Shown here: positions 1 through 64,000 of the stretch, one piece after another
Layout: each line of letters starts with the position of its first letter
Numbering within the stretch: the stretch's first letter is position 1
Source: Hormiphora californensis
Taxonomy: Eukaryota; Animalia; Ctenophora
Direction: 5' to 3'
Assembly (NCBI GenBank): GCA_020137815.1
Contig: CM035353.1
Location: forward strand, 3,596,001-3,660,000
Length of the DNA stretch: 64,000 nt
Made by a program: the position numbers and the translations under genes
The notes under the pieces: model-generated
The model's input: only the letters and a program-made list of their open reading frames with translations
Told to the model about the DNA's origin: nothing
Database searches by the model: none

Positions 1-357
1 ATAGGCCAGCCGCCATTTCAAATAGCCAGTCGTTCTACCCTATGAAAAGTAATTCTGTGCACAAATACGACTGAACTTGTGCGAGAACTCCAGATATTAG
101 TAGCCATGATCGAACTGACTTGTCTAGTTCAGTATTGATCAGTACGGTTATTTTCCACTAAAGTCTCGCCAACTAAACAAAATAGTAAACTTGTAAATAC
201 ACGCATTATATTATCTATATTGAAGATTTGATACTATGCTGTATCCTCTATCTAATTATATTGAAATCTTGCAGAATTTTAATACCTATATATATCCTGT
301 TAATCTCATCTGGAACTTATTGCTTAACTGAACCTACATACTGGAGTTTTATTTTGT

Positions 358-763
358 AGGTCGGACCCCGATTTATCGGATGCCCGGTATTATAACAGTT
401 GGACCACGATTTATCGGGGGTGCACGGTATTACAGTTGGACAACAATTTATCGGGGGTGCACGGTATTATATCGGGAAATGCCGCTAATCTCGATATTAT
501 AGAAAAGTGAGAAGGAAGCTTGGCTAACAAACGACCTGAAAAAGTGAAGTTTGTCAGCAAGGAGCCTACTGCCTGTGCATTGCCGTGGGAAGAACTCTGT
601 GGCAGTCAAATTGATAAGCTGCCCTGGGCCCAGCTGGGGCATGTGATATTTTATTACGTTACAACGTCACAATTGTATAGTGTAAATTTATCCTTCCGGT
701 AAATCGGGGTTCTGCGCCGATAAATGGGGGGGGGGGGGGGTAAATACATAGTAGTCCAACTGT
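358..763. mobile_element. Degenerate copy of a TA-flanked MITE family with termini CAGTCGGACCCCGATTTA (Tc1/mariner-pogo type)
   Basis: Left end GTCGGACCCCGATTTA with internal re-duplications; right end TAAATCGGGG...GTCCAACTG-TA. Cleaner copies occur elsewhere in the window. Confidence 0.55.
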
Positions 764-986
764 ACCCATAAATTTTATATTCAGTTTAACGTTACTGAGG
801 CACTAATTCCTTCAGCAACGTGCCCCCAATGGTCTTCTTGTAACCAATCCATATAGAAAAATAGTATAACTTTTTATCAAAGCTCTTCTCCGGCACTCCT
901 CACTTTGAATTCCATCGCATATAAACAATAAAACAAGGTAGAATACTCTGAATTCCGGAATTGAATACCGGAATTCCGGTATTCAA

Positions 987-1070
987 TTGCCTGGCTAGAC
1001 TGTGTTTCGGGCGCCCCGCACCCGAAACATCTACCTTTACAAATGTAAAGGGAGGGTTAGAACATAACAA
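987..1070 (+). mobile_element. 84-bp micro-element (TTGCCTGGCTAGACTG...GGGAGGGTTAGAACATAACAA) with 8-bp TSD
   Basis: Flanked by GTATTCAA at 979-986 and 1071-1078. The same termini recur at 20705, 55790 and 58303. Confidence 0.8.
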
Positions 1071-2266
1071 GTATTCAATTCCGGTTTTATGAATACTGGA
1101 ATGCAAATATTAGAGTGTTATTTAGAGTGTCCCAGAAATAATGTCATGTAATATTTTGATACCCGAAGTTGAGTTGCCGCTGAACGGGAGTTTTTCAATT
1201 CTTAAAACGTCACTGAAAAAATTTGAGTTTTCAGAATGGCACCAAAAGATAGCCCATCATCCACAGTTTAGGCACCCATGCGATTTAAGTCTCGACGCAA
1301 CCTATGGAACCGTCAGGGAAAGCTTGCCGCAAAAAAGCGAAAAAGTGTGACTCGGAAGTGAAAAATTTTGATTTTTACCAAAATTTCTTTAAAGCTCCAT
1401 AGCTCAGCAACGAGTAGGTATGCGTCTTCATCCACCATTTTTCTTTCAGCGGAAATTTTAGACCGCTTGTTTCCGGGTTCACCAGGGCGCAATCAAAAAT
1501 CACCAATTTTTTGCTGCCTACAGAGAGAATACAGAGAAAGATTAGTTACGTCATTCTTCACATAGTCGGTGACATAGACACCATGGAGGGGTCAATTTTA
1601 AGCGGGAAAAAAGGCAAAATGCTCTCAGAACTTTTCTCTATATGTACATTGTACTTATACCTACAACAATCTTGTTCAATTCTGTGTCGGTCCACTCTCA
1701 CTTTAAATAAACTTAAGCTAGAAAGTTTTAAATCGGAATCGATGGGCAAGTTGGAAAAATCGGGACATGACAGCCTAATATCACGGGGAAGAAGGTCCAT
1801 TTCGATTCTTGGCTTCCTCGGAATAGAGGTTATAAGGGAGCTATATCTCATGTTTGTTTAAAGAAACAGGGAGGGAGGGTCGAACAAGGCAAGTTATCTC
1901 TTGTTTCGACTATAACAATTCTTAGAATCTGATAACTGATGCTATGAAAACAAGGTCTAATAACCCGGAACCCCTAACACTGTAATAACCAGTTTTTTAT
2001 GCCCGTACTATTTTTATGCCCGTACTATTTTTATGCCCGTATTATTTTATGATATTCAAGCCCCATATTGATACTGCAAACATGGGAAGATTGGACAAAC
2101 GGGTCTTACTTTATTCCAAAACCAGTCTTTAGTTCTAGTTATCGAGTTCACGTCCGACTTTATTTATTTAAGTAATTATCTGCTCATATAAAGGACACGA
2201 CCCATTCGCCGAAATCATTTCTCTATTTTCTTCTGCAACTTCCAGTTCTATATTTTAAAAGTTTCT

Positions 2267-5200
2267 ATGGCTATCGATCCGCGATCGAAAGGGGTAAGGT
2301 CATCATATAATTATATATACATATTTAACTAGCAAAAATCCCTTTATAAGTTTAATATTTTCTTGTTGAGACATGCAGTGTTCTCAAAGCTTCAAATTAT
2401 TGATTTAGTACCATTATGTATCGCTTTTTTTATTACATGACCCCCTTTCAGACATTTTTGGAGCGCCTTGACCAGGGACCTGTCATTGGTGATGGTGGAT
2501 TTGTGTTTGCCCTGGAGAAACGGGGGGTGGTGAAAGCTGGACCTTGGACTCCAGAAGCTGTAATTGAACATCCTGAGGTAAAAGTTGGTTACAAAGTCAC
2601 CCCTTTTATTGCATGAGCAATAAAAACAGAGGGGTAATTTCATTACCAAAGGTAAACGCAATGCGTTCTTTTCTCACGTTCTTTACTATAATACTTTGAA
2701 GCGTCATGATGCCTGAATGGCTGATATTGGGGTTGGAATTAACCCCGCATACTGCACTATGTGTTGCACGTTTTGGGTGAGGTTCGTGTTCGAGGGAATG
2801 CAAAAAGGATATTTGCCATTTGGCCAAATTTGGGTAAAAAATAATTTTTAGAATTTCAAAACCTTTCTATCAGGCTGTAAGGCAGCTGCACACAGAGTTT
2901 GTCCGAGCCGGAAGTGACGTGTGTCAGGCATACACATACTACGGGAGCGAGGACAAGCTAACTAATCGGGGGAACCACGCTGGCCAATATGGGGTAAGTT
3001 AATAGGGGGAACCACGCCGCGCTGGTGCGCTGGCCAATACGGGGCTATATATGGATGGGAACAACCTATATACAGGGTGGGCCAGAAACATGGAGCCACT
3101 TGGAGATAAAAGTTGGAAAAATACAATACTCTCTCTATTGTACGGATCCAAATTTCAACGTGTTACCTTGTCAGTTGACAGGCTGATAATTGTTAGGAAA
3201 GGGTGACTCTCTGTCGATCTCAATCCTCAGGGGACACTTTTTCTAGTCAATAGACCGTGAAAATTACACTGTACATGGGAGAGGGCAATTTTGCATTTGC
3301 GGGCATCGCACTATAATAGACGCAGTACCCACGTACTATAGACGCATTATAAACGCATTATAAACGCATTATAGACGCATTATAGACACACGCAATATAG
3401 ACGCAATTTCGTAAGCAGCACTATAGACGCAATATAGACGCATTATAACAGCAATATAAACGCATTTTTATAGACGCGACGCAGTATAGCCGCATTATAG
3501 GCGCACTACCCACCCCAAAATCACCTTATAGACGCACTATAGACGCATTATAGACTGACTATAGCAGCACCATAAACGCTACATAGACCCATATAGACGC
3601 ATTATAGAAGCATTATAGACGCAAATCGCTTTTTATAGACGCCGCGTCTATAAAAAACGTGCTTTTTTAAGAAGCACTATAGACGTACTCAGACGCACGC
3701 TGCGATATTTGAGGCGCAGTTGGGCGAACTATAAACGCATTTTTGTCGCATATAAAAGGAAGCAGTATACTATATATATATATATATAAACGCATTATAG
3801 ACGCATTATAGCCGCATGTGTGCGAAATCGATAAAGACGCAATATAGACGCAAAATAAGAAGGAGACATGGAGAGAGAGGGATCAGGGAGGGAGAGGGAA
3901 GGAGAGGGAAGGAGAGGGAAGGAGAGGGAAGGAGATGGAAAGATGGAAAGATGGAAAGAGAGGGAGGGAGGGATACAGGGACAGAGACAGAGACAGACGG
4001 ATAAAGACCTGAGACAGAGGGACAGAGTAAGATGGAGAGAGAGAGTAAGATGGAGAGATAGTGAGATAGGGACGGAGTGAGACAGAAAAAGACAGAGATG
4101 GAAACAAACGGACAGAGACAGACGGACAAACACGCGCTTACTATCTCCCTCTCTGTCTCACTCTCTTTCCATCTTAATCTCTCTGCATCATACTTTGTCC
4201 GTCTGTATCAGATCTGTGTCCATCTGTCTCAGTCTGATCTGTCTCTGTATCCCTCCCTCCCTCTCCCTCTTTCCCTCTCCTTCCCTCTCCCTCCCTCCTT
4301 CCTTCCCTCCCTCCTTCCTTCCCTCCCTCCCTCTTCCTCCCTCTCTTTCTCATTTTGCGTCTATATTGCGTCTATATTGCGTCTTTATCGATTTCGCACA
4401 CATGCGGCTATAATGCGTCTATAATGCGTCTATACTGCTTCCTTTTATATGCGACAAAAATGCGTTTATAGTTCGCCCAACTGCGCCTCAAATATCGCAG
4501 CGTGCGTCTGAGTACGTCTATAGTGCTTCTTAAAAAAGCACGTTTTTTATAGACGCGGCGTCTATAAAAAGCGATTTGCGTCTATAATGCTTCTATCATG
4601 CGTCTATATGGGTCTATGTAGCGTTTATGGTGCTGCTATAGTCAGTCTATAATGCGTCTATAGTGCGTCTATAAGGCGATTTTGGGGTGGGTAGTGCGCC
4701 TATAATGCGGCTATACTGCGTCGCGTTTATAAAAATGCGTTTATATTGCTGTTATAATGCGCTTATACTGCGTCTATACTGCTGCTTACGAAAGTCCGTC
4801 TATATTGCGTGTGTCTATACTGCGTCTATAATGCGTCTATAATGCGTCTATAATGCGTTTATAGTACGTGGGTACTGCGTCTATAGTGCGATGACCGCAA
4901 ATGCCAAATTGCCCATGGGAGAGTGGACTGTATTGACACCTTAGTTATCTACAAGTGGCTCCATGTTTCTGGCCCACCCTGTATTATTGTTGTTCCCATG
5001 TCTATCTCTCCATACAAAAACTCATTATCACAATAACTTGATCACCACACAGGTTTACAAGGTGAATGCTGCTGCCTGTGAGATTGCCGGGAGTGTCGCT
5101 AAACCAGCAGGTTGCCTTATTGCAGGGGGAGTTGGTCAGATACCAGCGTACCTTACCACCAGGGACAAGGAGAAGGTGAAGGCTGAAGTGAGGAAACAGT

Positions 5201-8200
5201 TGGAAGTGTTCAAGGATTATAAAGTGGATCTGATGATCAGTGAGGTAGGTGTTAACAAACTCGATCAATATGTAGTTGATCTATACAAATTAAAAACGAC
5301 AGCAGTTTTTAAGGTCTATACACATGTTTTATGGTGCCCCACGATGAGGCACCAATCATCAGTAGACAAAGATCAAAATGAGAATGAATTGGGATAAAGT
5401 ATGACTCCTTCATAAAAACAGTCAGTCAAACGTTCCTAGTTAGAATTAGTAGCTCCATTTCACGTCACATCTTCGTATCTTGGACCTCTAGATTCCCCAG
5501 TTTCAAAGTACGTCAACCATTTCCCTTTCTTGGAGTGTGTAATCTGTATTCCATTTTGATCATTGTTCCTCAAAACCAGACGTCGTACGTGTCCTCAGAT
5601 CCACAAGAGTGCTCAACCACAAATAAATTGAGGGAGCATTGCATTATAGCGAGTTTAGTAGATTGATGACAAGATAGATATCCTGTCCCTTGGTCCGAGA
5701 TCAACAGAGTGCTCTAGCACGGGGTTAGCCGGCGAGCAGTTTATACAAATTAAAAACGACAGCAGTTTTTAAGGTCTATACACATGTTTCATGGTGCCCC
5801 ACGAGGAGGCACCAATCATCAGTAGACAAAGATCAAAATGAGAATGAATTGGGATAAAGTATGACTCCTTCATAAAAACAGTCAGTCAAACGTTCCTAGT
5901 TAGAATTAGTAGCTCCATTTCACGTCACATCTTCGTATCTTGGACCTCTAGATTCCCCAGTTTCAAAGTACGTCAACCATTTCCCTTTCTTGGAGTGTGT
6001 AATCTGTATTCCATTTTGATCATTGTTCCTCAAAACCAGACGTCGTACGTGTCCTCAGATCCACAAGAGTGCTCAACCACAAATAAATTGAGGGAGCATT
6101 GCATTATAGCGAGTTTAGTAGATTGATGATGTAGTTGATCTATAAATAACACAAGATATTCAATATATGTTATAGTTTCATGAAAATATCGTTTAAAATC
6201 GTTTCAAACTTTTCAACACTACTTTAAACAAATTAATTTGAGGATTCGTTTCGCTGCCCCTCGTTAATCCTTCTGAGACTTCTGTTTATCCCCTCTTTTA
6301 AGACAAGACAAGAGAAGACGTGTCTGGTGTTTTTCTAAATAAACAGATCTCAGAGGACCTCGTTGGGTTATAACCAAGGACGCCAAGACTTGCAAGGAAC
6401 GGTTCCTCGCGCCTCTATTTACAGGACAGGATGGCGGGTGTGGCTACCCAGAATGTTGTTATTACGTGCAAGCAGGATTTGAAAGGTGAGCTCCTTACCA
6501 TGAGTTTATCTGAAAAGTGTAAAGGTATAAGCATGGCGAAATCCCTGAGTGATGGAGCAGATACCCCACCAACTGGTGGAACAGTGAAAGTATTATGGAC
6601 ACTCCTGGTGAAGATTTATCAGGCTCTTCCTGATGGCCCTGGGCACCGATGCCCAACCTCATCCTCTGAGTCTACTGTCTCTTTCACTGCTGATGACTTG
6701 AAGGAAACATTTGCCAAGTTGAAAATGGATCTACTGGACACACTACCTGATTTAGTAGCACCTAAGGTCAGTGAAATTCTGGGACCTAAATCACCGTCAC
6801 ATGAAACTACTCCGGGGTTTGGAAATGTGCCAGTGCAGTCTACCTCCCCTGCAACGCCTGTTAAGAGATATCTCAGTATCAAAGACAAAGGAGATGATGG
6901 AACCACACCAATGTGTGAGACTCGGTGGAGTAACGTACTCAAGCCTCAGGTCGAGACAGCACTGATGAGTATTCCAGTTCTGGACCTCTCTGTGAACAAG
7001 AGACGTACCCACCTGCACTTTGAAACTGATGATCAGCTTGAGAAAGCTAAGGAGAAACTTTCTCCGTTCTTAGAGGTATCTACCTTTGTGGAGAAGGAGA
7101 AGAAAAAGGACCCCCGTATTATGATCAATGATTTGGACCAGGATTTGCTTGACAATGAGCGATTGATGTCGGCAATAGTGAGTGACAAGAATGAGGAGGT
7201 GAAGAAGTTGAATGATGAAGGACATATGATCAAGGTGGTACACGTCAATAAAGCAGGGAGGTATGCAGTGGTCCAAGTAACACCGGAGGTTAGGAAGGCG
7301 ATTTCTGAGAAGAAGGACAGACTGTTCCTGAAACTTCGTCAACACGTTGTGAAGAATCGATTCTATGTGACACAGTGTTATCACTGTCAACGTTTTGGAC
7401 ACGTTGCTGGATCAATCTACTGCCCGAATAAAGACAAGTCTGCTGTTTGTGCTTTCTGCACTGGAGATCATGATACCAGACAATGCAAGGCGAAGCTCGA
7501 CAATGATGTAGGCAGAATGAAGTGTGCTAACTGTGAGCAAAGTGGAAAAGAAGATAAGAGGCATGCAAAGACCCATCCGGCATCAAGTGGTCTCTGCCCC
7601 TTCTACATCAATGCTAGAGCTAGACTCATGGAAACTACCAGTGGTGTTACGTCGGAGGAAAAAAACGTGTACCTGACGAGGGCATGGGAAGACCTGAGAA
7701 CAAAAAGGTTTGGAAGATTGGCACGTTAAATGTTCACTCAATTATGAACAAAACGTCGGGGGTTATAACCCACCTAGAAGAAAAGGGATGTGGCATATGC
7801 TTGATTCAAGAAACCTACCTTAAACAGAGTGACACGGCGAAGCTACAAGAGATCAAAGATTACGGGTGGAACATTTTCTCCTCACCAAGGGCAGAGCGTG
7901 CAGGAGGTGGCATTGGAATACTTTACAGGAATGGTATCAAGATAAAGCTGTCGCAGTCAAAGAAAAGCTTCAAGACTTTCCAGGTGCAGGAAGCCCTTAT
8001 TGGTACAGGCGATGATCTTACACGGGCTTGCAATATTTACAGGCCGCCGTACACGGGAAAGGCAAGGTACACCGAGGCACATTTTATGGAGGAATTCTCA
8101 GACTATCTGTCTGAGCTATTGACCAAAACTGGGTACCCTCTTCTAATGGGGGATTTCAACTTTCAGGTACATGATAGTACCAACTTCTATGCAAAGAAGT

Positions 8201-11200
8201 TACTGAGTCAGCTTGATTCTCTAGGATTTGAGCAGCTGGTCCCAAAACAGCCAACGCATACTCGAGGAGGAACTTTGGATCTCATTCTAAGTCAAAAGGA
8301 GAGAGTTGAGAAGATAACGTCGGTGGAAATCTTCCCTGAAGGAACTACTTCTGACCATTATCTGGTCTTAGCGGAACTGTGGATTGATACACCTAGTGGA
8401 GACTATACGTCGCGGGAGCAGGTGGAGATGTACCGAGATTTTAAAGGAATTGATGTGGAGATGTTTCGGTGTGCCTTGCAAACTGTGGACTGGACTGATG
8501 TATTAAACTCAGATTGCCCGGAACGTGCCTTGGAAATATTCGTCAGTATTATGGAGGACTTCGTTGACAAAACAGTCCCTCTTAAGAGGAGAAGAAAAAA
8601 GGGCAAGAAGGACAAGCCATGGAGAAACAATCCAGAGGTGCTCAAGGTTCTTCGTGAACGGCGGCGAGCAGAGCGTGCTTGGGAAGGGAACAAGACACCC
8701 TTGACGAAGAAACAGTTCAATGATCTCAAGAGACAGTTTGGACGGGTGGACAAGAGTGCGAGGATGGAATATGTTAAAGATGACTTGGAGCAGGCGAGAG
8801 ATGATCCTAAAGCCCTTCAGAGAAAGCTTGATCGTCTCCTTGGTAAAAGTGAGACGTTATTACCGGAAACTGGAAACAAACAGAAACTGGCTGAGGATTT
8901 TGCAGATTATTTCCATGGAAAGGTTGAGGATATTCGGACAACTGTCAGAGAGGAGCGGAATCACCTACAGAAAATACGAGCACAAAATTCCATATAAAAA
9001 TGTGTTTGACGGACTGTAACAGTCCGTCAAACACATTTTTATATGGAATTTTGTGCTCGTATTTTCTGTCAGAATCTGTATAACACGCACGTGAATTTGA
9101 GCCGCGGCGCGGCGCATCTGCACGTGCGGGTTTTCAAGAGAGAGTGAGAGACAAACGTACAACGTTAATGTGCGTCTCTCTCTTTAATCTCGCACGTGAA
9201 TTTGAGCCGCGGCGCGGCGCATCTGCACGTGCGGTTCTTCCAGATAGAAATTCCAAATAGAAATCCCAGATAGAAATTCCAAATAAAAATGTGTATGACG
9301 CCGTGTTAGAAGAGAGGAGACACATGTTCTCCAGTCCTCTCTTGAGGAATTTGAGGAAATCTCTGTGGATGAGTTGATTAGGACGGTTGTCGGTTAAGGA
9401 CATGCCGGATAAGACTTGTGATCTTGACGTAGTACCCACGTGGTTGGGCTGTCTTGAGGAACTGGCTCCAGTTCTTATGAGGATTATCAATCTGTCTCTT
9501 ACACATGCTGATGTGCCTAAGATGCTTCAGCAGGCAGTGGTGTTTCCAACGATCAAGAATTCCTATGGGGACAAGGATTCTCTGACGAACTACCGACCGG
9601 TGTCTAATTTGTCGTTTATCTCCAAACTTCTGGAGAAGGTAGTTCTTGAGCAACTCAATGCTTATCTCACCACTAATGCACTTTTGAATAAACACCAATC
9701 TGGTTATAGGGTTGGTCATAGCTGTGAGACCCTTCTCATGGGAATGTTCGATGATCTTCTTCAAGAAGTGGATAAGGGTAATGTCATTGGCCTCTTTCTC
9801 CTTGATATGAGCGCTGCCTTTGACACGGTGGATCATGGGAAGCTGAAGGATGTACTTGAGAGGAGGTTTGGAGTATGTGGATCTGCCCTAAAGTGGTTTT
9901 CTAGCTATCTTCAGTCGCGGAATTTCAGAGTCAACGTTGGTGGAAAACTTTCGAGGATTATTGAGCTTGTTTGTGGAGTTCCCCAGGGATCTCTACTGGG
10001 GCCTGTCTTGTTCCTGTTGTATATTGAAGAGCTCCAGGATCTGGTCAAGCCGTACGGTCTTCGGATCAAGTTGTATGCGGATGACTCCCAACTTTACATT
10101 AGTCTTGTACCTACGGATGAGGATAACTGGAAACTGGCCAAAACGAGGATTGAGGAGTGTTTGTCAAGTGTGAAGGCGTGGATGAACGATCACTGGCTTA
10201 AATGTAATCAAGCGAAAACTGAGTTCCTGCTTCTTGGAAAGAGCAGTGCCCTGGATAAGATGGAGTTTGTGCCTACTGTTGATTTTGGTGGTGTGGAGAT
10301 TTCTCCGATGGAGTGTACAGGAAAGACAGGAAAAACACTTGGGGTTTACTTGGACACGAATCTATCTATGGAGAGACAGGTAAACAGCGTGAAGAGGCAG
10401 TGTGGAATGCTCTTGAAGAACCTGTGGCAGGTGAATCGCAGCCTGGATATTCCTACTAAAATCCTCCTGGTCAAGCAACTGATTGTTTCTCGGCTTGACT
10501 ATTGCAACATCCTATACGCTGGATTGCCAAAGAAGCTTCTTGAAAGCCTTCAGAGGACATTGAACTCGTGTGTGAGGTTCATCTATAACCTTCATGGACA
10601 TCAAGATGACTATTCTCAGTATCTTAAGGGCACTCATATCCTACCTATGGAGCAGCGTGTGGAATTCAAGGCATGCTTGATGGCGTTTAAAATTGTTCAT
10701 AACCTAGCCCCGGATTATCTCTGTGACCAAGTACCAGTTGAGGACTTGGAGGCTGTTCGAACCACCCGTGGAACTGCAACGCCTGATCACTACAAGCTTA
10801 AGTATCCTAAGCTTTCGAGTATTAACGCCAACTCCAAGTTGAGAAGGAGGTGACCGTCTGTCTTCCTACCTGAAGTGTGGAATGAGCTCCCCCTGGAGCT
10901 TCGATCAGTTGAGTCAGTGGATCTGTTCAAGTCGAGGTTAAAGACAAGATTGTTTGTGGAAGCATTCGGAGCCAGCGGAGGATGAGGTTCCTTGTTTCGC
11001 CTGCTTTCATCAGGTATTTCGCCTAGCTTGTATTTATTTTCTTTTGGTTCTGTTTTACCGCTCATGGTAAGGTTTTTATTGGCATTTTATAGCATTTTTT
11101 CGAGTGAAGCACGAGTGGAAATGATATTTACAGACATTTTCTACCATCTAATGTGGACGTTTTTCCATCTATATCAGTCTGTTATCTCATCTGGACAGTT

Positions 11201-12935
11201 ATGTGAGCCGAGAGTGTTTAAATCAGTTTAATTCAGTGTTTTGGGTCTACCATTTTTTGATATACGTCTTTAAGTAACCGCTCAGATCGCCTCTCAGTGT
11301 CAGTGTCAGTTCTACTACACTGGCCCTGTGAGGTAAGGGCGGCATATAAATAGACATATTATTATTATTATTATTAAAACAGCAGCGGAGAGAGAATTGC
11401 CTTTAAAATGTTTTTAGTTTCCCTAGTTAGGCTCATCATCAATCTCCCCCTCCCCCTCCCCCTCCCCACCCACCCCCGACCCCCTTCCCCCTCGGCAGAC
11501 CTGTGAGACGGTTGAAGAGGTCGAATGGCATGTGGAGGCGATCAAGGAATACATGCCCGGCACCCCCATCTGTGCATCTCTCTGCATCAACGAACATACC
11601 GACATCCAGGGAGTGCCCACAGGGGAGTGTGGCGTGAGGCTGGTGAGAGCGGGGGCTGACGTTGTCGGGGTAAACTGTTATTTTGACCCATTCCAGTCCA
11701 TTAATTCTGTCAAGAAGATGATCAAAGCGGTTAAGGATGCCGGCCTCAAGGTAGGTGCACTGCATAGTGTATTCAGGTATATTATTACGAAGTACAGTCG
11801 GACCCCGATTTTGGGGCCCCCGATTTAGTGGCACCCCGATTTAGGGACAGAATTTTTCCCCCCGATATAGGAAATTAACCTTATTTGACCCCGATTTAGT
11901 GGACACCCCGATTTAGTGGACAAGAGCCTTTCCCCTGAGGGTGTCCCTAAATCGGGGTCCGACTGTATATTATTACGAAGTCACCCCTATAATAACTATT
12001 CCGTGAGCTTTTGCGGAGGGGTAATTTCATGTCCAAATGTCTCCATTAATTTCAGGCTCACTTTATGACACAGCCACTGGCAATGTGGACCCCAGATGCA
12101 GGTGTCCAGGGATTCATTGATTTACCTGAGTTCCCCCTTGCATTTGAGCCGCGGACTATAACCCGGTTTGAGGCGGCACGTTACGCACGGGAGGCTTTCG
12201 AAGCAGGTAGTTTAATAGACTTTGCACCCGAACTTTCTTCAACGATCGATCTTTTTGTGAAAAAAGATCGAGTCCTATACAAATTAATTTCATCCTAATA
12301 TTTCTTCTACCAAGTGAAATCTACCAACTATGTGTTCTGCTTGGTGACAAAGTCGTGCGCTGACAAGGGAGGGGTAACTTCGTAATACCAAATGTAACCA
12401 TGGTTACTAACAGCTGTAACCAAATGTTCTGCAGGAATCATGTTTATTGGTGGTTGCTGTGGTTTTGAATCCTATCACATTCGAGCGGTGAGCGAGGAAC
12501 TATCAGCGGAGAGAGGGGGTTACCTCCCAGCGAATTGTACTAATTGGGGAAAAGCACTGGAGCTTAACACGAAACCCTGGGTAGGTTTAAATACTGGTCC
12601 CTGATTGGCTAATAACCAATCACGTGACCTAAATAACGAGTTCTGATTGGTTGTTTACTTGTTTCGGTCGGTTCTTGGTATAACATTATTGTTACACACG
12701 TGATGTGATCACATAGCACGTTGTATTATCACAAACTTGAATGCATATATAGGGATTTAGGGGAAGCTAGGTCTAATGTCGTTTTGAATGTTCTCTGAAG
12801 TTCCAGATTCACATAAGATAATCATGCAGGTACGAGTGAGGGCAAAAAGGGAGTACTGGGAAAATCTTAGACCCGCAACCGGGAGGATATATTCTCCGAC
12901 AATGAGTAAACCTGACGATTGGGGTATTCTACCAG
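2267..12935 (+). CDS. BHMT: Betaine--homocysteine S-methyltransferase, multi-exon. Exons: 2267-2293, 2452-2577, 2874-2993, 5053-5244, 11499-11750, 12056-12206, 12435-12580, 12830-12935. A last exon probably lies in the low-quality sequence after ~13.1 kb.
   Basis: GT-AG exons join in phase. They give [72 protein letters not shown] and [16 protein letters not shown], all BHMT hallmark motifs, including the three Zn-binding Cys. Confidence 0.95.
3073..4981. mobile_element. Tc1/mariner-type MITE in BHMT intron 3 (about 270 bp without the nested insert)
   Basis: 37-bp TIR CAGGGTGGGCCAGAAACATGGAGCCACTTG(G/T)AGATAA at both ends; TA on both flanks (3071-72, 4982-83). Confidence 0.85.
3283..4914. 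mobile_element. 1.63-kb foldback element nested in the MITE above
   Basis: Termini GGGCAATTT...AAATTGCCC. TSD is ATGGGAGA (or CATGGGAGAG if the termini are GG/CC). Inverted arms of ~580 bp are built of TATAGACGCA-like subrepeats, around a GA-rich then CT-rich core. Confidence 0.85.
5314..5367 (-). ncRNA. Second hammerhead copy, core mutated (GAAA to AAAA)
   Basis: Same architecture 460 nt away, but reads ...GGCACCAT-AAAAC-ATGTGTA. The catalytic G12 is lost. Confidence 0.7.
5774..5827 (-). ncRNA. Minimal type-I hammerhead ribozyme, intact core
   Basis: Minus strand reads GTCTA-CTGATGA-T-TGGTGCCTC-CTCGT-GGGGCACCA-T-GAAAC-ATGT-GTA^TAGAC. Stem I is GTCTA/TAGAC, with the CUGAUGA box, a 9-bp stem II, GAAA, a minimal stem III with palindromic ACATGT, and a GUA cleavage triplet. 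Confidence 0.8.
6201..6242 (+). other. Genomic copy of the ctenophore spliced-leader exon, fused to the LINE 5' end
   Basis: GTTTCAAACTTTTCAACACTACTTTAAACAAATTAATTTGAG matches, from memory, the cydippid ctenophore SL ending in AATTAATTTGAG. It is followed by GATTCG rather than a GT donor, so it is a processed leader and not an SL-RNA gene. Confidence 0.8.
6431..7729 (+). CDS. LINE ORF1, gag-like nucleic-acid-binding protein with three zinc knuckles (432 aa)
   Basis: [19 protein letters not shown] and CANC..H..C motifs, directly upstream of APE/RT. Confidence 0.88.
   Translation: MAGVATQNVVITCKQDLKGELLTMSLSEKCKGISMAKSLSDGADTPPTGGTVKVLWTLLVKIYQALPDGPGHRCPTSSSESTVSFTADDLKETFAKLKMDLLDTLPDLVAPKVSEILGPKSPSHETTPGFGNVPVQSTSPATPVKRYLSIKDKGDDGTTPMCETRWSNVLKPQVETALMSIPVLDLSVNKRRTHLHFETDDQLEKAKEKLSPFLEVSTFVEKEKKKDPRIMINDLDQDLLDNERLMSAIVSDKNEEVKKLNDEGHMIKVVHVNKAGRYAVVQVTPEVRKAISEKKDRLFLKLRQHVVKNRFYVTQCYHCQRFGHVAGSIYCPNKDKSAVCAFCTGDHDTRQCKAKLDNDVGRMKCANCEQSGKEDKRHAKTHPASSGLCPFYINARARLMETTSGVTSEEKNVYLTRAWEDLRTKRFGRLAR
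7684..10985 (+). pseudogene. LINE ORF2 (AP endonuclease + reverse transcriptase), disrupted
   Basis: APE motifs TLNV, IQET, IYRPP, MGDFN, TLDLI, SDH. RT motifs [30 protein letters not shown]. Broken by a MITE plus inverted arm (8967-9305), a 7-bp insertion (~9389-9395) and a premature TGA at 10851; the frame continues as [20 protein letters not shown] to 10985. Confidence 0.9.
9020..9305. mobile_element. 286-bp MITE inserted in LINE ORF2
   Basis: Near-identical reverse-complement copy of the same length at 45147-45432. Imperfect TIR CAGTCCGTCA / CACGGCGTCA-TACACATTTTTA. Confidence 0.85.
11795..11965. mobile_element. MITE with TIR CAGTCGGACCCCGATTT, TA-flanked
   Basis: Intact TIRs. Other copies at 40130-40292 and 45557-45707; partial copies near 15470, 30730, 30970, 43280, 57190 and 62895. 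Confidence 0.85.
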
Positions 12936-12949
12936 GTATTATTATATAC

Positions 12950-15440
12950 CTAGAGATAGAGAGAGAGAGAGAAAAAGAAGAGAGAGAGAGAGAGGAGGGA
13001 GAGAGAGAGAGAAGAAGAGAGAGAGAGAGAGAGAGAGAGGAGGAGGGGGGAAGAAAGAAGGGAAGGGAGAGAGAGAAAGGGGGGGGTTTTTTTTTTTTTG
13101 GGGGTTTTTTCCCCCCAAAAAAAGGGGGAGAAGATCCAGGGGGGTAACAAAAAAACTCTATCAGGGTGAACTTAAAACCCATCGTTGTTCTTTAAGGAAT
13201 TTGGGTATAAATTAAAGCTTGATTGCTTAAATGGTGCCTATTATAACCACTGGAGGGCGGGCCCCGGGAAAAGGATGATAATGAATGGATTCGGAAATGC
13301 AGGGGTCCAAAAAAAATGAAGAACCAATTTTTAAATTTGGTTTTCGTCTGACGCCGTGTCGGCGCACTAAATAAACTTGAACATTTAGTACACAGCTGGT
13401 AACAATTTAAAGTGCGACATTGAAAAGCCGTGATTGGTTGGCGATTTAAATTTTTATATTACGGATTTTAAATTTATTTTAAAATTATTTTGTCATCCAA
13501 TGCGACCGTTAAAATGATGCACGAGATTGTTACTTATAGAAGGGGGGAGAAATTTTTAAAACCCCTGGTGTGTGCCGAGTTTTAAAAACAAAATTTTTTT
13601 TTTAATTTTAACTTTGGTGTGTGGGGGACCCTTGGATTTGTCCAAAAGGTGACCGAAAGCTCCATGCTCCCAGGGGGTTTTTTAACCACATCAGACCCTA
13701 GGCAAGTTAAAACAAGCTGTTTCATCAAACAATTTTTCAAAAAAAACATTCATTGCGTACAGAGGAAAATAACATTCCGTCTCACCAAATTCATTCTCGC
13801 AAAAAAAAAGCTGCCAGTGAGTCAGGACTCAGCTTGAAGTATATTTTTTTATACAAATATAATTTTTTTATTTATTATAATAATAAGTTTTTCTTTTAAT
13901 AAATATTATATTAAAGAATATTGTAATTATTAAAAATAAATTTTATATATTTTTTCTAAAAATTGTGTTCTAAAACTAACGTTAAATGCAGGTTATATGT
14001 TTTTTCCATTCACCGCACAAACCCAAACCCCCACGAGAATCATCTGAAGAGTTTTTCCAGTTAAATTTAAATTTTTTATTTTTTTTGATTTACTAAGAAT
14101 CTATATTATAAACAAAACCTTTCAGACAAAAATTTGGGGGGGGGGTTTTTGGTTTTCCGTGGAAAATTGGCGTTTTTTTTGGTGGTTTTTGGGGGGGGTT
14201 TTTGGGGAGTTGGGCATGAGGGGGGCAAAGGGTTTTTTTCTGCCTGCATGTTGTGGGGTTTGTATTGCGTGTTCCTTGGGTTTTTTTGGGGTTTGGCCAT
14301 CTACTGCTGTGGCCCCGAGAATGCCAATTTTTCTAACCCGTATCCCTGCTTTAATAACTCTACCCCCAGCTCCAGTTTTTTACGGATCTTTATCACCTAT
14401 TTTGGGATGTTCTTCACTAGTACTCTAAAGTTCCCCTTTCCAGCTTCCATTTATTAACCCCCATTAAGAAACCGATTTTTCCCCGCCGGGGGTTTCCCGG
14501 GGGGTTTTTTTTTTCCCCTTTTTGGGGGGGCTTTTTTGGGGTTTTTTTTTTTTTTCCCCTTTCACCTTTTTTTTTTTTTTTTTTTTTCCTTTTAACTTTT
14601 TTTTTTTATTTTTTCCCTTTCCCCTTTTTTTTTTTTTTATTTAAAAAAAGGGGGGGGGGGTGGGGGGGGGGGGGGGTTTTTGGGGTAATTTTTAAATTTG
14701 GGGGGGGGTTATTTTTAAACAAGCTTGCGGGGGAAAATTTTTTTTTTTTTTGGCAATTATATTCCAAATTTTGGGGGGGGGAAAGGGGTTTTTCCGTGAA
14801 ATTGAGGGTTTTGGGGTGGGGTTTGGGGGGTTTGGGGGGGCAAGGTTTTTTTTTTTTCCCCCTTTTTTGTTTTTTCGGGTTTGGGGGGTTTTGGGGGCCG
14901 TCAAAAGGGTTTTTTTGGGTTTTTGGTTTTTAGAAGTATTTTTTCTCCCGTTGGGGTTTGTTTTTTTTTTTCCCCCCGTTTTGGGGGGGGTTCCGCGGGC
15001 CCAGAATGCAAAGAATTTTTTGCCCCCCTTTTTTTTAAAAGCTTTCCCCAAAAAATTAATATTCACCAGCCGCCAAAAAATTTTGAAGAAAAACGCCCCC
15101 ATAAGAAAAAAAGAGGGGAAAGGGGGGGAGAAAGTTTTTTTTCGGGGGGGGGTTTTTTTGGGGGGGGTTTTTTTTGGGGGTGGGGGGGTTTATTCCCCTT
15201 CCTCTTTTCGGGCCCAAAAAAGGGTACAGGAACCTTACCGGGGGGTGTTTTTTTTTTTCCCTCCAACTGGCGTAAGGGGTTTGGGGGTTGATTTTGGTCA
15301 ACTAGCGGGGGGGGGGGGAAGGGGGGTTTTTGAGAATGAGTATTCAATAATGTGGGGCGAAGCTCCGTAGATTTTGAGAGGATTCGATAGGGGTGGGGGG
15401 ATCATAGGGGGCAGATTTTTTTTGGGTCTTTTGCCTGGGC
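12950..15440. other. Low-quality, homopolymer-inflated assembly segment
   Basis: Long runs of G/T/A/C without coherent structure; GA microsatellite at the edge. Confidence 0.8.
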
Positions 15441-15705
15441 TCTCTAGTCATTTATAATCAAAGTACATTCGGACCCCAGTATACCGGGATGCTTGCGGGA
15501 AATGGATTTGCCCGGTAAATCGGAGTCCGACTACATATCATGTCACGTCAAGCATACACACGGTCGCTGTAGTGGAGAGACACTATAACAGTGTCCAAAC
15601 ACCGTGCGCTAGATCAGGTTGAAAATGTGTTTATTACCGCGCGAGTGTGCGTCTGCGCACGGTGTTTGGACACCGTTTCGACACTACAATTGTTACACTA
15701 TTATA

Positions 15706-17701
15706 TCACACCTGTGCGAGTTTCTTCAAGGGAGATTCGTTTTTGATGAAGTATGCTTCACAGGGGTCGCTCAGGCCCTCCCCGTTCATCGTGATGATAC
15801 TCTGCCCAGGCATGGCTCTTTTTTCGTTCTCAAGAAACTCCTGATCAATTTCCATAGCACTGAAATTAGATACATGATAAATATTATGTATGGAAGAAAG
15901 TGCTAAAATCAGGAACCGACCGAAACAGAACTCGTTATTTAGGTCACGTGACTGGTTATCAGCCAATCAGGGACCAGTATTTCCTGATTCGGTCGGTTCC
16001 TGGCTAAAATAGTAAATGGGTGGTTTCTATGGTAATGGTAGCTGCAACCAAATAACGACAAAATCCTGGAGCTCTTCAATATACAACAGGAACAAGACAG
16101 GCCATGCAGTATAGAGATCTCTGGGCGAAGCAACCATCCAGATACCATATCAGCCACTACACCCGTAGCTATCACAAAACTACTCAGTTACCATAGCAAC
16201 CACCCATTTACCATAGCAACTATTCAGTTACCATAGAAACCACCCAGTTACCATAGCAACCACCCAGTTACCAAGGCCTACCATTTTTCGGTATTCATCT
16301 TTAACCCTTTAAAGTAACCGCTCAGATCGCCTCTCAGTGTCAAGGTTAGTTCTACTGCCCTGCCCCTGTGAGGTAAGGGCGGCATATAAGTGGACATATA
16401 TATCATTATCATTATTGTTATTATTATTAACTGGGTGGTTTCTATGGTAACGAGGTGGTTGCTATGGTAACTGCATGTGGTTTCTATGGTAACTGCATGT
16501 GGTTTCTATGGTAACTGGGTGGTTGATATAATGGTGATTGCTCTATATACCTTGTATCTCGTCGTTGTCGTTGGTAACTAATAAGATTATCGACCATATC
16601 GCTGTTAGATGCCGACCATTCAGCTTTGTATTCCTGCTGGTGAATTTCTTTCAAACAGATCTTGATCTCATCCTGCACCGACTGAAATATTCAAATAAGG
16701 GAGTTAATATCATTTAGTGCATGCAGACCGACTGCATCTGAAACGAAATAAAGTAGAAATGAACGTCGTGATGAGTGTGGTGATGTCCTATCTACACGTG
16801 CAAATAGAGAGCAGCGATAGTAGGGACTTGCACGTGCACATCGAGTTTTTGGGGAATTTTCACAATTTGTAGCTTTTTGGAAAGAACTCAATCTCCTCAT
16901 TCTAAAGAGCCTAAGATTTTTAAAATTGGTTGAGAAATGGCCAAGGTATGGGGTAAACATGTCTCCAGACTCGAAATTGTGCCAAAAAGGTGTTTTTCGA
17001 CTGTGAAAGCTGCTGTTTCAAAGGGGGGGGGGGGGATTTGTGTAGGACTCCAACGGGCTTTCTAGTAATCAATAAACCCGGGTTTATATGTAGCGGGTCA
17101 CAGCCATGTGAAGCAGGGAGGGTGGTATATCCCCCCCATGCATGTTTGGTGGTCCCTAAATCGTCGTCATCAAGATCAGATCACATCACCCAACATGCAT
17201 GATTAGATCACCCCACTGAGGATCAGATCCTCCCACCCATGATCAGATCATCCCATTGAGGATCAGATCACCCCACCCATGATCAGATCACCCCACTGAG
17301 GATCAGATCATCCCAGTGAGTATCAGATCCCACATTTCACCCAGTAGTCCACTGTGCGTGATGAGATCCCCATATAGAGTAGAAAATTGGCGAAGACAGA
17401 GAGAGAAAGAGAGACACAGAGAGACAGACAGAGACAGAGAGAATGAGCGACGGGCCCGGCCCTTTTCGGCCGAAGGCCGAATTACATTGACTAGTGGTAT
17501 ATAACCCGACCAAAGGGGTTTATACATATAAGCAAGGATTTATTGATTGTACGTTTTAGCGGCAAAAATTCTTGCTTTTTATAGCGGGCGGGGTATATCA
17601 GACAAATGTTCATCCGTTGATATTTATAGTACCTTTTCAAGAGGGAGGGCGTTTGAAACAGTGGCCAGTACTAGAAGGAAAACCGCGTTTATAAAATGCA
17701 T
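15706..17701 (-). CDS. Small secreted protein, prohormone-like. Exons 17701-17633, 16681-16551 and 15859-15706, or a donor at 15711 leading to a further Cys-rich exon near 13833-13680.
   Basis: In-phase GT-AG splicing gives MHFINAVFLLVLATVSNALPLEK|SVQDEIKICLKE...YQRQRRDT|SAMEIDQEFLENEKRAMPG...DPCEAY...LAQ. This has a signal peptide plus RQRR and KR sites. Confidence 0.7.
15910..16002. mobile_element. hAT-type MITE (TIR CAGGAACCGACCGAA), internally deleted copy
   Basis: 8-bp TSD GCTAAAAT; family recurs about 12 times in the window. Confidence 0.85.
16312..16428 (+). mobile_element. 3' tail remnant of the same LINE family
   Basis: AAGTAACCGCTCAGATCGCCTCTCAGTGTCA...CCCTGTGAGGTAAGGGCGGCATATAA plus a (TAT)n-like tail, matching 11272-11375. 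Confidence 0.8.
17190..17335. repeat. 20-bp minisatellite GATCAGATCACCCCA(CTGAG/CCCAT)
   Basis: About 7 tandem units visible. Confidence 0.8.
17445..17495 (+). mobile_element. Possible Helitron-like 3' terminus
   Basis: GC hairpin (GGCC..TTCGGCCGAAGGCC) followed by CTAG|T. Similar CTAG|T ends at ~17065, ~21233 and, on the minus strand, ~50464. Confidence 0.35.
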
Positions 17702-18424
17702 GATGATCCCTGGGCGTGTACTGCAGCTCCACTCAGCTACTGTAACAGATGTCAGCTAAAATATAAAAAGGTTAAAATGTTGTGATCAAATATAGTTGTT
17801 CGATTGGGCGTTTTCTTATCTCACGATATGTTTCAAAATACGTCAGAGAAATTGTTTGCAAAATAGTAGCAACCACAACAAATTCACAAAAAATACAGTC
17901 GCTGCAGCAATTAATCGGTATAGTAGTAAACATCGGTATAGTAGTAAACATCCAATTTCAGCCCCGGTCATTGACCATTGACCATTGGTCATTGACCATT
18001 GGTCTCCCGTCTCAGTCTGAAGTTTTGACTGGGTTTTTGGTAACACTGAGAGACTGAAGTGTTTTCCCTCAAATTTTCTAGCGGTGTTCGAAGCTAGAGA
18101 TAAGACAAAATAATTTAATCGGGTTATGTAGGATGTCGTCTAAATACCAAACTACATAAATAGGGACCAACTTACAAAAAAGAACCCGGGTATGTTAACC
18201 ATAAGTACTCGGGTTTTTGCAACCTGTCTTCCTCGCTACGATCTACGACGATTGTCATTCTTTTATACCCGGTCCATATAGCTTGAGCTGAAAAGAAGCG
18301 TTCCATCACGTGATATTCAAATGAGAGGTACTTTTCTCTCACTTAAAGGACAATAAGATACTTCGAGATTTTTGAGTCTCCATCTGCTTCGTATTAAATA
18401 TTCTTTGTGTCACAAACAATTAAA

Positions 18425-18429
18425 GAGAG

Positions 18430-18497
<68 letters not shown>

Positions 18498-20930
18498 GAG
18501 AGAGAGAGATAGCAGAGGAGGAGAGAGATAGAGGAGAGAGCGAAGCTCTCTACTGCTCAGCTAGATCTGCTATCTATCATGCTAGCTCTCTACTACTCTA
18601 TCTGCTCGTCTCGCTAGACTCTAGTCTCCTCTCTATCTGCTGGAACTGCAATCTCTCGATCTCTCGATACTAGTGGACTGTACTCTGCTCAGATACTATC
18701 TTGTTTTGAAGTTCATGCTCATCTCGCATTAGATTAAGAGAACTGCCATGCAAGCATATCTCTTAGTATCTCGAAAGATATGCCATACAGTCGCTTGTTA
18801 AAAACTGCCCCTATTTTTGTTCGTACCGTAACCAGATTATCTACTAGATATATCTACTAGATACATTATAATTCAGATCAAATTGCACACTATATATAAG
18901 TTCATATAATAAAACGTTCCACTGGTGCCCTGTTTCGAATATGTCTCTGTCAATATGGCTACCTAGTTAACTATTGCATAATAATATGTCTTCTCAGATA
19001 AAATGTGTATCGACTGCAGTTTCGATAAAAACTCAGATTTCCGGTATAAAAATATTGATCAATATTGTATTTGAAACATAACCACTGAACAGTCTAGCCA
19101 TCAAGTATGATTCGATGTATACAATATTTATAAATATTCGAATATTATATCAAATTCTGGTCAATTAGATACTCGGGGCAAATTCGAACAACCGGTGGGC
19201 AATTGAACATGGGAAGTTAACAGGAGTGCGGTGCAATTGTTCCCATCCCGGGCAAATAGGGAGTCTTTGCCAGTTGTATCACGTGCGTGAACCGGTCATT
19301 CGAGCGAACGCCAGGGGGAGATTGCGTGTAGATTACCTTGTTTGAATTGCCCCCAAACCTCTAACAACACCAGGGGGGAACCCTTTTTCTGGTGTTGTGA
19401 GACGTTCACGTGATTCCCACGTCAATAAACACTCCTATTGGTGATGCTCGAATTGCCCCGGTAAAACCATTTTTTTTTTTTCCCACCAAAATTTTAAATT
19501 AGTTATTTGTTTTTTAAACTGGGTTCCCTAATTGAAATTTATCTATTTGAAAGATAAAAAAGAACTTTATCCCATAAAAAATTTTTTTTTATTGTATCTT
19601 CTTTTAAAAGGGGGTGAGAACCGATTTAAATAAAAAATTAAAAACCCCTTTTGCCCCGGGGTTTACCCTAATAAATTCTTTTTTTTCCCCGTTCGATTAT
19701 TTTCATGACCAAATAGTTTATATATCTAGTTGATAAAACTAAATGTTGATAAAAATATTGATTCATTTGTCCCTTTTCTTGCTCCTATTTTTTGTTTGCC
19801 CCCCCCCTTTTCCCCTTTTTTTGTTTGTTTCCCCCCCCCCCGTTCCGCCCGGGGTTTAATTGAAACAATATTGATAAAAAATGATAATAAATAATAAAAT
19901 TTAAAGGACAAAGGGAACTCGGTGGCGGTGATTAAGAAATTACTGAAAAAAGATCATCCCGATCAGTATGCTTAAGCCTTCGTCCAAATTTTAAAAGGAG
20001 GGAAAAAAATCTTAATTAAAAAAAAAATAAAACAAAAAATTCCCCCCAAAAAGTTTGGGGGGGGGGGGTTGGGGTGAAAAAATTTTTTTCCCCTTTATTT
20101 TTTCCCCATTTTTCCAAAAAGTTTTTTGGAAGAAACATCGAGATGAGAGAGATGAGAGAGAGAGAGAGATAGAGAGAGAAGAGAGAGGAGAGAGAGAGAG
20201 AGAGCGAAGAGAGAGAAGAGCAGCTAGAAGAGAGAGATGCTAAGCAGAGGATAGATATACAGTAGAGTTAGATGATAGATAGATCTAGTATAGAGATAGA
20301 TCGTCCAGCTGCTCTCAGTTCTCAGTATTGTTTTGAGTTGGGATGGGGGGGGAACGAGAGGAGATACTATATGAAAGATAGATGGAGAGACTGCATAGGG
20401 TCAAGATACTATCTTAGTATCTTGAAAAGATAATGCTCAATACGAGTCGCATTGTTAAAAACTGCCCCTATTTTTCGTCTCGTACCAGCAGATTATCTAC
20501 TAGATATATCTACTAGATACATTATAATTCAGATCAAATTGCACACTATATATAAGTTCATATAATAAGTTCATGTGTTGCCCTGTTCGATATATGTCTC
20601 ATGATCAAATAGTTGATAATAAATATTGATAATAAATATGTATTGATAATAAATATTGATAATGAATATTGATAACAAATATTGATAACAAATATTGATA
20701 ATGATTGTTATGTTCTAACCCTCCCACAGTCTAGCCAGGCAAGATAATGAATATTGATAACAAATATTGATAATAAATATTGATAATAAATAATAAATAT
20801 TAATGGACAAGGAGAGACTCGGTGGACGGTGATTAAGAATTACTGAAATGATCATCACGATCAGTATGCTTATAGCCTTCGTCCAGATTTAAATGGAGGA
20901 AGAAAATCTTAATTAAAAGAATAAAAGATG
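18425..20930. other. (GA)n tracts and noisy duplicated sequence, probable assembly redundancy
   Basis: 18700-19140 resembles 20325-20700, and 19700-20030 is an error-rich version of 20580-20920. Confidence 0.65.
20705..20742 (-). mobile_element. 38-bp minimal copy of the TTG...CAA micro-element
   Basis: TTGTTATGTTCTAACCCTCCCACAGTCTAGCCAGGCAA flanked by the 8-bp TSD GATAATGA. Confidence 0.8.
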
Positions 20931-21579
20931 CAAATGAGTGGCGTGATGAAGATGTCCTATCCACATTCCACATGTGCAAATAAAGGGGGGTTGCCAAGGT
21001 GGTGCTAGTACGTGCTGACACATGAACTTTTTGCCGCGCGTTATGCAACGTGTGTGTCTCACTGTATTTCGCGATACCGTATTTTGACTGCAAGCAGCAC
21101 TGATAGCCCCTACGCAACGGGTGATTGAAGGCTGCACGTGTGGGTTGGTGCAGCGGGTGAGAGGGGTGCTCCTGGGTGAGGGATGGCGTGTGGATTCGGG
21201 TCAACGGGTGCTCTACTTCAACGGGCTTTCTAGTCTATATTTCAATTCAGGGGGAACGTGCAAGTCCCAGGACTTGCATGTTCCCCTGCAATTAGGTAGT
21301 CATGCTACGGCAGTCTGTCTGTTAGTGTTCGCCGTTCGCGAACGCGTTCGGCCCTCGCGTAAGCTCGGCCCGGTGTGACTCACACATGTTCCTCGTCGCG
21401 TCTGTCAGCTCTCACACTGCACTGTGAGAGCTGACAGAGTACGCGACGAGGAACATGTCAAACCAAATGAGTAAGCGGTATACTACCGCGGTAAATACTT
21501 ACTTGGTTCAGCCATTTCAATTGCAAAATCTTGGGCTCATTGTAGGGTGTACACTGTACGGCGTACGTATACAAATATT

Positions 21580-21860
21580 CAAGGTTCTCAAATCACTTTC
21601 TCCTTTTGCACACGACAACATGTATTTTATTTTGTCAGCCCCAAAGTTTCAAGGCGATCGCCCCACCCGATGACGTCATTGCTATGACGAAATTTGCAAC
21701 TCTACGTAAGGCGCCGTTACGCAGCTGGTTCGTTGCATTGTCCTGCCGCGCCGCGCGCGCTAGGTTTGAAGCATTAAAAACGCGTTCATCCAAGAAAAAA
21801 ATCAAAAGTTTTCGTTTTTTGTCCGAAAAAACCTTGATTTTCCTGCGGCAGCCCCTGATT
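21580..21860 (+). repeat. Dispersed repeat, second copy at ~46060-46366
   Basis: Shared CCTTTTGCACACGACAACAT...GCGATCGCCCCACCCGATGACGTCATTGCTATGACG...GCAGCCCCTG. Confidence 0.7.
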
Positions 21861-21900
21861 TGTTAATTGTTCTAAAGAATTTCGCTACAAAAACCTAATA

Positions 21901-22050
21901 AAGTCGGATTTTTTGAAACTGTCACCCCAAAATGACCGCGCATGTGAAATTTATCAATTTTGATGCGCACACCACACGTTAACATGTGATGTGACGCGCA
22001 AAAACATTCCGCGCACAAAAAGGGGGTGACAGTTTCAAAAAATCCGACTT
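21901..22050. mobile_element. TA-flanked MITE (TIR AAGTCGGATTTTTTGAAACTGTCACCCC); relative at 35442-35663
   Basis: Perfect ~28-bp TIRs; ends 45 bp upstream of the helicase ATG. Confidence 0.8.
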
Positions 22051-22094
22051 TAATTTTGTCTTGTTTATCTCCATAGAGCAGATAATGATTTAAC

Positions 22095-24134
22095 ATGTCG
22101 ATGGTAACGGCGGGTCAAACAAAAAAGCGTTCCTTCCTCAAATCTGTCTCGACTGGCCCGAATCATCCGAAAAAACACCGACGGAGCAGCACCCAAAGCT
22201 CGTCTACTCTACCCATCGCATCAGCCCGTGATGCAATTGTGAAAGAGTTGAAGGAGCATAATGTATTAGTTATTGTTGGAGAGACAGCCAGTGGGAAAAC
22301 GACTCAGATTCCCCAGTTTATATACAATGCAGCAGGGCTCTTGGCTGAGGGTAAAGGTATCGCCATAACACAGCCTCGCAGAGTGGCAACCATCTCCCTT
22401 GCATGCCGTGTTGCCTCCGAGATGGGCGGTAAGGTAGGTAAAACTGTCGGATATACGGTTCGATTTGAGGATAAAACTTCAAAGGAAACGCGGATCAAGT
22501 TCCTAACAGATGGCATGTTGCTACGTGAGGCAATGTCAAAACGAAACCTGAAGAAGTATGGCTTGATTATCGTGGATGAGGCACATGAGCGCACGGTACA
22601 TACGGACATCCTATTTGGCATTTTAAAAAGAATCCAGTCAGTTAGATGTAAAACTCCCCTTAAACTAATCATCATGTCCGCCACCTTGGATGCTGACCAC
22701 TTTTCCCGGTTTTTCAACTCTGCCAAGGTACTGTACGTTCAAGGCCGGCAGTTTCCCATTACTACGGTCTACTGTAGAACCAGTCAGAAGGACTATGCCC
22801 ACGCTAGTCTAGTCACTGCTCTCCAGGTGCACCAGACGAAGCCAATCGGCGGGGACATTTTAGTCTTCCTCACGGGACAAGAGGAGATCGAGCAGGGTAA
22901 AAAGTTGTTGGAGGAGTGCAACAAAGGGCTCCCAGCGATGCTCCCAAAAATATCTGTTTTCTGCTTGTTTGGTGCTCTACCTACCTCCCAACAGGTGGGG
23001 GTATTCAGCCGACCACCGGCGGGTCACCGGAAAATCATCCTGTCCACCAACATCGCAGAGACCTCCCTGACTATCAGGGGGGTGAAGTATGTTATCGACT
23101 GCGGGAGGGTCAAACAGAAAACTTATAACCCTAAAATTGGGCTGGAATCATTGCAGGTTTGCCCAATTTCCAAGGCTCAGAGCAGGCAACGACAAGGTAG
23201 AAGCGGCCGGGAGGGACCTGGTGAGTGCTATCGCATCCTCACCGAGGCGGAGTGGACGAGTTTGAGGGAGGTTGAAATACCCGAGATTCAGCGGTGTAAA
23301 CTCTCCACTGTCCTACTAAACCTGTTGTCCCTGGGCATCGGGGACGTGTTTGACTTTGAATGGATCGATAAACCCACACCGCAGTCAATACAGGATGCCG
23401 TGGATGAGCTGAAGGAACTGGGAGCTGTAACGGGTGTCCGAGAACTTCAACTCACAGATCTTGGCAGGAAGATGGCTGCCTTTCCGTTGTCCCCTACCTT
23501 CTCTCGCGTCATTGTAAAGTCCCGTGATCTGTCCTGTTCTGGTGATATCATAACTCTCGTCTCTCTTCTCTCCGTGGATTCCCCCTTCTATACGCCCCTC
23601 AGTGAGGCTGATATAGCTACAGCAGTGAGACGGCGGTTTACTGACCCGACCAGTGACCACGTTACACTAATTCAGGTTTACCGGGCAGCCGCTGAAAATA
23701 ACTTTGATCCTGACTGGTGTGCCCGGCATTATCTTAACGTGAGGTCCCTGCGGACGGCTCAGAATGTCCGAAAACAACTCAAGTTGATCTGCAAAAAGCA
23801 GGGTATCCAGCTAACGAGCAGCAAGAAATGGAAGGAGAATGTGGTGAGGTCATTGTTGTATGGTTTTGCGGGTAATGTAGCTCACCGACAACCTGATGGG
23901 AGTTATGTTAGTGTGGGGAACAGACAACAGGGTAAGATACACCCGTCATCAGTGTTGAGTAGCAGCAACCAATCCAGTGACGTAACACAGCGTGACGTCA
24001 TAGTTTTTAATGAGATGGTCGTTACCACGGCAACATACCTCCGGACATGCAGCGTGATGGAGAAATCGTGGTTACAGGAGCAACAGGGGGAAGGGTCACA
24101 CGTGGAGGGCGCTGGAGGGATTGTTGAGGGGTAG
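22095..24134 (+). CDS. DHX33: DEAH-box ATP-dependent RNA helicase, DHX33-like, intronless (679 aa)
   Basis: GETASGKTTQIPQ, TQPRRVA, TDGMLLRE, DEAHER, SAT, STNIAETSLTI, QRQGRSGR and an HA2/OB-like C-terminus. The short N-terminus fits DHX33; the paralog assignment is by eye. Confidence 0.8.
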   Translation: MSMVTAGQTKKRSFLKSVSTGPNHPKKHRRSSTQSSSTLPIASARDAIVKELKEHNVLVIVGETASGKTTQIPQFIYNAAGLLAEGKGIAITQPRRVATISLACRVASEMGGKVGKTVGYTVRFEDKTSKETRIKFLTDGMLLREAMSKRNLKKYGLIIVDEAHERTVHTDILFGILKRIQSVRCKTPLKLIIMSATLDADHFSRFFNSAKVLYVQGRQFPITTVYCRTSQKDYAHASLVTALQVHQTKPIGGDILVFLTGQEEIEQGKKLLEECNKGLPAMLPKISVFCLFGALPTSQQVGVFSRPPAGHRKIILSTNIAETSLTIRGVKYVIDCGRVKQKTYNPKIGLESLQVCPISKAQSRQRQGRSGREGPGECYRILTEAEWTSLREVEIPEIQRCKLSTVLLNLLSLGIGDVFDFEWIDKPTPQSIQDAVDELKELGAVTGVRELQLTDLGRKMAAFPLSPTFSRVIVKSRDLSCSGDIITLVSLLSVDSPFYTPLSEADIATAVRRRFTDPTSDHVTLIQVYRAAAENNFDPDWCARHYLNVRSLRTAQNVRKQLKLICKKQGIQLTSSKKWKENVVRSLLYGFAGNVAHRQPDGSYVSVGNRQQGKIHPSSVLSSSNQSSDVTQRDVIVFNEMVVTTATYLRTCSVMEKSWLQEQQGEGSHVEGAGGIVEG

Positions 24135-24793
24135 GGATCATCATTTAGAGATCATTTTGGAGATCATTTTGGAGATCTTCTACAATTAGGTACTGGACTT
24201 GTTCCAGTGAGCAGACAGTCTAAACAGTGATACAGGAGCTAGAAAACTATTCAATAAACTGGCAGTCTTGATAGGGTTATACTGATATAATAATATCCTG
24301 AATTTTATGCTGTCCATTTCCATCAGGGACTGCATAGCTATTAGCTGCGCCACTGAACAATATTTAGAGGGATATAATACGTGTTTAGTGTATTTTATAG
24401 CGGGACTTTTACACCATGGTGTCTTTTCAAAAGGGCACGTCAGGAACCGACCGAATCAGGAAATACTGGTCCCTGATTGGCTGATAACCAGTCACGTGAC
24501 CTATATAACGAGTTCTGATTGGTTGTTTACTTGTGACTTTTCAAAATGGGAATGACGTGATATACCCACTGGAATCTCAGTTTTATTATCTGTTTTGATC
24601 TTGATACGTAGCAACATATTTTATAGACCATCATTCTGAACACACCGATCCGAAAAAACCTTCTAACTTATTACTAAATTATTAAGATTTCGAGTTTCAA
24701 TTGCTTCAACTCCCCTCTTCCCAGACACCCCCCCCCTCCCTCTTATTAATTAACAAATCATATATATCTGCATATATATTTTTAGGCGGGGTC

Positions 24794-27700
24794 ATGGTGT
24801 CGCTGATTGAAGACAATGATATCAGTGGACCGATTGACTTGAAGAAAACCGAAACAGTCCATGACTTACGAAATAGAAAGATAGTTGCAGAACAAAAGGT
24901 ATAGCCTCAAAATGATCTTGTACATTAGTGGCCTTTATTGCTGCTAAAAAGAAGGCAAGAACAAGTAAAGCTCTAAGTGACGGTGCCAGTATTTTAGTAA
25001 TCCATTGTTGATCGGTGCATTAGTTAGGAAGTTGTCTCCTCAAAAGTATTAAGTAAGTTTACTTTTTTACTGGCACTAGTGTCGGGTGACTCAACATTCA
25101 CATGTCGCATTTTTCACCACATGTAAATATGTAGATAATCGAGTAGTCTTACTGTGTGACTTGTAGTTACATCTTACAGAGTGTTAATCATAATGAAAAA
25201 CTAAATAAATTGCTGTTTTACGTTTGTTTATGATTGCTGCGTCTAGAAGATTACCTGCTGTTTTACGTCTTGTTAATTATAATTTACCGTAGTTTATCCG
25301 TTTAGATGGAGGCTAAAGAACGGATTGCAGTGGAGAGTGAAGATTCAGACAAGTCGGGAAAATCTAAGGATTTCTTCGCTCTTGGAGCAGATCTCTATGG
25401 AGTAATAGTCCTTATGATTCTTTACATTCTTCAAGGTGAATTATTTGAATCCATAATTACTGTGATAGTATAACATGTACCCAACATGTAGTAATGCCTA
25501 CATTATCGGTGCCCCCCAACTTTGTATACAATATCCGACCGAATCAGGAAATACTGGTCGCTGGTTGGCTGATAACCAGTCACGTGACCTAAATAACGAG
25601 TTCTGATTGGTCGGTTCCTGCTTACCACCAATAACCACCTGCAGGTGTTCCCCTTGGACTAGCCAGCTCAGTTCCCATCCTGATTCAGAAAAACGTCAAG
25701 GGTTATTCAGAGCAAGCCGCTTTCAGTATAGTGACCTACCCGTTCAGGTAAAATATGTTACTCAGTAGTCACGTACCCGTTCAGGTTCATGTTACTCAGT
25801 AGTCACGTACCCGTTCAGGTTCATGTTGCTCAGTGTCACGTACCCGTTCAGGTACATGTTACTCAGTAGTCACGTACCCGTTCAGGTTCATGTTACTCAG
25901 TAGTCACGTACCCGTTCAGGTACTTGGTACTCAGTAGTCACGTACTAATAATTTCAGTTGTAAGCTGCTCTGGGCACCTCTCGTGGACTGTTTCTACTCG
26001 GAGAGATTTGGCCGTAGGAAGAGTTGGTTGGTGCCGCTACAATATGCCATTGGAGCAGTGATGTTGTACATACCATCTGTAATTGAGGATGCACTTGGGA
26101 CTGAGGGAGGTATGATATAGTGGACACACTATGTGGGACACACTATTATAACCACTAACCCCCTCCCCCAACTGTTATAACCACTAACCTCCCCTCCCCC
26201 TCACTATAACAACCACTAACCCCCTCCCCTCACTATTATAACCACTAGCCCCCTCCCCCCAACTGTTATAATCACTAACCCCCTCCCCCTTTAGAATTAC
26301 CACTAACCCCCTCCCCCCAAGTTCTGTTAAATAACCACTAACCCCCCACTATCCAGGTGGTGCGAATGTGAAGGTACTGGCGCTCTGGTTCACCTTTTTG
26401 ACATTCCTCGCTGCCACACAAGACATCGCAGTCGACGGGTAAGATGAGGGGGTGAAATGATATCAACAACCGACCGAATCAAGTAAACAACCAATCAGAA
26501 CTCGTTATTTAGGTCACGTGACTGGTTATCAGCCAATCAGGGACCAGTATTTCCTGATTCGGTCGGTTCCTGGTTGAAATGATATACATATCATTAGGGG
26601 GTAATGGGTATGTACAATCGCGAATATATATCAGCGTGTAACTCGGATAAATGTCCGGATTAACCCGGATGTCTGAATGTTCACATATTCTCGCACAATC
26701 ACACAATGCACCGATCGCAACGAATTGTCACTGACAACCAGGCCGGGGAAAGGAATCTCTATGGTCCCATCCCTCAATCTCAACCATGGTGGAGACGGCC
26801 TCAAAGAAGAAGACATATTATTGTCTTAATATGATTCTTTTGGGTGGTTTAGCGACCATGACAACAGGTATATATATCAGGGACGGAATCAGGAAATACT
26901 GGTCCCTGATTGGCTGATAATCAGTCACGTGACCTAAATAACGAGTTCTGATTGGTTGTTTACTTGTTTCGGTCGGTTCCTGGACGGAATGGTAGCTGGG
27001 CACCATACCACTACAAGCCCGATCAGTCAACCCTCTGTCCGATCAGTCAACCTCTGCGTCAGTCCATCCTGGAAACTTACTCCAGATTTGTAGTCCGGAT
27101 TTATGTATGAGGGGGGGGGGGTGGTCTTTTTGGCCTTGTTCCGGGGGTCATGTTCTCGGTTGGGGTTGGTATGTTTTTCGGATTCTACGTGGGGTAGGTT
27201 ATACAGAAGATACATGGGGTAGTAGACAGTAGTAAGGGACCAGAGCCCCACGATTAGGAAATTTTACTGTACCAGCTAATTCCTTCACCAATGTGTCCCC
27301 AAGGGTCCCTACTAACACCACAGAAAACCCTAAATTTCGGTCAGAGGTGCATCACCTTCATTTCCGGGTGGGCGTGGTACCTGTATTTTCAGCCTGAGGC
27401 CAAAAACCTAAGTACCCTTAAAATGGGAGTAGAGATAAAATCGAGGGCACTAAAGTGATCAGCGCCCTCGCATTAGTGGGGGTAGGTGCCGGAATTAAGT
27501 CTCTATCTCATCTGGTTAATTAGATAATTGGATAATTAGGTATGCGCATAACCGTTTTTTGGCTATATGGCTATAGCCACTTAGGAATGGTTTAGAGACT
27601 TTTCACTGGTGCCATTTTGTTCAGAAGAAAATTCTAGAGAGAAGTTGTGGAAAAATTTAGGGCCTATCTCTTACCGTTTTGCCGTTATTTACGGTAAAAG

Positions 27701-30616
27701 AATGCTAATTAACTCGATTTTTGGCTTTTTCGACTAATTTGGCATTCTTTTACCGTAAATAACGGCAAAACGGTAAAAGATAGGCCCTAAATTTTTCCAC
27801 AACTTCTCTCTAGAATTTTCTTCTGAACAAAATGGCACCAGTGAAAAGTCTCTAAACCATTCCTAAGTGGCTATAGCCATATAGCCAAAAAACGGTTATG
27901 CGCATACCTAATTATCCAATTATCTAATTAACCAGATGAGATAGAGACTTAATTCCGGCACCTACCCCCACTAATGCGAGGGCGCTGATCACTTTAGTGC
28001 CCTCGATTTTATCTCTACTCCCATTTTAAGGGTACTTAGGTTTTTGGCCTCAGGCTGAAAATACAGGTACCACGCCCACCCGGAAATGAAGGTGATGCAC
28101 CTCTGACCGAAATTTAGGGTTTTCTGTGGTGTTAGTAGGGACCCTTGGGGACACATTGGTGAAGGAATTAGCTGGTACAGTAAAATTTCCTGTTCAGGGC
28201 ATAAAATGGGGTTCTGGTCCCTTACTATAGGGTCCGTAACTTCTCGGGTCACTCTAGGCGAGGTAAAACCTCCTTCCAGGACACCGTGTATGGGGTTGTA
28301 TCTTAGAGGTTTGTTTATCGAGATCTTTGAGTTTTTACTCACTCTTTTATGAGATTCTTGGTTTGACTGTAGTATAGTAAAAGCAAGGCTAGGATTTTCG
28401 TTTAAAGATTAATAAGAACTACAGTTCAAGAATTTAAAATTCTCTGGGAATTCTCTATAATTCTATATATAAAATATGTTTTTTTTCTACAAAAAGCGTG
28501 CTATGTATCTTTTCCTATGAACTAACTACAAAGTCTTCTGTCTCTATCATGCAGTTTATACTTTCTTCCAGGAACCGACCGAAACGAGTAAACAACCAAT
28601 CAGAACTGGTTATTTAGGTCACGTGACTGGTTATCAGCCAATCAGGGACCAGTATTTCCTGATTCGGTCGGTTCCTGCTTTCTTCTCTGCACAATTTAGA
28701 ACATACACAACACACATACACAAATGGGAGTAGAGATAAAATCGAGGGCACTAAAGTGATCAGCGCCCTCGCATTAGTGGGGGTAGGTGCCGGAATTAAG
28801 TCTCTATCTCATCTGGTTAATTAGATAATTGGATAATTAGGTATGCGCATAACCGTTTTTTGGCTATATGGCTATAGCCACTTAGGAATGGTTTAGAGAC
28901 TTTTCACTGGTGCCATTTTGTTCAGAAGAAAATTCTAGAGAGAAGTTGTGGAAAAATTTAGGGCCTATCTCTTACCGTTTTGCCGTTATTTACGGTAAAA
29001 GAATGCTAATTAACTCGATTTTTGGCTTTTTCGACTAATTTGGCATTCTTTTACCGTAAATAACGGCAAAACGGTAAAAGATAGGCCCTAAATTTTTCCA
29101 CAACTTCTCTCTAGAATTTTCTTCTGAACAAAATGGCACCAGTGAAAAGTCTCTAAACCATTCCTAAGTGGCTATAGCCATATAGCCAAAAAACGGTTAT
29201 GCGCATACCTAATTATCCAATTATCTAATTAACCAGATGAGATAGAGACTTAATTCCGGCACCTACCCCCACTAATGCGAGGGCGCTGATCACTTTAGTG
29301 CCCTCGATTTTATCTCTACTCCCATTTTAAGGGTACTTAGGTTTTTGGCCTCAGGCTGAAAATACAGGTACCACGCCCACCCGGAAATGAAGGTGATGCA
29401 CCTCTGACCGAAATTTAGGGTTTTCTGTGGTGTTAGTAGGGACCCTTGGGGACACATTGGTGAAGGAATTAGCTGGTACAGTAAAATTTCCTGTTCAGGG
29501 CATAAAATGGGGTTCTGGTCCCTTACTATAGGGTCCGTAACTTCTCGGGTCACTCTAGGCGAGGTAAAACCTCCTTCCAGGACACCGTGTATGGGGTTGT
29601 ATCTTAGAGGTTTGTTTATCGAGATCTTTGAGTTTTTACTCACTCTTTTATGAGATTCTTGGTTTGACTGTAGTATAGTAAAAGCAAGGCTAGGATTTTC
29701 GTTTAAAGATTAATAAGAACTACAGTTCAAGAATTTAAAATTCTCTGGGAATTCTCTATAATTCTATATATAAAATATGTTTTTTTTCTACAAAAAGCGT
29801 GCTATGTATCTTTTCCTATGAACTAACTACAAAGTCTTCTGTCTCTATCATGCAGTTTATACTTTCTTCCAGGAACCGACCGAAACGAGTAAACAACCAA
29901 TCAGAACTGGTTATTTAGGTCACGTGACTGGTTATCAGCCAATCAGGGACCAGTATTTCCTGATTCGGTCGGTTCCTGCTTTCTTCTCTGCACAATTTAG
30001 AACATACACAACACAATGGAAGAAATAATGACTGCCAGTGCTGGGAGAGCAGAGGTGCCACCATTGCAGAGGTCGACGGAGCATTCCGTACAGTCGGTCA
30101 AGAGTACGCTGCAATCACCACACGAGTAAGTAGTAATCCCACTTAAGGATCCTACACTGCAGCTACTAATTAAGCTGGTACAGTCTTGCTTCATCGAATC
30201 AGTAACATCATCATTTGTGGCTCCACTATAACATTGGATAGACAGACACACTCCAAGGAGAATGGTGAGGAGCAGGCAGGTTCGGATCATTTTATCACTA
30301 GGAACTGTGGGAAATGTTAAATGTATTTGGTAGTAGATTATAACAAATAAATAGTGAATTTTCTAGCTTACAAGTATTACTGCATACAGCAGAAACATCA
30401 AAGATATAGAAATGATCCTACAATGACACACACATATATAACATGGGTCTGCGGTATTGGAAACGTGGCAAATGTTAGGGGGAAGTATAAACAATTAAGA
30501 ATAAAGGAGAGAAAAAGTAAGCATTTATATATTGCAATGAGAATTATACAGAAAGAGATAAAGTAAAATTTCTGCCGAAGAAATGTTTTACTATATTATG
30601 TAGAACTGGGACGTTC

Positions 30617-30686
<70 letters not shown>

Positions 30687-33600
30687 CTCTCTCGATTACC
30701 GGGATGCTCAGGGGAAAGGGGTTTGACCGGTAAATCGGGGTGCCCGGAGTATCGGGGTCTGACTGTAAGAATAATGGGCTCTCTGTCTTGTCAGGGGCGG
30801 GGGTGTGATTGTCTTGGGATGGGGCCGGGGCTTCCCTATCCCTTGGGTAGTGGATCTGTATGGATAATGAATGCGGAATCAGCAATGATCATGACATTGT
30901 CTTCAATACATGCATACAGTTAGAGCATTTTGAACAAAAATAGGGTCAAATAGGGGTCAAATATATGCTCTACCCCGATTTAGCGGACATCCCGATTTGA
31001 CGGACAAAACCCTTTCCGGTTTCCCCCGAGGGTGCCGTTAAATCGGCGTCCGTTTGTAATTGTGTACCCCTTTGAGGCCCATAGCGTTAGGCTGAATAAA
31101 ATTTTCTAATTCTTTCCGGAATTACTCAGGATGAAATTCTAAGATAATATAGAAAAAGTGATCTTTCAAATCGGTCCGTTACTTTTTCTAATACATATTA
31201 AGATTAATACAACAATATTTTCCAGGTGGGCTCTATCCATGCTATCCAAGAGGAACGTAGGATGGGCCAGTACCTGTAACAGTGTGGGCCAGACTATTGG
31301 TTACTTCTTTGGTTACCTTGGTTTCCTCGCTCTCGACTAGTCCCATGTTTTGTAACCTTTTCCGAGGACAGGACCTGGAGACTGGGTGCGTCACCATGCA
31401 GGTATACACGGTGTCCCAGAGAATATATATATATATATATATTCTCTGGGTCGGTTGGCGAGCTGTCGCGCAAAAACGGTGATAGTTGCGTGAAAACAAA
31501 CTGTGGGAGTGTATAAACAGAGCTGGGGTGGGATTCATGTACTAAACATGTACACTTCTACGGGACCAGTTACAGATTTGGAACCGGGCGTCAGGTTCCT
31601 GGTGCACGAATTTTTGCACACTGCTGACAATGAATCCTGCTCAACTCCCCATTCATTCTAGCTGGAAATTTAGTTGCACATTGTAAATTTTGACGCGCAG
31701 CATGGTTAATCGGGAATCTACCATCAGGAATCTCCCATCAGGAAACTGACGCCCGGTTCCAAATCTATAACTGGAGCGTAAGCCTTTTTGTACAGGGTGG
31801 GGGAGGGTCGAGCAAGGCACTGTATATAATTAATTACAAATTATTTCCAGGGATTCCTCAAGTTTTGGGGTGTTATATTCATCACGACTACCAGCCTCGT
31901 GGCTGTATTTGTCAGAGAAAAGGAAACCACAGAGGAAGAGGAAGATGAGGGGTAAGATATATGACGTCATCTAAGATATGACGTCACTGATGACGTCATC
32001 ATGGCATGTGTCTGATGGTGACGTCACGTGACGGTTGTTGACCCGTGTGTCTACTGGTGACGTCACGTTACGGTTGTTGAAACGTGTGTCTGCCAGACAC
32101 TGTCTGATGTTGACAAAGTGCGTCTGTTTCTTATTTATTTTATCATATATTTCCATCTCTCTTTTTCAATTAGATACTTGAACTATTCTTCACCCCCCCC
32201 CCCCAGGTTCGTTCAAACCTATTTGAATATGATAAAGATTGTGAAACTGAGAAATGTTATTGTCTACATGGGCTGTCTCTGTATTGTTAAGGTACTTGGT
32301 CCCGGGCTTGCAATTGATCACTTGCTCAAATGACGGACCATTATATGGATTATGGTTAATAGGCTGGGCTTTGGGTATTTTTATCTCTACTATGTACTCT
32401 CTCATCTCTTGTTAGTGGTCGTCTCCATATATCATAATATTGTATTCCCCATTGTATTCCATTGTATTTCCTCTCTAGGCGTGTTTCACCCCCATTGTAT
32501 TCCCTCTCTAGGCGTGTTTCACCCCATTGTATTCCCTCTCTAGGCGTGTTTCACCCCATTGTATTCCCTCTCTAGGCGTGTTTCACCCCATTTTATTCCC
32601 TCTCTAGGCGTGTTTCACCCCATTGTATTCCCTCTCTAGGCGTGTTTCACCCCATTGTATTCCCTCTCTAGGCGTGTTTTACCCCATTGTATTCCCTCTC
32701 TAGGCGTGTTTTTCTCCTGTGGATTCTTTGACTGGCCTGAAACTCCTGGAAGCTGGAATTAGTAAGGATATGCTCGTTACTCTTAGTGCCTTCCTCATAC
32801 CACTACAGGTATATGAGAGAGACAGAGACAGAGACAGAGAGACAGAGATAGACACAGACACAGAGACAGACACAGACACAGACACATGACAGATAACTAA
32901 CCACCATTTTTTCTCAGATAGTGATGCCGTTAGTAATAACAAAGTATACTAATAGTCAGTTTCCTCTAAACACATACACTTCGGCGGTCTATCTCAGAAC
33001 CCTAGGTAAGATCCGGCGTGCCTTCTTTTGGCAATCGTTAAACATCTCGTTTTACATTCGGATTGTTCGTCCAGATACTTAGAACAAATTGAAACACCCG
33101 ACATGACACCGTATCTGGGTTGTTTAGCCAAACGCTTAGCCAAACCGTTAACCGTAAATCGTAACTAAGGCGCTTGGCCACCGAAAGAGGTTTAATTTGA
33201 TATTATTGTTTGCATGTATTAACCCATTATATTCCAGGTGTTGCACTGATAACCATGTTGGTATATGCTGCCTTTACCATGCAAACCTACAGCCCAACCT
33301 TCTACATCATCGGCCTAGTTATTCAAGTTATTTACTCGGTACGTACACCGATTATTTCTTATTGGGTGAAATTTGAGATGGAAAACCCCGAGTTGTGTAT
33401 CTCACAAGTCACACACACACACACACATGCTTTGTGTGAGGGTTCGACATTTCAAAACCCGAGAGCTGGAAGTGTGTGCAACTGCAGCGCCGGTCTCACT
33501 TTGTGGGGTTAGGGTTTGTAAGGCGCGGGACCTTGCGCGCGGTGTCCGTGGCGCCACACACACTCACACCTTCCCATGCTCAGCTTACGAAACCCACACA

Positions 33601-34522
33601 ACGTGGAATGTGTAGCTGGATTTTCCAAGCTAGACTGCCTTTCGCGAGCCCCGCACAAATGTAAAGGGAGGGTTAGAACATAACAAGCATTTTCATAATG
33701 TAAGGGTTCGGCAGATCAAAATGTGAATAATATAACGTAGAGAGGATAACGTACCCTATATTTGATCTTTCTACCTAGCCCGGAGCCCCTTTCTGTATCT
33801 AGTACTTAACTTTTAGGAATATGAGGTTAAAAATTATACTGATAAATAATAAACACCTCCTCTCAGGCGGGTGCTTCAATGATGTTTGTCTCAAGTATGA
33901 TGCAGAGTGCCCGAATTAGCGATGTTAAAATGGGAGGCACCTACATCACACTCCTCAACACCATCTCAAACCTTGGAGGTAAGATCCAGTTGGTCAATTT
34001 CTCAATCCAATATCACTTTAATAGTCAAAATGATTAAAATATTTCCCTTATCCAAACATAAAAAGTTAACTGTCAGTCTGAGTCTCCATGTCTGATATTA
34101 TCTCTCACCCGCTCAGGAACTCTCCCCCAAACGTTATCTTTGTTCATGGTGGATAGAGTAACATTATCATCGTGTCAGGGTACCCTACTTGCCACTCCAC
34201 CCTCCTGTTATATGGACAAGGATGTAAGAATCACTGCGCTGGCAAGCGCAAAGGTTTTATAAAACATCCTCCCTCTGTTATCATCTTGTTTTTAAATTTG
34301 ATACACCTCCTCCGACAACTGATCGGGATGCTCGGGGGATATGAAAGGGTTTATCGATAAATTGGAGGTTACTGCCTTTCATCCTCTTTCATCTCTCCAG
34401 ACGTGTGTAGCTGCAGGGGGAAGCTGTGTTACTGATGTTGATGGTTATTTTGTACTTGTTGCCCTCGGAACGATCGGTGCTCTCCTCTGGAAATGGGTTA
34501 GTCTCTCTCTATCTCTCTCTTT

Positions 34523-34586
<64 letters not shown>

Positions 34587-34718
34587 TTTTTAGCTTGTCC
34601 TCCCTAAATTTCTACTACGTATTTGACTCACTGAGTTACATTTCAGAAAATGTCCAAGATGATACTTCAATTACAAAATAGACCGGTGGAGTCATGGCAT
34701 GTCAGCGGAGGAAAATAA
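24794..34718 (+). CDS. SLC33A1: Acetyl-CoA transporter 1 (MFS). Exons: 24794-24898, 25306-25435, 25645-25747, 25958-26109, 26357-26438, 31226-31401, 31851-31951, 32207-32291, 32704-32808, 32918-33005, 33238-33338, 33867-33978, 34117-34223, 34401-34496, 34647-34718.
   Basis: LYILQGVPLGL, YPFSCKLLWAPLVD..FGRRKSWLVP, LAATQDIAVDGWAL, ASTCNSVGQT, GGTYITLLNTISNLGG, DVDGYF. One apparent +1 frameshift at ~31335. Confidence 0.92.
25737..25945 (+). repeat. ~34-bp minisatellite repeating the SLC33A1 exon-3 donor junction
   Basis: TACCCGTTCAG|GT occurs at the true donor plus 5 intronic copies. Confidence 0.85.
27262..28190. repeat. Long palindrome (arms ~450 bp, centre ~27725), foldback-type element
   Basis: 27262-27711 is the reverse complement of 27737-28190. 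The central part recurs in the duplicate copy, centred ~29026. Confidence 0.85.
27421..30015. repeat. 1.3-kb direct tandem duplication (27421-28714 and 28722-30015)
   Basis: Constant offset of 1301; identical ORFs at 27989 and 29290; 7-nt junction filler CATACAC. Confidence 0.9.
28569..28677. mobile_element. 109-bp hAT-type MITE, full-length reference copy
   Basis: TIR CAGGAACCGACCGAA, 8-bp TSD CTTTCTTC. Other copies near 12590, 24441, 25535, 26465, 26880, 29870, 39858, 58751 (TSD ATACTTAC), 59790 (TSD GTAATCAT) and 60160. Confidence 0.9.
29997..30290 (-). CDS. Ly6/uPAR (three-finger)-like GPI-anchored protein, 97 aa, nested antisense in SLC33A1 intron 5
   Basis: Signal peptide, IQCY start, 8 Cys ending in C-x2-DLCN, then small residues and a hydrophobic tail (GPI signal). 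Acceptor-like CCCACAG 14 nt upstream of the ATG. Confidence 0.82.
   Translation of the reverse strand: MIRTCLLLTILLGVCLSIQCYSGATNDDVTDSMKQDCTSLISSCSVGSLSGITTYSCGDCSVLLTDCTECSVDLCNGGTSALPALAVIISSIVLCMF
32448..32712 (+). repeat. 32-bp minisatellite repeating the SLC33A1 exon-9 acceptor junction
   Basis: CCCCATTGTATTCCCTCTCTAG|GCGTGTTT occurs 8 times; only the last copy continues into the coding exon. Confidence 0.9.
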
Positions 34719-36444
34719 TGTTAATTTGTTGTCAGGACTGATATATAATAATATAATAATATAATATAATCATACTAAGTTTAAAGGATTTGTTGTTACT
34801 CAGGACTGATAGATAATCATACTGAGTTTATTGTCATGATATTATTAAGTTTATTTCAGAATTCAGACGCGTCAATAATGCTGTAAGAGTCGTCCATACA
34901 CTGTCTGGCGGCGCCAGACCCCAATTTGATTCTCGACAGTGCGCTCAGATGGGTCGCGGCGCCAGACAGTCCATACATCTTGCTGTGCAAGTTTAATGCA
35001 GAATGTTAACAAGAAAATATGTTATGAAGCAACTTATATTTTCAGCTTTGACGAATTTTTTCGGGTGTGTATAATATGTGATCTTAGCGGTGTTAATAAG
35101 TTATTTGATCACAATTGAAAAAATATATTTCTTTCACTTCTAATTCCATGTTTCGTGACAGTGCCACGGCAGCGGGGACAGCTTCAGCCATTTGTGATCG
35201 AGCATCATAAAATGCTGTCTGGCGGTGTGACTGATCCTGTTTGACATTATGGTTTCAGTGCCAGACTTGCCAGACCCCAATTTGACAGTGCACTCATATT
35301 GGGTCGGCGGCGCCAGAATGAGATTTGAATGGAATATGAAAACAGCTGCGCGTAATTTATTTGCGCGTACCTTTTGCGCGCGCAATTTTATTTAGAAACG
35401 AAAATTGCGAAAATGTGAATTTTTAAATTTTGAAACAGCTATACTCGGATTTTTTGAAACTGTCACCCCCCTGAAATAACAAAATTTGTCATATCTCCGG
35501 TTCCTGATAAGATAGAGACTTGAAATTTGGAGGTTCGGAAGAACTTAGCAAGATCTTCGTAACTTCCAAATTTCAAGTCTCTATCTCATCAGGAACCGGA
35601 CTTATGGTCATTTAAAGAAATTTGAAAACTCTAGGGGGGTGACAGTTTCAAAAAATCCGACTTTACTTTTTTCACAGATTTGTTTTATTTCTAACCTCTG
35701 TTGTGCGAAGCAACAACGAACTGGCCGGAGGGCGAAGGCTGTGGCCATTCTCTATGACCTACTTTTCGGCTGAATGAAGAAATGAAAAAGTCGGGAAAAT
35801 AAAAAAGACGCGAATCCCCGCACAGCCGGGTGTCCGTAGCTCTGCCGGACGGCCAGCGTTAAAATCTGGGTGTTTCGTGAGTGCTTTAGGGCTAAAGTAG
35901 GGTTAGGGTTAGGGTGGCCTGGGGGTTTGGGTCAGGCCTTGACATTTCCTACCAGATAAACTTTGAATTAGCCAAAACGGTTGAGTGGTTGGGCGGTTAG
36001 AGCCATTTTAGTGAATCAATTTTTTTGGCCACCGAACACCCAGATCGTAACGGCGCCCTTCCGGATACCCAGGTGCACTGCGTGCAGAGCGGGTTCTTCT
36101 GTGTGCCACAGTGCATTTTGACATGATCAGGTGTCCGGTTCACCCTAAAAATTTTGTGTGTGCACAGAGGATTTTTTTTTCGTGATCAGAAAGCTTTCAC
36201 CGTTTTTTCCCATTTTTCACAGAAGGAGTTCAGAAATGCTTAAAATCGTTTAAAAACGCCTAAAAATGCCAGAAATTTCGCCCTCTCAACCCTCAGCCCC
36301 TCGACCCTGGACCCTGCTAAACTTCCTCGTTGTTATGCGGCTAAGAATCAACCAACCGATCCTTATTCTTTGAGTTTTAAATCTTCATACAATTAACTAG
36401 CAAAGAGTGATGTGAATCCTAAACGGTGTGTGTGCGTGGAAGAG

Positions 36445-44593
<8,149 letters not shown>

Positions 44594-45146
44594 CGAGACG
44601 AGACTCGAAACTGGTCATATAATGAGAAACCGTCGTATAACGATAATCAAGACTGTCGCAGATGATGGTGAATATAAGTAATAAGGAGAGAGTTTTTTTA
44701 CTTCAACATTTTGATAACATGTGTAAAATACAGCATGATATGTGGGCACACACGCATGAAGAGAAAAAGATAGAGAGAGAGAGGGAGAGAGGGAGAGTGA
44801 GAGGAAGGAAAAGACTATCGAGAGATGAGAGAGAGAGAGGGGAAGAGAGATATAGAGATATAGAGAGAGAGAGAGAGGAGGGGAAGAGAGATATAGAGAG
44901 AGAGAGAGAGAGGAGGGGAAGAGAGATATAGAGAGAGAGGAGGGGGATTAGTGGATTACTCCTTTGTTGATCAGTTTTATTCTTTTTTGCATGTAGAATA
45001 TTAATAAAAAGGACATGCTAGGGTGTACCCGGTATTATGATATTAGTACAGGGTGTCCCACTGTCTTTGCGTCACCTGTGATTTTGGGTGATGAGTGGGT
45101 TCCATTCAAATGCCCATAACTAGAATGTTTGAGATGATAAGAATTA

Positions 45147-45432
45147 CACGGCGTCATACACATTTTTATTTGGAATTTCCATCTGGGATTTCTATTTGGA
45201 ATTTCTATCTGGAAGAACCGCACGTGCAGATGCGCCGCGCCGCGGCTCAAATTCACGTGCGAGATTAAAGAGAGAGACGCACATTAACGTTGTACGTTTG
45301 TCTCTCACTCTCTCTTGAAAACCCGCACGTGCAGATGCGCCGCGCCGCGGCTCAAATTCACGTGCGTGTTATACAGATTCTGACAGAAAATACGAGCACA
45401 AAATTCCATATAAAAATGTGTATGACGGACTG
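45147..45432. mobile_element. 286-bp MITE, same family as the insert in LINE ORF2
   Basis: TA on both flanks; reverse complement of 9020-9305. Confidence 0.85.
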
Positions 45433-46647
45433 TAATGCAGAAGTGCAGTTCAGTAATTTAACCTCCCGTTGTAATGATACCTATTCTATTGTAGGCCTAT
45501 TTAAATTGTACTGTTAGAATATTACAACATCGGATTCACTTTCACGTATGGTAATACAGTCGGACCCCGATTTAGTGGGGGGGGGGGGGGTCCTGCCACT
45601 AAATCGGGGTGCCACTAAATTGGGTTCAAATAATGTTAATTTTCGTATATCGGGAGAAAAAAAATCCTGCCACTAAATCGGGGTGCCACTAAATCGGGGT
45701 CCGACTGTAACATAATATTGTTCTTCTCGAAATATTACGGCAACAACACGGCAAGTGTGATCTGAACTGTGCATGAGACGCCTTGTTTTGTTCTAGATGT
45801 TGATTTACTCAACAAGTTGAAGAACTTTCCCAAAATGCTGATAATTCGTCATTAGTAAGAGATTTAAATTGTACCACAAGGTTGGAGTTTGTTGGGTTTG
45901 AAGCGTACGTTTACTGTATGTATTAATGAGTTTGTAATTTTGCTTTGTACAATAATATTCTCCCTGTTTACCACACCCACTAATATCATGCTGTTTCATT
46001 TTGTAAAAGGGCCCGGCACTATTTCATATAGTATTTGTAGGGTGTATGCATACAATAATCTCAAATCGCTTATTCCTTTTGCACACGACAACATATGTGT
46101 TTTATTTTGTCAGCCCAAGAGTTTCAATGCGATCGCCCCACCCGATGACGTCATTGCTATGACGACATTTTCAACTGGTCGGAAGGCGCCGTCTCGCAGC
46201 TGGTTCGTCGCATCTTCCCGCCGCGCCGCGCGCGCTAGGTTTGAGCACTCTCCCCCCAAAAAAAGCGTTAAAAACGCGTTCACCCAAGAAAAAAATTTAA
46301 AAAAAAAACGATCAAAGAAGTTAATTTTCTGGGATCTCAACCTTGATTTTCCTGTGGCAGCCCCTGATTTGTTCTACTGAATGCAATCGATAAATTGACA
46401 GAAGGCTGCTTTACGGGGATTGGCGGCAGTTCTAACATTTAATCATTAATGTGATCCAGAGGGAGGGACAGGGGCGGCTCTGCCATGAGGACGATGCGGA
46501 CGCAGACGCACTTTTACTTTGGATTGTGAAGAGGAAAAGAGAAAAATTCAAAGAAAAGGCCAATTTTCGTCAAAAAATGGTGTTTTGAATGAGATTTTTA
46601 ATCAAATCTGCGCGCCGCACAAGTTGGTGATAGTTTAAAAAAACAAC

Positions 46648-46836
46648 CTTGTTTTCGACATTGTCCCACTCTACGTCGGTACTGCAGGTCCTCTCTGGGC
46701 TACCCTGTAGCACGTGCTGCTCCTGACAGTTGATGGTCACCGTCTGTCCTGGATCTGTATCATTCCAACTTCCTTGCACCGATCTGTCCACTGGACTCAG
46801 TGAGTGTCCAGTGTCCACGGTAAACCCAGGACACAC
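46648..46836 (-). CDS. Exon encoding a sushi/CCP-like domain, possibly a downstream exon of the lectin gene
   Basis: CP...G..V.I.C...HVLQGSPERTC....W pattern. Acceptor CCATCAG is in phase 1, compatible with a donor after CQCPN in the lectin gene. The 3' end is unclear. Confidence 0.55.
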
Positions 46837-46883
46837 TGATGGATAAAAATTCTGTTAGGAGCAATTCCTTCAGCAAATATCTC

Positions 46884-48882
46884 CCCAGTGTCAAAAAGCC
46901 ACGAATATGCGAATCTAATTTCCAATGCTTTTAGAGAAAATAATGCCAAAATAATGCCAAAATAATGCCAAGCCTAGTTCCCCAATCACACACATTTGTC
47001 TGTAAATTACAGTGTAATGTGAACCCAAAACAAGAAATTATACAGCTGTTTCTCACCTCACTCTCACCCTCTCTCCTCTATTCTTCTCTCTCCCTTTCTC
47101 TCTGTCTATCTCTATCTCTCTCTCCCTCTCTCTCTCTGTCTCTCTCTCTCTGTCTCTCCCTCACTCTCTCTCTCTCTCACCCACTCTCTCTTTCTCTCTC
47201 ACTTCCTCTCTCTCCCTCTAATTAGCTCGTGCTAATAAGGTACCGTGTGCGGCAAAAAAAAAGCCCCCCCCTAGACCACCATAGTTGCCGATGTGGTGGA
47301 GAGCTGTAACTTGGCAGGGTTGCTCCACTATGTCTATCTTGATCCTGACAGAAAAATCAGAGCTCTAGCTCAAAATTCATTTTTTTGATAGGAATGAACA
47401 TTGTCATTCATTCCAAGAAAAAAATATTTTCGGTCCAGAATTCAAGCAATTATCTTTGGCCATCGATTAGCTTTCCAATGTGACCAAGATCATCTAAATT
47501 GGGCAACCACAAGAGACACAGTGTCATGTTTCTTAAAGTTAGTCAGGTCATGTGATCTTCACCGAATCGTTGATTATCCGGGATTGCTAATCGAGCCAAT
47601 GGGCAGAGGAATCTCGTATCACGGCCGCTAATGAGGTATGTGTACCAATACAGGGTAATGTGATTCGAGGAAAGAGGACATTTATCAAAGAGCTACAGAT
47701 CTCATGATCAATCAGCATCGTCATCCCTCATTAGTAGCCGTGATACGTGATTCTCTACCACTTAGACCGATTCGTAATACTGAACACTCAAAGATTCGGT
47801 GAAGATCACATGACCTGATTAAATTTAAGAAAGATGACACTGTGTCTCTTGTGGTTGCCCAATTTAGATGATCTTGGTCACATTGGAATGAATGACAATG
47901 TTCATTCCTATCAAAAAAATGAATTTTGAGCTAGAGCTCTGATTTTTCTGTCAGGATCAAGATAGACATAGTGGAGCAACCCTGCCAAGTTACAGCTCTC
48001 CACCACATCGGCAACTATGGTGGTCTATAAGGGGGGGGGGATTTTTTTTGCCGCACACGTAGTATGGTAGGTATCAGATTTCATGGGATTCTGAGATTCT
48101 AAGGCATTATTTTTGCGTGTTAATTGGGACTCTGAGGGACTCTGGGGCATTATTGGGACTCTGGGGGCATTATTGGGACTCCAGAATCCAAATAATGCCC
48201 TCCTTAGTTTATCACTCAAACCTGTTTTTTAGCTTCTAAAACAATTCTACGAGATAGACAATCATTATAAGGGTCACATAAAACAAAATAAGGAGAGTTG
48301 ATGTGCCACAAATTAAAATAATTAACCTATTTTATAATTAACTTCATTAAAAAATTAAATTATTAAAAAAATTTTTCTTCAAATTTCGCTAGATTTTTAT
48401 TTAAAATGACTTATTATGATAGGGAATGGTTCCCGGGTGCTCTATAAAGTCATTCCAAGCACCAAATTCATGCAAAATTGACAAATTTCAACAGAGTCTC
48501 AAAATGGCATTATCAGGCATTATTTAAACAGATGCCCGAATAATCGAATAAACTGTTAACTAATGCCTTCTATGTACTATCTAGTATCATTGCCAACACT
48601 TTTTAGTTAGAAAATAATGCTCTCTTTTCGCAGCGTGTTCGTCTCAACGTTGCGCGTCGCGGGTGATCGAGCTAACCCGGGTGGGCGAGCTAACAATAGT
48701 GAACTTCCATGCGTTATAGTACATCGCGCGCATGTAATTGCACTATTGTTAGCTTGTTCGCCCGGGTTTGGTACAGTCTGCGACGCGCAGTGTTGAGACG
48801 AACACGTTCCGAAAATGCAGGATAATGCCTTTTTTAAGAAATTTTCAGAGTCTAATGCCTTTCGAAATAAGTTGACACTGGG
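46884..48882. mobile_element. ~2-kb non-autonomous DNA element (hAT-like) containing a nested MITE
   Basis: TIR CCCAGTGTCAA...TTGACACTGGG; 8-bp TSD AATATCTC. A related end lies inverted at ~53820-53922. Confidence 0.8.
47243..48059. mobile_element. Palindromic TA-flanked MITE nested in the element above
   Basis: Termini CCGTGTGCGGCAAAAAAA / TTTTTTTGCCGCACACG; long internal inverted arms. Confidence 0.8.
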
Positions 48883-49034
48883 AATATCTCTCCCTTATTT
48901 TTCATCCCTCTCTCACTCAAGCTGGCTCAACTAATGGTGTTGTCTTCTATAGGCATCAGCTGATGCCCCTCCCTATAGAGTCTAGAGGGATGGGCTCTAG
49001 AGTATTTAGCTCTGTCTGTGTGTCTGCTTGTCTG

Positions 49035-49172
49035 TGACAGAGACAGAGACAGAGACAGAGACAGAGACAGAGACAGAGACAGAGACAGAGACAGAGACAG
49101 AGACAGAGACAGAGACAGAGACAGAGACAGAGACAGAGACAGAGACAGAGACAGAGACAGAGACAGAGACAG
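49035..49172. repeat. (GACAGA)n microsatellite
   Basis: About 23 perfect units. Confidence 0.95.
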
Positions 49173-49974
49173 AAGTCGCTTCAAAAACCTCACAAACTTA
49201 AAATGACTATAGTGGCTATTCTTGAAACAATTTTCTGAGCTTTCCCTCACCCCTATAACCCCTTGAGAGAGCTAATATTTATGGGTGGAGATAGAATTAT
49301 CTCCCCCTATTTTCTCAGTAACTATAGTAGGTAGAAATTCCGGAAAAGTTGGATACATCCCCAAATTATTTCAGCTATCAGACAAACTAATAATATTTAC
49401 TATTCATTGAGCCTAAGCATGATTTTAGAATTGTCTAATTAGGTCCTTGTAGGAGGTGTTGATGACACTTGCCCTACAGTGATATCAAATTTCTTGGTTT
49501 CGAGCGTCTCTCCTTTATCTTTCGTATCACTCTCTCTCGGTAATTCTCCGAATCCGACCAAGGAGGGGCGTGTAGTAATTGGGTGTTAGGAAAGATAATG
49601 GCATACTGACTAAAAAATTTCCAAAAATTCAACTATTATTAGTAATGATAGACAAGTTTCACATGATTTGATTTTGAAAAAAAAAATTATAGAATTCTGT
49701 ATACAAATGTGTTAAAAGTCATATGCGTCATTTTTAAAGTAGATCTTGGGAAGTTGATGAAGTTTAGTACTTTATGTGAGGCGGAGACAAATCGATCTCC
49801 TCCCACAGGGATAAGGGTTAAAGGGAATTAACATGTTTATAGGCTATAGCACATGTACACACAAACTTCAACTTCAAAAGTTGACTTCAAAAACTACCCA
49901 ATTTTTTCCCAAAAAATCTCCGAGAATGATTCTCAACACTTTGATTAATGCTCTCTCTCACTCTCTCTATGTTC

Positions 49975-50022
<48 letters not shown>

Positions 50023-50028
50023 GTCTTT

Positions 50029-50059
<31 letters not shown>

Positions 50060-51022
50060 TTAAACTTTCCATCCAACTTCAAACCCCCCCCCTAAGAATT
50101 ATCACAATTGAGTGAAATCACAAGGATCACCGCTAAAAATCATACTAATAGTTCAATTGCTTTAGGTATAGTATGTTATAGGCGTCTTGTGGATTGATAA
50201 TGCCATACGTTGCTGATGGTAAGTGTAAAGAGCTGTAGTCTATCTATTATAAACCACCCCCCTGCTGTTGTCAGTGCCCATCTATCTATTATATTGTAGA
50301 GCCTGGAGGGCGGGGGCACTGAATCTTGGGGAGAGAAAAGGGGTCTATATTGTATTGGAGAGGGGGCACTAATTCTTGAGGAGGGAAAAGGGCCAGAGGG
50401 GGGGGGGGGGTTTAACTTTCGTTAGTTGATAGGGTACTGATTTAATTCTACCCTTCTATATTACTAGCGCACCCATTGGGTGCGCCTCAAGTAAGGGCTT
50501 TTTGATATCCCACCCGGCTTCGCCTGGTGGTTCTTTTCGCCCCTTTAAACGTCAATAACACGGTTGCCATGGCAACTGAATTGGTAACTATGCGGACTGG
50601 CATGTTAAAAGTCATTCGAAATATTAAGAAACTTCCACTGGAACTTCAGAAAGTGTGAATAACAGCTTTACAGCTTTTGTCACATGAAGTGTTTTATGAA
50701 GGAGCAGCCTGTCGCTTAGATACCGCCTAACGAACGACTTCGACGACGTTCAATAGAGATTCATTTCTAAATTTGACAAAAACTCGTATCAACTAATTGG
50801 AGATAAGACCAATAATATCAAGGATGTACCATTATTGCAGGACAGCTCAGAGAGGGAAGGCCCATTGGGACAATCGGAGGTATAACTGATTTGTTTTGGG
50901 GAGCTCTAAACTTCTTCTACCTATTGTGAGTATTGTAGTGACTCATTAGTAATGAATTAGACGGACAACATTATTTTTTGTTAAGTGAGCGAAGGTCGAG
51001 GAAGGCAGTGCCATACTATATA

Positions 51023-51659
51023 CAGGGTGTTCATTTTGGATCTTTACAAGCGTTGGCCTTCACCCAGAAAAAAGTTGACAAGATCAGGTCATGAAACTTC
51101 ATACTTGGACCATTCTATAGCCTCATTCAAGGTTCCTGGGGTTTTTGGAGCTCTAGCACCCCGGGAAGTGTGTTTTTGGCATCAAAACTACCAGAAGGAA
51201 TTTTTCGATGGTGCTGAGACTTTGCTAAAATGTTTTTTGGGTATTTTCTATGTCAATCCTAAAGTTTCATAGAGATTGGAAGTGTTTTTCAGACTCAAAA
51301 TTTCGTAAAAAGTGGCTGGAAAGACTCAATTTTAGTCGTTTTTGAGCAGTTTTCGAGCCTTTCCAGCCACTTTTATCGAAATTTTGAGTCCGAAAAACAC
51401 ATCCAATCTCTATGAAACTTTAGGATTGACATAGAAAATACCCAAAAAACATTTTAGCAAAGTCTCAGCACCAGCAAAAAATTCCTTCTGGTAGTTTTGA
51501 TGCCAAAAACACACTTCCCAAGGTCCTAAAGCTCCAAAACCCCCAGGAACCTTGAATGAGGGTATAGCATAGTCCAAGTATGAAGTTTCATGACCTAATT
51601 TTGTCAACTTTTTTCTGGGTGAGGCCCAACGCTTGTAAAGATCCAAAATGAACACCCTG
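51023..51659. mobile_element. 637-bp palindromic Tc1/mariner-type MITE
   Basis: TA|CAGGGTGTTCATTTTGG...CCAAAATGAACACCCTG|TA; arms ~300 bp, slightly diverged. Confidence 0.88.
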
Positions 51660-52564
51660 TATTACCTCCGAACTTGTGTAGCTTATATGTACTGCAGTGC
51701 GCTCTGTGAGGGTTCGGTAGATCAAATTCGAACTTGTGACACATGATAATATAGTATGTAGAAGTATGAAGTAGTAGTAGTAGTAGTAACATAATGTTAC
51801 TGTTAACATACATTCTCTCTCCGTTTCAGTTTCACATCAATGTTCATGCCAAACAGTGATAATAGCAGGGTGACCTCGGGTGCCCCACCACCCCCAAGGA
51901 ATGCCGCAGGAAGACGGATAGGAGGGTTCGGGAGATCGGGAGGTGGTGGTAAGTTAACCAATATCATTCTCCCCCTATTTTATCTATTGAATAGCGATCT
52001 CATTCTCTAATTGATATTCTCTATTCTCCCCCATGATCCATATTCTCTCATTTGTGACTGATTGGGGCTAGTGAGATAAGGTATTAAAGAGTTTATTTGA
52101 ATGGTCAAAACACGGAATTGGTTGAACGTTTCGGGGTGTTTCCCCTTCTTTAGTTTTTTTTCAAACTTTCATTATCTACAACGTAAACCTATTTATTGAG
52201 CTGAAGAAGGGGTAAAACCATTAAACGTTCAACCCATTCTGTGATTTGACCTGTCTCCAAATGACCTTCCACACCCAGGTCGTGTCCTCACCTCTGTCCC
52301 CTCCCCAGTTTCATCCAGTCAACAATCTCAGCATGTTGTGTCTCCCCACGTCACCCTTTCTGTGTACTTTAGGTGTAGCGCGCGGTGACAATTTTATAAA
52401 GCGCACCGCGCATTTTTCCCACGGTTTGTGTACCGCTACGTACAACATCAATCGCGGACCATTCATCCGAATCAGTCATTAATTCAGAAGTCCTTAATCT
52501 TTAATCTAACATTATAACTCCACCAAATAGCACATCCACCCCTTACACCCACCCAATACCAGTC

Positions 52565-53695
52565 AAAGTAGAAACGTTTCTTAGAGATTAGGTGCCTAGG
52601 TGGGTCAAAGTGAGAAAGTTTCTTTGAGATTAGGTTGGTCAAAGTGGGAAAGTTTTTAAGAGATTAGGTAGGTCAGAGTGGGAAAGTTTCTTAGAGATTA
52701 GGTGGGTCAAACTGGGGAAGTGTCTTAGAGATTAGGTGGGTAAAAATGGGAAACTTTCTTAGATATGAGGTGGTTTAAAGTGGATAAGCTTCTTAGAGAT
52801 AAGGTGGGTCAAAGTGGAAAAGTTTCTTAGAGATTAGGTAAATCAAAGTGGGAAATTTTCTTAGAGATTAGGTGGGTCAAAGTGGGAAAGTTTCTTAGAG
52901 ATAAGGGGGGTCAAAGTGGGAAAGTTTCTTAGAGATTAGGAGAATCAAAGTGGGAACTTTTCTTAGAGATTAGGTTGGTCAAACTGGGAATTTTTCTTAG
53001 AGATAAGGGGGGTCAAAGTGGGAAAGTTTCTTAGAGATAAGGGGGGTCAAAGTGGGAAAGTTTCTTAGAGATTAGGACAATCAAAGTGGGAAATTTTCTT
53101 AGAGATTAGGTTGGTCAAACTGGGAAAGTTTCTTAGAGATAAGGGGGGTCAAAGTGGGAAAGTTTCTTAGAGATAAGGTGGCGGTAGGTCAAAGTGGGAA
53201 AGTTTCTTAGAGATTAGGTGAGTCAAAGTGGGAAAGTTTCTTAGAGATTAGGTGAGTCAAAAGGGGAAAGTTTCTTAGAGATTAGGTGGGTCAAAGTGGG
53301 AAAGTTTCTTAGAGATTAGGTGATTCAAAGTGGGAAAGTTTCTTAGAGATTAGGTGAATCAAAGTGGGAAAGTTTCTTAGTGATTAGGTGGTTTAAAGTG
53401 GATAAGCTTCTTAGAGATAAGGTGGGTCAAAGTGGAAAAGTTTCTTAGAGATAAGGTGGCCGTAGGTCAAAGTGGGAAAGTTTCTTAGAGATTAGGTGAG
53501 TCAAAGTGGGAAAGTTTCTTAGAGATTAGGTGAGTCAAAGTGGGAAAGTTTCTTAGAGATTAGGTGGATCAAAGTGGGAAAGTTTCTTAGAGATAAGGTG
53601 GCCGTAGGTCAAAGTGGGAAAGTTTCTTAGAGATTAGGTGAGTCAAAGTGGGAAAGTTTCTTAGAGATTAGGTGAGTCAAAGTGGGAAAGTTTAT
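52565..53695. repeat. 34-bp satellite AAAGTGGGAAAGTTTCTTAGAGATTAGGTGRGTC, about 33 units
   Basis: Head-to-tail units; a noisy second array at ~56100-56490. Confidence 0.92.
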
Positions 53696-54329
53696 TAAAT
53701 GCGATGGTGGGGTTAAAATTCATCCAAAGCTGAAAAATGTACACCCCCGTCGGGGCTCTGGGCTGCAACATGAACACCCCCTGTTTGGTTAGGTAGTCGT
53801 GAAACAGCTGTATAATTTGTTGTGTGTGATTCGGGAACGAGGCTGGGCATTATTTTGGCATTATATTCCCTAAAAGCATTGTAAATTAGATTCGCATATT
53901 CGTGTGGGTTTTTGGCACTGGGCTGTGTACTGCTGTGTAACCACAAGTTTAATAGAATAATTACCACAACTATTTATCTGGCGAAAATGTTCTAAAATTA
54001 CATTACACTCATTCTTCCAAAAATAATTAAGTACATTCCGATCTCACATAGAGCACGTTTTAACTGTATCATATAGACCACTGTCTAACTGTTAGGGCAC
54101 TGGCAGGCGATGTAACGTTCACGAATAACGAAGGAATCGTCGAAAGTTCCCCACTTTGAAAATTGTAGAACATCCTGCTCGTAGCCTTTAATATATTTCG
54201 CATTGTCGGGTTGCGGATGCTCCCAGGCGATCCCAGCAAAATCCAAGACCTGGAAACGAAGAGGTTGTGATTGCCAAATTGGTGATATGATATTTGCACT
54301 ATATCTACAAATATATAATTTGTACTACT

Positions 54330-55116
54330 ATCTTACACAACTGAGGCTGGAATCCTGGAACCAAGCTTATCAGTTAGAGATCTTGGTGTGCTAGTTCAAG
54401 CCGATCTAGATTGGGAGGGACACATAAGGACGATTGCCGAGAGCGGACGCCGCAAAGCATCTTGGGTCCTGAGTGTCTTCAAAACGCGGGACAGAGAAGC
54501 TATGATAACTTTGTATAAGAGTATGGTCAGGAGCCTGCTCGAGTACTGTTGCCCTCTCTGGAGTCCGACTAAGATTAGGGATATCGAGCTACTTGAGGGA
54601 GTGCAGCGTTCCTTTACCAGACGTATAGCGGAGTGTAAGGGAATGACCTACTGGCAGCGCCTTCAGTATCTCCGTATCAGCTCCCTACAACGCAGGAGAG
54701 AGCGTTACATTATTCTACATATGTGGAAGACTCTTCATGGCCACATCTCCAATGACATCGGAGTACAATTTACCGCCGGTGGCCGACTGGGAACCAGAGC
54801 TGTGGTTCCGAAAATTGTGAAGAACTCTCTAGCAGCAGCACAGTCAGCATACGATGGATCCTTTGCTGTGATGGGGCCGAGGCTCTGGAACTGCTTACCT
54901 GCTCAAATTAACCAAATCACTGAGTTCCAGGTTTTCAAAACTCAGTTATCAAGATTTCTGGACGCGATACCAGACCAACCTCCAGTCGCTGGGTATACGC
55001 GGAGATCCACAAACAGTGTTCTTGATAGTACCAGTGGGGAGTTGCAGAAAGCGATACCCCGATCGGACGAGCAGTAGCCGGCGAACTACACATAAGTAAC
55101 ATAAGTAAGTAAGTAA
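54330..55116 (+). mobile_element. 5'-truncated CR1-group LINE (C-terminal RT region, ORF 54388-55077) with (TAAG)n tail
   Basis: LYKSMVRSLLEYCCPLWSP..LEGVQRSFTR..LQRRRER..RLWNCLP. Absent from the corresponding intron of the other copy (~57600-57640). Confidence 0.85.
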
Positions 55117-55789
55117 CTTACCTCCGTACCGTCTGGCCAAACATAAATCCCCTCGTCCGTTATATCATTTCCTCCCGTCCACACCCAGTTGTGATAATCG
55201 TACTGGTCATCGTTCCTGTGAAGAGGTGGAAGGTGCCGGGGTCCGATAGCAATGTGTTACCATGGTAACAGCTGTACAATGTGTTACCATGGTAACAGCT
55301 GTACAATGTGTTACCATGGTAACAAGTGTACAGCGTGTTACCATGGTAACAAGTGTACAGCGTGTTACCATGGTAACAGCTGTACAATGTGTTACCATGG
55401 TAACAGCTGTACAATGTGTTACCAGCATAAACAATGTGTTACCAGCATAAACAATGTGTTACCTTGCTCCTAGAATTAAGTCGATCAAAAATACCAACTC
55501 GTCAACATCATCCTGATCCTTCACCTGTGTAAAAGGATGGTAACTGGCAGTAGTGGTAGAGGTCGAGAGATGCGCTAGATTATTGATTATGCAACCTGAC
55601 AACCATGAATATTGTACATTACCATGGCAAGCGTCAATCCAGCTTGTTCGCAAGCCGCCTTCGCATCCGGCCAAGTCATTCTTGCTGGAGATACAACGTA
55701 TTTCCCTTTGTAGTCACACGCGTACGGGTGTGTCTGTGGGGTCAGCTCGGTTATATCTAGGCCAAACAGGGTAAATATCATATCAAATC

Positions 55790-55854
55790 TTGCCTGGCTA
55801 GACTGTGTTTCGGGCGCCCCGCACAAATGTAAAGGGAGGGTTAGAACATAACAA
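55790..55854 (+). mobile_element. 65-bp TTG...CAA micro-element; identical copy at 58303-58367
   Basis: 8-bp TSD ATCAAATC. Confidence 0.8.
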
Positions 55855-55944
55855 ATCAAATCATGGTAATATAGGACACCACCCAATACCTTATCAACAA
55901 AAGTATCGTTCCAATTTCCGTCGTGGTTGATGGCCACGTGACCG

Positions 55945-57180
55945 TATTTATCGACTTATTTACGCGGGAACCCCAAACAGTGCGAAAAACGGGAGTTCCA
56001 AAAGCGATCCCCGGCGGAGTGCGGCGATACCCATAGAAATAGGGGGAACTTACCCACGAAATCAAAATAAATTAAAGTTTAAGGGGTTTGCAAAGTTTGT
56101 AAAGAAGTTTTGGGGAAGTGGGAAAGTTTAGGGGGGGTGTGAAGTTTCCTTGGTAGTGGTTCAAAAAGGGAAAGTTCCGGGAAAGTGTTAAATGGGAACT
56201 GGTAATAAGTGGGGGAGGTAAGTTTTTAAGAAAGGGGGTACATGGAAAGTTTAAATTGGTGACAATGGAAAGTTTCAAAGGTTTTAAAGGGTCAAAAAGT
56301 TTAAGATAGTACAAGTGGGAAAGTTTTTAGAAAAGGGGCCAAAAAAAATGGGAACTTCCTTGATTAGTGGATAAAGTGGGAAAGGTTGGAAAAGGTTGGG
56401 AGGTCAAGTGGGGTTTTAAGGGTTAGGGTTTTAAAGGGGAAATTTCTTAATGGGGGTCAAGTTGGGCAAAGTTTTAAGCTGGAAAAGTCTTCCAAAAATT
56501 AAACCTCCCTTTGTAAAAGTTCGTTTTGTGGGGTTTGGGCCGGGGTTTCGGGTTTTTGGTAAAATTTTCTAACAAATTTTAAATTTCCCCCCAAAAATGG
56601 GGGGGTTAACACCCAAAAGGAAATGGCCCCTTAAAACTTTCCAAAGGGTTTTGGGTTTGGGGCCACCTATTTTGTAAATTTCCAAAACCCCCAAATTTAA
56701 AAAATGCCAGTATGTTACATGTCCTTTCATTGAAAAATTTTTTTACAAAAAGTTTTAAAAATTTTCTAAGTACCCAAACCCAATTTTAAAAAGTTTATCT
56801 TCTTTTTTTAACGGCCCGGGAACAAAATATTTTTCCACTGAAGGGCCTTAATGTGAAAAAATTGAATTTAAAAATAACCCCGGGATTTGGAAACACCAGA
56901 ACCGAGAAACAGTAAAAACCCCAAAAAAATATGATTTGTAAAGGCTTTATCAACCTAGGGACGTTTTCGTCGGGTTTTCCTTGCAATCTTCTAATTGACG
57001 GTTAATTTCCCAACGTGGTCCCCCCGAACTCAATTTGCGGATTTGGGGACCTGGGATAATATTTTTTAATCGTTAATTACAAGCCAAAGATTTCCACCCA
57101 AAAAAACCTAACGGGGAAAACCAAAAATGTTCAAAAAAATTTTCAAAAAAAAATTTTCAAAAAATTTTTGGGGGAAATTT
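55945..57180. other. Low-quality segment joining the two lectin copies
   Basis: Homopolymer inflation; degraded satellite. Confidence 0.75.
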
Positions 57181-57774
57181 ATCCTGCCGTTAAATCGGGG
57201 TGCCGCTAAATCGGGGGCCGTTAAATCGGGGTCCGACTGTATTTATTTGGCGAAAACGTTCTAAAATTACATTACACTCATTCTTCCAAAAAATAATTGA
57301 GCACATTCCGATCTCACATAGAGCACGTTTTAACTGTATCATATAGACCACAGTCTAACTGTTAGGGCACTGGCAGGCGATGTAACGTTCCCGAATAACG
57401 AAGGAATCGTCGAAAGTTCCCCACTTTGAAAATTGTAGAACATCCTGCTCGTAGCCTTTAATATATTTCGCATTGTCGGGTTGCGGATGCTCCCAGGCGA
57501 TCCCAGCAAAATCCAAGACCTGAAAACGAAGAGGTTGTGATTGCCAAATTGGTGATATGATATTTGCACTATATCTACAAATATATAATTTGTACTGTCT
57601 AATGCACACCTAGTATTGGATATATTAAATTACTTGTACACTTACCTCCGTACCGTCTGGCCAAACATAAATCCCCTCGTCCGTTATATCATTTCCTCCC
57701 GTCCACACCCAGTTGTGATAATCGTACTGGTCATCGTTCCTGTGATGAGGTGGAAGGTGCCGGGGTCCGATAGC

Positions 57775-57975
57775 AATTTATTACCATGGTAACAGCTGTA
57801 CAATGTGTTACCATGGTAACAAGTGTACAGTATGTTACCATGGTAACAAATGTACAGCGTGTTACCATGGTAACAGCTGTACAATGTGTTACCATGGTAA
57901 CAAGTGTACAATGTGTTACCATGGTAACAGCATAAACAATGTGTTACCATGGTAACAGCATAAACAATGTGTTAC
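57775..57975. repeat. 27-bp minisatellite built on the palindrome TGTTACCATGGTAACA; also at 55250-55465
   Basis: Fills most of a lectin-gene intron and starts at its GTAACA donor. Confidence 0.85.
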
Positions 57976-60450
57976 CTTGCTCCTAGAATTAAGTCGATCA
58001 AAAATACCAACTCGTCAACATCATCTTGATCCTTCACCTGTGTAAAATGATGGTGACTGGCAGTAGTGGTAGAGGTCGAGAGATGCGCTAGATTATTGAT
58101 TATGCAACCTGACAACCATGAATATTGTACATTACCATGGCAAGCGTCAATCCAGCTTGTTCGCAAGCCGCCTTCGCATCCGGCCAAGTCATTCTTGCTG
58201 GAGATACAACGTATTTCCCTTTGTAGTCACACGCGTACGGGTGTGTCTGTGGGGTCAGCTCGGTTATATCTAGGCCAAACAGGGTAAATATCATATCAAA
58301 TCTTGCCTGGCTAGACTGTGTTTCGGGCGCCCCGCACAAATGTAAAGGGAGGGTTAGAACATAACAAATCAAATCATGGTAATATAGGACACCACCCAAT
58401 ACCTTATCAACAAAAGTATCGTTCCAATTTCCGTCGTGGTTGATGGCCACGTGATTTTGATTATGATCCGGTTCCCCGTCTATCCATTTCTCATAGGATG
58501 CAGTGACCTGTGACATTGCTGCCACTAGCCCATTCCCAGTCCTGTGTTGTGGGAGGTATTTTTCACCGAGAAAGTTTTACAAAAGTTACATCATAACAAT
58601 ATTATAGCATGGTTATATCTTTTGGCTTTTTTATTTTATACGACACAGCGGGATACATAATGACATATATGTTCCAACGTTATGACTTTCTCGTGACATA
58701 TATATGATCTAACATTATGTAATACACAGCAGCTGGAGTTGAATACTTACCATGAACCGACCGAAACAAGTAAACAACCAATCAGAACTCGTTATTTAGG
58801 TCACGTGACTGGTTATCAGCCAATCAGGGACCAGTATTTCCTGGTTCGGTCGGTTCCTGATACTTACATTAACATCGTACGGATAAGTTCCTCCATCGTT
58901 GTTTTTTACCCTTGTTAACCCACTCCACAGCCACTGGTCATTTGCAGACCTGTAATTGATTATAATAATAATTAATCGATAATTAATTAACTAAGCCCCA
59001 AAGAACTGCCAGCCTCCCAACATATAATACCCCCCACACCAACTCTGTTAAAACGGTAAATGTTAGGGCGTTCTGGTAGACACATTTTGGTAAACCCAAC
59101 CCCTCCCCAGTCCCCCACAGTCCAAATATTCCTACATGGGGTTGGGGTAAGCAGCAGTCAGTAGCAACGTGACGTCATGTTCCATCAAATCGTCGTTAAC
59201 AGTAACCAGATTACCAGTAGTCAGCATATCAGTATTTCTTTGTGCTAAAATTGAGAGATACATTTTTTTCCCCGCAACAACTGTAAGTTTGATAGGCCTG
59301 CACTTTTTACAAACTTGATTAGAACACAGGGCGTTCTACCGGTTTGCCCACCAGTGGTGGGCAAACAAGTCAGTACACAGAATGGTACTTTAAAGCAGAC
59401 CGTTATGCCCATCGACCAAATTTCAGGACATTGCGGTATAGTGGTGGTGGGCATAACGCTAGCAGGCCGTTTATATGCCCAAGTGTAACCTTCTATTATA
59501 ATTACCGGTTTCAGCAATGTTTCTGTAACAGCTCATCTCCATACTAAACATCCCTACTTCAGGCACTATGTTCCACCCTGTTGCATGTTTCAAGTGACAC
59601 CCGGGGTGAGCAGAATCAGCTTCAGAGCCCACCTACAGCGAGAAATATGAGGTAGAAGAGGTAGAAGAGGGAGGTAGGGGGGTATACGATGGAGGTAGGG
59701 GGTAGGGAGGTAGACGAGTTAGGGGGTAGGGGGTAGGGAGGTAGACGATGGAGGTGTGGCACTAACTGCGGAACTGAATTGGTAATCATCAGGAACCGAC
59801 CGAAACAAGTAAACAACCAATCAGAACTCCTTATTTAGGTCACGTGACTGGTTATCAGCCAATCCGGGACCAGTATTTCAGTCGGTTCCTGGTAATCATG
59901 GTAACGGACTCACCCAGGTGAATGCTTGGCATAAAGATGGAATGGAGAGACAGGCGTTCAAACAACTATCCTGAGTGTCGTAGATGGTCATGTCCCTGTA
60001 GTTAATCCCGGCCACATCCTCTCCCAAATCACCATGAAGGAAGTCTGTGTTTTTCACCCAACAGTCAGAATCTTGCCAATCTATAGAAGAGTGGTAATTT
60101 GGATGATAATAATAATTTGGATAATAATCATCCTTACACATTATGATATCTTACATCACCAGGAACCGACCGAACCAAGAAATACTGGTCCCTGATTGGC
60201 TGATAATCAGTCACGTGACCTAAATAACGAGTTCTGATTGGTTGTTTACTTGTTTCGGTCGGTTCCTGCTTATATCACATTCTTACCGAAAGCAAAGGTG
60301 GTGCATCTTTCAGCAGCAGTCTCAAAAGTCACCTGTCCCTGGGAGTGGGAGGGTATGTTTTAGTTTAAATCATGTAGTAAATTCACTATAGAATAGCAAT
60401 TAGATCAGGATTTGAATTCGAAACCTATAGGTCCGTCAGCTAGTGGAGTA

Positions 60451-60526
60451 CTTGGTGACATAGACACCGTGCGCGACCAAGATTGAGCGGGGGTCGCGCC
60501 ATGGCAGGTGTCTATATGTCACCAAG
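60451..60526. mobile_element. ~76-bp MITE (TIR CTTGGTGACATA..GACACC)
   Basis: Flanked by the direct repeat TGGAGTA. Confidence 0.6.
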
Positions 60527-60597
60527 TGGAGTACTTACATTGAAAAGAATGACATTGCATGTTGCGTAAGTGCCATGTGAGAATGTCCCCGCATTAA

Positions 60598-61900
60598 GGG
60601 TACACCTGGCGTTTTTCATCATCGAGTGCCCAACCAAATGACTTCACCAGGGTTTAGGCCATACAAAATGGACCTCAAATATGCAATTTTAGCCCTAAAG
60701 TCGAATTCATATTTTTGCTACAGCCTATTTTCAAAGTGGCGTTTTTTCAATTTTTGTTGAAATTTTTAACCTCAGGACCACTTTTTTTGAGATAGAAACA
60801 TTAAATTCTTGGAATTTGAAGAGAATATAAAGGTGAATAAGCCCAAAGAAGGATTTTTGAAATGGAGCTTATTTCTGGCCATGAGAACGGTTTACTTTTT
60901 TGCTTCTTTGACACGCTGGCTGAGAATGTTCCCATGCTTCATTAGAGATGAAAATCTGGAAATAGTTGCTCAAAACGATTATCTATGTGGCCCAAAAATT
61001 TTGGAACTTTCCCGCCAAAGATGTGGTGTACAGAGCTTTTTTTGTGAAACCTGTCTTTTTGAAAAAGAGGGAAATTCCCTGTATCTCAAAAACGGATGAT
61101 CGTAGAGACCTGGGACCAAGCTTAATCGATTCAGAAGGTCCGATTTTGGGGGGGTCTTCTGAGAGACATTTTGCTCCTACTCCAACCGTTTTTGCTGTAA
61201 TTGCGAAAAAGGTATCAGCAAGTAAGGGGGAAATCAGCCCGAAGCAGGCTACTGGAATAGAGTTGTTTCCCCTTTTCATAGAATTAGTTTTTTGCAATTA
61301 CAGCAAAATCGGTTGGAGTAGGAGCAAAATGTCTCTCAGAAGACCCCCCCAAAATCGGACCTTCTGAATCGATTAAGCTTGGTCCCAGGTCTCTATGATC
61401 ATCCGTTTTTGAGATACAGGGAATTTCCCTCTTTTTCAAAAAGACAGGTTTCACAAAAAAAGCTCTGTACACCACATCTTTGGCGGGAAAGTTCCAAAAT
61501 TTTTGGGCCACATAGATAATCGTTTTGAGCAACTATTTCCAGATTTTCATCTCTAATGAAGCATGGGAACATTCTCAGCCAGCGTGTCAAAGAAGCAAAA
61601 AAGTAAACCGTTCTCATGGCCAGAAATAAGCTCCATTTCAAAAATCCTTCTTTGGGCTTATTCACCTTTATATTCTCTTCAAATTCCAAGAATTTAATGT
61701 TTCTATCTCAAAAAAAGTGGTCCTGAGGTTAAAAATTTCAACAAAAATTGAAAAAACGCCACTTTGAAAATAGGCTGTAGCAAAAATATGAATTCGACTT
61801 TAGGGCTAAAATTGCATATTTGAGGTCCATTTTGTATGGCCTAAACCCTGGTGAAGTCATTTGGTTGGGCACTCGATGATGAAAAACGCCAGGTGTACCC
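60598..61900. mobile_element. 1303-bp palindromic MITE with TTAA TSD and GG termini (Kolobok-like)
   Basis: TTAA|GGGTACACCTGGCG...CGCCAGGTGTACCC|TTAA; ~610-bp almost perfect inverted arms. Confidence 0.9.
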
Positions 61901-63159
61901 TTAATGAGCGTATCAACTCCCGTTAGTTGGCTCTGCGTGTCTTGGCCTTGGACAGAGGCGGTGCTGAGGAGAGCAGCAATAAGAAATAACATGTTTCAAG
62001 TGAATATTGAAACTACTGAAATCTCGGGATTTTTATAGTATAATCTCTCATAGAGATGCGTCGCACTGCTGCAGCGATATATCACGTGATATAGTATTAC
62101 GATGTCACGTGACATTGCTGGAGGGCGACACCCCTCCATGAGGGATAATATCAATTGATACTGATTATCCATTGGATATTGGAGGGCTTATATTGGGGAG
62201 GGTGAGAGGGATATGAGTTATTGATGAAAACTGAAAAGGGAATCTATGGATGGAGTGGTGAGAGGGGTGTGGAGTAGGTGGAGTAGGTGGAGTAGGGGTT
62301 GCTCTTCTTCCAAATATTATTTTGTATAGTATTCATATAATATGATGTTCAACTATGAGATTTTGAAGTTTAAGCCAAAAAAACATCCAGCCGTTTTGCT
62401 CCAAAAACGGTTTTGTAAAACGTGGAAAATTGTAAAAATATTGTAAAAATTTGTGGTAAATACTATTACTATACTTTGCTGTTCTATGGGGATGTCCTTT
62501 TGGCCAATTTACGATGTTAGCACCAGACCTCCAGCATCAAACGGTCTGGACTCTGGCGACATCTACTTACTTTTATATGTGTGTGTCACACGGTCGAGAT
62601 CTCAACGCGCGTGACCAACTTCAGTGTGTCTCCTCCAAATCAAAATACGTCTGGCAGTGCCGTGCAGGTATACAATATACATTGTACAATGTACATACCC
62701 CAACGGGACAAGTACCCGGACTTTTTGTAAGTTGCTATGTATACTTTGCTATTCTGCACGGCTCTTCACACGTCTTTTGATACAAACTTACCCGAGTACT
62801 TGTGGTTAACATACCAGGGTACTTTTTTGTAAGTTGGTCGCTAATATAAGTGTGTGTCACACGGTTGAGATGTCAACACACGCAAGTAAAGTCGTACCCC
62901 GATTTACCGTAACCCCGATTTACCGGGCACAACCTTTTCCCCCGAGCATCCAGGTAAATTAAATCGGTGTCCAACTGTAAATATACTAAATACGGGGGGG
63001 GGGGGGGGGATTTGGTTACGAAGTCACCCCATTTACTGCATAGATATATTAACGGGTAATTTCATTACCAAGGGGGGGGGGGGTGATATGCACCAAGCAC
63101 AAGGTACATTATTCAGTGAGGCCAAATTCATCCAACTAACATAGAATATTGTTACTTAA

Positions 63160-63587
63160 CCCTTTGAGACCGATAGGGTCACCATTGACCCCACGCTAAT
63201 TATGTATCTAGCGTCTGTCCGAACTAAATCTAAGAAGTTTAAATGGTTTTCCGGGTTAGAATAGACACTTTTTGGCTGTTTTTGGGGTCATTTTAAGCTT
63301 TGAACATCTTAGTTTACTAGAAATGCCAAGTCTAAGCCATAAAAGTTGAAATTTTGGTGTAAAGTTGGCCATATCTCTAAAACGGTATAAGTAAGCCAAT
63401 AATGGACCTACAAATCAAAAGAAAACCATAGGTTTTACCCCGGTATGAAGTTTCGTGATGATTTGATCAAATTTACAACGCTCGTAGAGACGAGTTTTTT
63501 GGTTCTGCTTTCAAGTAGGCTTGTTAGGAGTGTCTCCAGCAATTTTCAGATATTTCTGTCGATGGCGCCACTATCGGTCCCAAAGGG
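63160..63587. mobile_element. 428-bp piggyBac-type MITE
   Basis: TTAA|CCCTTTG(A/G)GACCGATAG...CTATCGGTCCCAAAGGG|TTAA. Confidence 0.85.
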
Positions 63588-63600
63588 TTAATATAAATTA

Positions 63601-63955
63601 GGAGCCGGCGATATATATCGATATCGAATATTCGATGGAATATTCGATGGAATTCGAATGGAATATCGATATTTCGATTCGATAATATCGAATCGATATC
63701 GAATCGAGCCATTTTTCCCCGAAATATCGAATCGAAAATTTTCGATATCAAAATATCGATATCGATATCGAATCGAAAATTTTCGATATTGAAATATCGA
63801 ATCGATATCGAATCGAATTTTTTTTGATATCAAAATATCGAATCGATATCGAATCGAAATTTTTTCTATAACAAAATATCGAATCGATATCGAATCGAAA
63901 ATTTTTCGATAACAAAATATCGAATCGATATCGAATCGAAAATTTTTGATCGGCA
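63601..63955. repeat. ATCGAT/ATCGAA-rich tandem repeat, probably the subterminal region of a DNA element
   Basis: Repeated AAAATATCGAATCGATATCGAATCGAAA units. Confidence 0.75.
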
Positions 63956-64000
63956 AAAAAATATCTTGTTTTGTACAAACTCTTTTATTTTATTTTATAA

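Follow-up and report, generated by a model that had tools for sequence, protein, structure and literature searches.

In this study, which was based on a 64,000-nucleotide stretch of the genome of the ctenophore Hormiphora californensis (assembly GCA_020137815.1, contig CM035353.1, positions 3,596,001 to 3,660,000 of the forward strand; hereafter the window) and on related copies across the genome, we describe a LINE retrotransposon that begins with the spliced leader (SL) of its host. We put the probability that this LINE arose by reverse transcription of an RNA carrying the host SL at about 85%. Retrotransposition of an SL trans-spliced RNA, which had already been proposed in a preliminary description of the window, is well supported by the identity of the SL, by the junction that the element shares with its relatives and by the missing SL intron, and an SL-capped RNA was very probably the transposition intermediate. 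Our literature searches turned up no earlier description of animal genomes with SL-headed retrotransposons.

The element and its insertion site

The features of the element and its borders, in window coordinates, are as follows.

6193-6198, + strand: candidate upstream target-site duplication (TSD), TTAAAA, with two extra bases, TC (6199-6200), before the SL
6201-11375, + strand: LINE copy with apurinic-type endonuclease (APE) and reverse transcriptase (RT), comprising SL head, 5' UTR, ORF1, broken ORF2 and 3' UTR with (ATT)n tail
6201-6242, + strand: integrated SL head, corresponding to nt 2-43 of the host SL exon (43 nt)
6243-6430, + strand: LINE 5' UTR, 188 nt, beginning at the SL exon boundary
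6256-6368, + strand: conserved long hairpin in the 5' UTR, arms at about 6256-6289 and 6339-6368
6431-7729, + strand: ORF1 (432 aa); three CCHC-like zinc knuckles lie close to the C terminus
7684-8997, + strand: N-terminal part of ORF2, apurinic-type endonuclease (Pfam Exo_endo_phos, E = 2.2e-13); the frame stops within the insert
8971-9305, no strand: 335-bp foldback insert that breaks ORF2, not in sister copies
9387-10853, + strand: reverse transcriptase part of ORF2 (Pfam RVT_1, E = 4.9e-28)
10854-11375, + strand: 3' UTR; its (ATT)n tail spans about 11357-11375
11374-11379, + strand: candidate downstream TSD, TTAAAA, overlapping the end of the tail

The 42-mer at the head occurs exactly once in the window, on the + strand, with 0 occurrences expected by chance. 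Its initial recognition as the ctenophore SL was confirmed, as it equals nt 3-44 of the published H. californensis SL (PMC8527503) and nt 2-43 of the exon in the 16 SL RNA genes of the genome itself. The match and the junction are exact, but the exon proved to be 43 nt long, and the window head holds 42 of these, the first base (A) being missing. As first described, the head is followed by GATTCG and not by GT. The junction GAG/GATTCG falls at the last base of the exon, and SL-intron sequence is absent at both flanks of the element. The locus is thus not an SL RNA gene, since a LINE UTR follows the SL at 6243 and the upstream flank is unrelated; it has the make-up of a retrocopy of an SL trans-spliced RNA, i.e., an intron-free exon that is joined precisely at its 3' end and lies between unrelated genomic flanks.

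An APE domain followed by an RT domain in ORF2, with the 335-bp insert between them, assigns the element to the APE-type non-LTR (LINE) retrotransposons, and the weak PDB matches of the RT part were the reverse transcriptases of R2 and LINE-1 ORF2p. No Pfam domain above threshold was found in ORF1. Its 23 homologues in public protein collections (43-96% identity) are all unnamed, and a metagenome scan that followed them returned a single irrelevant fragment. With regard to the CR1/L2 placement suggested in the preliminary description, ORF1 has CCHC-like knuckles and no Pfam match, and an (ATT)n tail would suit this clade without being diagnostic of it. ORF1s of the PHD or GDSL-esterase kind are present in other SL-headed families of this genome. 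The 3' end is shared at 96-100% identity with about 18 other copies, which are 5'-truncated; about 15 copies at this level of identity begin at query positions 3064-4714, and all of these reach the 3' end of the element. Such 5' truncation is typical of LINE insertion. Sister copies match query positions 2424-2728 and then 3064-5103 with no sequence between, which is the basis for calling the 335 bp an insert; its repeats are a perfect inverted one of 51 nt (8967-9017 / 9019-9069) and a direct one of 58 nt. The term "full-length", which had been applied to this copy, therefore holds for its two ends, which are complete, but not for its interior, where ORF2 is broken.

Host exons at 4945-5298 and 11427-11825 (+ strand) match Pfam S-methyl_trans profile positions 65-143 and 143-219, respectively. 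Because consecutive parts of one profile lie on the + strand on either side, the element occupies an intron of a BHMT-like gene, as stated in the preliminary description, and has the same orientation as that gene. The 5' flank at 5880-6129 belongs to a 460-bp tandem-repeat family, and 6130-6200 and the 3' flank are unique in the genome. Neither an empty allele nor a paralogous empty site was found in the assembly. The TTAAAA repeat is compatible with a TSD and is treated here as a candidate only; a TSD scan of short SL-headed elements in the fetched loci gave no signal above control.

Spliced-leader heads across the genome

True SL RNA genes were found at 16 loci only in the H. californensis genome, and they form a class separate from the heads. 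Each has the layout ..CCATCAGC, the exon A-GTTTC..TTTGAG, GTAAGCTGAG.., then the Sm-like CCUUUUGG and a 3' hairpin, and they share a conserved upstream block, ..GGTCCGAGACTCCATCAGC (also read as ..ACTCCATCAGC). Genome-wide, 475 SL copies were counted at three or fewer mismatches, of which about 3% are SL genes. The copies sampled in the fetched loci fell into 32 clusters by downstream sequence, only one of which was the SL gene, and an ORF commonly begins 4-140 nt downstream of the SL. Most SL copies in this genome are thus retroelement heads and not leader genes.

For the window LINE, the preliminary description had asked whether other full-length copies start with the SL at the same junction after unrelated upstream flanks. 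Its 5' UTR has 38 genomic matches, and the SL was found at the identical junction in 36 of the 37 copies that reach the 5' end, the remaining one not being checkable. These copies belong to at least six lineages, have unrelated flanks and show ragged 5' truncation; none of the checkable ones has a longer non-SL 5' region or any other 5' extension, and no SL-less source copy was found for any lineage. Among 29 heads that were chosen through their UTR, nine had 43 SL nt, four had 42, six had 41, two had 40 and eight had 19-39. The commonest class in the family is therefore the 43-nt head, and the majority are complete or short by one to three bases. Of 55 heads, 28 have an A immediately before the 42-mer, the background frequency being 29%. 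Among lineages A-E the SL is 100% identical, whereas identity is 41-93% in the adjoining UTR and 34-64% at the beginning of ORF1; SL identity is down to 78% in L050, which is an old copy. This pattern speaks against passive inheritance of the SL. Several lineages are active and all of them are SL-headed.

Sixteen occurrences of a variant head, which differs by three A-to-G changes, were counted. The variant is found on nine of nine heads of one family, on at least four of eight of another and on none of the 36 of the window LINE superfamily. No SL gene encodes it: there is no GTAAGC gene, and all 16 genes are standard. Since the variant is family-specific and lacks a matching SL gene, heads can be inherited from DNA copies. 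The variant families also tolerate SL substitutions, so selection alone is an unlikely cause of the invariance of the SL elsewhere. Within the fetched loci, no SL-less homologues of the post-SL sequences, which could have shown natural acceptors, were found. In several families a CTGATGA..GAAAC motif comes after the SL; a hammerhead ribozyme was considered for it and was rejected, as Rfam gave no support at the gathering score or at E <= 1. The Rfam output consisted only of generic long-hairpin "miRNA" matches, which are due to head-to-head SL pairs.

The 5' UTR behaves as a module. Between the window copy and family B, identity is 90-100% in the UTR and about 71% in the ORFs; similarly, lineages g1 (11 copies) and g2 (five copies), both SL-headed, have UTRs that are 100% identical and ORF1s that are 73-85% identical. 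RNAalifold was run on eight sequences from different lineages, and in the resulting hairpin consensus 95% of the cells are paired, compared with 36-53% in slid controls, with compensatory changes at eight pairs and G-U pairs tolerated. A covarying 5' UTR hairpin, together with an SL+UTR module common to diverged LINE bodies, is new to this analysis. The hairpin probably has a necessary role in the RNA, in either the renewal or the inheritance of the head, both of which are discussed below.

In RNA contigs, the SMART oligo is followed by G, A and GTTTC, which marks the A as the first SL base. Contigs from RNA libraries also carry other sequence ahead of a nearly full SL (loose ends at 6202-6208), as read-through across integrated heads would give. 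In environmental RNA runs, the SL depth was very high and the depth of LINE fragments low, and no contig bridging 6242/6243 was present among the contigs listed for these runs, in which contigs break at the highly repeated SL.

Origin and transmission of the head

In the mechanism that we propose, the host would trans-splice its SL onto the LINE RNA, and the reverse transcriptase of the element would copy this RNA to or near the capped end, so that an SL would be left on each insertion. As no lineage has an SL-less source, the SL-headed copies themselves must be the sources, and two routes of transmission may be envisaged. In renewal, a transcript would start upstream, for example as the pre-mRNA of a host gene with a copy in sense in one of its introns, and would be trans-spliced at the terminal AG of the integrated SL (..TTTGAG/G), the only AG that the SL contains; a fresh capped SL would then replace the old head. 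In inheritance, transcription would start from the first base of the head and would be directed by the SL and/or by the conserved 5' UTR. The sense orientation of the window copy within a host intron is context in favour of the proposed mechanism. Renewal at the same junction is likely to have taken place at least occasionally in the superfamily, and it is also somewhat likely that heads are transmitted without it. The family-specific variant argues against renewal in every cycle. G at -3 is the least favoured base of 3' splice sites, and an acceptor derived from the SL would be GAG, which likewise counts against renewal. So does a better-looking TTTCAG, which in one group of families lies 6 nt past the junction and is not used.

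The preliminary description had further suggested that the family may rely on host trans-splicing in place of a promoter. The invariance of the SL across diverged lineages agrees with this suggestion, while the inherited variant heads and the conserved structured 188-nt 5' UTR, which could house a promoter, do not. LINEs usually keep internal promoters in the 5' UTR. A bolder proposal, which we put forward tentatively and hold to be less likely than not, is that the integrated SL is a self-renewing portable 5' end, that the spliceosome cuts the element out of host pre-mRNA and that whole families of ctenophore retroelements could be promoterless. A sense copy in any transcribed region would then offer its SL/UTR junction as a trans-splice acceptor, and the cis element enabling this junction would be the structured 5' UTR module, which LINE lineages have exchanged.

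The most serious alternative concerns the renewal step only and not the origin of the head. It is possible, although we would not bet on it, that the SL was captured once or rarely through trans-splicing in an ancestor and has since been the element's own. Transcription would then begin at the head's first base under an internal promoter located in the SL, the 5' UTR or both, and trans-splicing would no longer be required. The variant head without a matching gene would be expected in this case, as would a UTR that is more conserved than the ORFs and common to diverged bodies in the manner of a promoter module, and the SL RNA genes of nematodes are known to have intragenic promoter elements. 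No tandem SL-SL relics like those of dinoflagellates were found, nor was an SL joined at the acceptor-like TTTACAG/GACAGGATG upstream of the ATG. However, the SL is identical at all 42 positions among lineages with UTR differences of up to 59%, the upstream block conserved in the SL genes is not present on the retroelement heads, and the conservation of the UTR takes the form of RNA-type covariation with G-U pairs.

The direction might also be reversed, the 42-mer being an ancestral retroelement terminus from which the host SL gene was derived. The element copies of the SL do far outnumber the SL genes, but more than 30 unrelated downstream sequences have exactly the SL exon in common, ending at the exon boundary; within one family the junction is shifted by an AG-bounded 4 nt (L023 vs L028); and the SL is carried by at least 56% of host Iso-Seq reads (PMC8527503), all of which makes such an origin very improbable. 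The likelihood of a one-off chimera, in which the RT switched templates from the LINE RNA to the SL RNA or an SL-bearing mRNA as in U6-L1, is negligible: LINE reverse transcriptases do switch templates at 5' ends and mosaic copies occur in this family, yet 36 of 37 copies in at least six lineages have the identical junction, and the SL intron of about 90 nt, which a switch onto the SL RNA would bring along, is wholly missing, so the join at the exon boundary fits splicing and not such a switch. The same negligible weight is given to the SL as target DNA beside which the LINE inserted site-specifically, since, although SL genes are targeted by non-LTR elements in trypanosomatids and nematodes, as cited in PMC4640811 and PMC3636483, the endonuclease here is of the APE and not the restriction-like type, the downstream flank is a unique intron of the BHMT-like gene and neither SL intron nor the rest of another SL-headed element, the heads show ragged 5' truncation as in retrocopies, and all 16 SL genes examined are uninterrupted and have the standard exon.

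Known systems and implications

A close parallel to retrotransposition of an SL trans-spliced RNA is found in the DinoSL-relict retrogenes of dinoflagellates (PMC5585692, PMC6050394, PMC8045281), in which SL trans-spliced RNA was likewise reverse transcribed and integrated, leaving at the 5' end a DNA copy of an SL that ends in AG. Those relicts are host genes and not families of autonomous retroelements, whereas in H. californensis entire LINE lineages invariably start with the SL; moreover, the DinoSL relicts are stacked in tandem through upstream re-splicing, a pattern that has no counterpart among the heads described here. In Hydra, about 30% of the TE Iso-Seq reads carry an SL (PMC12220107), and host trans-splicing therefore acts on TE RNAs, which resembles the situation proposed for H. 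californensis. The observation is made at the RNA level only, and the passage of that report concerned with it describes neither genomic TE copies that start with an SL nor an SL-capped transposition intermediate.

CRE1/SLACS/CZAR and NeSL-1 are, as here, non-LTR elements that are physically linked to an SL. They have a restriction-like endonuclease and insert in SL RNA genes, the SL being the flanking target, whereas the window LINE has an APE endonuclease and is dispersed, with the SL within the retrotransposed unit. U6/L1 and other LINE-mediated chimeric retrocopies similarly place a host small-RNA sequence 5' of a LINE; however, they arise by template switching, contain the whole snRNA and have variable junctions, whereas the window LINE has the exon alone, with the junction fixed at the splice site. 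Internal promoters (L1, jockey and Pr77 of L1Tc) and 5' HDV-like ribozymes (R2 and L1Tc; PMC1874656, PMC3185411) solve the same problem of a defined, heritable 5' end in an element whose upstream promoters are lost when it transposes. In the window LINE this end is instead a host-made exon, added by the spliceosome, while L1Tc transcripts have been described as unspliced.

These results reinterpret a published feature of the H. californensis genome: the approximately 500-700 "leader sequences" of the assembly are almost all retroelement heads, with 16 SL RNA genes among them, which affects gene models with a common "first exon". The SL heads are natural tags of full-length, cap-reaching retrocopies, and the variant heads together with the swapped SL+UTR module offer a handle on whether the integrated SL serves as a splice acceptor or transcription begins there. 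Next to internal promoters and 5' ribozymes, host trans-splicing would be a third way for LINEs to acquire a 5' end that is both defined and capped.

The spliced leader and its genes

The 42-mer that opens the LINE (GTTTCAAAC...AATTTGAG, 6201-6242) occurs once within the window, with no occurrence expected by chance. The preliminary description had named it as the ctenophore spliced leader (SL), and this was confirmed by its match to the exon of the SL genes in the genome and to the published leader of H. californensis, which is printed as GA plus this 42-mer and was found on at least 56% of the Iso-Seq reads; the same authors tallied 718 leader sequences in Hormiphora, leaving their nature unstated (PMC8527503). 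In the genome searched (110.7 Mb, 45 contigs), the 42-mer occurs 475 times at three mismatches or fewer. True SL genes were found at 16 loci: the SL exon runs into GTAAGCTGAG, and an Sm-like CCUUUUGG and a terminal hairpin come next. All 16 share the upstream block ..GGTCCGAGACTCCATCAGC. They are arranged as head-to-head pairs on contigs C5, C9 and C11, a single gene on C12 and a tandem array on C13. The paired genes outside the array are divergent and 530-610 bp apart. The array (C13:3181500-3195400; loci L091 and L094) consists of approximately 745-bp units, several of which carry single-nucleotide deletions in exon or intron and may be pseudogenes or homopolymer errors. Because an A precedes GTTTC in the SL genes as well as in the RNA contigs that retain the SMART oligo, which read ..GTACGGGG-A-GTTTC, the mature SL is 43 nt long and begins with A; the window copy has 42 of these 43 nt.

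The LINE and its constant 5' end

Features of the LINE and its host gene
4945-5298, +, host exon
6201-6242, SL head
6431-7729, ORF1 with three CCHC-like knuckles and no Pfam domain
7684-8997, ORF2, APE endonuclease
8971-9305, 335-bp insert that cuts ORF2, absent from the sister copies
9387-10853, ORF2, reverse transcriptase
to 11375, 3' UTR and (ATT)n tail
11427-11825, +, host exon

On the + strand, the two host exons correspond to adjoining segments of the homocysteine S-methyltransferase profile, which places the LINE within an intron of a BHMT-like gene, in sense orientation. It had been described as full-length, which is correct in that it is 5'-complete, with ORF1 from 6431 and a tail to 11375, but not for ORF2, which is split by the insert. 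The insert is foldback-like: it contains a perfect inverted repeat of 51 nt (8967-9017 and 9019-9069) as well as a direct repeat of 58 nt in two copies (9086-9143 and 9191-9248), both of which include GAATTTGAG, the final eight bases of the SL. The 460-bp-period tandem-repeat family at 5270-6129 (query 5880-6129) stops 71 bp short of the LINE on its upstream side and forms arrays on many chromosomes at 91-100% identity.

Within its own subfamily, no other member is 5'-complete: some 15 further copies (96-100% identity) are 5'-truncated. Directly after the 42-mer, GATTCG opens a 188-nt 5' UTR, which has 38 matches in the genome. Of the fetched loci, 29 extend to the 5' end; in every one of these the SL adjoined the same UTR base, preceding GATCCG or GTTCCG, and their upstream flanks were unrelated to one another. 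Adjacent genome coordinates placed the SL at the junction in seven further copies. Thus, when copies of 6243-6430 were collected, the suggestion that the SL marks the family's 5' end held in 36 of 37, the remaining copy not being checkable, and no other 5' extension replaced the SL among the copies examined. The SL was 43 nt long in nine heads, 42 in four, 41 in six, 40 in two and 19-39 in eight, a raggedness that resembles that of LINE 5' ends. The base preceding a complete 42-mer was A in 28 of 55 heads compared to a background of 29%.

The UTR contains a long hairpin (arms approximately 6256-6289 with 6339-6368). Across eight sequences of different lineages, 95% of the cells were paired, compared to 36-53% in slid controls, and eight pairs had compensatory changes with G-U pairs tolerated, a pattern that points to a function in the sense RNA. 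The SL and UTR module (approximately the first 215 nt; L032-L049) is 100% identical between g1 and g2, two multicopy lineages whose ORF1s share only 73-85% identity, and it matches the module of the window element at 95%, with ORFs at about 71%; L044 and L045 are further mosaics. Either bodies have exchanged the module, then, or selection on it is very strong, and the contrast with ORF1 points to recombination, or template switching, close to where ORF1 begins.

Origin of the head and other SL-headed families

The origin of the head was attributed to splicing. Template switching onto the SL RNA would also join the SL to the element, but the SL is joined precisely at its exon boundary and the SL intron is wholly absent, which counts against it. 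The APE-type endonuclease and the 3' flank, a unique intron in which no SL-gene sequence occurs, speak against targeting of SL genes as in CRE or NeSL. Dinoflagellates have SL-tagged retrogenes (PMC5585692, PMC6050394), and transposable element transcripts bearing the SL are known from Hydra (PMC12220107); our literature search found no account of retrotransposon families whose genomic copies open with the SL.

The fetched loci formed 32 downstream clusters behind the SL, only one of which was the SL gene. In the SL-headed loci, an ORF mostly starts 4-140 nt past the SL; some ORFs have PHD or GDSL-esterase domains and one has a reverse transcriptase. PHD and GDSL-esterase domains are features of CR1-like ORF1s. 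In one family, the first ORF (L073:1582-3024:+) combines an AlkB-like 2OG-Fe(II) oxygenase (E = 4e-14) with a GDSL esterase; to our knowledge, the former is unusual. Within the family of L023 and L028, two junctions are offset by ATAG, as expected from alternative acceptors. One SL-headed element is followed, about 270 bp downstream, by a full-length metazoan SRP (7SL) RNA gene (L022:1815-2110:-, 240 bits), and at four loci two SL heads abut head to head, forming long inverted repeats. Several families have a hammerhead-core-like CTGATGA-stem-GAAAC 0-6 nt after the SL (L001, L002, L007, L009, L014, L015, L019, L022, L024; junction near position 1542 when oriented), for which the Rfam hammerhead models gave no match even at E <= 1; at the gathering score, they had no match across the window.

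Renewal or inheritance of the head

The head could be renewed by trans-splicing of a fresh SL in each cycle or inherited as a DNA copy. No SL-less source copy was found in any of at least six lineages, so the source copies must themselves be SL-headed. Lineages A-E share an SL of 100% identity, next to a UTR at 41-93% and an ORF1 start at 34-64%, and in the old copy L050 the SL has decayed to 78% identity; together, these would favour renewal. The only AG inside the 42-mer is its terminal one, and for renewal at the same junction the acceptor could only be this AG of the integrated SL. No tandem SL relics were found, and an acceptor-like TTTACAG before the ATG was never used as an SL junction.

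Four marine RNA runs were analysed as contigs, with DNA carry-over possible. In them, SL coverage was very deep, with many different sequences attached to the SL, and the coverage of LINE fragments was low. No contig among those listed bridged the SL-LINE junction, contigs tending to break at highly repeated words. Some had other sequence ahead of an almost entire SL, which is what read-through across integrated heads would produce.

A variant head with three A-to-G changes (GTTTCAAGCTTTTCGGCACTAC..) was found at 16 genomic places, including C2:7458902 and C1:5373087; L073 and L085 are loci with this head. It is carried by nine of nine heads of the family in which GACGCA follows the SL, at least four of eight where GTCTATGACC follows and none of 36 in the LINE superfamily under study; intermediate and standard-type heads also seem to be present in the GTCTAT family. 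None of the SL genes of the genome encodes it. Such confinement to a few families, with no matching SL gene, would favour inheritance; speculatively, all three changes being A-to-G would be consistent with editing of an RNA template that was double-stranded. Renewal and inheritance probably both operate, with a putative transcription source and a putative acceptor.

Follow-up and report, generated by a model that had tools for sequence, protein, structure and literature searches.

A probable non-autonomous retroelement with a minimal hammerhead motif, and its likely Penelope-like helper, in the ctenophore Hormiphora californensis

Introduction

What kind of element leaves almost two copies of a non-coding unit, each with a hammerhead-like motif, in an intron of a comb jelly, and does the hammerhead take part in its spread? 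The locus lies in a 64-kb window of the Hormiphora californensis genome, the window being the whole stretch of DNA analysed here. Non-LTR retrozymes and the idea that Penelope-like elements (PLEs) move them are already known, and both the retrozymes and their proposed PLE helpers have been described (PMC7229834, PMC7761336, 10.64898/2026.07.22.740005), as has the partial-tandem anatomy of PLEs (PMC8557442). A 2020 review termed the role of hammerhead motifs of this kind a mystery (PMC7761336). Our literature search for hammerhead-bearing or PLE-parasitic elements in ctenophores found no report, in agreement with an initial annotation of the locus, according to which none is known to have been characterised in this group. 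The kind of element is known in other animals, and the phylum appears to be new for hammerhead-carrying parasites of PLEs.

Structure and position of the insertion

Alignment of the unit to the window sequence gave the layout in Table 1. The insert, a member of repeat family D1, is 1.84 units long: a unit truncated on its 5' side is followed by a complete one and then by a 37-nt end. Its 460-bp period is evident from the segments 5282–5581 and 5742–6041, which are 99% alike; no open reading frame of more than 44 aa is present inside the element, and its G+C content is 41.5%. The non-coding 1.8-mer reported in the initial annotation is thus confirmed. The target-site duplication, given there as 11–16 bp, proves to be a perfect 16-bp repeat; the earlier range arose because the duplication overlaps the terminal TATA of the element, the last four bases of the copy at 5270–5285 being also the last four of the element (microhomology).

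The element lies antisense to the host gene, about 35 nt into the intron that follows the exon listed in Table 1. This insertion within the intron is recent. The copy is most likely inert, because one of its ribozymes is crippled and it stands antisense in an intron; by itself it is ordinary dead repeat DNA. Its 37-nt terminal module is presumably the recognition and priming site for the reverse transcriptase (RT) of a helper.

Table 1. Coordinates of the features at the locus, in positions of the window
Feature	Position	Strand	Details and basis
Whole insertion, 848 nt	5282–6129	- (RNA sense)	Unit positions 110–460, 1–460 and 1–37
5'-truncated unit, ending with the intact hammerhead	5779–6129	-	Unit positions 110–460 from 6129 down to 5779; 99.4% to full unit
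Full 460-nt unit, running from one predicted cut site to the next	5319–5778	-	Unit positions 1–460 from 5778 down to 5319; unit alignment
3' terminal module past the cut site	5282–5318	-	Unit positions 1–37 from 5318 down to 5282; stem I 3' strand, 8-bp A/U hairpin (5312–5290), terminal UUUGUAUA
Intact minimal type-I hammerhead motif, predicted cut 5779/5778	5774–5827	-	Sequence reading; descriptor; copies; covariation
Second hammerhead motif, predicted cut 5319/5318	5314–5367	-	G12 to A (5330) and loop-II change (5345)
Target-site duplication, 3' side of the element	5270–5285		16/16 identical to 6129–6144
Target-site duplication, 5' side of the element	6129–6144		Perfect 16-bp direct repeat ATGTAGTTGATCTATA
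Host exon (homocysteine S-methyltransferase domain), ending at GT donor	4963–5247	+	Pfam PF02574; RNA contig covers 5150–5244 and stops there

The hammerhead motif

The intact motif comprises stem I (GUCUA/UAGAC), CUGAUGA, a U·U apposition at positions 10.1/11.1 followed by a 9-bp stem II, GAAAC, a 2-bp stem III with the loop AUGU, and GUA before the predicted cut. It is the one full match to our hammerhead descriptor in the window, and its sequence was found in 40 of the family copies retrieved. The conserved core (C3 U4 G5 A6 N7 G8 A9, G12 A13 A14, A15.1–U16.1, and H17 not G) is present here and in nearly all of the 60 aligned family copies, and is broken in the 3'-most copy of the window, in which G12 is A. 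That substitution and the loop-II change are the only two differences between the units of the insert, and no other motif among the 60 aligned copies has AAAAC in place of GAAAC. The second motif is probably inactive; since just one intact ribozyme is present, the locus could not release a monomer.

The initial annotation proposed a minus-strand type-I hammerhead, and its location, stems, core and GUA sites all stand, but the register of the palindrome does not: the stretch that keeps A15.1–U16.1 in register is the self-complementary ACAUGUGU (8 pairs, two of them G·U), not ACAUGU. The computed energy of stem III in the monomer is +0.5 kcal/mol, as against -8 kcal/mol for the intermolecular helix formed by this stretch. 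The G10.1–C11.1 pair, highly conserved though not absolute, is absent. The U·U that replaces it, already remarked upon as unusual, is indeed present, but it is a family-wide feature rather than a private defect and recurs in family B; the motif of the PLE described below has A–U. A U·U in place of the usual G–C could weaken catalysis.

Rfam hammerhead models gave no match for the family, either in scans of the window (at gathering thresholds and with E up to 10) or in a genome-wide search with RF00163. This result is uninformative because the PLE-borne hammerhead of the same genome is missed as well; the Rfam models do not cover this minimal class of hammerhead. Of the model search and copy count that the initial annotation had recommended, the former yielded nothing from Rfam and a match from the descriptor, and the latter about 37 loci. 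Minimum-free-energy folding of the motif, or of two copies, did not return the hammerhead junction, as is expected for a non-canonical core.

A young, dispersed family

The 110.7-Mb genome has at least 54 units with a hammerhead. Approximately 100 matching pieces were grouped into about 37 loci, distributed over 12 contigs, and the analysis covered 38 loci; the further copies expected from the initial annotation are therefore present. Inserts range from 0.28 to 11.2 units, most of them being short and dispersed (0.3–3 units). Start points are scattered over the unit, and 25 insertions end at unit position 35–44, mostly 36–39. Abutting target duplications of 10–17 bp were recognized at 12 loci. 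Such duplications enclose whole multi-unit arrays, and often show 1–5 nt of microhomology to the terminal UAUA of the element. In one array of 6.8 units (L044), the six full units are identical and a 14-bp duplication surrounds the entire array. A tail, whether A-rich or of microsatellite type, is absent.

The family is thus dispersed and young. A fixed 3' end, variable 5' truncation and target duplications constitute the anatomy of target-primed reverse transcription. Copies are dispersed with target duplications longer than 4 bp, and each unit is non-coding with a single motif. The layout and the dispersed family together uphold the view of the locus as a non-coding, non-autonomous retro-insertion, flanked by target duplications and longer than one unit.

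Sister hammerhead families and covariation

The pattern combining the core with GAAACAUGU occurs 144 times in the genome, compared with 8 times for a reversed control. Three hammerhead families were distinguished, which have the core and stem III in common and differ in stems I and II; the stem I variants are GUCUA/UAGAC, CAGUU/AACUG and GGUCGC/GCGUCC. Across the families, both sides have changed in 11 of 17 pairs (all 5 of stem I and 6 of the 10 of stem II), so that covariation in the two stems, which the initial annotation had made a test of its proposal, is found, based on only three or four independent lineages. Paired cells amount to 86.7%, against 67% in shuffles and 33–57% with the partners slid, and one subfamily shows a C–G to U–A compensation in stem II. 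As judged from these alignments, the invariant core and the compensated stems point to the hammerhead fold, and not a hairpin alone, as the object of selection. A metagenome scan for relatives of the motif gave 121 matches, only two of which pass the stem test; we treat these as noise.

A likely Penelope-like helper

The initial annotation suggested a tie to a Penelope element with RT and GIY-YIG domains. Such an element exists in the same genome: a 2.35-kb PLE family with RT motifs (YRDD) plus, at the C terminus, a GIY-YIG domain, identified by Pfam, in one ORF, whose Atlas look-alikes have RVT_1 plus GIY-YIG. The third hammerhead type, represented by 31 near-exact copies (30 of them exact), lies approximately 260 nt 3' of the GIY-YIG matches. 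Its core and stem III are the same as in the 460-nt element, and the 3' end past its own cut site is 35 nt long, compared with 37 nt in the window. Only about 50 nt (76% alike) are common to the two, made up of the hammerhead's 3' half together with the terminus, and the last 25 nt or so are near-identical. Target duplications of the PLE are about 13 bp, similar to those of the element, and PLE copies also occur in tandem, 2351 nt apart, with a 52-nt tail.

The close agreement between its final ~25 nt and the 3' end of the 460-nt element makes this PLE the likely helper. From the common 3' end, the duplication length and the similar tandem and fold-back forms of the inserts, we infer that the PLE protein mobilises the element. 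The 5' region of the element shows no significant likeness to the 52-nt PLE tail (local score 8, shuffle mean 9.3). The commonest GIY-YIG family (L071–L081) was rejected as helper: no hammerhead matching the descriptor lies within 1.5 kb of it, it has only a loose core-like string, and its 3' end is different.

Traces of cleavage and RNA

Several insertions carry marks at the predicted cut site. One (L045) has 7 extra bases exactly between GUA and UAGAC, another (L106) has about 6 extra bases at the site, and three out of 21 insertion events map to positions 455–460, the final 6 of the 460-nt unit. In four fold-back copies, one arm stops at +4. These extra bases and arm ends hint at cleavage in vivo. 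Spliced-leader joins at the AG beside the cut site, an alternative cause of the +4 ends, were sought and none was found. The spliced leader is joined 0–8 nt upstream of the core's GAUGA in 165 genome copies, most often directly at the first base of GAUGA. We gave less weight, as proof of cleavage, to the three insertions whose starts lie at or close to +1: two are in (TA)n targets and the third shares GTGTA with its flank, so that microhomology could explain this cluster.

RNA contigs of marine libraries (low-depth metatranscriptomes, which carry no ends, strand or back-joins) cover 5372–5622, 5594–5760 and 5696–5957; the contig over 5594–5760 shows no differences, and the contigs leave out the intron flanks. 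The 460-nt unit folded as a circle gives -110.4 kcal/mol, compared with -106.3 ± 5.2 kcal/mol for shuffles (z = -0.8), with no excess of structure. The initial annotation had derived the insert from a circular or multimeric template. It is indeed longer than one unit; however, inserts longer than one unit do not by themselves require a circular template, because they are also typical of PLEs themselves (PMC8557442).

Origin of the element and rival explanations

In our view a non-autonomous retroelement of the non-LTR-retrozyme type, with a 460-nt unit and a 3' module borrowed from a PLE, is the probable source of the insert, which is itself a dead copy. This module contains the minimal type-I hammerhead with its cut site, followed by a short A/U hairpin and the terminal UUUGUA(UA). 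The RT/endonuclease of the PLE would recognise the common module and copy the element. With its 2-bp stem III the hammerhead would be too weak as a monomer and would pair with a second copy through ACAUGUGU; the paired hammerheads would cut multimeric transcripts after GUA, and the cut monomers, or circles formed from them, would act as templates. On reaching the 5' end of one unit, the enzyme would continue at the next unit's 3' end, by template jumping or by circling, and inserts of more than one unit would result.

Three rival explanations were weighed. One makes the element ordinary satellite DNA produced by unequal crossing-over, its hammerhead a chance match. The tandem layout and the blank from Rfam agree with this, and arrays already longer than one unit could expand by unequal exchange; yet at least 37 dispersed loci on 12 contigs with a common 3' end, target duplications and pieces shorter than one unit speak against it, as do the 144 motif occurrences against 8 and the covariation, which make it very unlikely, the least probable of the readings. 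A SINE-like passenger of an APE-type LINE would likewise show duplications of 10–17 bp and 5' truncation, since LINE target-primed reverse transcription also fits these, and a LINE with APE and RT (6201–11375) stands 72 nt from the element. That LINE, however, ends in an (ATT)n tail unlike the 3' end of the element, which rules it out as helper; the element itself lacks any A-rich or microsatellite tail, and its 3' end matches that of the PLE family instead. We regard passage by a LINE as highly improbable.

A closer rival accepts the dependence on a PLE and denies the hammerhead a function: the motif would only have been passed on with the 3' recognition module and be catalytically weak or dead, circular RNA would play no part, and the tandems would come from the pseudo-LTR step of the PLEs themselves, which is itself unexplained. 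PLEs do insert as partial tandems with tails (PMC8557442), as the helper family does here. The U·U at 10.1/11.1, the ordinary structure of the 460-nt circle and the need for each template to have retained an uncut hammerhead 36–39 nt from its 3' end also favour it, as do the 165 spliced-leader-joined copies, which represent RNAs that have no stem I, could not cleave themselves and were still copied. On the other side are the invariant core with both stems compensated across three families and the clustering, around the predicted cut site, of extra bases and of the ends of fold-back arms. We consider this account less likely than not.

A more specific proposal is also possible, and we put it forward tentatively: that the dead copies record the in vivo role of the minimal PLE-type hammerhead. 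The ribozyme would cut, the RT of the helper would run off the cut 5' end, and it would then take up the next monomer at its 3' end, or else travel round a ligated circle. The proposal draws on the fillers at the cut site, the fold-back arms within 3 nt of the cut and the arrays of up to 6.8 identical units inserted in one event. If true, it would explain for the first time, in mechanistic terms, how pseudo-LTR tandems arise and why PLEs retain hammerheads.

A parasite and its putative helper in one small genome, having in common only half of a hammerhead and the last ~25 nt, make an unusually clean pairing, and therefore narrow what the PLE enzyme would require for recognition. The family is young, and the scars left by its insertions offer a view of the condition of the RNA template (cut site, jumps between templates, fold-backs). 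Compensatory variation that arose naturally, including a conserved U·U at 10.1/11.1, makes the three related hammerhead families a ready test set for minimal hammerheads acting as dimers.

Comparison with known systems

SINE–LINE partnerships rest on a shared 3' end, and Sm-alpha of Schistosoma is SINE-like and bears a hammerhead. The present element resembles both in being short and non-coding, in carrying the 3' recognition end of its presumed helper and in its 5' truncation; it is unlike them in having neither a Pol III head nor an A-rich tail, in its multimeric inserts and in its presumed helper, a GIY-YIG PLE and not a LINE. Minimal hammerheads were reportedly described in the pseudo-LTRs of PLEs by Cervera and de la Pena in 2014 and by Lunse et al. 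in 2017. The motif agrees with these in its type-I topology, tiny helix III, self-complementary loop allowing a dimer and position near the 3' end, and the element agrees with PLEs in its partial tandem or inverted inserts (Craig et al. 2021, PMC8557442). Unlike PLEs with hammerheads, it has no RT/EN ORF, and its overlap with the PLE found alongside it in this genome amounts to only ~50 nt.

Metazoan non-LTR retrozymes (Cervera and de la Pena 2020, PMC7229834; PMC7761336) are likewise non-coding tandem units of 150–450 bp, each with a type-I hammerhead, free of LTR, PBS and PPT, with low G+C content, target duplications longer than 4 bp and co-occurring PLEs as proposed helpers. However, most of the invertebrate retrozymes described have type-I hammerheads of the canonical form, in which helix III is stable and loop–loop contacts occur, whereas the motif here is of the minimal PLE type with U·U at 10.1/11.1; their circles are highly self-paired (PMC7229834), in contrast to the circle predicted here; and they form long arrays, most copies here being short dispersed inserts of 0.3–3 units. 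In vertebrates, non-LTR retrozymes derive from the pseudo-LTRs of PLEs (Li, Clavereau and Pollet 2026 preprint, 10.64898/2026.07.22.740005). They are reported to be excluded from introns, in which the H. californensis copy lies, and their link to PLEs is a phylogeny of pseudo-LTRs, whereas the link in this ctenophore is a common 3' terminus and the anatomy of the insertions.

Structure of the insert

Window positions 5282-6129 hold 1.84 copies of a 460-bp unit, with 5282-5581 and 5742-6041 being 99% alike, and a perfect 16-bp direct repeat lies on both sides; the 460-bp period and flanking target duplication given in the initial annotation are thus borne out. Unit position 1 is the first after the predicted ribozyme cut, and the last four bases of the element (TATA) also belong to the duplication. 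No open frame longer than 44 codons was found within the element. The insert is antisense, around 35 nt inside the intron 3' of an exon encoding a homocysteine S-methyltransferase domain, and an APE-type LINE begins 72 nt beyond it. The first 45 nt or so of this LINE (6201-6245) have a very high depth of marine RNA library contigs, as a spliced leader would give.

Positions of the insert, its parts and neighbouring features in the window
Feature	Position	Strand	Remarks
Degenerate 11/22-bp tandem repeat	4577-4890		TGCGTCTATAA, about 27 copies with 62-64% matches; in the intron that precedes the exon
Target duplication	5270-5285 and 6129-6144		ATGTAGTTGATCTATA
Unit positions 110-460	6129 down to 5779	minus	
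Full unit, 1-460	5778 down to 5319	minus	
Unit positions 1-37	5318 down to 5282	minus	
Hammerhead motif	5827-5774	minus	read from the sequence
APE-type LINE	6201-11375	plus	Exo_endo_phos and RVT_1 ORFs; (ATT)n tail near 11375

Family members and their insertion ends

Counted genome-wide (110.7 Mb, 45 contigs), as the initial annotation had proposed, about 100 pieces match the unit and were sorted into about 37 loci, which were examined with 400-nt flanks. The 3' ends of 25 insertions lie between unit positions 35 and 44, in nearly every case at 36-39, and read ...GUUUUUAAUUUGUAUA, and the 5' ends are scattered along the unit, giving lengths of 0.28 to 11.2 units. Target duplications of 10-17 bp abut the insertions at twelve loci, often with 1-5 nt in common with the terminal UAUA of the element, and none of the family insertions examined has an A-rich tail. 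At locus L044 (6.8 units) the six full units are identical and the whole array lies within a 14-bp duplication; it is therefore either the deposit of a single event or the product of exchange from an insert already longer than one unit. Read from these junctions, the family anatomy is that of target-primed reverse transcription on a template longer than one unit, or on one acting as if it were, in agreement with the initial annotation.

The 5' ends gather at two places, unit 98-102 (L064, L056, L061, L049 and L059) and unit 361-369 (L050, L043, L047 and L032). Target repeats of a (TATC)n-like or (TAGA)n-like kind often lie directly beside the former spot (..AUAUCUAUCU..), pointing to microhomology as the means by which the 5' end is joined. 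In the 11.2-unit array L037 (G000:C4:5002018-5007167) no difference separates the five 3'-most units, and each of the six 5' units has 6-18 changes from its neighbours, with 1-nt deletions frequent among them; the array could reflect errors of assembly, two events or late synthesis that was error-prone.

The hammerhead motif

The motif consists of stem I GUCUA, core CUGAUGA, a U.U, a nine-pair stem II with a 5-nt loop, GAAAC, a 2-bp stem III with loop AUGU, GUA, and UAGAC closing stem I. Cleavage would be at 5779/5778 and, 460 nt on, at 5319/5318, the same placement as in the initial annotation. The 3'-most motif has G12 replaced by A at 5330 and a loop change at 5345; these are the sole differences between the two units of the insert, and among 60 aligned family copies GAAAC is absent from this one only. 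With one of its ribozymes crippled, the window copy could not release a monomer.

The initial annotation had proposed a covariance-model search; the Rfam hammerhead models leave the motif unscored, but they likewise miss the hammerhead of the Penelope-like element (PLE) described below, and their blank therefore says little. A pattern that couples the core to GAAACAUGU across a gap of 12-42 nt has 144 genome matches versus eight for the reversed control, forming three families in which the core and stem III are common to all. Family A, the 460-nt unit, has stem I GUCUA/UAGAC, nine GC-rich pairs after the U.U in stem II, and the cut triplet GUA. Family B has stem I GGUCGC/GCGUCC, the triplet GUU, and a stem II that matches A in the U.U and in the first three pairs and differs distally, partly by compensation. 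Family C, borne by the PLE, has stem I CAGUU/AACUG, six or seven A-U-rich pairs in stem II, and GUA. The 10.1/11.1 pair is U.U in A and B and A-U in C, and a subfamily of A exchanges C-G for U-A in stem II. In an eight-row alignment 11 of 17 pairs are changed on both sides, and 86.7% of cells are paired, compared with 67% after shuffling and 33-57% with partners slid by 1-3 columns. The covariation among copies on which the initial annotation made its reading depend is thus seen in stems I and II across the three families, a comparison that spans only three or four lineages; even so, a constant core beside wholly swapped stems is what a hammerhead predicts.

Family B occurs as single dispersed copies at L086, L087 and 33 places, with a palindromic hairpin, AAUACAGCUGUAUU, after GUU; in many copies the first 2-3 bases of CUGAUGA are replaced, consistent with truncation or with leader fusion where the core begins. 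At locus L068 (1470-1602; G000:C11:3990824) two canonical minimal hammerheads with G10.1-C11.1 and self-complementary ACAAUUGU form an inverted pair that is probably part of another PLE family; at 26 bits, below the cut-off, it has the top RF00163 score genome-wide.

The palindrome had been given as ACAUGU; the segment able to pair between two ribozymes, with A15.1-U16.1 in register, is instead ACAUGUGU. Stem III of the monomer is computed at +0.5 kcal/mol and the intermolecular eight-pair helix at -8 kcal/mol. The natural expectation from these energies would be a dimeric mode like that published for the hammerheads of newt, axolotl and PLEs (PMC7229834, PMC7761336).

A probable helper element

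Family C comprises 31 near-exact copies (30 exact) lying around 260 nt downstream of GIY-YIG matches on the same strand. The preceding ORF contains RT motifs (..YDIEAFYPSI.., ..YRDDGLII..) and, towards its C-terminus, a GIY-YIG domain; its Atlas look-alikes have RVT_1 plus GIY-YIG, and one cluster of them is commonest in Ctenophora. Two copies of this 2.35-kb PLE stand in tandem, 2351 nt apart. A short element that matches an autonomous one at its 3' end alone is the classic mark of an RT parasite. The PLE ends 35 nt past its own cut site (...AAACUUCCUUGUUUUUAUUUGUA) and the older subfamily of the 460-nt element 37 nt past (...AAACUUCCGUUGUUUUUAAUUUGUAUA), and outside the shared 50 nt or so sequence comparison found the two unrelated. 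A Penelope element with a similar 3' end and a hammerhead, anticipated by the initial annotation, is therefore present, and the 460-nt element is very probably a PLE-dependent, hammerhead-bearing non-autonomous retroelement. The PLE also shows duplications of about 13 bp, head-to-head copies and a 52-nt tail, as described for PLEs by Craig et al. (PMC8557442).

Two other candidate helpers were rejected: the LINE beside the insert has an (ATT)n end and nothing in common with the element, and the commonest GIY-YIG family has a different 3' end. At L070 (G000:C7:5327020-5330136) an ORF has GIY-YIG at residues 55-92, near the N-terminus, the Naiad-type domain order reported for ctenophores (PMC8557442).

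Cleavage, circles and the 3' module

Several junctions bear on cleavage. Seven extra bases lie exactly between GUA and UAGAC at L045, about six lie at the cut site of L106, three of 21 family insertion events fall within unit 455-460, at the cut site, and in four duplication-flanked fold-back copies the inverted arm stops at +4. Fillers and arms of this kind would be expected if the RT frequently reached an RNA terminus at the site of cleavage before jumping, which is suggestive but short of proof; an alternative cause, a spliced leader joined to the AG adjacent to the cut site, was looked for and not found. Three insertions begin at or near +1, and microhomology may explain these, since (TA)n forms the target of two and GTGTA is common to the third and its flank. 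On such traces, we consider hammerhead cleavage in vivo somewhat more probable than its absence.

The 460-nt-family fold-backs (L042, G000:C4:7723547; L062, C12:2023598; L066, C13:1147994; and C4:7874347 and C12:815483) are small, with 13-17-bp duplications. Each consists of unit 36 to 4 in reverse complement (33 to 7 in L042), then of about 20 to 135 in forward orientation; L042, L062 and L066, the three whose sequences were read, end at ...CUCGCUAUA (134-137). One idea is that two cDNAs anneal through the palindromic hairpin.

The hammerhead could also be merely an inherited part of the 3' recognition module of a PLE-dependent parasite, with no circle needed. In favour of this passive role, the spliced leader is joined by its 3' end (AATTAATTTGAG) 0-8 nt upstream of hammerhead-core GAUGA[A/U] in 165 places genome-wide, versus none in the control (e.g. 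G000:C1:834074, C3:400006/400092), most often straight onto CUGAUGAU, and many joins form inverted pairs 55-90 nt apart. Families A and B have no AG acceptor before the core, so that an RT jump onto leader RNA is as open an explanation as trans-splicing. The leader-joined RNAs have no stem I and therefore cannot self-cleave, which supports the 3' module being enough by itself for copying and keeps the passive role in play as a minority reading. Antisense spliced-leader sequence also lies 20-75 nt from the element 5' end in two of about 30 insertions (L055 356-383; window 6201-6245), which may be chance or a preference for sites beside earlier retro-insertions.

Marine RNA library contigs cover 5372-5622, 5594-5760 (without difference) and 5696-5957, spanning the cut site, and also the upstream exon, with the intron flanks uncovered; they fit expression of the element and give no ends, strand or circles. 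Folded as a 460-nt circle, the unit has no more structure than shuffled sequences, in every template the hammerhead 36-39 nt from the 3' end stayed uncut, and PLE tandems arise without any known circle. A circular RNA template is therefore unlikely at best.

Comparison with known elements

Neither hammerheads nor retrozymes were found to be reported from comb jellies in the literature searched, and for ctenophores Craig et al. list only Naiads without hammerheads (PMC8557442). The value of the present case is a clean helper-parasite pair with insertion scars that can be read. The unit resembles metazoan non-LTR retrozymes (PMC7229834) in size, lack of coding capacity, low GC, duplication length and co-occurrence with PLEs. 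It differs from them in its minimal PLE-type hammerhead with U.U at 10.1/11.1, in an RNA without marked self-pairing, and in occurring mostly as short dispersed inserts; the window copy, unlike the published class, lies in an intron. The 460-nt element fits the 2026 proposal that such elements derived from PLEs (10.64898/2026.07.22.740005).
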